Shown in pieces: positions 1 through 32,000 of a stretch of DNA of 32,000 nucleotides. Source of the DNA: Candidatus Saccharimonadota bacterium (GTDB lineage: Bacteria; Patescibacteriota; Patescibacteriia; 2-12-FULL-60-25); contig JALHOH010000001.1 of assembly GCA_022843095.1 (NCBI GenBank), positions 30,001 through 62,000 on the forward strand, given 5' to 3'. Positions within the stretch are counted from its first letter, which is position 1. Each line of letters opens with the position of its first letter. The notes beneath the pieces are model-generated. The model was not told the origin of the DNA. It did no database searches and saw only the letters and a program-made list of their open reading frames with translations. The translations under genes were made by a program, and so were the position numbers.

Positions 1-140
1 GGTAAGCGGGCGTGATCTCGGGTGTTCGATATCTGTTCGACTCCTGCTCTCCGAGGATGCCACATCGGAGCGAAGCGGTAAGGGGGACGAATTTGAGGAT
101 TCCCCCTGGGTTATCCACACTCGATCCCCACGCCCAACAG

Positions 141-174
141 AAAAGAGTCCCCTGTGGACTCTTTTGTGGTTTTC
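141..174 (+). terminator. Rho-independent terminator-like hairpin
   Basis: AGAGTCC-CCTGT-GGACTCT (144-162) followed by TTTGTGGTTTT. This implies a + strand transcript from off-window ends here. Confidence 0.5.
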
Positions 175-223
175 TGGATTTTCGTCCCCTGACGGAGCGT
201 ACGTCGCCTGTGGTGTAGTGAAA

Positions 224-239
224 GCCCAAGCGCTTGGGC
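224..239. promoter_or_regulatory. Perfect 16-bp palindrome upstream of the excisionase-like gene (candidate operator)
   Basis: GCCCAAGCGCTTGGGC is self-complementary and lies 27 bp upstream of the ATG at 266. Confidence 0.35.
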
Positions 240-265
240 CATTTTCATTCTTCACAGGAAATTCT

Positions 266-574
266 ATGCTCACGTTGCCTACCGCGCCACAGGCCGAGTC
301 ATCGACCTGTGCGTGTGCCCATTCACAATCTCAGAGTATGAATGCAGCACAACCCTCGGCACTTCCGAGCGCCGAGGTCATCCTCCTCACGCGACGAGAG
401 GTCGCGGCGGTTCTGCGCGTCTCGAAGATGACGGTCCTCCGCATGGTGGCGCGCCGAGAGCTTCCCGTGCTCCGCATTGGTGGCGGACTACGGTTCCGAC
501 GCACCGACGTGTTCGGGCTCTTGGCCGACTACCGCGCTGATCCACGCAAACCACAGCACTATGGCGACACGTAA
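266..574 (+). CDS. Excisionase-family (MerR-like) helix-turn-helix DNA-binding protein
   Basis: The C-terminal segment LLTRREVAAVLRVSKMTVLRMVARRELPVLRIGGGLRFRRTDVFGLL matches the excisionase/HTH_17 pattern. ATG 266 is preceded by AGGAA at 7 nt. An alternative ATG at 338 would give 78 aa. The gene overlaps the integrase start by 14 nt. Confidence 0.7.
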   Translation: MLTLPTAPQAESSTCACAHSQSQSMNAAQPSALPSAEVILLTRREVAAVLRVSKMTVLRMVARRELPVLRIGGGLRFRRTDVFGLLADYRADPRKPQHYGDT

Positions 575-1697
575 GATCCGGGGCTGGTGGAACGTCGACC
601 TTTACTGGAACGGCGTCCGGTACCGCAAGAGGAGCCCACTGAACACGCGGATGGGCGCAGAGCAGTACGAGATCCAGCTCCGGCAAGAGCTGCTCAGCAA
701 GGGATCGCTCGATCACCTCGACCCGACGCGCGCCGAGAAGCCGCTCACCTTCGGGGAGTTCGCGGAACGTTGGATGCTGGAATATGTCGCGGTGAACAAC
801 AAGCCCAGCGAACAGAAGGCGAAGCGAGGCCAACTTCGTTGTCACATCCTTCCGAGATTCGGTGAATTCGCGCTAAACGAGATCACCAACGGGGAAGTCG
901 AGCGCTTCAAGGCAGAACTGCTCGGGAAGAAGCTCTGCGCCAAGAGCATCAACAACTCGCTGACGATACTTCGGAAGTGCTTGGTCACCGCGAGTGAATG
1001 GGGGCTCCTTGAGAATGTCCCAAGAATCCGCCCCCTTCGGACTGCACGTCCGACCTACCGATACCTCCAGCAGGAAGAGGAGATGGCGCTTTTGTCCGCC
1101 GCGAAGCCATTCCGGTTCTGGTACGCAGCCATCCTTCTGGCTCTGCGGACAGGAATGCGATTCTCGGAAGTGTCCGCGCTGGCGTGGAAAGACATCGATC
1201 CGTCACGAGGCGATGCGACTGTACGCCGGGCAAATGTTCGGGGGCATATCGGCCCAACCAAGACATACACCGTACGGCGAGTCCCCCTCAGCACGGACGC
1301 ACGAGCGGCGCTCGAACAACTGGTGAAAAATGACGAATACGTCTTCGGGTATGGAGGAAAGCCCCTGTCGTACCACACAGCCTACGAGTGGCTCGTGCGG
1401 CTCTGTGAGCGCGCCGGGATCGATCCCTGCGGCTGGCATGACCTTCGCCACACCTTCGCGAGCCGCCTCGTCGCTCGCGGCGCGCCACTCCGCGCGATTC
1501 AAGAACTGCTCGGTCATGGATCGCTGGACATGACGCTCCGGTACGCCCACGTCGGACAGGCCGAACTCGTGGCCGCTGTCGCGCTTCTCGAAACTACCCC
1601 TAGTACTTGGGCACAGGGTGGGCACAACCCACCAGATGGAGCAAAAACCCACACGAAAACCGAGGCGCTCGCCACCGCAATTTCTCGCTGGAACTAA
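561..1697 (+). CDS. Tyrosine recombinase / phage-type integrase
   Basis: Catalytic pattern is present: ALRTGMRFSE (Arg), HDLRHTFAS (H-x-x-R) and LLGHGSLDMTLRYAHV (His...Tyr). The start is trimmed to ATG 561 (MATRKIRGWW...); the ORF-track start at 477 lies inside the upstream gene. Confidence 0.9.
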   Translation: MATRKIRGWWNVDLYWNGVRYRKRSPLNTRMGAEQYEIQLRQELLSKGSLDHLDPTRAEKPLTFGEFAERWMLEYVAVNNKPSEQKAKRGQLRCHILPRFGEFALNEITNGEVERFKAELLGKKLCAKSINNSLTILRKCLVTASEWGLLENVPRIRPLRTARPTYRYLQQEEEMALLSAAKPFRFWYAAILLALRTGMRFSEVSALAWKDIDPSRGDATVRRANVRGHIGPTKTYTVRRVPLSTDARAALEQLVKNDEYVFGYGGKPLSYHTAYEWLVRLCERAGIDPCGWHDLRHTFASRLVARGAPLRAIQELLGHGSLDMTLRYAHVGQAELVAAVALLETTPSTWAQGGHNPPDGAKTHTKTEALATAISRWN

Positions 1698-1699
1698 CG

Positions 1700-1729
1700 A
1701 AAAACTCCACTCGGAGAGTGGAGTTTTTC
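1700..1729. terminator. Bidirectional hairpin terminator between the integrase and the tRNA pair
   Basis: AAAA-ACTCCACTC-GGA-GAGTGGAGT-TTTTT, a 9-bp stem with an A-tract on one side and a T-tract on the other. Confidence 0.6.
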
Positions 1730-1731
1730 TG

Positions 1732-1818
1732 TGGTGGGCAGGCAAGGATTCGAACCTTGGAAGGCACAGGGCCAACAGATTTACAGTCTGTCCCGTTTGA
1801 CCGCTTCGGTACCTGCCC
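1732..1818 (-). tRNA. tRNA-Tyr (anticodon GTA), long variable arm, CCA encoded
   Basis: Reverse complement reads GGGCAGGTACCGAAGCGGTCAAACGGGACAGACTGTAAATCTGTTGGCCCTGTGCCTTCCAAGGTTCGAATCCTTGCCTGCCCACCA. It has a 7-bp acceptor stem, anticodon loop CTGTAAA and T-loop GGTTCGAATCC. Confidence 0.9.
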
Positions 1819-1819
1819 C

Positions 1820-1895
1820 TGGAGCCGTAGACCAGGATTGAACTGGTGACCTCGTCCTTACCATGGACGTGCTCTACCAACTGAGCTACTACGGC
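1820..1895 (-). tRNA. tRNA-Thr (anticodon GGT), CCA encoded
   Basis: Reverse complement reads GCCGTAGTAGCTCAGTTGGTAGAGCACGTCCATGGTAAGGACGAGGTCACCAGTTCAATCCTGGTCTACGGCTCCA. The cloverleaf folds, and the gene is 1 nt from tRNA-Tyr. Confidence 0.9.
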
Positions 1896-1905
1896 AACAC
1901 TTCAC

Positions 1906-2895
1906 TTATTTTTCTTCCCCTTTTCCGGCGCGTCTCCGGAGTAAGCCGATGCGCGATTTCAGCGCCTGAACGGGCGCGTCCGCCTCGAGCTTTTCTACCT
2001 TTTCTCGCCACACCTGGAACCGCGAACGGTCCTGTGCCACGAGGCGCAATCGGTCGTAACGCTTACGCGCTTCTGTCCGATCGCCGAGGAGTATAGCAAC
2101 CTCCAAAGATAATTCAAGGTATTTCGCGCTCGACGGTTCAAGCTCTGCTGCACGCTTTGCCGAGGCCCACGCAAGCGCCGGCTGACCGCGATCCACATAG
2201 AACTGCGCGAGCTCTGCATGACGAAACGCCTGACGCGGACTGGCTTCCACCGCCTTCTGACGCATCTGTTCAGCGCGAGAGACATCACCGTCCGCTTCCG
2301 CGATCACGGCAAGCCCGGCATACGTCGCGTCATCCGCCTTTTTGAGCTTGAGCAAAAACTCAAATGTTTCTTTCGCCTGTGGATACAGTTTCTGCTTCAC
2401 ATACAGCTGTCCAAGCAACTTGTACGCCTCCGCATTCCGCTGATCCAGCGCCAACACCTCAAGCAACCGACGTTCCGCATCCGCCCATTTAAGATCACGC
2501 ATGAACGACCGCGCTTCCCCAAGCAGCGATTTCACCCGCTCACGCGCCGTAGGCGCAATGTTTGCAAGTGGATTTTTGCTGGAGGAATAGACCTGCTCCA
2601 ATCGCTGAAGTCGGCGGTAGAGCGACCGATAGCCCCCTTGAAGCGCAAGATAGACCTGCCGTCCCATTTTTTTGAACGGCAACGCCTGGTCTGCGCGGAC
2701 GCGTTCAAAACGGCGTGCGATCATCTCTTCGCGCTTGCGGCGTTCGCGTTCTTCTTTGATGGTCATCGGATCCAGCAAGCGGATGTCTTTCCAATGACGA
2801 AAAAACACATAGCCGGCGATCCCAAGTGAGATCGCTCCAATCGGAAATGCAATGGCCGCGATGATCATAGATGCATCTGACCTCCATCCTACCAT
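1906..2895 (-). CDS. Membrane-anchored TPR-repeat protein
   Basis: N-terminal TM helix (IIAAIAFPIGAISLGIAGYVFF), a charged helix, then TPR-like repeats (AEAYKLLGQLYVKQKLYPQAKETFEFLLKL...). An alternative start is ATG 2868. Confidence 0.75.
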   Translation of the reverse strand: MVGWRSDASMIIAAIAFPIGAISLGIAGYVFFRHWKDIRLLDPMTIKEERERRKREEMIARRFERVRADQALPFKKMGRQVYLALQGGYRSLYRRLQRLEQVYSSSKNPLANIAPTARERVKSLLGEARSFMRDLKWADAERRLLEVLALDQRNAEAYKLLGQLYVKQKLYPQAKETFEFLLKLKKADDATYAGLAVIAEADGDVSRAEQMRQKAVEASPRQAFRHAELAQFYVDRGQPALAWASAKRAAELEPSSAKYLELSLEVAILLGDRTEARKRYDRLRLVAQDRSRFQVWREKVEKLEADAPVQALKSRIGLLRRRAGKGEEK

Positions 2896-2904
2896 CCTTT
2901 TGCC

Positions 2905-3660
2905 TTAATTCGGCATGGCCGTTCGACACAAGAGCCCGAACTGCCGAGGATCCAGCGACGCGCCACCCACCAACACCCCGTCAATATTGGTCGTCGACAG
3001 ATAATCCGCCACGTTGCGCGTGTCCACGGAACCGCCGTAGAGCACCGGGATCTCTTCTCCAAGTTTGCCGAACTTTTTGACCAGCACCGCGCGAATTGCC
3101 TCATGCATCTGCTTCGCATCTTCCGTGGAGCACGATTTGCCGGTTCCAATCGCCCAGACCGGTTCATACGCAACCACCATCGGCGCCTGACCATCCCCCT
3201 TTAATCCCGCAATCGCAGCCGTAAGCTCCGCACGCACCACTTTCAGATGCTCCCCCTTCTTACGCTGCGCCTCGGTTTCGCCGATGCAAATGACCGGACG
3301 GATCCCCGTCTTTTGCAGCGCCACTGCCTTTTTGGCCACCATCTCGTCCGTTTCACCAAGATGCGCCCGGCGTTCGGAGTGACCAACCAAACAAAATGAG
3401 GTCCCAAACTCCTTCAACATCGCCGGCGATACTTCACCGGTAAATGCCCCTTCATCGGCCCAAAACACGTCCTGCGCGGCAAGCAACGGCACACCTGCGC
3501 GACCCAGCGACGCGCGCGCCGCCGGCAACGATACATGCGGCACCGCAACCGCAATTTCGAGCTCCTTTGGGAGACGTTCGCGGCGGAACGCTCGGATCCA
3601 GGCGCCGGCCTTCACCGGGCCATAGTGCATCTTCCAGTTCGCAATGATGAGCTTGTGCAT
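2905..3660 (-). CDS. tpiA: Triosephosphate isomerase
   Basis: MHKLIIANWKMH..., VGHSERR, AYEPVWAIGTG and LYGGSV motifs. The start is trimmed to ATG 3660 because the longer ORF would overlap the upstream peptidase by 74 nt. Confidence 0.9.
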   Translation of the reverse strand: MHKLIIANWKMHYGPVKAGAWIRAFRRERLPKELEIAVAVPHVSLPAARASLGRAGVPLLAAQDVFWADEGAFTGEVSPAMLKEFGTSFCLVGHSERRAHLGETDEMVAKKAVALQKTGIRPVICIGETEAQRKKGEHLKVVRAELTAAIAGLKGDGQAPMVVAYEPVWAIGTGKSCSTEDAKQMHEAIRAVLVKKFGKLGEEIPVLYGGSVDTRNVADYLSTTNIDGVLVGGASLDPRQFGLLCRTAMPN

Positions 3661-3700
3661 AGGGGGCTTGGGGATAAGTTCCCCAGGTCTCGCCCAATTC

Positions 3701-5002
3701 CTACCGCACTTCAGGGTTTCCTGCAACAGGGGCAAACAACTTTTCGACCGTTTGCTGATCCTCAAATGGACCAATCACCGACGCGGCAAAATGTCCAGAA
3801 CGGAACAGGCGCTTCGCCACGGCACGGATATCCGCGGCCGTCACGCGTTCAAATTTCTTCAACCGCTCTTCCGGCGTCCATGTTTTTCCCTGAAACAACC
3901 ATTGCTTGCCGTACCAATCCGCTTGGTTGGAGGAATCTTCAAACGCGAGCAACATTTTTCCGCGAAGATAATCCTTTGCGCGGCGCAATTCCTCCGGTTT
4001 CACCAATTGCGTCTTCATTTTTTTCACCTCATCCCAAATCACCTTCACCGCTTCTTCGGTGCGCGTTTTCTCGAGTCCTGCCATGACGCTAAACACACCA
4101 ATATCTTCAAACGCCTGATGGCCCGCGTGGATGGAATAACACAAGCCGCGACGTTCGCGCACTTGGATAAACAGTCGCGAAGACATCGTCCCGCCCAAAA
4201 TCACTCCCAAAAGCGATGCCGCCGGAATCTGCTCGTCCCCGATCCCGAGCCCGTGCCATGCCATCCCAAGCTGCACCTGTTCCGTATTCTTTTTTTGAAA
4301 CCGTACCGGGTTCGCGATGCGTTCTGGCGCGACAAACGGCGCGAACGTCGTATCCCGAGGCGTGGTTGGCTTTTTCACAGACCCAAACGTCTTTTCAAGC
4401 AATTTCCACAGTCCCGGCACGATCTTCCCCGCCACCACGACGGCCATTCTGGACGGAACATAATACGCATCACGATACGCAATCAGCTGGTCACGCGTGA
4501 CAGTTTTGATCACCTCACGAGGACCCGCAATATTCCAACCAAGGGACGAATCCGGATACAACGCCTCCTCCAACAGATCCTCGATGTGCATCCGTGGATT
4601 ATCTTCATACATGTTGATCTCCTCCACGATCACCCCGCGCTCCCGCTCGATTTCTTTTGCGTCGTATTTGGAATGAAACAACATGTCATGCAACAACTCC
4701 ACGGCGATCGGTGTCCGTTCCGCCGCCATTTTGACGTAGTACGCCGTCGCATCTTTTCCCGTAAACGCGTTGTATTCTGCCCCGAATCGATCCAATTCCT
4801 TGCTAATATCAAGCGTCGTCGGACGTGCTTTGGTCCCCTTGAACATCAGGTGCTCGATAAAATGCGACGCGCCGTTGATCTCCTTGGATTCATAGCGCGA
4901 TCCCACCTTCGTAAACACCATGATCGTCATGGACGTCGCCCCTTTTTGCGGGACCAAAATCACTTTCATCCCGTTCTTCAGCGTTTTCAGCGTCGGTTTC
5001 AT
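3701..5002 (-). CDS. M16-family (pitrilysin-like) zinc peptidase
   Basis: Inverted zinc motif HFIEH...FKGT near the N-terminus. At 433 aa the length is typical of the family. Confidence 0.9.
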   Translation of the reverse strand: MKPTLKTLKNGMKVILVPQKGATSMTIMVFTKVGSRYESKEINGASHFIEHLMFKGTKARPTTLDISKELDRFGAEYNAFTGKDATAYYVKMAAERTPIAVELLHDMLFHSKYDAKEIERERGVIVEEINMYEDNPRMHIEDLLEEALYPDSSLGWNIAGPREVIKTVTRDQLIAYRDAYYVPSRMAVVVAGKIVPGLWKLLEKTFGSVKKPTTPRDTTFAPFVAPERIANPVRFQKKNTEQVQLGMAWHGLGIGDEQIPAASLLGVILGGTMSSRLFIQVRERRGLCYSIHAGHQAFEDIGVFSVMAGLEKTRTEEAVKVIWDEVKKMKTQLVKPEELRRAKDYLRGKMLLAFEDSSNQADWYGKQWLFQGKTWTPEERLKKFERVTAADIRAVAKRLFRSGHFAASVIGPFEDQQTVEKLFAPVAGNPEVR

Positions 5003-5029
5003 ACGGTCATGAGCTTACCCCAGGTCTCT

Positions 5030-6424
5030 TTATGCGACGAGCTTGGCGGCGATCCAACCCGCCACCTCCTCTTTTTTGACGCGTTCTTGCGTCATATTGT
5101 CGCGATCACGCACGGTCACCGTGCCATCTTCTTTGGTTTGATAATCGACGGTAAAACACCACGGCGTACCGATCTCATCCTGACGGCGATAGCGCTTGCC
5201 GATTGAACCGCTTTCGTCATATTCCACGACCAATCCTGCACGACGAAGCGAAGCGACCAGTTCGCGACCGATGTCGGCCAATCCGTCCTTTTTTTGCAGC
5301 GGCAACACGGCGGCTTTGACCGGCGCAAGACGCGGTGGCAAACGCAGCACCATACGCGGTTCCTCTCCCCCGCCGACCGCTTCTGCCTCATCGATGTCGA
5401 GGTGTTCGCACAACACCGCAAGCACGGTGCGAGAAAGCCCCCACGTTGGTTCCACGACATGCGGCAAAAACCGTTCCCCCGTTTCTTGGTCAAACCATTC
5501 CAACTTCTCACCAGAAAACTCCTGATGACGCGACAGGTCATGCGCACCACGATTGGCGAGACCGTACAATTCCTTCTGCCCAAACGGGTAGAGATACTCC
5601 GTGTCCACCGAACGCGACGAGTAAAACGCGCGGTCCGCCTCCGGGATTTCGCGATACACCACCCGCGACGGATCCAGCTTGAGCACGTCCTGTACCCACG
5701 CTTTTTGCTCGGCAAGCCACATCTCGAACGCGCGAGGCGCATCCTCTGGCTTCACAAAGTACTCAATCTCCATCTGCTCAAACTCCCGCGTGCGAAAAAT
5801 AAAGTTCCCCGGCGTGATCTCGTTGCGAAACGCACGCCCAACCTGTGCGATGCCAAACGGCAATTTCTTGCGCATGGTGTCGCGAATATCGCGCCAGGTC
5901 GTAAACATCCCGGCCGCGGTCTCCGGACGCAAATACGCGATGGATGCCGTATCTTCGGACACACCAACCCCCGTCTTAAACATCAAATTAAACTGCTTCG
6001 GCTCGGATAACGGGTTCCCGTCTGGGCTCTTCAACTGAAGCTCACGCATCTTTTCGGCCATCTGCTCAAACGTAAACCCCGTGATGTCCGCGCCCGCGAC
6101 TTCCAGCAAGTGATCCAAGCGATAACGTTTGTGCGTCTTTTTGTCTTCCACGAGTGGATCCGAAAACCCCGCCACATGTCCGGACGCCTCCCAAATCTTC
6201 GGGTGTTGAATGATGGGCGTATCAACCCCAACCACATCTTCCCGACCATGGACAAACATCTTCCACCACGCGTCGCGAATGTTGTTCTTGAGCTCCACGC
6301 CGTAGGGACCGTAATCAAACGCATTTGCAAAACCGCCGTAGATGTCTGAATCCGGATACACAAACCCGCGGCGCTTACACAGCGACACCAGCAACTCCAT
6401 TTTTTGGTCGGGCGAGATGGGCAT
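5030..6424 (-). CDS. glyQS: Glycine--tRNA ligase (class II, single-chain type)
   Basis: 464 aa. The sequence GFVYPDSDIYGG...GPYGVELKNNI...FRNEITPGNFIFRTREFEQMEIEYF is characteristic of single-chain GlyRS. Confidence 0.95.
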   Translation of the reverse strand: MPISPDQKMELLVSLCKRRGFVYPDSDIYGGFANAFDYGPYGVELKNNIRDAWWKMFVHGREDVVGVDTPIIQHPKIWEASGHVAGFSDPLVEDKKTHKRYRLDHLLEVAGADITGFTFEQMAEKMRELQLKSPDGNPLSEPKQFNLMFKTGVGVSEDTASIAYLRPETAAGMFTTWRDIRDTMRKKLPFGIAQVGRAFRNEITPGNFIFRTREFEQMEIEYFVKPEDAPRAFEMWLAEQKAWVQDVLKLDPSRVVYREIPEADRAFYSSRSVDTEYLYPFGQKELYGLANRGAHDLSRHQEFSGEKLEWFDQETGERFLPHVVEPTWGLSRTVLAVLCEHLDIDEAEAVGGGEEPRMVLRLPPRLAPVKAAVLPLQKKDGLADIGRELVASLRRAGLVVEYDESGSIGKRYRRQDEIGTPWCFTVDYQTKEDGTVTVRDRDNMTQERVKKEEVAGWIAAKLVA

Positions 6425-6425
6425 A

Positions 6426-6980
6426 CTAAATCGTCATGATTTCCTTCTCCTTTTCTTCGGAGATCTTTTTCACCTGTTCATTCCATTCCCCCACCGTCTT
6501 CTCCATCTTTTCCAATTCGCGCTTTTCTTCATCCTCGCCGATCCGCTTTTCCTTTTTGTCGTCGTTGATCGCCGACTTCACCTTTTCACGCACCCCACGA
6601 ATCCCGATGCGCGCCGCTTCCGCTTTTTCGTGTAACACCTTCACCAACCGCTTACGGCTTTCTTCGGTCATGGGGGGCATCACCAAACGAATCACCGTTC
6701 CAGCCACGTTCGGCTGCATCCCAAGGGAAGCGTCCACCAACGCTTTTTCAATGTCTTTCACGATGGATTTGTCCCACGGCTCAATCTGGATCGTCTTTGC
6801 ATCCGGCGTTGTGATGGATGCCGTTGCTTTGAGTTCCATGGTCTGCCCGTACGCAGGTACTTTGATGTCCTCAACCAGCGACGCGTGCGCGCGCCCGGTT
6901 CGCAGGGTTTGCAATTCTTTGTGGAAGTGTTCGATGACGGCCTGAAAATCGGCCTTATGCGCATCAAGATGGCTGGGCAT
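6426..6980 (-). CDS. frr: Ribosome recycling factor
   Basis: LRTGRAHASLVEDIKVPAYGQTMELKATASIT... is typical of Frr. The start is set to ATG 6980, which has GGAGG 5 nt upstream. The stop lies 1 nt before the glyQS start. Confidence 0.93.
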   Translation of the reverse strand: MPSHLDAHKADFQAVIEHFHKELQTLRTGRAHASLVEDIKVPAYGQTMELKATASITTPDAKTIQIEPWDKSIVKDIEKALVDASLGMQPNVAGTVIRLVMPPMTEESRKRLVKVLHEKAEAARIGIRGVREKVKSAINDDKKEKRIGEDEEKRELEKMEKTVGEWNEQVKKISEEKEKEIMTI

Positions 6981-7025
6981 AGAGGCCTCCAGCATGTCAC
7001 GCCGTGACGCGGAACGTCAACGGAA

Positions 7026-7054
7026 ACAAAACCGACGCGTATGCGTCGGTTTTG
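7026..7054 (-). terminator. Hairpin terminator after the holB / beta-propeller operon
   Basis: AAACCGACGC-GTAT-GCGTCGGTTT. The minus-strand reading is followed by TTTTGTTT. Confidence 0.6.
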
Positions 7055-7058
7055 GCCG

Positions 7059-8126
7059 TTAGTTCTTTGGTGCCGAGGTTCCGAGGAACAATGCCGGCAA
7101 CGGTTCTCGATTGAACTCAAGGAATGTGACTCCACGGCGGGTTGGCAATTTCTTGGATGTCCAGGTGCTGCCGCTGTCCGCGCTAAAGACAATCGCTGTA
7201 TCGGTCGCGTACACCAGGCCACGCGGATCGTTCGGGTGGATCGCGAACGCGCGAATATCCACGGCAGACGCCGGAGTCGGCAAGGTTAATGCCTTCCAGG
7301 TCGCCCCCGCATCATCCGACTTCAACACTCCGTGCTTGGCCACCAGATACACGACCCCCGCGTTCTTCGGATCCAGCGAAACGATGTACGCGCTGCGTGC
7401 GCGGTCAAAGTCCGTGAGCTGATCCTTGATCGCCGTCCAAGACGTCCCTCCGTCCACGGACTTCAGCAACCCGCTTCCCGCCGTTGCGGCGTACAACAAC
7501 CGAGAGTCGCGCGGGTCCATGGTCAACATGTGAATCCGCGTTCCCTCCACACGATGCGCGGCGCGCCAGCTCATCCCGGCGTTTTCTGTCTTCAAGATAT
7601 CCCCTTCGCTCGTGGCGAGATACAACACCTGGGAGTTAAACCAATCCGCAACCACGGAGGTAAACACCACCGTCGGACGTGTGTCCGTGTAAATCTGCGC
7701 CACATCGCGGAAGCAGTTGGTCGTCTTCCACAACCGATTACCGCTTGCCACGTACACGGTGCACTTATCTTTCGCATCCACGGCGATCGCGTTAATCCGT
7801 CCGGCCGTCAGCCCCTTGATCTGATTCCACGAATCCCCGCCATTAGTGGAAAGCAAAAGGCCGTTTTCGTTGGTGCCGAGATACATGGTGGTCGGATCCT
7901 GCGGATCAAACGCCATGGACACGGTGACCACATTCGCGATGCTGCCAAGCTTGGTATCCAAATTTAAGGTCTTAGCCTGCGTCCATTCCTGCCCCGCGTT
8001 TTTGGTGCGGTACACACCACCATCTGGACCAGTAGCGGGTTGGGACGAACCCAAACACCCCTGACCAAGCAGGGCGGCGACGGAAAGGGTGGCAAGCAAG
8101 CGGGAGGCGCGAAGGGCGCGGATCAT
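7059..8126 (-). CDS. Secreted or lipid-anchored BNR/Asp-box beta-propeller protein
   Basis: Six Asp-box-like motifs: NAGQEWTQ, NGGDSWNQ, NAGMSWRA, DGGTSWTA, DAGATWKA, DSGSTWTS. Signal peptide MIRALRASRLLATLSVAALLGQGC has a lipobox-like end. The start ATG overlaps the holB stop (ATGA). Confidence 0.8.
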   Translation of the reverse strand: MIRALRASRLLATLSVAALLGQGCLGSSQPATGPDGGVYRTKNAGQEWTQAKTLNLDTKLGSIANVVTVSMAFDPQDPTTMYLGTNENGLLLSTNGGDSWNQIKGLTAGRINAIAVDAKDKCTVYVASGNRLWKTTNCFRDVAQIYTDTRPTVVFTSVVADWFNSQVLYLATSEGDILKTENAGMSWRAAHRVEGTRIHMLTMDPRDSRLLYAATAGSGLLKSVDGGTSWTAIKDQLTDFDRARSAYIVSLDPKNAGVVYLVAKHGVLKSDDAGATWKALTLPTPASAVDIRAFAIHPNDPRGLVYATDTAIVFSADSGSTWTSKKLPTRRGVTFLEFNREPLPALFLGTSAPKN

Positions 8127-9064
8127 AAATACGGGGTGTGAAAAAAACGATGAGGCGTGTCTTCCCATGCAATATACGAAGAAAGCGCATTCCATTCAAG
8201 AAGCGCGCGCGGCTGAACCGCCGTCCCAACACTCCGCCACGCGTATAAAAGTCCCATCGCTGCCGCATGCGCCGCCGCAGGATCCGTGGTCGCCACACGC
8301 GCACAAGACGCCATAAGCGCCGAAAGCAATCGTCGCCACGCGGCAGGTGGATCCTCCGCAGCATCACACGCCTTGGTCAGCCCCTCCATCTTCTCGATCA
8401 CCGCGCCCGGTGTCCCGCGTAACAACACCTCAAGCGTCGCGTCTGCCTCTTGATGCCGCGCACGCTCGTTCTCCGCATCCTGAATCCAACGCATCGCCAG
8501 TCCTGGAATCCCACGCGACGCCTGAATGATTTCTTCCAGCATCTCAGGAGAGGCGCCGTGCGCCACCAAAAATCCGCGCATCTCCTCACGCGTCAGCCGA
8601 CCGCATGGCACCGTCACAAGCCGCGAACGGAGCGTGGCAGGCAACCCCTCAGGCACCGACGTCACAAACACATACACCGCATGTGGAGCGGGCTCCTCTA
8701 CCCCTTTTAACAAGGCGTTGCACGCCTCGATGTTTAGCCGATCCGCATCATCGATGAGCGCAACCACTCGTCCACCTCGCGCACTCGTCATCGCCATCCG
8801 TTCAAGCAAGGCACGCGCAACCTTCACCGTTAGCTCAGTCTTCTCCTCTTCACGCTCCACCCGGATAAAATCCGGATGCGAAGCAAGCGGAAGCGCCGGA
8901 TCCATCCCCAAGAGGCATGCGGCAAACCGCTCAGCGAGGAGCCGCTTCCCCACTCCTTCTGGACCTGCAAAGACATACGCATGCGCCGGACGCGTGACAC
9001 TCCGCGCCAACACATCCTTTACCAGATCATGGCCATGAATCCCCTGGAAGGCGGAATTGAACAT
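8123..9064 (-). CDS. holB: DNA polymerase III delta-prime subunit
   Basis: HAYVFAGPEGVGKRLLAERFA (degenerate Walker A), IDDADRLNIEACNALLKGVEEP and SRLV motifs. Confidence 0.85.
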   Translation of the reverse strand: MFNSAFQGIHGHDLVKDVLARSVTRPAHAYVFAGPEGVGKRLLAERFAACLLGMDPALPLASHPDFIRVEREEEKTELTVKVARALLERMAMTSARGGRVVALIDDADRLNIEACNALLKGVEEPAPHAVYVFVTSVPEGLPATLRSRLVTVPCGRLTREEMRGFLVAHGASPEMLEEIIQASRGIPGLAMRWIQDAENERARHQEADATLEVLLRGTPGAVIEKMEGLTKACDAAEDPPAAWRRLLSALMASCARVATTDPAAAHAAAMGLLYAWRSVGTAVQPRALLEWNALSSYIAWEDTPHRFFHTPYL

Positions 9065-9117
9065 GCCAAAACCCTACCTGTTCCGCTTCACACCGAGCAA
9101 TAGACCGCGAGACCTGA

Positions 9118-9146
9118 TTGTCCGGTGGGCGTGTTCGACGTACACT
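9118..9146 (+). promoter_or_regulatory. Candidate sigma70-type promoter for the sugar transferase
   Basis: TTGTCC, 17 nt, TACACT. The -10 ends 10 nt before ATG 9157 and no SD lies between them. Confidence 0.35.
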
Positions 9147-9156
9147 ACGACTACCT

Positions 9157-10569
9157 ATGCGCCGTTTGGATCTCACCTTTACCGCCCTCCTTGTCCCGCT
9201 CGATTTTCTTGCGCTCATCGGCGCCGCGGTCACCGGATATGCGCTCCGACTGTCTCCGGCATTTTTAGAAGCGCGTCCGTTGCTACAAGATATTCCCTCG
9301 GCGGGATATTTTGCCGCCGCCATCACATTTACCCTTGTCTGGATGGGACTATTTGCCGTCGCTGGTCTCTACTCCATCCGCCCGCGCACCGCTTGGAATG
9401 AATTTGGTCGCATCCTGCTTGCCACAACCGCAGGGATGATGATCCTCATCGCCACCGTCTTTTTTCGTCGTGAATTCACGACGTCACGGTTTCTTGTCTT
9501 GGCGTTCTGGATTTTGGCCATTGTGTTCGTCTCCGCGTTCCGACTGATTCTTCGCACCATCCGTCACCAATTACTGCACGCACGCATCGGCCACCAACGG
9601 TTGGCGATTATCGGACAAAATCAAACGGCATCCGATTTGGTGGAGGTGTACCGCGCGCGTCCGATCCTTGGATACACCGTCATCAAGCAGTACAAACAAT
9701 GGAATGCAACCACAAAACGTGACCTCGAAGCGCTGTGCCGACGAGGGGCGATCGATGGCGTCCTCTTAGCCGAACCAGATCTTCCCAAAGCGCAGGCACT
9801 CGAACTGATCGCCTACGCCGAACAAAACCATCTTTCCTTTCGCTACTTGGCCGATCTTTTTGCCGCGCGATTCACCAATATCGATGTGTCGACCAGCGAA
9901 GGCATCCCTGTCATCGAGGTCAAACGCACGCCACTCGACGGATGGGGTCGCATTTTTAAACGCGCCTTTGACGTGCTCGTCTCAGGGCTCCTGCTTCTTT
10001 TGCTCTCCCCGATTCTCCTGGTCACCGCGCTCGCCATCAAGCTGGATTCACGTGGCCCGGTGCTATTCCGCAAATTAGATGATGGCTCGCCTGCCATGCG
10101 CGTGGGCGAAGGAGGGATCCCATTCAAGTACTTCAAATTCCGCTCGATGCGACCCGGGACCCATGCGCTGCGGTACAAGGAACTGGCGCATCTGGACACA
10201 CGCAAAGGACCGCTCGTCAAAATCAAAGATGATCCTCGCATCACTCGCGTGGGTCAGGTGATTCGCAAGTGGTCCGTGGATGAACTTCCGGAACTCGCGC
10301 TCGTTTTTTTGGGTCGCATGAGCCTCGTCGGACCGCGTCCGCACCTGCCGGAAGAAGTGGCGAACTACGAACCGCACCAACGTCGCGTCCTTGCCATCAA
10401 GCCGGGCATCACGGGCATGGCGCAGATCTCCGGACGCAGCAATCTCTCCTTTAACGATGAGGTGAAACTCGATACCTGGTACATCGAAAACTGGTCGCCC
10501 ATGCTGGATTTGTACATCCTGCTCAAAACCCCGTTTGCCGTGCTCCAAAAACGAGAATCCGGAGACTAA
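9157..10569 (+). CDS. Polyprenyl-phosphate glycosyl-1-phosphate transferase (WbaP/WcaJ-type bacterial sugar transferase)
   Basis: N-terminal TM helices and a C-terminal sugar-transferase domain (RIFKRAFDVLVSGLLLLLLSPILL...KFRSM...DELPELALVFLGRMSLVGPRP). The start is set at ATG 9157; the ORF track uses TTG 9118. Confidence 0.9.
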   Translation: MRRLDLTFTALLVPLDFLALIGAAVTGYALRLSPAFLEARPLLQDIPSAGYFAAAITFTLVWMGLFAVAGLYSIRPRTAWNEFGRILLATTAGMMILIATVFFRREFTTSRFLVLAFWILAIVFVSAFRLILRTIRHQLLHARIGHQRLAIIGQNQTASDLVEVYRARPILGYTVIKQYKQWNATTKRDLEALCRRGAIDGVLLAEPDLPKAQALELIAYAEQNHLSFRYLADLFAARFTNIDVSTSEGIPVIEVKRTPLDGWGRIFKRAFDVLVSGLLLLLLSPILLVTALAIKLDSRGPVLFRKLDDGSPAMRVGEGGIPFKYFKFRSMRPGTHALRYKELAHLDTRKGPLVKIKDDPRITRVGQVIRKWSVDELPELALVFLGRMSLVGPRPHLPEEVANYEPHQRRVLAIKPGITGMAQISGRSNLSFNDEVKLDTWYIENWSPMLDLYILLKTPFAVLQKRESGD

Positions 10570-10593
10570 AAACACCCACAAGCAGGTGGGTGT
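10566..10593 (-). terminator. Hairpin terminator downstream of the HD hydrolase gene
   Basis: ACACCCAC-AAGCAG-GTGGGTGT. The minus-strand reading is followed by TTTTTA. It lies between convergent genes. Confidence 0.55.
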
Positions 10594-10597
10594 GCGC

Positions 10598-11200
10598 TCA
10601 AGAGCCCCTCATTCCCAAGCTGTCACGCAACGCACGGGAATAGTGCGGATTCTGCAACAGATCCGCGATCGGAACCACGTACTTCGCGGTATTTTCGCGA
10701 TAGGTTTGCTGCTTCTTTTCCGTCCATCCCTCCATCGTACGAAGGTTGTGTAGACGATCCGCGACCTTTACCACGCGTCCTTCATCCGGCAGTCGCAGGA
10801 TCGCATCGAAATAGGCGTCGTCGTCGACCTGCTGATACCCAGACACGAGTCCTGTGAGCGGATCTGCGACCGGGTGTTTTTTGGAGAGCGTCACAATCCA
10901 GGACCAAACGCACGCGCCGACAAGCGATACATACACGCTTTCCGGCACAAAGCCGTCCTCCACCGCGTCATGCAAGAGTGCGGCACACAACGTATCCGGG
11001 TGTTTCCACCCGTGCAAAAACACATCCCGCGCAACCGCGATCGGATGCGACACATACGGATCGCCATTCATCCGGCGCTGATGCGCATGCACGGTGTGAG
11101 CCAGCCAATACGCATGACGAATGCGCTGTTGATCCCCCACGCCAAGCGGCTGTCTAAGCACACAGTCAAAGAACCGGGTTGCCTCCTCGTTGACGAGCAT
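10598..11200 (-). CDS. Stand-alone RelA/SpoT-type HD hydrolase (small alarmone hydrolase-like)
   Basis: HAHQRRMNGDPYVSHPIAVARDV...AALLHDAVEDG is the (p)ppGpp-hydrolase HD signature. At 200 aa there is no synthetase domain. Confidence 0.8.
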   Translation of the reverse strand: MLVNEEATRFFDCVLRQPLGVGDQQRIRHAYWLAHTVHAHQRRMNGDPYVSHPIAVARDVFLHGWKHPDTLCAALLHDAVEDGFVPESVYVSLVGACVWSWIVTLSKKHPVADPLTGLVSGYQQVDDDAYFDAILRLPDEGRVVKVADRLHNLRTMEGWTEKKQQTYRENTAKYVVPIADLLQNPHYSRALRDSLGMRGS

Positions 11201-11305
11201 GGATCCATCCTTTCACGGTCATGACCTATCACGATCCTGACGGAAGGGTCAACCTCTTGACCCCCTCTCCCCAGACAAAAAACGCGCCTGCTACCCTAAA
11301 GCCAC

Positions 11306-12412
11306 ATGCGCGTCGCCATTGTCCATGATTACCTGATCCAAGACGGCGGCGCCGAACGCGTGGTGCTGGCCATGCATGAGCTCTGGCCGGATGCGCCGAT
11401 CTACACCCTGTTTCATGATCCGCGCACCACCCATCCCGGATTCAAACGCGCACACATCATCCCGTCTTCGCTGAATGCACTCCCCTGGGCGAAATCACAC
11501 TACGAATGGTATTTGCCGCTCATGCCGCAAGCCGTTGAACAGTGGGATTTCACGGGGTTTGACGTGGTCATCTCCAGCGCGTCCACCTTTACCAAGGGGA
11601 TTATCGTCCCACCCACGACACTCCACGTTTCGTACATTCATACGCCCACCCGTTTTTTATGGAACGAGCGCATCGGGTACGTCAGCGAGTTGCCTCGCAG
11701 CGGGTTCGTGAAGCGTATCCTTCCCTTCGCACTCCATCGTTTGCGGCAGTGGGATGTGCTCGCCGCCGCACGACCGGATCTCATCCTCACAAACAGCGCG
11801 ACCTCGGCCGCGCGCATCCGACGTTTTTATCGTCGTGATGCCACCGTGTTACACCCTCCCGTGGATACGGAGACCATCACGCCAAAGGGATTGCCCGGTG
11901 TGTTTTGGCTTGCCGGTGGACGACTCAAACCCTACAAACGATTTGATCTGCTCGTGGAGGCGTTTCGCGGCACCGATCTTCCGCTCGTCATTTTTGGCGA
12001 TGGACCGGAACGCGCACGGCTTCAAGCGCGCGCCACCTCCAATATCCGCTTTGTTGGCAACATCGACGACATCGCAAAAAGCGAATTATTCGCGCGTGCC
12101 ATCGGGTACCTGTTTCCGCAGATCGAAGATTTTGGCATCACCGCGGTCGAAGCGATGGCCGCCGGCAAACCCGTCATCGCATTTCGCGCAGGCGGGGCAG
12201 AAGAAACCATCAAGCATTTGGAAACCGGACTCTTTATCGACATGCAAACACCCGAAGCGTTTCGGGCGGCCGTACACCAATTTGATCCAACCCGGTTTTC
12301 CGCCAATACCATCCGCTCCCATGCAGAAACCTTTAGCAAAGCGCGCTTCCACGAGGCGCTCCGCACTCAGGTCGAAGCGGCTTGGAAACAATTTGTATGC
12401 ACTGGATCCTAG
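11306..12412 (+). CDS. GT4-family glycosyltransferase
   Basis: MRVAIVHDYLIQDGGAERV..., and the C-terminal EDFGITAVEAMAAGKPVIAFRAGGAEETI (E-x7-E region). Confidence 0.9.
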   Translation: MRVAIVHDYLIQDGGAERVVLAMHELWPDAPIYTLFHDPRTTHPGFKRAHIIPSSLNALPWAKSHYEWYLPLMPQAVEQWDFTGFDVVISSASTFTKGIIVPPTTLHVSYIHTPTRFLWNERIGYVSELPRSGFVKRILPFALHRLRQWDVLAAARPDLILTNSATSAARIRRFYRRDATVLHPPVDTETITPKGLPGVFWLAGGRLKPYKRFDLLVEAFRGTDLPLVIFGDGPERARLQARATSNIRFVGNIDDIAKSELFARAIGYLFPQIEDFGITAVEAMAAGKPVIAFRAGGAEETIKHLETGLFIDMQTPEAFRAAVHQFDPTRFSANTIRSHAETFSKARFHEALRTQVEAAWKQFVCTGS

Positions 12413-13470
12413 ACGCGCGTCCCCTGCTTGATCCGGCAGGCGGAGGGATTCCTCGTGTTGCGCGGGGTATCCTTCCTGCCCTTGCGCAGACGCTCCACGC
12501 ACGTGGCCACCGCGCCACACTTCTTGGAACCGGATTTCGCCGACCAACACATCCCCTTTTGCAAACGGTTCCGTATCAGCATCTCCGCATCCCAAATATC
12601 CTGCATTCTTTAAGCCTCGCCTGCGGGATCACGGCCTACGGCGATTGGCCACGCGCTTCAACACCTGATGCGCTCTTTTTTCCAAACCTAGGATTCATGG
12701 GACAACCTCGCGTCCCATACGCCGTCCTGGTGCACGATCTCTCGTTCCTGATCGAACCTCGCTGGTTTTCACAAAAATCACGTCTGTGGCATTGGGCGAT
12801 CCGGGCCACAAGGCAATTACAAAATGCGACCTGGCTCTTTGCCGTTTCTGAACATACCAAACGCGATCTTGAGCGCCTCCTTGGAATCCCGGAGACACGC
12901 ATCCACGTCATTCCCCTCGGCATTGATCCCCTTTCAACCGAACCCGCGCCACTCCCCGCAGCCGTGCAAGGAAAACGGTTTCTCCTTGCGTTAGGAGCTC
13001 ACGATCCGCGCAAAAACGCGCGCTGTGCAGTGACGGCGTGGCGCGAACTGTGTCGGGATCCGCGCGTTGCCGACGTGGAACTCGTCCTATGCGGTAGCAC
13101 AAACGCGCTCCCTCGGGAGTTGTGCGAGTCCGGGGCGCGCCACCCGCTCTACCTCGCGCGTCCATCCGATGCGCAGCTTGCAACCCTCTACCAAAACGCA
13201 TCCGCATTCCTCTATCCAAGTTGGTACGAAGGATTTGGGATTCCGCTCCATGAAGCGGCGCAAGCTGGAACGCCGTGCCTTGCAAGCGACACAGGAGCAC
13301 TCCCGGAGACAGCCCCAACGGGAACACGTTTCGCCCCTCCGATGAAACCGCATCTCTGGCGGGCACTTTTAGAGGACGTTCTGTTGCGTCCAAACCTTCA
13401 TGCAACGCGGTCAGAAACACGGGGATGGAATGCGGCGGCCGAAACGATTGCGAATGTATTTCTAAAATAA
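12397..13470 (+). CDS. GT4-family glycosyltransferase
   Basis: YPSWYEGFGIPLHEAAQAGTPCLASDTGALPE. ATG 12397 overlaps the upstream GT by 16 nt; the ORF track uses TTG 12382. Confidence 0.85.
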   Translation: MHWILDARPLLDPAGGGIPRVARGILPALAQTLHARGHRATLLGTGFRRPTHPLLQTVPYQHLRIPNILHSLSLACGITAYGDWPRASTPDALFFPNLGFMGQPRVPYAVLVHDLSFLIEPRWFSQKSRLWHWAIRATRQLQNATWLFAVSEHTKRDLERLLGIPETRIHVIPLGIDPLSTEPAPLPAAVQGKRFLLALGAHDPRKNARCAVTAWRELCRDPRVADVELVLCGSTNALPRELCESGARHPLYLARPSDAQLATLYQNASAFLYPSWYEGFGIPLHEAAQAGTPCLASDTGALPETAPTGTRFAPPMKPHLWRALLEDVLLRPNLHATRSETRGWNAAAETIANVFLK

Positions 13471-13498
13471 AACACCCCGGCCCAGAAGTGGGACGGGG
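13464..13498 (-). terminator. Hairpin terminator of the 663-aa gene
   Basis: Minus-strand reading is CCCCGTCCCA-CTTC-TGGGCCGGGG (one mismatch) followed by TGTTTTATTTT. The T-tract overlaps the stop codon of the convergent GT gene. Confidence 0.55.
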
Positions 13499-13516
13499 CG
13501 CGCAACGCGAACGTTG

Positions 13517-15508
13517 CTAGTTGATCTTGTCGCCTGGTTTCGGCGGTTGCGGAGACGTCTCCGCGTGCCCGTTCACGCCGTTCAGCTTGGACGGACGCTC
13601 TTCGATGAGCGAAGGTTCGGGGAACACGGTCTTCGCACGACCGAGCTCCTCCAGCTCTTCGCCGCGGGCCTGCTCCGCCTGGAGGCGAAGCATGCGCTGC
13701 ATGAGCGGAATGCGCGGATCCGGAAAATGGCGAGGCCACTCCGGAACCGGCATCGATCCGTCTTCGAGCGCGCGTTCCAGCGCGTCGATTTCGCCGAGGA
13801 GCGGCTCGTGCACCGCAGACCATTGAGCGAGACGCAGGCGACGGATGTCCTCCGGCGCCTTCTTGTCCGCCGCGAGCCGCGCGGCGTGCGCGTCGGTTGC
13901 GGCGAGCACCTTGGACAGCTGCTGCCGCGCCTCCAGGAGGCGCGAACGCGCATGCGTGAGCCGCTCGAGCTCCGGCTGCGGGTCGATCCACCCGTACTCG
14001 CGGGCGAGATCCTCGCGCATCCGATTCCACGGCTGAAACTTCGGATCTCGTGGATCCTGCGAGTTGTTCAGCTCTGCGGGCCACGAAGGCACGGGCGCTC
14101 CACGCAGACGGAGCCGCTCGGCCGTTGCGGCCAGCTCGTGGATCTTTGGTTGGACGAACGAGCGGAACTCGTCGCGCAACGCCGAGATCACCGCATCGAA
14201 GCCGAGGTGACGATTGGTCCCCTCGACCTTCTTTTGCGAGGTCATGTGGGCCACTCCCTCGAAGGTCAGAAGCGCCTGCGCCACGTCGCGTGCCTTGGCG
14301 TAGAACGCCTCAGTCATGCGGACGACCTCGGGATCGCTCCCGTGAGCCTTCAGATCCTGAAAGCCCATGTTCTGGACGACCTCCACCGCTTCAGGGTTAC
14401 CCGCCGCCGCCTGGGACGCGAGGGAGAAGTACTCCTTCGCATCCTTCGACTGCGTGAGCTTGAGCCCGAGCACAAGGAAGCCGATCGCCATCATGACGAT
14501 GCGACACGCCCAGGTGATGGCATTGGTCGTACCATCTTCCTTGCGCAGAGCCTCGAGGGTCCTGTACCGCGCAAGAAATCCGCGCGGCTCCTGCCACTCA
14601 CCGCCATACAGCGCAGCAAGCGTGGCCGGAGGAAGGAGACGTACACGCGCAAGCGCAGCATCGCGCTCGTGTTCGAGTCCGCGGACCGCGCTGCGACCAT
14701 TGGTCGCTGCCGTCCCCGTAAGCCGCTCGGTTTCCCGATCGAACTCGCGAAGGACATTCGCAGCCTGGATCTCGAACGCATCCAGCGCATTTTGCGCCAC
14801 CGCGATCTGTGCGGTAAGCGCGGTGTACACGTTCCCCGCCCCGCGCCGTCCCGAAGGACCGGCGCCCGCGGCTTCACGTGTTGCGCTCTCGCGCGCCGTT
14901 TGAACGGCACGGGTCAGCGTCTCGCGTTGGGCACGCTGCCCAGCGACCAGCTGTTCACGCTGACGATCGCGCGTCCCATGAGAACGCGCCGTGTCTCCCC
15001 CCGATTCCTGAATCGCGCGCGCAATGCGCTCGTTCCAGACGCGCGCCTCACGCTCGACAGCGTCGTGGCGGATCTGATCCACCGCGACCTTCTCGCGCGA
15101 CTCGATGCGTCGATCGATCTCGGGTGCGAACACCGCGAGCTCGGTCGGCACCGCGGTCACCGCGGAGAGCGCGAGGAGGATTCCTGCGCGGAGGATAAGT
15201 CCGCGCCAGAGCCCTGCCCCGTTCTTCGTGTCCATCACCACGACCGAACGGTCGTAGGCGAGGACGAGCGCCGCAAAGGCGAACCCGAGCGGGATCGCCT
15301 GCGACCACGACCCGAGTGCGAGGTGCCACGTCCGGCACCAGACCCAGAGGTCGATGAAGAACTGAAGCCCGAGCGCAAGGCCGAGAAACCCAACCTCGCG
15401 AACGACCTTCTGGGTCCGGAGCGTCGCTCCATAGACCCAGAGCCCCAGCAGATCCCCCAGGACAACCCCGGGGTGGCGGCGCATGACGCCCATGTTTTCC
15501 GTGCTCAT
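13517..15508 (-). CDS. Membrane/coiled-coil protein: DUF4407-like N-terminal half plus an unrecognised ~310-aa C-terminal extension
   Basis: Four N-terminal TM helices carry YDRSVVV and AVPTELAVFAPEI motifs. They are followed by a ~200-aa R/E/A/Q-rich coiled coil, a fifth TM (ITWACRIVMMAIGFLVLGL) and a soluble tail. GAAAGG lies 5 nt upstream of the ATG. The fully open antisense frame (13514..15541) is R/L-rich and judged an artefact. Confidence 0.8.
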   Translation of the reverse strand: MSTENMGVMRRHPGVVLGDLLGLWVYGATLRTQKVVREVGFLGLALGLQFFIDLWVWCRTWHLALGSWSQAIPLGFAFAALVLAYDRSVVVMDTKNGAGLWRGLILRAGILLALSAVTAVPTELAVFAPEIDRRIESREKVAVDQIRHDAVEREARVWNERIARAIQESGGDTARSHGTRDRQREQLVAGQRAQRETLTRAVQTARESATREAAGAGPSGRRGAGNVYTALTAQIAVAQNALDAFEIQAANVLREFDRETERLTGTAATNGRSAVRGLEHERDAALARVRLLPPATLAALYGGEWQEPRGFLARYRTLEALRKEDGTTNAITWACRIVMMAIGFLVLGLKLTQSKDAKEYFSLASQAAAGNPEAVEVVQNMGFQDLKAHGSDPEVVRMTEAFYAKARDVAQALLTFEGVAHMTSQKKVEGTNRHLGFDAVISALRDEFRSFVQPKIHELAATAERLRLRGAPVPSWPAELNNSQDPRDPKFQPWNRMREDLAREYGWIDPQPELERLTHARSRLLEARQQLSKVLAATDAHAARLAADKKAPEDIRRLRLAQWSAVHEPLLGEIDALERALEDGSMPVPEWPRHFPDPRIPLMQRMLRLQAEQARGEELEELGRAKTVFPEPSLIEERPSKLNGVNGHAETSPQPPKPGDKIN

Positions 15509-15583
15509 TCGAACCTTTCCGCGGCTATTTGCCGCTTATAAAAAGAACTGGATCACCCGCCAAACGTGGCAAGATGAACCGGT

Positions 15584-15612
15584 GTTTTTACCAGAAAATA
15601 GCCATTTTGTCA
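15584..15612 (-). promoter_or_regulatory. Candidate sigma70-type promoter for the 663-aa gene
   Basis: Minus-strand reading is TTGACA (15612-15607), a 17-nt spacer, then TAAAAA (15589-15584). It sits ~75 nt upstream of the ATG in an AT-richer 200-bp spacer. Confidence 0.45.
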
Positions 15613-15709
15613 ATCCCCCGAGCGCCATATTCGCTGCAACTAGAAGAGAACGGTTATTATGCAAAAACAGACCCAATACTGGATCCGTTTTCTCTATGCC
15701 TATGGAGTC

Positions 15710-16495
15710 CTATTCTTTCTCCTCTGTGGGTTCTTCCGGCTTCTCCTCTTCTTCCGCGACAAACCGCACCGGCAAGTCCTCCGCACCCACCAACGCGTCG
15801 TCGGTACTAGGGATCGCAGCCTCTTCGGCGGCGTAGCGCACCTCTTGATCCAACACCTCAAGCGCAATCGTCTCCCCTCCAAACAACACCTTGTCTTCGT
15901 ACATCTCCAATTTTTCTAGCAGTGTACTTGCCTGCTTTGGGGAACGTCCGGCGATCTGCTTCAGCATTTGCCAGCGCTTCTTCATCCCCTCCAATTCGGT
16001 TTGCGCATCCTCGACAAGTTTCTGGAGGGACGTTTGATGCGACTGCCAATACCGCAACCGAATTTCCGGACGCAACGCCTCAAGCTCCATCTCCTCTTGA
16101 TCGTGGATGGCATACGACGCGTCAGAAGATCCAAGCACCTCATCCAAAGACTTGCACTCGATGTTTTTGCACAGTCGTTCCAACAGCACGCGCGTGGTTG
16201 GCCGCACGGATTCCAACACTTTTTTCCACTCGTCTTTGGCGCCAACGGTCTGAAAAAACTGCATCGTCGCGCGACGCGCCGGATACGTTGCCATCGCCAA
16301 ATTCTTGGCCACCTCGGCCAGCCGTTCGGTGGTCACATGTTCCCCCGCCTCCAAATCCTCAATCGCCTGAAGATACGGCGCGCGGTCGGATTCCGGGAGA
16401 TACTCCACCACCTCTGTCATAAAATCCGCGACGGCAAAGGCATCGCGACGATCGACGTACCGAATGGGCATACGCCTACAGGATACCAGCGCCAT
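15710..16495 (-). CDS. Hypothetical acidic, predicted all-helical protein with a poly-Glu tail
   Basis: Long ORF with backbone-like codon usage and C-terminal tail FVAEEEEKPEEPTEEKE. I recognise no motif. An alternative start is ATG 16471 (MPIRYVD...). Confidence 0.7.
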   Translation of the reverse strand: MALVSCRRMPIRYVDRRDAFAVADFMTEVVEYLPESDRAPYLQAIEDLEAGEHVTTERLAEVAKNLAMATYPARRATMQFFQTVGAKDEWKKVLESVRPTTRVLLERLCKNIECKSLDEVLGSSDASYAIHDQEEMELEALRPEIRLRYWQSHQTSLQKLVEDAQTELEGMKKRWQMLKQIAGRSPKQASTLLEKLEMYEDKVLFGGETIALEVLDQEVRYAAEEAAIPSTDDALVGAEDLPVRFVAEEEEKPEEPTEEKE

Positions 16496-16542
16496 TGACC
16501 GACGACCAGAATGGCGGTATTCGTGTGTCGGAGGGAAGGTGG

Positions 16543-16794
16543 ATGAAACCGGAAACGCCGAAACGGCAACCTTACGGAAATGAGGGCATTTTCAAAAATA
16601 CCCCTATCCAGATCTGGCCAACGCTCTTTCAATCGCTCATCAAGAAGCAATTGCAAGCCCCCGTACCAACGCGGGAACTCTTTCTCTACATTTTGTCACG
16701 CGATCGCTCGTGCATGGACGCACTTACCAAACTGTATCCCGACCACGCCGGGGTGATCCGTGAAATCTTGAATCCGCCACCACCCGAACCTTAG
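16543..16794 (+). CDS. Hypothetical small protein (83 aa)
   Basis: ATG 16543 is preceded by GGAGGGAAGGTGG. A strong intrinsic terminator follows 9 nt after the stop. There is no recognisable motif. Confidence 0.5.
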   Translation: MKPETPKRQPYGNEGIFKNTPIQIWPTLFQSLIKKQLQAPVPTRELFLYILSRDRSCMDALTKLYPDHAGVIREILNPPPPEP

Positions 16795-16802
16795 GGGTCA
16801 CT

Positions 16803-16830
16803 GACAGGTTTTCAGACCTGTCGTTTTTTT
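16803..16830 (+). terminator. Rho-independent terminator
   Basis: GACAGGT-TTTCAG-ACCTGTC followed by G plus seven T. Confidence 0.7.
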
Positions 16831-16840
16831 ATCCGCTGGA
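16831..16840 (+). repeat. 10-bp direct repeat copy 1 (ATCCGCTGGA)
   Basis: Exact copy abutting the -35 hexamer of the rpsA promoter candidate. Confidence 0.6.
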
Positions 16841-16869
16841 TTGACAGAACCGCATTCAATCCCTATCGT
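16841..16869 (+). promoter_or_regulatory. Candidate sigma70-type promoter for rpsA
   Basis: TTGACA (16841-16846), a 17-nt spacer, then TATCGT (16864-16869). Confidence 0.5.
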
Positions 16870-16893
16870 TTGACCACCTCTTTCTAAAAGAGC

Positions 16894-16903
16894 ATCCGCT
16901 GGA
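16894..16903 (+). repeat. 10-bp direct repeat copy 2 (ATCCGCTGGA)
   Basis: Exact second copy 63 bp downstream of copy 1, within the rpsA leader. Confidence 0.6.
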
Positions 16904-16970
16904 CCGTGGAATTTACCACCGGCAACGGGGCCCTGGTACGCAAACTCCGGGGTTTATAGACAAAAAAACA

Positions 16971-18068
16971 GTGCGTATGAACGTCACAACCTCACAGGCA
17001 CCGGAAATGCAGAAATTGCTGACCGATGCCCATTTGGCCTATCCAAACGTCGGCGACGTGGTGAAGTGCGTCGTGATCGCCGTCGGCCGCAACGAAGTGC
17101 GCTGCGACATTGGCGGGCTCGCGATCGGGCTCATCCGTGGTCCGGAATTGGATAAGAACATGGACCTCCGCCTCGGCGACGAAGTGGAAGCAACCGTGAT
17201 CGAACTCGAAAACGAGTTCGCAGAACTTGAACTCTCGCTGAAAGGCGCGGGTCGCAAGCGCTCCTGGGATAAGATCAAAGAATTGTTCACGGCAGGCACC
17301 GTGGTCTCGATCAAGATCATCGACGCCAACAAGGGCGGGCTTATCACCCGTGTCGAGAACGTTCCGGCCTTCTTGCCGGTTTCCCAGCTCTCGCCAAACC
17401 ACTACCCACGTGTCGCTGGTGGCGAAAAGCAAAAGATCCTCGAGAAGCTGAAGCAGCTCGTGGGAACGCCGCTGGATGTGAAGATTCTGGACGTGAACGA
17501 AGGGGAAGAAAAAATCGTCGTCTCCGAAAAGGCGGTGTGGGAAACCAAGCAGGAATCCGTCCTCGCCAAGTACAAGATCGGTGACCACGTCGAAGGAGCC
17601 GTGACCGCCGTGACCGACTTCGGTGCATTCGTCCGCTTTGACGAAGCGTTGGAAGGGTTGGTCCACATCTCCGAAATCGCCTGGCAGCGCATCGATCACC
17701 CACGTGACGTGCTCAAGGTCGGCGATACGGTCCGCGCCGAGATCATCAACATCGAAGGGTCCAAGATTTTCCTCTCGATGAAGAAGCTCGTCGAAGATCC
17801 GTGGAAGAACGTGGCGGCGAAGTACAAGGTCGGCCAGTTCGTGAAGGGCCGCGTACTCAAGATCAACCCGTTCGGGCTCTTCGTGGAGCTTGATCCGGAC
17901 ATCCATGGCTTGGCGCACATCAGCGAACTCTCCAACCGTCCGGTGAAGGACGTGAACGAGGTCGCACGCGTCGGCGATGAATTCGACTTCCGCATCATCA
18001 ACATCGATGCCGAAAACCACCGCTTGGGACTCTCGCTCCGCAAGCCGAAGGAAGAAACAAAGGCGTAA
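16971..18068 (+). CDS. rpsA: 30S ribosomal protein S1 (four S1 domains)
   Basis: Repeated S1-domain pattern: GDVVKCVV, GTVVSIKIIDANKGGLI, GDHVEGAVTAVTDFGAFVRF, GQFVKGRVLKINPFGLFVEL. The start is either GTG 16971 or ATG 16977, and there is no SD. Confidence 0.9.
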   Translation: MRMNVTTSQAPEMQKLLTDAHLAYPNVGDVVKCVVIAVGRNEVRCDIGGLAIGLIRGPELDKNMDLRLGDEVEATVIELENEFAELELSLKGAGRKRSWDKIKELFTAGTVVSIKIIDANKGGLITRVENVPAFLPVSQLSPNHYPRVAGGEKQKILEKLKQLVGTPLDVKILDVNEGEEKIVVSEKAVWETKQESVLAKYKIGDHVEGAVTAVTDFGAFVRFDEALEGLVHISEIAWQRIDHPRDVLKVGDTVRAEIINIEGSKIFLSMKKLVEDPWKNVAAKYKVGQFVKGRVLKINPFGLFVELDPDIHGLAHISELSNRPVKDVNEVARVGDEFDFRIINIDAENHRLGLSLRKPKEETKA

Positions 18069-18083
18069 CCCGTACGCACACAA

Positions 18084-18112
18084 ACACCCCCGCTTGTCGG
18101 GGGTGTTTTGTA
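18084..18112 (+). terminator. Rho-independent terminator after rpsA
   Basis: ACACCCCCG-CTTGT-CGGGGGTGT followed by TTTTGTATT. Confidence 0.7.
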
Positions 18113-18136
18113 TTAATGTCTCCTAGACGTTATACG
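18108..18136 (+). promoter_or_regulatory. Candidate promoter for ftsH
   Basis: TTGTAT, 17 nt, TATACG. The downstream leader carries AGGA 6 nt before ATG 18169. Confidence 0.35.
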
Positions 18137-18168
18137 CATCTTCCGATACCCTCGGCACAGGACGAACC

Positions 18169-20013
18169 ATGACTATGAACTCTACTGTACGCAATGGGTT
18201 GATTCTTCTTGGCACCATCGTGCTCTTGGGGGTGTTCGCGTTTGTGAACGTCAAACCCGCAGAAACGATGGATGTGGGCACCTTCGTGACCCGCGTGCAA
18301 GAAGGGAAGGTAAAAGAAATCACGGTCCACGGGGATCGGTTGGATGTACGTTTAGCCGATGACGCCAAGGTGGAGGTCAAGAAAGAACCTGGGGAATCGC
18401 TGTCGGAAGTGCTCAAGAACTACGGCGTGGATCCAGAAAAGGCCCGAACGCTTAAAGTCACGATCAAAGAACCAAACGGGGTCGGCTATTGGGCCGCCAT
18501 CATTCTGCCGCCGCTCTTGTCGTTCGCGCTCATGATTGGGCTCATGTTGTTTTTTTTCCGCCAAGTGCAGGGGCAAAACAACCGCGCCATGAGCTTTGGA
18601 CAATCCACGGCCCGCGAAACGGCGCCGACGGACAACAAGAACAAGGTGACGTTTGCCGATGTCGCCGGTGTCCGCGAAGCAAAAAACGAGCTTCTGGAAG
18701 TCGTCGAATTTTTGAAGCATCCAGAAAAGTTCGCCAAGCTCGGTGCAAAGATCCCGAAAGGCGTCCTCTTGATGGGTTCGCCGGGAACCGGAAAAACGCT
18801 CCTCGCCCGCGCCGTCGCCGGAGAAGCGGAGGTGCCGTTCTTCCACATGAGCGGATCGGAATTCGTGGAGATGTTTGTCGGGGTTGGTGCCTCGCGCGTG
18901 CGCGATCTGTTTGAACGCGCCAAAAAATCCGCGCCGTGCATCGTCTTCATCGACGAAATCGATGCGGTCGGCCGTCAGCGTGGATCCGGCCTTGGTGGAT
19001 CGCACGACGAACGCGAACAAACCTTGAACCAAATCCTGGTCGAAATGGACGGGTTTGAACCAAACCTAGGCGTCATCGTCGTCGCCGCCACCAACCGTCC
19101 GGACGTGCTGGACCCAGCACTGCTTCGCCCAGGCCGTTTTGATCGCCGTGTGGTTCTGGATCCGCCGGACATTCGTGACCGCGAAGAAATCCTAAACATC
19201 CATGCCAAAAACAAGCCGCTTGCGAAAGACGTCAACATCAAACGTCTTGCCGAACGGACGCCGGGATTCTCCGGGGCGGATCTCGCGAACCTCATGAATG
19301 AGGCCGCGATCCTTGCCGCGCGCCGCGACAAAGAACAGGTGACGATGGTTGAACTTCTGGAATCGATCGAAAAGGTGATGCTCGGCCCCGAACGCAAAAG
19401 CCACCTCATGAACGAAGCGGAACGCAAAGTCACCGCCTACCACGAAGCCGGGCACGCGCTCGTCACGCACCTCCTCCCCCACACCGATCCGGTACAAAAG
19501 GTGTCCATCATCAGCCGTGGACGCGCCGCTGGATACACGATCAAGCTCCCGACTGAAGACCGAACCATGAAAACGTCCACCGAATACCGCGAAGAAATCG
19601 CGATCATGTTGGGTGGATATGCCGCGGAAAAAATCATCTTCGGCGATATCACGACGGGTGCCTCAAACGACATGAAGAACGCAACTGGTCTTGCGCGCAG
19701 CATGGTCACGCAATGGGGCATGTCGGAAACCCTTGGACCTCGCATGTACGGCCAGCATGAAGACATGATCTTCCTGGGACGCGAAATCCACGAGAACCGT
19801 GACTACTCGGAATCACGCGCAGAAAAAATCGACACGGAAATGGATACGCTCATCCGTACCGGACTCGAAACGGCGACCAAGCTCATCACACAGCACCGCG
19901 ATGCGATGGATCGGATCGCGAACTATCTGATGACGCACGAAACCATCGAACGCGACGAATTCGCGGATGTCGTGGGAATGCCGCCCGCAAATCCAAAGAA
20001 CAAGAGTGCCTAA
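18169..20013 (+). CDS. ftsH: ATP-dependent zinc metalloprotease FtsH
   Basis: Two N-terminal TM helices, AAA+ Walker [19 protein letters not shown], Walker [34 protein letters not shown] and zinc motif HEAGHA. Confidence 0.95.
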
Positions 20014-20015
20014 CG

Positions 20016-20049
20016 AAAAAACGTCCCTCCAACGCGGGGGACGTTTTTG
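20016..20049. terminator. Bidirectional hairpin terminator between convergent ftsH and the HD gene
   Basis: AAAAA-ACGTCCC-(10 nt)-GGGACGT-TTTT. Confidence 0.65.
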
Positions 20050-20059
20050 GCAGACGCAA

Positions 20060-20707
20060 CTAGGTACGTCCGAGTTCTTGGCGAAGGGCGGCGAGAAACT
20101 GATGCAAGATCGGCTCCCGCTCCTCTGCCATCCGTTTAGCGGTTTCCGTTGTCATCCGCGACTTTGCGATCAACAGACGTCCTGGAATCACATCCAGCGC
20201 GTTCTCGAGCATCGCAAGCGGACGACCGGATTCGGCAAACGGATCTTCCGGATCGTAGAAGCGGCGGCTCAACTGTCCGGAAGAACAGAAGATCCGCATG
20301 AGGGAAATCGCCCCCGTACTCTCCAAGAGGTCGGCGTCAAACAAGACGCGTCCCTCACGCGTGGACGGCGTGATTCCCTTCGAAAAAGAGCATTCACGGA
20401 TGGCCGTCGCAACGGCTTCCGCATCCTCCGCCGTGAGCAATCCCTGAGCGACCAGCGCATCGCGTGCGAGCGCCGCCGACCGTGCCGCATTCTCCTTCGC
20501 GAGCGGAGAATGTTTGGGCTCATTGACCACGTCGTGGAGCAATGCTGCCGCAAGGACGATCTCCTCGTTCGCCCCTTCGTGCGCGGCGATATGGAGGGCG
20601 TTTGCCGCAACGCGGCGATGATGTTCGTAGTCGTGGGACGGATCCGTATCCGCAACCAGCGACCGTGACAGCGCATAGAACGCGTCGTGTTTGGTGGAAT
20701 TTCCCAT
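20060..20707 (-). CDS. HD-domain metal-dependent phosphohydrolase (YedJ-like)
   Basis: HDYEHHRRVAANAL...AALLHDVV contains the H...HD...D pattern. The start is trimmed to ATG 20707 (MGNSTKHD...), directly downstream of a strong promoter-like element. Confidence 0.8.
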   Translation of the reverse strand: MGNSTKHDAFYALSRSLVADTDPSHDYEHHRRVAANALHIAAHEGANEEIVLAAALLHDVVNEPKHSPLAKENAARSAALARDALVAQGLLTAEDAEAVATAIRECSFSKGITPSTREGRVLFDADLLESTGAISLMRIFCSSGQLSRRFYDPEDPFAESGRPLAMLENALDVIPGRLLIAKSRMTTETAKRMAEEREPILHQFLAALRQELGRT

Positions 20708-20719
20708 AGCGGGAAAGGT

Positions 20720-20748
20720 AATATACGGCGTTTTGGGCAAAAAGTCAA
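20720..20748 (-). promoter_or_regulatory. Candidate promoter for the HD gene, giving a near-leaderless mRNA
   Basis: Minus-strand reading is TTGACT, a 17-nt spacer, then TATATT. The -10 ends 12 nt before the ATG with no SD between. Confidence 0.5.
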
Positions 20749-20763
20749 CCCATCCTGGAGCTA

Positions 20764-20772
20764 TGGTATACT
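20764..20772 (+). promoter_or_regulatory. Candidate extended -10 element for the divergent membrane-protein gene
   Basis: TGgTATACT lies 17 nt upstream of ATG 20790. The -35 is weak. GAGGA immediately follows the -10, so the promoter and SD interpretations compete. Confidence 0.3.
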
Positions 20773-20789
20773 GAGGACAATCCCTTTCT

Positions 20790-21809
20790 ATGGCTATCCG
20801 TAAATCCAAGCCCGCCGTACGTCCTTTGTATCGCGAGATGTTTCGCGATGCCCTGATTCTTGCCTGGCAAGAAAAAAAGCTGTGGTTTTTTGCGATTTTT
20901 GCCCTCCTGCTTCAATCCGGGGGGCTGCTTGATGTCCTCCTCACAGCTGTGGTCCGATTCCCCGAAGACGCTCGTTTGTTGATGCAGCAGCAAGGCACTG
21001 GGCTTGGAAGCGCCGTGATTGCGCATCTTTCCGGACTTACCGGATTCCAGGCGTTCATGGGATACGCGACGCTCGCCCAAGGACTGCTTCTCTTCGGGAT
21101 CATCCTCGCGGCCGTCTATGGGATGTCCGTCGTCTCGCAAGGAGCGCTTGCCTATGGGCTCGGCACACGCATGCGCGGAGCCGTCCCCTCCTTCCGCGCC
21201 TGTCTTGGCGCCGGGGCACGAAAATTCTGGCCGCTCGCCGGGATCAATGCGCTGAGCATGCTGGTGTTTTGGGCCGTTCGCGTGGTCACGCTCATCGCCT
21301 TTCAACTCGCCGCAGAGACTCCGACCGCCTTTGCGATCGGGGTGTTTACCGTGGCGTTTATCTGTTTCTTACTTGCCGCCGCCCTGGTCACGACCGTCCA
21401 CCTCTTTGCGATCAACCGTGTCATGTTAAACGAGGAACATGCCTGGCCCGCGCTTCTGGCGTCGTACAAAATGACGGTGCAATCGCTTGGGATCGTCCTT
21501 GAACATGCGGCGCTTCTTTTCTTGTTCGCGTTTACCGCAAACATCCTGGGCATCATCGTGTTCCTCATGGCGCTCGTCCCCCTGTTTATCGGGATGATCA
21601 GCGCGGCGCTCTTCCAATTCGGGACGCTCGTCCTGATCGGCATTTTCTTGGGATATGCGCTTCTTATCGGGATCATGTCCGTCATCGCCATGGCCACCAC
21701 CACGTTCCAATACGCCAGCTGGCAACGCCTCGCCTGGCGCGTCGAAGATGCGAGTGCCATGACAAAAGTCGTGCGCATCGTACGCCGGCTCTTAGGACAC
21801 CGCGCGTAA
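20790..21809 (+). CDS. Polytopic membrane protein of unknown function
   Basis: 339 aa with ~7 hydrophobic helices and no recognised motif. The stop lies 6 nt before the pilB-like start. Confidence 0.75.
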   Translation: MAIRKSKPAVRPLYREMFRDALILAWQEKKLWFFAIFALLLQSGGLLDVLLTAVVRFPEDARLLMQQQGTGLGSAVIAHLSGLTGFQAFMGYATLAQGLLLFGIILAAVYGMSVVSQGALAYGLGTRMRGAVPSFRACLGAGARKFWPLAGINALSMLVFWAVRVVTLIAFQLAAETPTAFAIGVFTVAFICFLLAAALVTTVHLFAINRVMLNEEHAWPALLASYKMTVQSLGIVLEHAALLFLFAFTANILGIIVFLMALVPLFIGMISAALFQFGTLVLIGIFLGYALLIGIMSVIAMATTTFQYASWQRLAWRVEDASAMTKVVRIVRRLLGHRA

Positions 21810-21815
21810 TGTCGT

Positions 21816-23624
21816 ATGCCTGCGCCGAAATCCATCGAAGAACTGCTCAAAAAACCGGCGACTCCCCCCGCCGCCGGTGGTTCGGCGTCAGTCGCCCCGC
21901 AAGCCCCACCTAAACCGGCGAAGAAGAAACTGACCGACGACACGTCCACTCCAGAAGCGTTGGAAGAAAAAATGGGCGACATTCGCCTCGCCGAACTCGA
22001 ACGAGAATCAGCGAAACGCGCCGGAGAACTCGGGCTGCCTTTTATCGATCTCAAAGGATTCCCGATCGCACCGGAAGCGTTATCCCTTGTCCCAAAAGCA
22101 GAAGCCACACGACTCCGCACACTCCCCTTTTTCTTTAATGGAGAGGAAATCCGACTGGCAACCACAAACCCCGGTAAAGAGGTAGATGCGTTAATGGAAT
22201 CGCTGAAAAAAGAACGACACGCAAACGTCGGACTGTATTTTGTCAGCGATCAAAGTTTTAATGCCGCGTTCAAGCTCTACGCCGTTCTTCCGGAAACCAA
22301 GGAGATCATTTTTGGCTACCGCATCGAAGAAAAAGATCTTCAAAAGTACGAACGGGAACTTGCAGACCTCCGCCAGTTGCAGGAGCGCATCAAAACCGTG
22401 TCCACAACCGATGTCGTGACGCTCATGGTGGGCGCCGCACTGCGTTCCAACACCTCGGATATCCACGTCGAGGCCGAAGAAGAGCAAGTCAAGATTCGAT
22501 TTCGGATCGACGGGATTCTGACCGACGCGGCGAGCTTGCCCAAAACCGCGTGGAAACAAATGATCGCGCGCCTCAAATTGCTTGCTGGGGCAAAGATGAA
22601 CATCGAGGATATCCCTCAAGACGGACGCATCACGATCTACCTCACCAACGAAAAAATCGACATTCGTGTCAGCTTTTTGCCGACCGCGTTTGGAGAATCC
22701 GTGGTCATGCGTCTTCTACGTCCAAAGGCGATCGCTCTGGAATTCGATAACCTCGGGATCCGCGGCTTGGCGCTGGAACGGCTGCTTCGCGAAATTGAAA
22801 AACCAAACGGGATGATCATCACGACCGGGCCAACCGGGTCTGGAAAAACGACAACGCTTTACGCCGTACTCAAAAAGCTCAACACGCCGGATGTCAAAAT
22901 CATCACGCTGGAAGATCCGATCGAATACAAACTCCAAGGGATCAACCAATCACAGATCGACCACAGCCGAAACTATGACTTTGCCAAAGGCCTGCGTTCG
23001 ATTCTGCGCCAAGACCCGGATATTGTGATGGTCGGTGAAATCCGTGACCTTGAAACGGCGGATATCGCCATTCAGGCCGCGCTCACCGGTCACCTTGTCG
23101 TCTCGACGATCCACACCAATTCTGCCGCCGGCGCCATCCCCCGCTTTCTTTCCATGGGAGTCAAACCGTTCTTGCTGGCCCCTGCGCTGAACGCGCTTAT
23201 CGGACAGCGTCTGGTTCGACGCCTGTGTCCGGATTGCAAAGTCCCGGCTACGCTTTCTCCATCACAAGACAAAGAAGTACGGGAAGCACTAGGCACCATC
23301 TCCCCAAAATCCGGTTACACGGTGGACCTCGGAAAGATCGCGTTTTTTGGACCAGGATCCAATGCATCCTGTCCCACCTGTCACGGCAATGGCTATAAAG
23401 GCCGTGTCGGGATCTACGAAATTTTTACGATGACACGCGTCATCGAAGAGCGGATTCTCTCAAAAGACGTGACCGAAGGGGAAATTCTGGATCTCGCGCG
23501 TCAGGATGGGATGATCACCATGGCGCAAGACGGGTTACTCAAAGCACTGGATGGTCTGACCAGTGTCGATGAAGTCCTCGCCGTCGCAAACGTGGATTCC
23601 ACCCTGCAAGAACCGGCCACATAA
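21816..23624 (+). CDS. pilB: Type IV pilus / type II secretion assembly ATPase (GspE/PilB family)
   Basis: T2SSE N-terminal domain (LPFIDLKGFPIAPEALSLVP), Walker A GPTGSGKTTT, Asp/His boxes and a tetracysteine motif CPDC...CPTCHGNGYKGR. Confidence 0.9.
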   Translation: MPAPKSIEELLKKPATPPAAGGSASVAPQAPPKPAKKKLTDDTSTPEALEEKMGDIRLAELERESAKRAGELGLPFIDLKGFPIAPEALSLVPKAEATRLRTLPFFFNGEEIRLATTNPGKEVDALMESLKKERHANVGLYFVSDQSFNAAFKLYAVLPETKEIIFGYRIEEKDLQKYERELADLRQLQERIKTVSTTDVVTLMVGAALRSNTSDIHVEAEEEQVKIRFRIDGILTDAASLPKTAWKQMIARLKLLAGAKMNIEDIPQDGRITIYLTNEKIDIRVSFLPTAFGESVVMRLLRPKAIALEFDNLGIRGLALERLLREIEKPNGMIITTGPTGSGKTTTLYAVLKKLNTPDVKIITLEDPIEYKLQGINQSQIDHSRNYDFAKGLRSILRQDPDIVMVGEIRDLETADIAIQAALTGHLVVSTIHTNSAAGAIPRFLSMGVKPFLLAPALNALIGQRLVRRLCPDCKVPATLSPSQDKEVREALGTISPKSGYTVDLGKIAFFGPGSNASCPTCHGNGYKGRVGIYEIFTMTRVIEERILSKDVTEGEILDLARQDGMITMAQDGLLKALDGLTSVDEVLAVANVDSTLQEPAT

Positions 23625-23655
23625 AAAACCGCGGACGTGTTCCGCGGTTTCTGTT
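23624..23655. terminator. Bidirectional hairpin terminator between the pilB-like gene and the convergent orphan gene
   Basis: AAAAA-ACCGCGGA-CGTGT-TCCGCGGT-TTCTGTTT. Confidence 0.65.
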
Positions 23656-23656
23656 T

Positions 23657-24517
23657 CTACATCGTACGTTTTACCCGGAATTGTGCGGGAGAGCTACAGA
23701 CAAAGCCGTATCCGTTTCCCGTCCGGATCCCCTCTTCAGGAAGCTCCGCGTTCCGAACCGGTTCTGGAAACCCACTCAGCACCTCCAGCATCTCTCGATC
23801 CGTTCCACACAGCAGAAGTCGCTCGTTCGAAAACATCATCGAACGCATCACCCCTTCGAGTGCCGCATAGGTCTGACGCGGATTCGCCTGAAACGGAAGC
23901 GGAAGCACCCGTGCCGGATCTACATAGGATCCGGGAATGGTGCGCGTAGGATACCGCACAGATGTACCATATCGAACGTGCCACACACACCCGTCCGAAC
24001 ACGCTCGAGAAGAAAGGCGCCAATGCAACGCCCCAATCTCCTCGATCAAAACCTCTTCCGCATCGCGAAAAAGGAAGAATTCGACCCGTTCCAAGTGGGT
24101 GTAGGAAATCACGCGCTCGAATCGATATCCTCGATCTTCCGCGATCTCCCGCATTCCCTCCGTGGGAGCAATGACCGAAACGAGCGTGTGATCGCGTGTC
24201 ACGTACACAAGCTCTCCGTCGTCCCAATACAACGTGAGCGCCCGCGGACGTTCGTCATATGCACCCGTTTTGCGTTCGCGCCGAGGCGGACACAATACAC
24301 GGACATACTCCGACGGAATAAGCGAAACGCTTGTGAGACGACGATGAATTTCTGACACCTTTTCCTGACGGAGGGTGTGTGGAATATTCTGTCCGTCCTC
24401 GCGCACCCATTCGCAGTTTTCATATCTGCGCATGAAGCGTGCGATCGCGTGCGAACTAATCTCGAGCGTCGGCGGAAGACCCGTTGCTTCACGCCGCGCC
24501 GCAGCTGATCTTCCCAT
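23657..24517 (-). CDS. Hypothetical protein (286 aa), last gene of the tsaD-tsaE transcription unit
   Basis: ATG 24517 is preceded by AAGGAG at 7 nt. The ORF-track start at 24685 would overlap tsaE by 112 nt. Only a weak LEISSHAIARFMRR motif is recognisable. Confidence 0.7.
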   Translation of the reverse strand: MGRSAAARREATGLPPTLEISSHAIARFMRRYENCEWVREDGQNIPHTLRQEKVSEIHRRLTSVSLIPSEYVRVLCPPRRERKTGAYDERPRALTLYWDDGELVYVTRDHTLVSVIAPTEGMREIAEDRGYRFERVISYTHLERVEFFLFRDAEEVLIEEIGALHWRLSSRACSDGCVWHVRYGTSVRYPTRTIPGSYVDPARVLPLPFQANPRQTYAALEGVMRSMMFSNERLLLCGTDREMLEVLSGFPEPVRNAELPEEGIRTGNGYGFVCSSPAQFRVKRTM

Positions 24518-24573
24518 GACTCTACTCCTTGTAAGTCCCGGTACCCCACCTGTACCGCGATTTCCAAGGGCTG

Positions 24574-25020
24574 TCAATCCGGCACGGTCAATTCCGCCAC
24601 ACGTCCACTTGGATCCATTGGGGTAATTGTGAGGCGGAACGGGGTCTTCGAAAACTGCGCGGGAAGGGCGATCTTCTCCGGCCATTCAATCGCAAGAACG
24701 GTACCCGGCGTCAGAAGCTCGTCCTCCAGTCCCAACGCATGCGCCTCTTCCGGCGTTTCCAAGCGATAGGCATCGATGTGCACGAGCCGCGTGATACGTC
24801 TTGGCCCCTTCACCGGATACGCGCGCACCAACGCGAATGTCGGACTCCGTGGCCGCAGAACCCCGCCCAGCGCTCGCGCCAGCGCCTGAGTGAACGTCGT
24901 CTTCCCCGCCCCAAGCGGACCCGACAACAGCAACACATCTCCTGGACGCAGGATTTCAAGGATACGCGCGGCGACCGCGTCCCATCCGTCGACATCTCGC
25001 ACCAAAAATGTCTGTTTCAT
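24574..25020 (-). CDS. tsaE: tRNA t6A37 biosynthesis ATPase TsaE
   Basis: LSGPLGAGKTTFTQALARAL...SPTFALV...HIDAYRL...IEWPE. Confidence 0.9.
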   Translation of the reverse strand: MKQTFLVRDVDGWDAVAARILEILRPGDVLLLSGPLGAGKTTFTQALARALGGVLRPRSPTFALVRAYPVKGPRRITRLVHIDAYRLETPEEAHALGLEDELLTPGTVLAIEWPEKIALPAQFSKTPFRLTITPMDPSGRVAELTVPD

Positions 25021-25023
25021 ACG

Positions 25024-26061
25024 TTAACGCACACCAAGTGGCCACTCCGGACGCGCTTCCATCTTTTTCCAGTCATGTCGCGTGCCGTTTTGATACTGCC
25101 AATATCCCGCCGCCGCAATCATCGCGGCGTTATCCGTGATCGACTTGCGATCTGAAGGAAGATACCCGACATGTGGCAGCTCGTCGCGCAATCGCGCCCC
25201 CAATGTTTCCCGCAACACCGTGTTCGCCGAGACACCCCCAACCAACGCAACCGATGCAACACGCGCATGACGTGCCGCTGCGATGGTTTTGTGTACCAAC
25301 ACCTCCACAATGGCCTGCTGAATACTTGCCGCAACATCCTCTTTTTTGATCCCGGTCGCCTGCCCCGCCTCCCATGCCAAGCGCACCGCGGTTTTGAGCC
25401 CACTAAAGCTCATGTTAAACGTCCCGTCATGCAACATCGGGCGTGGCAACGGAATCGCGTTCGGGTCACCCGCCAAGGCGAGTTTTGCGATCTGTGGGCC
25501 ACCTGGATACGGCAATCCCATAAGCTTTGCGGTTTTATCAAACGCCTCCCCCGCCGCATCATCCTGTGTCTCACCGATCAACCGATAGTCCCCAAAATCC
25601 TTCATGATCACGAGTTCCGTGTGGCCACCGGACACGACAAGCGCAAGCAACGGAAACACGAACTTCCGACGATTCGCCGGATCAAGCCATGCGCTCGCTA
25701 CATGCCCCTCCAGATGGTTCACTCCGATAAGCGGCTTTCCCGAAAGGAGCGCAAGGACGCGCGCGGCCTCGATCCCCACCCGAAGCGCGATGGGCAATCC
25801 CGGCCCCTGCGTCACGGCGATCACGTCAAACGACCCAAGTCCGCGACGACCAAGCGCTTGCGTCAGCAGGGATACCGTTTCCGGGACATGGCTGCGTGCC
25901 GCGACTTCTGGCACCACCCCGCCATACTTTTGATGGATCGGCACCTGGGACGTAACCAAGTCCTTCACACGACGCACTTCGTTGCCACGACACGCCAAAA
26001 TCGCGACCGCCGTTTCGTCGCAGCTGGACTCAATCCCGAGCACACGGGTCCATGTGGACAT
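25024..26061 (-). CDS. tsaD: tRNA N6-adenosine threonylcarbamoyltransferase TsaD
   Basis: VLGIESSCDETAVAIL..., GVNHLEGH, LVVSGGHTEL and GGVSAN motifs. Confidence 0.95.
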   Translation of the reverse strand: MSTWTRVLGIESSCDETAVAILACRGNEVRRVKDLVTSQVPIHQKYGGVVPEVAARSHVPETVSLLTQALGRRGLGSFDVIAVTQGPGLPIALRVGIEAARVLALLSGKPLIGVNHLEGHVASAWLDPANRRKFVFPLLALVVSGGHTELVIMKDFGDYRLIGETQDDAAGEAFDKTAKLMGLPYPGGPQIAKLALAGDPNAIPLPRPMLHDGTFNMSFSGLKTAVRLAWEAGQATGIKKEDVAASIQQAIVEVLVHKTIAAARHARVASVALVGGVSANTVLRETLGARLRDELPHVGYLPSDRKSITDNAAMIAAAGYWQYQNGTRHDWKKMEARPEWPLGVR

Positions 26062-26129
26062 GCCTTGATCCTATCCGAGCGCGGAACGCGTGGCAACGCA
26101 TGCGCGAGTGGCGTAGGATAGAAGAAACT

Positions 26130-26546
26130 ATGTGGGTACTCTACGGACTTCTCGCAGCAATCACCGCCGCGCTCATGACGATTGTAGGAAAAGTCGGCCT
26201 AAAGCAGGTTGATCCAACCGCCGCGACCGCGCTCCGCGGTATTCTGATGGCTCTCTTTTTGATCGGCACGGTCGCGCTCTCCGGAAAATGGCAGGCCGTT
26301 ACGTCCGTCCCTCTCAAACACTACGCCCCAATCGCGCTTGCGGCCGTGTTTGGCGCATTATCCTGGCTCTTCTATTTTCTTGGACTGCAGGCGACGACCG
26401 CATCCAAACTCGCGAGCCTGGATCGCCTCTCCCTCCCCTTCATCATCGTGCTCTCCGTTCTTGCACTCCAAGAACCGATCTCCGCCCGACTCGTGATCGG
26501 GGGCGGGCTCGTAACCGTTGGCGCCATCTTGATCGCCACGGCATGA
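26130..26546 (+). CDS. Small EamA/DMT-superfamily membrane protein (single EamA domain)
   Basis: 138 aa with 4-5 TM helices, WVLYGLLAAITAALMTIVGKVGL... The start is trimmed to ATG 26130. Confidence 0.75.
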   Translation: MWVLYGLLAAITAALMTIVGKVGLKQVDPTAATALRGILMALFLIGTVALSGKWQAVTSVPLKHYAPIALAAVFGALSWLFYFLGLQATTASKLASLDRLSLPFIIVLSVLALQEPISARLVIGGGLVTVGAILIATA

Positions 26547-26601
26547 CGTCGCTCCCTCGCACATGCTACGCTTGGCGCACCTGACCCATTCGTCCTGCTT
26601 T

Positions 26602-27327
26602 ATGCGACGCTTTTTTTTGCTCGTATCCTGCCTCGCCAGCGTCGGCGCTGGATGCACGTCCGATACCCCATCCCCCGTCGTCACAACCCCGGCCCGGGAT
26701 GTTCAAGCACCGGTTCGCCCGCTTGGAGAAGATGATGTACGCATCGATCCTCAATCACCCTCCGAAACGGTGATCCTTCGCGAATCCCAATTCAGCAAAC
26801 GCGGGTTCATCGTGATTCATTTGGATGAAGCCGGAAAACCCGGAAAAATTCTTGGGGTCAGCGACGTCCAATCTGTTGGCCACCACGGAGAAACCTGGAT
26901 CAACGTCTCGCCGTCACTCCAGCAAGGAAAAACCTATTTTGCTACTCTCCGGCACGACAACGGGGATAATCGTTACGATCCGACCAAGGATGAACCCGTG
27001 AAACAGGGAGATACGCTGGTTCAAATCCCGTTCGATGTCGTTGCCGTACGGAATGAAAACGAGGTCGCCTCTCCCGCCACCGAAATCACGATCAAGAACT
27101 TTGCGTTTTCCCCGGACACTGTAACCGTGAAACGCGGAACACCTATCCGCTTTGTGAACGCAGATACCATGAACCATACCGCAACCTCTGATAAACCGGG
27201 GTTTGATTCCGGAATGCTTGGCAGCGGACAATCTTTTACCCTCGACACGGGAACGCTCGTCCCCGGCCCGTACCCGTATCACTGTTCACCCCATCCAGAC
27301 ATGCGTGGTACGCTGATCATCGAATAA
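26602..27327 (+). CDS. Lipoprotein with a C-terminal amicyanin-like type-1 copper (cupredoxin) domain
   Basis: Signal plus lipobox MRRFFLLVSCLASVGAGC. The C-terminus IRFVNADTMNHTATS...GPYPYHCSPHPDMRGTLIIE supplies His, Cys, His and Met ligands in amicyanin-like spacing. Confidence 0.85.
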   Translation: MRRFFLLVSCLASVGAGCTSDTPSPVVTTPARDVQAPVRPLGEDDVRIDPQSPSETVILRESQFSKRGFIVIHLDEAGKPGKILGVSDVQSVGHHGETWINVSPSLQQGKTYFATLRHDNGDNRYDPTKDEPVKQGDTLVQIPFDVVAVRNENEVASPATEITIKNFAFSPDTVTVKRGTPIRFVNADTMNHTATSDKPGFDSGMLGSGQSFTLDTGTLVPGPYPYHCSPHPDMRGTLIIE

Positions 27328-27328
27328 T

Positions 27329-27886
27329 ATGAAACACCCCTTCGCACTTACGGTTCTCACACTCAGCCTGATTGGAGCCGGTTGTGGCGCGGCAACGACG
27401 ACGCCAACACCCACAACACCCACCCCCGCACCGCAGGCGCAGGCACCCACACCACCTCCCCCGACACGGACACCTGAAACACGCGTCACGCTTACCGGAG
27501 CCATCAACTATTCAACCAACATTCTCACGGTTTGCGGATCAGCGCAGCCTGCCAGAAACGGAAATCCAGAACGCGGCTTTCAGTTTCGCGGCACCTCCAT
27601 GGGTCGCGATAACAACGGAACAGGCGCCTATCTCACCGTTAACTTTTTTCGAGGAACCGTGCGCGCCGCGGGCGAACAACCCGTTCATGAACGGGACGGC
27701 GGTCTGGCGACGATCCAATACACTGCAGACCCGAACGATCCGTCTCGCACGTTTAGCCCCGTCGAAGGTCAGTCAAGCGTTTCCATCGCAGAAGACTTTC
27801 AGAGCGCGACATTCACAGGCGTCTTTGCAAACGCCGTAGATTCCAATCAGCGCATCGAAGTCGACGCACAAATCAAGTGCCAGTAA
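27329..27886 (+). CDS. Lipoprotein of unknown function with a Pro/Thr-rich linker
   Basis: MKHPFALTVLTLSLIGAGC lipobox, then TTTPTPTTPTPAPQAQAPTPPPPTRTPE. The start is 1 nt after the upstream stop. Confidence 0.7.
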   Translation: MKHPFALTVLTLSLIGAGCGAATTTPTPTTPTPAPQAQAPTPPPPTRTPETRVTLTGAINYSTNILTVCGSAQPARNGNPERGFQFRGTSMGRDNNGTGAYLTVNFFRGTVRAAGEQPVHERDGGLATIQYTADPNDPSRTFSPVEGQSSVSIAEDFQSATFTGVFANAVDSNQRIEVDAQIKCQ

Positions 27887-27891
27887 CGCAC

Positions 27892-27916
27892 CCCCGGCCA
27901 TTCGCCGGGGTTTGTG
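27892..27916 (+). terminator. Rho-independent terminator
   Basis: CCCCGGC-CATTC-GCCGGGG followed by TTTGTGTCT. Confidence 0.6.
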
Positions 27917-27947
27917 TCTCTCCCCCATTCTCTGCCATGATGCCACC

Positions 27948-29726
27948 ATGGCAACCCTGCTTCAGGCCGAACATCTGACCAAAACCCTTGGACCTCGTGT
28001 GTTATTCGAGGATCTCTCATTCGCGATCCATGAAGGCGAACGGTACGGCTTTATCGGACGTAATGGCGAAGGAAAAACCACGCTTCTCAAGATGTTAACC
28101 GGCGAAGAAGCGCCTGAACGCGGTTCAATTCGGGTCCACGACATTGCGCGCATCGGCTATTTGGAACAACACACACAGTTTGTCCCCGGTGAATCCATCG
28201 AGGCATTTTTGGAGCGTCTGTCCAACCAACCCGCCTGGCGCTGCGCCAAGGTCGCCGCGCAATTTCGCCTCTCCGCGGAATATCTTACCCGTCCGATCCA
28301 ATCCTGCTCGGGCGGTGAACAGATGCGCGCGCGTCTCGCCGCCCTCTTTTTAGCAGAACCAACCTTGCTCCTGTTGGACGAACCAACCAACTACCTAGAC
28401 GTCCAAACACAGCTTCTCCTCGAAGCCGTCCTTGCCGATTATGCCGGAAGTTTTGTCATCATCTCGCACGACCGTGAATTTTTAATGCGAACCTGTACCG
28501 AAACCATGGAATTGGATCGAGGCATACTCACCTTGTTTCCTGGCGATGTCGAGTCGTATTTTCTGTACAAACAAGAACGTGATGCCACGCTCGCGCGCGA
28601 AAATAAATCCATTGAACAACAAAAGAAACATTTAGAAACCTTTATCAATCGCTTTCGTGCCAAGGCTTCAAAGGCCTCGCAGGCGCAAAGCAAGATGAAG
28701 GCGCTTGCGCGATTGAACACCAAAGAGATTCGTCCGCCCGCCCCCCGCGTGACGATCCATATTCCGCAAGTGGAATGGCGAAACACATTTGCGTTGCGCG
28801 CAACCCATCTTGCCATCGGCTATCCCGAAAAAACCGTCGTGTCTGAGATCGACGTCGAGATTCAACGCGGTCAACACGTCGCCATTGTCGGAGAAAACGG
28901 CCAAGGAAAAACGACCTTCCTTCAAACACTTGCCGGGCGACTCCCTGAGAAAGCCGGAACGTTCACCTACGCCAACCGCCTGCGGGTTGGGCTGTATGAT
29001 CAAAAAGTCCGTGCCGCGCTGCATCCGGATGAAACCGTGGAACAGTATCTCACACGCTCCGCCCCGGATTTACCGCGACAGGAGATTCTAGCCATGGCCG
29101 GCGACTTCTTGTTCCGCGAGGATGATCGGGAAAAACCGACACGCGTCCTCTCGGGCGGAGAAGCGGCACGACTTGTGCTTGCCGGGCTATGTCTTGGCCG
29201 TTTTGAGGTACTTCTCCTGGACGAACCCACCAACCACCTCGATTTTGATACGGTAGAAGCACTTGCCGAGGCGCTCGCAAAATACAAAGGCACGATCCTA
29301 TTCGTGTCCCATGATCGTGGGTTTGTGAATCGCCTGGCGGATGTCATCTTGGATGTCCGTGACGGTCGCGTTCATCGGTATCCCGGCACGTATGCAGAGT
29401 ACGTCCAGGATATTCGCCATGATTTAGCCCTGGATACTGCCCTCGCCCCGTCAGATGCTCCCCCCTCTCCCAAAGAAAGCCGTGCCGAACGCCACGCCAA
29501 ACTCACCGAACGAAAACGCGCCTGGCGTAAACTGGAAAAAGAGCTCCAGGAGCTCGAAATGGAGCGCGAAACATTGCTTCGCTGGTTTACCGAACACCCG
29601 ACTGAACGCATCGCAGAACAATCGCAGCGCCTACACACCGTCGTTACCATGCAAAACCACCTGGAAGAAGAATGGGTAAAACTGGGGGCAGAAATCGAAA
29701 ACCTGGAGCGCGGAGAGGGTTCTTAA
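27948..29726 (+). CDS. ABC-F family ATPase (two ABC domains, C-terminal coiled coil)
   Basis: Two Walker A motifs (GRNGEGKTT, GENGQGKTT), two signatures (CSGGEQMR, LSGGEAAR) and no TM domain. The start is set to ATG 27948. Confidence 0.9.
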   Translation: MATLLQAEHLTKTLGPRVLFEDLSFAIHEGERYGFIGRNGEGKTTLLKMLTGEEAPERGSIRVHDIARIGYLEQHTQFVPGESIEAFLERLSNQPAWRCAKVAAQFRLSAEYLTRPIQSCSGGEQMRARLAALFLAEPTLLLLDEPTNYLDVQTQLLLEAVLADYAGSFVIISHDREFLMRTCTETMELDRGILTLFPGDVESYFLYKQERDATLARENKSIEQQKKHLETFINRFRAKASKASQAQSKMKALARLNTKEIRPPAPRVTIHIPQVEWRNTFALRATHLAIGYPEKTVVSEIDVEIQRGQHVAIVGENGQGKTTFLQTLAGRLPEKAGTFTYANRLRVGLYDQKVRAALHPDETVEQYLTRSAPDLPRQEILAMAGDFLFREDDREKPTRVLSGGEAARLVLAGLCLGRFEVLLLDEPTNHLDFDTVEALAEALAKYKGTILFVSHDRGFVNRLADVILDVRDGRVHRYPGTYAEYVQDIRHDLALDTALAPSDAPPSPKESRAERHAKLTERKRAWRKLEKELQELEMERETLLRWFTEHPTERIAEQSQRLHTVVTMQNHLEEEWVKLGAEIENLERGEGS

Positions 29727-29791
29727 AGAAGGCTCTTCTCAGGCCACCACAGGCCCCGTACACTTTCCATATCATTCTTCATACTGTCCGT

Positions 29792-30406
29792 ATGCGTCCG
29801 TCACACATCATCTTCTCCCTTCTCACGCTCCCCCTTCTTGCCGCAGGGTGCAGCGAAACGCCGGCCACTCCGTCTCCCACACCGTCTCCGTCTCCCGCAC
29901 CAGCGCCTTCCGCGCCGTCTGCGCAAACCACGGATCCCGATCTCGCCCTGTTGCGTACGCTTCCACGCGTAGACGCCTGCACACAACTCACACAAGAAAA
30001 GGCAGCGACCATCTTTCCGGGCAATACGTTTTCCCTCAAAGATCAGCGTCCCGCAGGAGAATCTGGCTATGAAATCCTTTCCGCCTGCTATTGGATCGCC
30101 TCCACGACGCAACCCGTCATCCCAGCGTATGTCGACCTCACGTCACGGACAAACGTCTCTGAAAAACGCGCTACGGATTTCTTAGCCACGCGACTGGACC
30201 TCGCGCGTGAAAGTGGACGAACCTACCGACTGGAGCCATCCCTCGGGAAAGATGCGTTTGTCACCTCACATAACGTCTACGGAGTGCGTACGATCATCGT
30301 GGAGTTCGTGAAAGGAACAACCTACTACGAACTCAAAGGATCGGCGACGGGGAAGGAAGAAGCCGCCATCGCAAACGCGCTCATCACCTTTGCAAAAAGC
30401 CTGTAG
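29792..30406 (+). CDS. Lipoprotein of unknown function with a Pro/Ser/Thr-rich linker
   Basis: MRPSHIIFSLLTLPLLAAGC lipobox, then TPATPSPTPSPSPAPAPSAPSA. The start is trimmed to ATG 29792. Confidence 0.7.
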   Translation: MRPSHIIFSLLTLPLLAAGCSETPATPSPTPSPSPAPAPSAPSAQTTDPDLALLRTLPRVDACTQLTQEKAATIFPGNTFSLKDQRPAGESGYEILSACYWIASTTQPVIPAYVDLTSRTNVSEKRATDFLATRLDLARESGRTYRLEPSLGKDAFVTSHNVYGVRTIIVEFVKGTTYYELKGSATGKEEAAIANALITFAKSL

Positions 30407-30428
30407 CGACTGTGATACACTCGGACAT

Positions 30429-30992
30429 ATGGATCCGAGTGTATTGCGTTCCGGGTTGATCGCGGTTCATTTGTTTGGGCTGGCACTCGGCGCCGGCGGA
30501 GCGTTTGTTTCCGACGCGCTCTTTTTGCATCTCATCCGCGATAAAAAATTGCAGCGTCATGAAATCGCCATCCTCCGCATCACCTCCAAACTCGTGTGGG
30601 CTGGTCTCTTCCTTCTCGTCGTGTCAGGCATCGGGCTCTTCCTGCAAGATCCCGAACGCTTGCTGCAAAGCAGTAAATTCTTGGCAAAGATGATCATCGT
30701 CTTCATCCTCACAGCGAACGGCCTGATCTTCCATAACGTCCATCTTCCCTTTTTTGATGCCCTCCAAGGCAAGGCGCTGGCTCGTACGCCCGGTATGTTG
30801 CGCGCACGGCGCTGGCTTTCCGTTTCTGGGGCCATTTCGGGCACATCTTGGACGGCTGCGCTGATTCTGGGTTCCTTAAAACAGGTCCCCTTTGCCGCCT
30901 CAGAAATCCTGACTATCTACGCCCTTGTGGTCGGGTGCGCCTGTGCGATCGCACTCGCGATCGAAGAATGGTTGATCCCGATGAAACGCTAA
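30429..30992 (+). CDS. Polytopic membrane protein of unknown function
   Basis: 187 aa with ~5 hydrophobic helices (LIAVHLFGLALGAGGAFVSDALFL...). The start is trimmed to ATG 30429. Confidence 0.65.
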   Translation: MDPSVLRSGLIAVHLFGLALGAGGAFVSDALFLHLIRDKKLQRHEIAILRITSKLVWAGLFLLVVSGIGLFLQDPERLLQSSKFLAKMIIVFILTANGLIFHNVHLPFFDALQGKALARTPGMLRARRWLSVSGAISGTSWTAALILGSLKQVPFAASEILTIYALVVGCACAIALAIEEWLIPMKR

Positions 30993-31981
30993 CGCAACAA
31001 CGCCTCCATCACATTCCGATACAGCGCCTTCACGCGCTGTTTTTGGATTGCGCCAATCGTTGCATAATTATCCAATCCAGGAGCCGCGTTCACTTCGATC
31101 ACCACATATTCCTGCGGAGGCGCATCCAATCCCTGCTCTGTCATCACATCGATGCCGATGTACCGCAAATTCATGTCTCGCGCGATGCGCGCTGCAAGCG
31201 CACACCACTCCGAATGGAGTCTCTCGGTCACATCCACCGCCATTCCCCCGGAAGATAGATTTGCATTTGGGAGAAGCGTCCACGTCAGACCCTTGGGCGG
31301 GATGCTCTCCTGTGTCGCGCCTCGATGCGCAAGTTCACGCGTGATGCGTGGATCATCTAGCGAAAGACAGGTATCCCGGCCATCACGCACAAATTGTTCC
31401 TGTAACGCCTGAAGCAAGGCGCGGACCGTCCGGATCCCATCCCCCGTGACCTGCAGCGGACGACGTTCGTATGCAGAGATCACGACGCCATCCAGAACGA
31501 CGATCCGATAGTCCCTCCCCATGACCCGCTTCTGCACAAGTACGACGCGTTCGTGATGCGCGGCCTGCGCGAACGCGGCGGCAAATTCCTGCCCCGAACG
31601 CACCAACGACACGCCGTGCCCCTGACTTTTGCTATTCGGTTTCACGATGACCGGATACCCCAGCCGCTCCGCATACACCTGCGCCCGCTCCGGCGTCCGA
31701 TCGCTTCCGATGGTTGCCGCCCATGCCGTCGTATAAAAGGCCTCGCCCTCCGGCACGGGATAGCCTGCGTCCTTCAAAAAAAAGGCGGCGTAATCTTTAT
31801 CTTTCGCGATCTCCACCGAACCCGCGGCGTTTAAATCAAGCACCGTATTCCGAAAAAAACGCGTCCGTCCGTCCGGCGTCCGCAAACGTGCCACATACCC
31901 CCAGGTTGGCTCAATCAGCAGATCCACCCGCATCTCGTCCGCAATCTCCCGCATCAAATCCAGGATGAGGCTTTTGCTCAT
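30989..31981 (-). CDS. Stand-alone ATP-grasp ligase resembling the cyanophycin-synthetase ATP-grasp domain
   Basis: IAKDKDYAAFFLKDAGYPVPEG, GYPVIVKPNSKSQGHGV, GRDYRIVVLDG, NANLSSGGMAVDVT and VIEVNAAPGL follow the order of ATP-grasp motifs seen in CphA or glutathione-synthetase-like enzymes. Confidence 0.8.
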   Translation of the reverse strand: MSKSLILDLMREIADEMRVDLLIEPTWGYVARLRTPDGRTRFFRNTVLDLNAAGSVEIAKDKDYAAFFLKDAGYPVPEGEAFYTTAWAATIGSDRTPERAQVYAERLGYPVIVKPNSKSQGHGVSLVRSGQEFAAAFAQAAHHERVVLVQKRVMGRDYRIVVLDGVVISAYERRPLQVTGDGIRTVRALLQALQEQFVRDGRDTCLSLDDPRITRELAHRGATQESIPPKGLTWTLLPNANLSSGGMAVDVTERLHSEWCALAARIARDMNLRYIGIDVMTEQGLDAPPQEYVVIEVNAAPGLDNYATIGAIQKQRVKALYRNVMEALLR

Positions 31982-32000
31982 AGATTGCCGGGATTGTTAC

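Follow-up and report, generated by a model that had tools for sequence, protein, structure and literature searches.

The window analysed here, a stretch of 32,000 nucleotides, carries a gene for a membrane protein of the DUF4407 family, which is convergent to a cluster of one Bac_transf and two GT4 genes and lies 46 bp from it. The coordinates of the gene, its flanking signals and its protein segments are collected in Table 1. The stand-alone ORF of 663 aa described in an earlier, sequence-only reading is real and Pfam-supported. The first ATG is preceded, at a distance of 5 nt, by the motif GGAAAGG, read from the sequence as Shine-Dalgarno-like, and translation could alternatively start 5 codons further on, where the NCBI-derived database copy of 658 aa begins. 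Both flanking signals of that reading, together with its pile-up of spurious overlapping ORFs, which includes a 675-aa antisense ORF, were found again, and the signals are promoter-like and terminator-like at most: one such promoter site is expected by chance in the region, and hairpins with a T-tract occur there at chance frequency (6 found vs 5.1 expected). The element TTGACA-17-TAAAAA was not called by a consensus promoter scan because its second hexamer lacks the terminal T. A search of positions 12000-17500 against Rfam gave no match, and neither att-like repeats nor insertion scars were found to flank the gene, which is apparently solitary and self-contained. An island marked by the integrase and the tRNA genes (477-1895) and extending to the DUF4407 gene was considered and rejected, because eight conserved housekeeping genes intervene.

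Table 1. Positions in the window of the DUF4407 gene, its flanking signals and the segments of its product.
Feature	Position	Strand	Basis or remark
DUF4407-family membrane protein CDS, 663 aa, with C-terminal tandem module	13517..15508 (incl. stop)	minus	ORF list and Pfam
Promoter-like TTGACA-17-TAAAAA	15585..15613	minus	sequence; 1 such site expected by chance in the region
Three TM helices, aa 39-126	15131..15394	minus	hydropathy, alignment, model helices H33-65, H68-91, H97-126
Long antiparallel helical hairpin, aa 127-310	14579..15130	minus	AF2 model, pLDDT about 90
Glycine-rich tip loop ExxGxGxSGxxGxG, aa 212-225	14834..14875	minus	alignment and model
Fourth strong TM helix, aa 326-351	14456..14533	minus	hydropathy, model, alignment
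Juxtamembrane helices, YxSLxxQAAAGxxxA...MGY motif, aa 352-385	14354..14455	minus	alignment
C-terminal module copy 1, aa 386-510	13979..14353	minus	hhalign; model pLDDT >90
C-terminal module copy 2, aa 511-628	13625..13978	minus	hhalign and model
Pro-rich tail, low confidence, aa 629-663	13520..13624	minus	pLDDT 40-52
Terminator-like hairpin and T-tract	13463..13490 (or 13473..13490)	minus	between the convergent GT gene and the DUF4407 gene

The family assignment proposed earlier was confirmed by the Pfam HMM of DUF4407 (PF14362), which matches residues 66-271 with an E-value of 1.5e-21 and a score of 77.4 bits vs a gathering cutoff of 31.3. Besides two noise matches, no other Pfam family was matched at E<=1. 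DUF4407 itself is an uncharacterised family of bacterial membrane proteins. All 30 aligned homologues also match the DUF4407 HMM. The Pfam description of the family mentions one completely conserved arginine; in the homologue alignment R107 is invariant in 30 sequences. In the searchable literature DUF4407 is mentioned in three tables only, and no functional study was found there.

The N-terminal part had been read as four TM helices followed by a coiled coil. Hydropathy and the model support only three strong hydrophobic helices in this part (aa 39-57, 67-92, and 107-128), residues 14-30 being weakly hydrophobic and forming no more than a short helix in the model, while the later TM helix, formerly counted as the fifth, was recovered as the fourth. 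Conserved residues of this N-terminal TM region are D86, D93, the invariant R107 and E123, and a boundary motif, TAVPxELxxFxxEI, is seen in the alignment. The coiled coil is, in the AF2 full-length model (pLDDT 85.8), an antiparallel hairpin spanning about 180 aa, with helices H128-213 (86 residues) and H226-290 (65 residues) and a predicted length of about 10-13 nm. In the loop at its tip, E212, G215, S219, G223, and G225 are conserved in at least 25 of the 30 homologues. The fourth TM helix contains a conserved R336 and ends with a conserved K350, and the short canonical DUF4407 proteins terminate in the juxtamembrane region that follows. The Pro-rich tail is probably disordered, judging from its low model confidence. 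The mean charge (K+R minus D+E) over the 30 homologues is +0.9 at the N-terminus, +1.1 in the TM2-TM3 loop, -2.0 after TM3, -0.5 before TM4 and +0.6 after TM4, and in three homologues zinc-ribbon tails follow the repeat domain. The predicted topology accordingly places the N-terminus and the repeat domain on the cytoplasmic side and the hairpin outside the membrane; given that the positive-inside signal is only modest, the opposite orientation is conceivable.

The C-terminal half was previously called novel, and its 310 aa have no match in Pfam, NCBIfam, PHROGs, PADLOC, PDB, or BFVD; the segment is nevertheless not unique, as it consists of a conserved, internally duplicated repeat module of the subfamily. 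The two copies align with each other in hhalign with a probability of 99.1% and an E-value of 6.5e-19. Each module, about 120 aa long, is composed of a helical hairpin and a subsequent Trp/Pro/Asp-Pro-Arg loop with the pattern G..VPxWP...DPR...W...L...GWxDP. The fold of the C-terminal domain modelled alone is confident (AF2 pLDDT 90.2, pTM 0.77), and Foldseek returned no match at E<=1e-3 for the full-length and C-terminal models in PDB or for the C-terminal model in BFVD. Spectrin and alpha-actinin repeats appeared at ranks 2, 19, 28, and 50 for the C-terminal model with non-significant E-values of at least 1.8, and profile searches against PDB sequences produced coiled-coil noise only. The C-terminal region is common to about 50 metagenomic cluster representatives. 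DUF4407 proteins contain from 0 to about 4 copies of the module, which is always preceded by the DUF4407 N-terminus. It is a previously undescribed, conserved, and copy-number-variable module, and here we use DUF4407-long to refer to the proteins that carry it. The protein of the window has much in common with the short canonical DUF4407 proteins: a TM bundle that leads to a long helical hairpin, a TM helix by which the chain returns, the invariant R107, and an AQAAAG motif behind that last helix. The canonical proteins end soon after the last TM helix, whereas the protein of the window continues with two extra 120-aa modules unmodelled by Pfam.

Homologues were obtained by an exhaustive phmmer search, in which the canonical DUF4407 members were about 460-560 aa long. 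A word-indexed search found the protein itself only, both with the full sequence and with the homologue alignment, and nothing with the C-terminal alignment, its pool of 8000 candidates probably having been flooded by low-complexity words. A gapped degenerate DNA pattern for WP...DPR...GW was too permissive, with at least 120 metagenome stretches and 29 viral matches; among the matches listed, L112 and L172 only are true homologues. The homologues form tiny clusters of 1-3 members with a sporadic distribution. Their genomic contexts consist of core housekeeping genes in eight of eight cases, including ATP synthase, dnaA/dnaN, ftsZ/ftsA, secDF, and murA-like genes, with no defence or mobile genes, no conserved partner gene and no adjoining glycosyltransferase cluster (0/8). 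The homologue contigs have few genes in common with the loci compared, too few for a taxonomic placement, and that of P0016 is the only one in which the TPR-tpiA-M16-aaRS block of the window recurs. Two diverged genomes carry the DUF4407 gene at the same site, and DUF4407-long diverges fast, with 37% identity where the neighbour genes are 56-69% identical. The sporadic spread, tiny clusters, fast divergence and variable repeat number are also typical of conflict genes.

The site itself was compared by a synteny scan anchored on the adjacent rpsA, which covered 80 related Uhrbacteria loci. The flanking genes, sugarT-GT-GT on one side and hyp261-rpsA-ftsH on the other, are conserved in these relatives, and no homologue was detected at the site in any of the 80 loci by tblastn or profile search. 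The interval between the GT gene and hyp261 is reduced to 0-176 bp in 5 loci, and in most others it is filled by a family of signal-peptide/Big_7 (Ig-domain surface) proteins that is absent from the window. The gene is therefore accessory at this site, and it occupies a variable cell-surface slot beside the glycan-synthesis cluster of Ca. Uhrbacteria. It was probably gained there, with a recency that is not demonstrable. The opposite history, in which the gene is ancestral and was lost from the relatives so that the locus is no insertion site, would be consistent with the missing insertion scars and with the variable content of the slot, which implies frequent loss and replacement; the closest sampled relatives, moreover, are only 83-88% identical in rpsA, too distant to trace the recent history of the site. 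This history requires several independent losses, since the gene is found in 0/30 syntenic loci at this site, and we regard it as unlikely.

The base composition of the gene was the original argument for a foreign origin. Its G+C content of 66% exceeds that of 21 other genes (53-61%), with z = 4.5 vs 22 neighbours for total GC and z = 2.8 for the codon-choice part, but the description of the gene as compositionally foreign is not supported as evidence of recent transfer: the four-fold sites have a GC of 0.79, just as in rpsA, tpiA, and ftsH, which is inside the local range, and the codon-usage distance of 0.204 falls within the range of the neighbours (0.126-0.274). GC3 is the highest in the window (0.78), yet rpsA reaches 0.77; GC1 (0.73) is also the highest, and the GC excess amounts to 9.5 points, 4.1 of which are explained by amino-acid composition. 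Lysine is encoded by AAG in 19 of 20 cases and glutamate by GAG in 41 of 55 (75%), vs 10/41 and 8/47 in pilB; the noted contrast with pilB and the preference for AAG are thus correct, and the expression 'almost all' was overstated for GAG. In 7/7 loci examined, among them the long-diverged syntenic pair, the homologue has a higher GC content than the genes around it. The compositional argument for horizontal transfer is weak, and the case calls for caution, as a 9-point GC excess that resembled transfer is due partly to amino-acid composition and partly to a family-wide trait that outlasts long residence.

The sequence-only reading had further suggested a moron, phage-exclusion or abortive-infection (Abi) gene, that is, a horizontally acquired single-gene effector that would sense infection and collapse the membrane. 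Such a role would suit a solitary gene that is missing from the site in 80 relatives, belongs to a rare and fast-evolving family, varies in repeat number, exceeds its flanks in GC, and has conserved charged residues within its TM helices. The searches, however, argue against it. The PADLOC-DB v2 HMMs matched the 663-aa protein with 0 families at E<=1, and among 29 long homologues and 10 short DUF4407 proteins they gave only single matches attributable to coiled-coil noise (isolated weak hits to defence coiled coils with E-values of 2e-4 to 6e-3, each seen in a single member). No match was obtained by tblastn against 50,697 phage and 72,556 plasmid records, the TAVPxELxxFxxEI pattern had 0 matches in viral contigs, none of the 29 viral loci from the loose pattern encodes a homologue, and PHROGs yielded noise only (E 0.11). 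Flanking repeats and an adjacent integrase are lacking, the only integrase being 12 kb away beyond housekeeping genes; the homologue contexts are likewise housekeeping, and synteny is kept across deep divergence. Zorya ZorA tails, JetC/MukB-like coiled coils and single-gene Abi proteins resemble DUF4407-long in combining TM helices with a very long coiled coil and in being solitary and sporadic, but DUF4407-long has neither partner genes nor a mobile or defence context. We consider the effector role quite unlikely, and on present evidence the gene is not a new defence system.

The interpretation that we tentatively prefer, at somewhat less than an even chance, is that the product is a long-form DUF4407 integral membrane protein that acts as an envelope-spanning strut or tether and is encoded by an accessory gene in a variable slot. 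In the model, the three TM helices lead straight into the hairpin with the Gly-rich loop at its tip, and the chain comes back via the fourth TM helix and ends in the two tandem modules. The weakest step is the next one, in which this architecture would form a strut or tether across the envelope, probably oligomeric. The tip loop may then bind to some component of the wall or S-layer, or touch a partner cell, and a partner may dock onto the cytoplasmic repeats, a platform that varies in copy number. A bolder version, which we hold to be rather improbable, would see in DUF4407-long a new type of device that spans the envelope of ultra-small bacteria of the CPR/Patescibacteria kind: a coiled-coil stalk outside the cell, about 12 nm long, whose Gly-rich tip touches the wall, S-layer or host cell would signal to the cytoplasmic 'WP-DPR-GW' module, and the copy number would be tuned by lineage. 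DUF4407-long would then be a gene for host interaction or conflict, and its GC excess and fast divergence would stem from repeated exchange or from diversifying selection.

The neighbouring glycan cluster raises another role, that of a polysaccharide co-polymerase (PCP) of the Wzz/Wzc kind, which would determine the chain length of the glycans or their export and be regulated through its cytoplasmic domain. PCP-2a proteins consist of a TM helix, a long extracytoplasmic helical hairpin, a second TM helix and a cytoplasmic C-terminal domain. The predicted topology of DUF4407-long resembles this arrangement by analogy, including the cytoplasmic C-terminal domain of Wzc, and both the convergent position next to the Bac_transf and GT4 genes and the surface protein that fills the slot in relatives would be compatible with it. 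The likeness is architectural only: DUF4407-long has four TM helices rather than two and lacks the alpha/beta base domain and the kinase domain, no Pfam match to Wzz (PF02706) or another PCP family was found even at E<=1, and no fold match in PDB at E<=1e-3. The association with the GT cluster is not conserved, as thirty relatives with the same cluster lack the gene and none of the eight homologue contexts has one beside it, and the gene is on the opposite strand and therefore outside the GT operon. A co-polymerase role is very improbable. Least probable of all is an EzrA-like scaffold for division or morphogenesis, whose membrane anchor and probably cytoplasmic hairpin repeats would bind cytoskeletal proteins: the tandem helical repeats, the weak spectrin/alpha-actinin matches and two homologues four genes away from ftsZ-ftsA point to it, but those matches are non-significant, the FtsZ proximity is confined to one lineage, the repeats are two-helix hairpins with a Trp/Pro-rich loop whereas spectrin repeats have three helices, and a rare family missing at the site in 80 relatives is a misfit for a core division role.

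No long-standing question is opened by DUF4407-long. What is now defined is a long-form DUF4407 subfamily, with a confidently folded, copy-number-variable C-terminal module and an explicit topology and architecture. With regard to the CPR, the locus marks a cell-surface slot in Uhrbacteria whose content varies next to a glycan cluster that is conserved, and loci of this type are expected to matter for attachment or host interaction.

The observation of a DUF4407-like gene made in the sequence-only reading was confirmed with small corrections. The protein is a member of the known, uncharacterised DUF4407 family of membrane proteins (Pfam, 77.4 bits against a cutoff of 31.3 over aa 66-271, as had been anticipated), in its long form, in which the DUF4407 N-terminus is followed by C-terminal modules; NCBIfam gave no match and PHROGs only noise. 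The same protein is present in the public protein collection (NCBI record) with 658 aa, starting at an ATG five codons downstream. The described pile-up of shadow ORFs is present, including an antisense ORF that covers the entire gene and could lead gene finders to mis-call it; this ORF is a GC-driven shadow, with the homologues supporting the minus-strand frame. The promoter and terminator ascribed to the gene both exist as sequences but are weak, putative signals: the promoter scan did not call the TTGACA-17-TAAAAA site, and terminator-like patterns are about as common in the region as chance predicts (6 found versus 5.1 expected).

An exhaustive phmmer search with the protein over 1.84 billion cluster representatives returned 172 matches at E<=1e-3 and 59 at E<=1e-30, and about 40 matches span ~aa 20 to ~aa 610. 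The best non-self match is 37% identical, and each homologue cluster that was looked up comprises just 1-3 members, so that the family is rare and divergent. The searchable literature holds nothing on DUF4407 function, the name occurring in three papers, in tables only. In an alignment of 30 full-length homologues (A1), D86, D93 and E123 are conserved and R107 is invariant, in or beside TM helices; the motif TAVPxELxxFxxEI marks the junction of TM3 and the first long helix, and a conserved loop, ExxGxGxSGxxGxG, lies at aa 212-225. YGGxW...RGFL stands ahead of the last TM helix, R336 within it and YxSLxxQAAAG behind it, and the C-terminal part carries G..VPxWP...DPR...W...L...GW twice. AlphaFold2, supplied with A1, modelled the full-length protein with a mean pLDDT of 85.8, and a separate model of aa 352-628 reached a pLDDT of 90.2 and a pTM of 0.77; the modelled elements are listed in the table.

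Genomic features in the window, modelled elements of the DUF4407 protein, and features of related loci
Feature	Position	Strand	Remarks
Tyrosine recombinase	477-1895 region	plus	406 aa; Phage_integrase and SAM-like N-terminal domain
tRNA-Tyr	1732-1818	minus
tRNA-Thr	1820-1895	minus
tpiA	2905-3774		longest ORF
M16 peptidase	3701-5002	minus	longest ORF, upstream of tpiA
Hairpin and T-tract (putative terminator)	13490..13473		between DUF4407 gene and convergent glycosyltransferase gene
Antisense ORF	13514-15541	plus	675 aa
DUF4407 gene	13517..15508	minus	ORF, 663 aa
TTGACA-17-TAAAAA (putative promoter)	15613..15585		upstream of DUF4407 gene; read from sequence
hyp261	15710-16495	minus	261 aa, 15% Glu
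Membrane-region helices	aa 33-65, 68-91, 97-126		AlphaFold2
Antiparallel hairpin	aa 128-213 and 226-290		AlphaFold2; helices of 86 and 65 residues, Gly-rich loop at tip
Last TM helix	aa 326-351		AlphaFold2
Two C-terminal helical hairpins	aa 393-424/437-468 and 511-547/552-583		AlphaFold2; Trp/Pro-rich loop after each
Slot of the Big_7-family protein	L027 6063-8948		example from L025-L076; between GT1b and hyp261 homologues
HtrA-like protease	L083 3600-4928
HtrA-like protease	L235 13974-15206
HtrA-like protease	L236 11082-12215
HtrA-like protease	contig of homologue P0016

The C-terminal half, which had been described as novel, is without a library match, but it is part of many homologues and internally duplicated. 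Profile-profile comparison of aa 386-510 with 511-628 gave a probability of 99.1% and E 6.5e-19 over 105 columns, which identifies a tandem duplication. The C-domain signal was detected by HMM search in 107 of the 150 phmmer matches listed, among which copy number was estimated by HMM coverage: short canonical proteins (about 460-560 aa) have the post-TM motif only, many of those with 500-630 aa carry a single module, some 50 proteins carry two, and in proteins of 830-1018 aa the domain envelopes extend ~130-260 aa beyond those of two-module proteins, which would fit three or four modules. Among these listed matches the module always stands behind a DUF4407 N-terminus, obvious fragments excepted. 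No Pfam match was found in 30 members, profile search against PDB sequences gave only coiled-coil noise, and Foldseek against PDB and BFVD structures, run as the sequence-only reading had proposed, found no match for the confident domain model (best E 0.74 and 2.1) or the full-length model (best E 0.5). The duplicated module of the long form is previously undescribed and, by comparison with PDB and BFVD structures, provisionally a new fold family.

The mean net charge (K+R minus D+E) of the 30 homologues is +0.9 before TM1, +1.1 in the TM2-TM3 loop, -2.0 after TM3, -0.5 before the last TM and +0.6 after it. Three homologues end in zinc ribbons behind the repeat domain, and zinc-ribbon domains are normally cytoplasmic. 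The charge distribution, a modest signal, and these tails together favour a topology with the N-terminus inside, the hairpin outside and the repeat domain inside.

The window begins with a tyrosine integrase adjoining tRNA-Tyr and tRNA-Thr, followed by a TPR protein, tpiA, an M16 peptidase, a class II aaRS, frr, a BNR-repeat protein and holB, then a Bac_transf sugar transferase, an HD protein and two GT4 glycosyltransferases. Next comes the DUF4407 gene, encoded on the opposite strand and, as first read, convergent with the adjacent glycosyltransferase gene; beyond it lie hyp261 (acidic, without a Pfam match), rpsA (four-domain S1 protein), ftsH, an HD protein, pilB, tsaD and an ABC-F protein. 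The recombinase/tRNA arrangement is typical of an integration site, and any integrated element would run leftwards beyond the window. The tpiA and M16 ORFs share 74 nt. Since the tpiA ORF matches the Pfam TIM family from residue 41 onwards, its true start probably lies further downstream.

With rpsA as anchor, a scan of the genome collection yielded 80 loci (58-88% rpsA identity), almost all from Candidatus Uhrbacteria or Patescibacteria MAGs; therefore the window belongs to a CPR bacterium, of the Uhrbacteria group. The title 'uncultured Gammaproteobacteria bacterium' is borne by many MAGs (within L001-L074) whose rpsA is 71-87% identical to that of the window; many of them also have Uhrbacteria-type synteny, and their titles appear to be taxonomic mislabels. 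By tblastn with ten window proteins, the order sugar transferase, two glycosyltransferases ... hyp261, rpsA, ftsH is kept in about 30 of the 80 loci. A DUF4407 homologue was found in none of the 80 (tblastn; profile HMM on all ORFs >=60 aa). The slot is empty in five relatives (L009, L022, L036, L040, L049), where -10 to 176 bp separate the second glycosyltransferase from hyp261; elsewhere the gap is 1.4-7.3 kb and mostly contains members of one protein family (820-1320 aa) that combine a Big_7 Ig domain with a hydrophobic signal-like N-terminal helix; TruD or other genes sometimes accompany them. A tblastn search of the window for this family found nothing. The DUF4407 gene therefore sits in a variable slot, in relatives usually the place of a secreted surface protein. 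Neither flanking direct or inverted repeats nor an Rfam element was found at the gene. Gain in the window lineage is the more parsimonious history; an ancestral gene lost from the relatives, none of those sampled being close, is less so. The neighbouring hyp261, upstream of and in many loci adjacent to rpsA, occurs in about 50 of the 80 loci with 27-47% identity, and is a lineage-specific conserved gene independent of the DUF4407 gene.

The gene had been called compositionally foreign, which holds only in part. Its G+C is 66% versus 53-61% in 21 other genes (z = 4.5 against 22 neighbours), and its GC3 (0.78; rpsA 0.77) and GC1 (0.73) are the highest in the window, but its codon-usage distance (0.204) is inside the neighbours' range (0.126-0.274), and its four-fold degenerate site GC (0.79) is within the local range (rpsA 0.81, tpiA 0.76, ftsH 0.75, hyp261 0.75). 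The nearly exclusive use of AAG and GAG holds for Lys (19/20) but not for Glu (41/55). Of the 9.5-point GC excess, codon choice accounts for +5.4 (z 2.8; +5.2 in rpsA) and the protein's richness in Ala, Arg, Glu and Gly for +4.1 (z 1.5). Long-form genes exceed their neighbours by 5-11 GC points and 8-23 GC3 points in all seven readable loci (L083, L235, L082, L172, L234, L236 and window 13517-15508), at backgrounds of 46 to 62%. L083 and L235 share the gene's position next to pyruvate kinase-HtrA-NrdR-FtsZ, and identity between the two is 56-69% for the neighbours but only 37% for the DUF4407 proteins; the gene has thus stayed GC-rich through long residence in this lineage. The GC excess is a trait of the long-form family and does not date a recent arrival, which largely neutralises the composition-based argument for horizontal transfer. 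Recurrent transfer from GC-rich donors and intrinsic bias are candidate causes of the family-wide excess.

A role as a moron, phage-exclusion or abortive-infection gene is unsupported. PADLOC gave no match for the protein, and only single coiled-coil noise matches for 29 long homologues and 10 short relatives; tblastn against phage and plasmid collections found nothing for the protein or one short relative, viral contigs had zero matches to the conserved TM3-boundary motif, and 29 loose-pattern viral loci held no true DUF4407 homologue. The homologue contexts are all housekeeping: acyltransferase/DoxX/EPSP-synthase-like/M50 peptidase, pyruvate kinase/HtrA/NrdR/FtsZ (twice), rnpA/dnaA/dnaN, ATP synthase operon/PRPP synthase/SecDF, radical SAM/AMMECR1-like/VirD4-like and, on the contig of P0016, the TPR-tpiA-M16-aaRS block of the window. 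No neighbour is common to all of them. In 4 of 8 contexts an HtrA-like Trypsin/PDZ protease, absent from the window, is found one to four genes away from the long-form gene, which may be coincidence.

The gene is real and, in its CPR genome, accessory, lying at a surface locus of variable content. Each of the three rival readings, an Abi-like effector, an EzrA-like scaffold and a glycan co-polymerase of the PCP type, fails at least one test. A cell-surface role fits, because the slot adjoins the glycan cluster and in relatives holds a surface protein. The best-supported reading, of low to moderate confidence, rests on the architecture, which suggests a membrane-anchored stalk or tether of about 10-13 nm, probably oligomeric, that would project from the cell membrane; its conserved hairpin tip may contact the wall, the S-layer or a partner cell, and the cytoplasmic repeats may serve as a docking platform.
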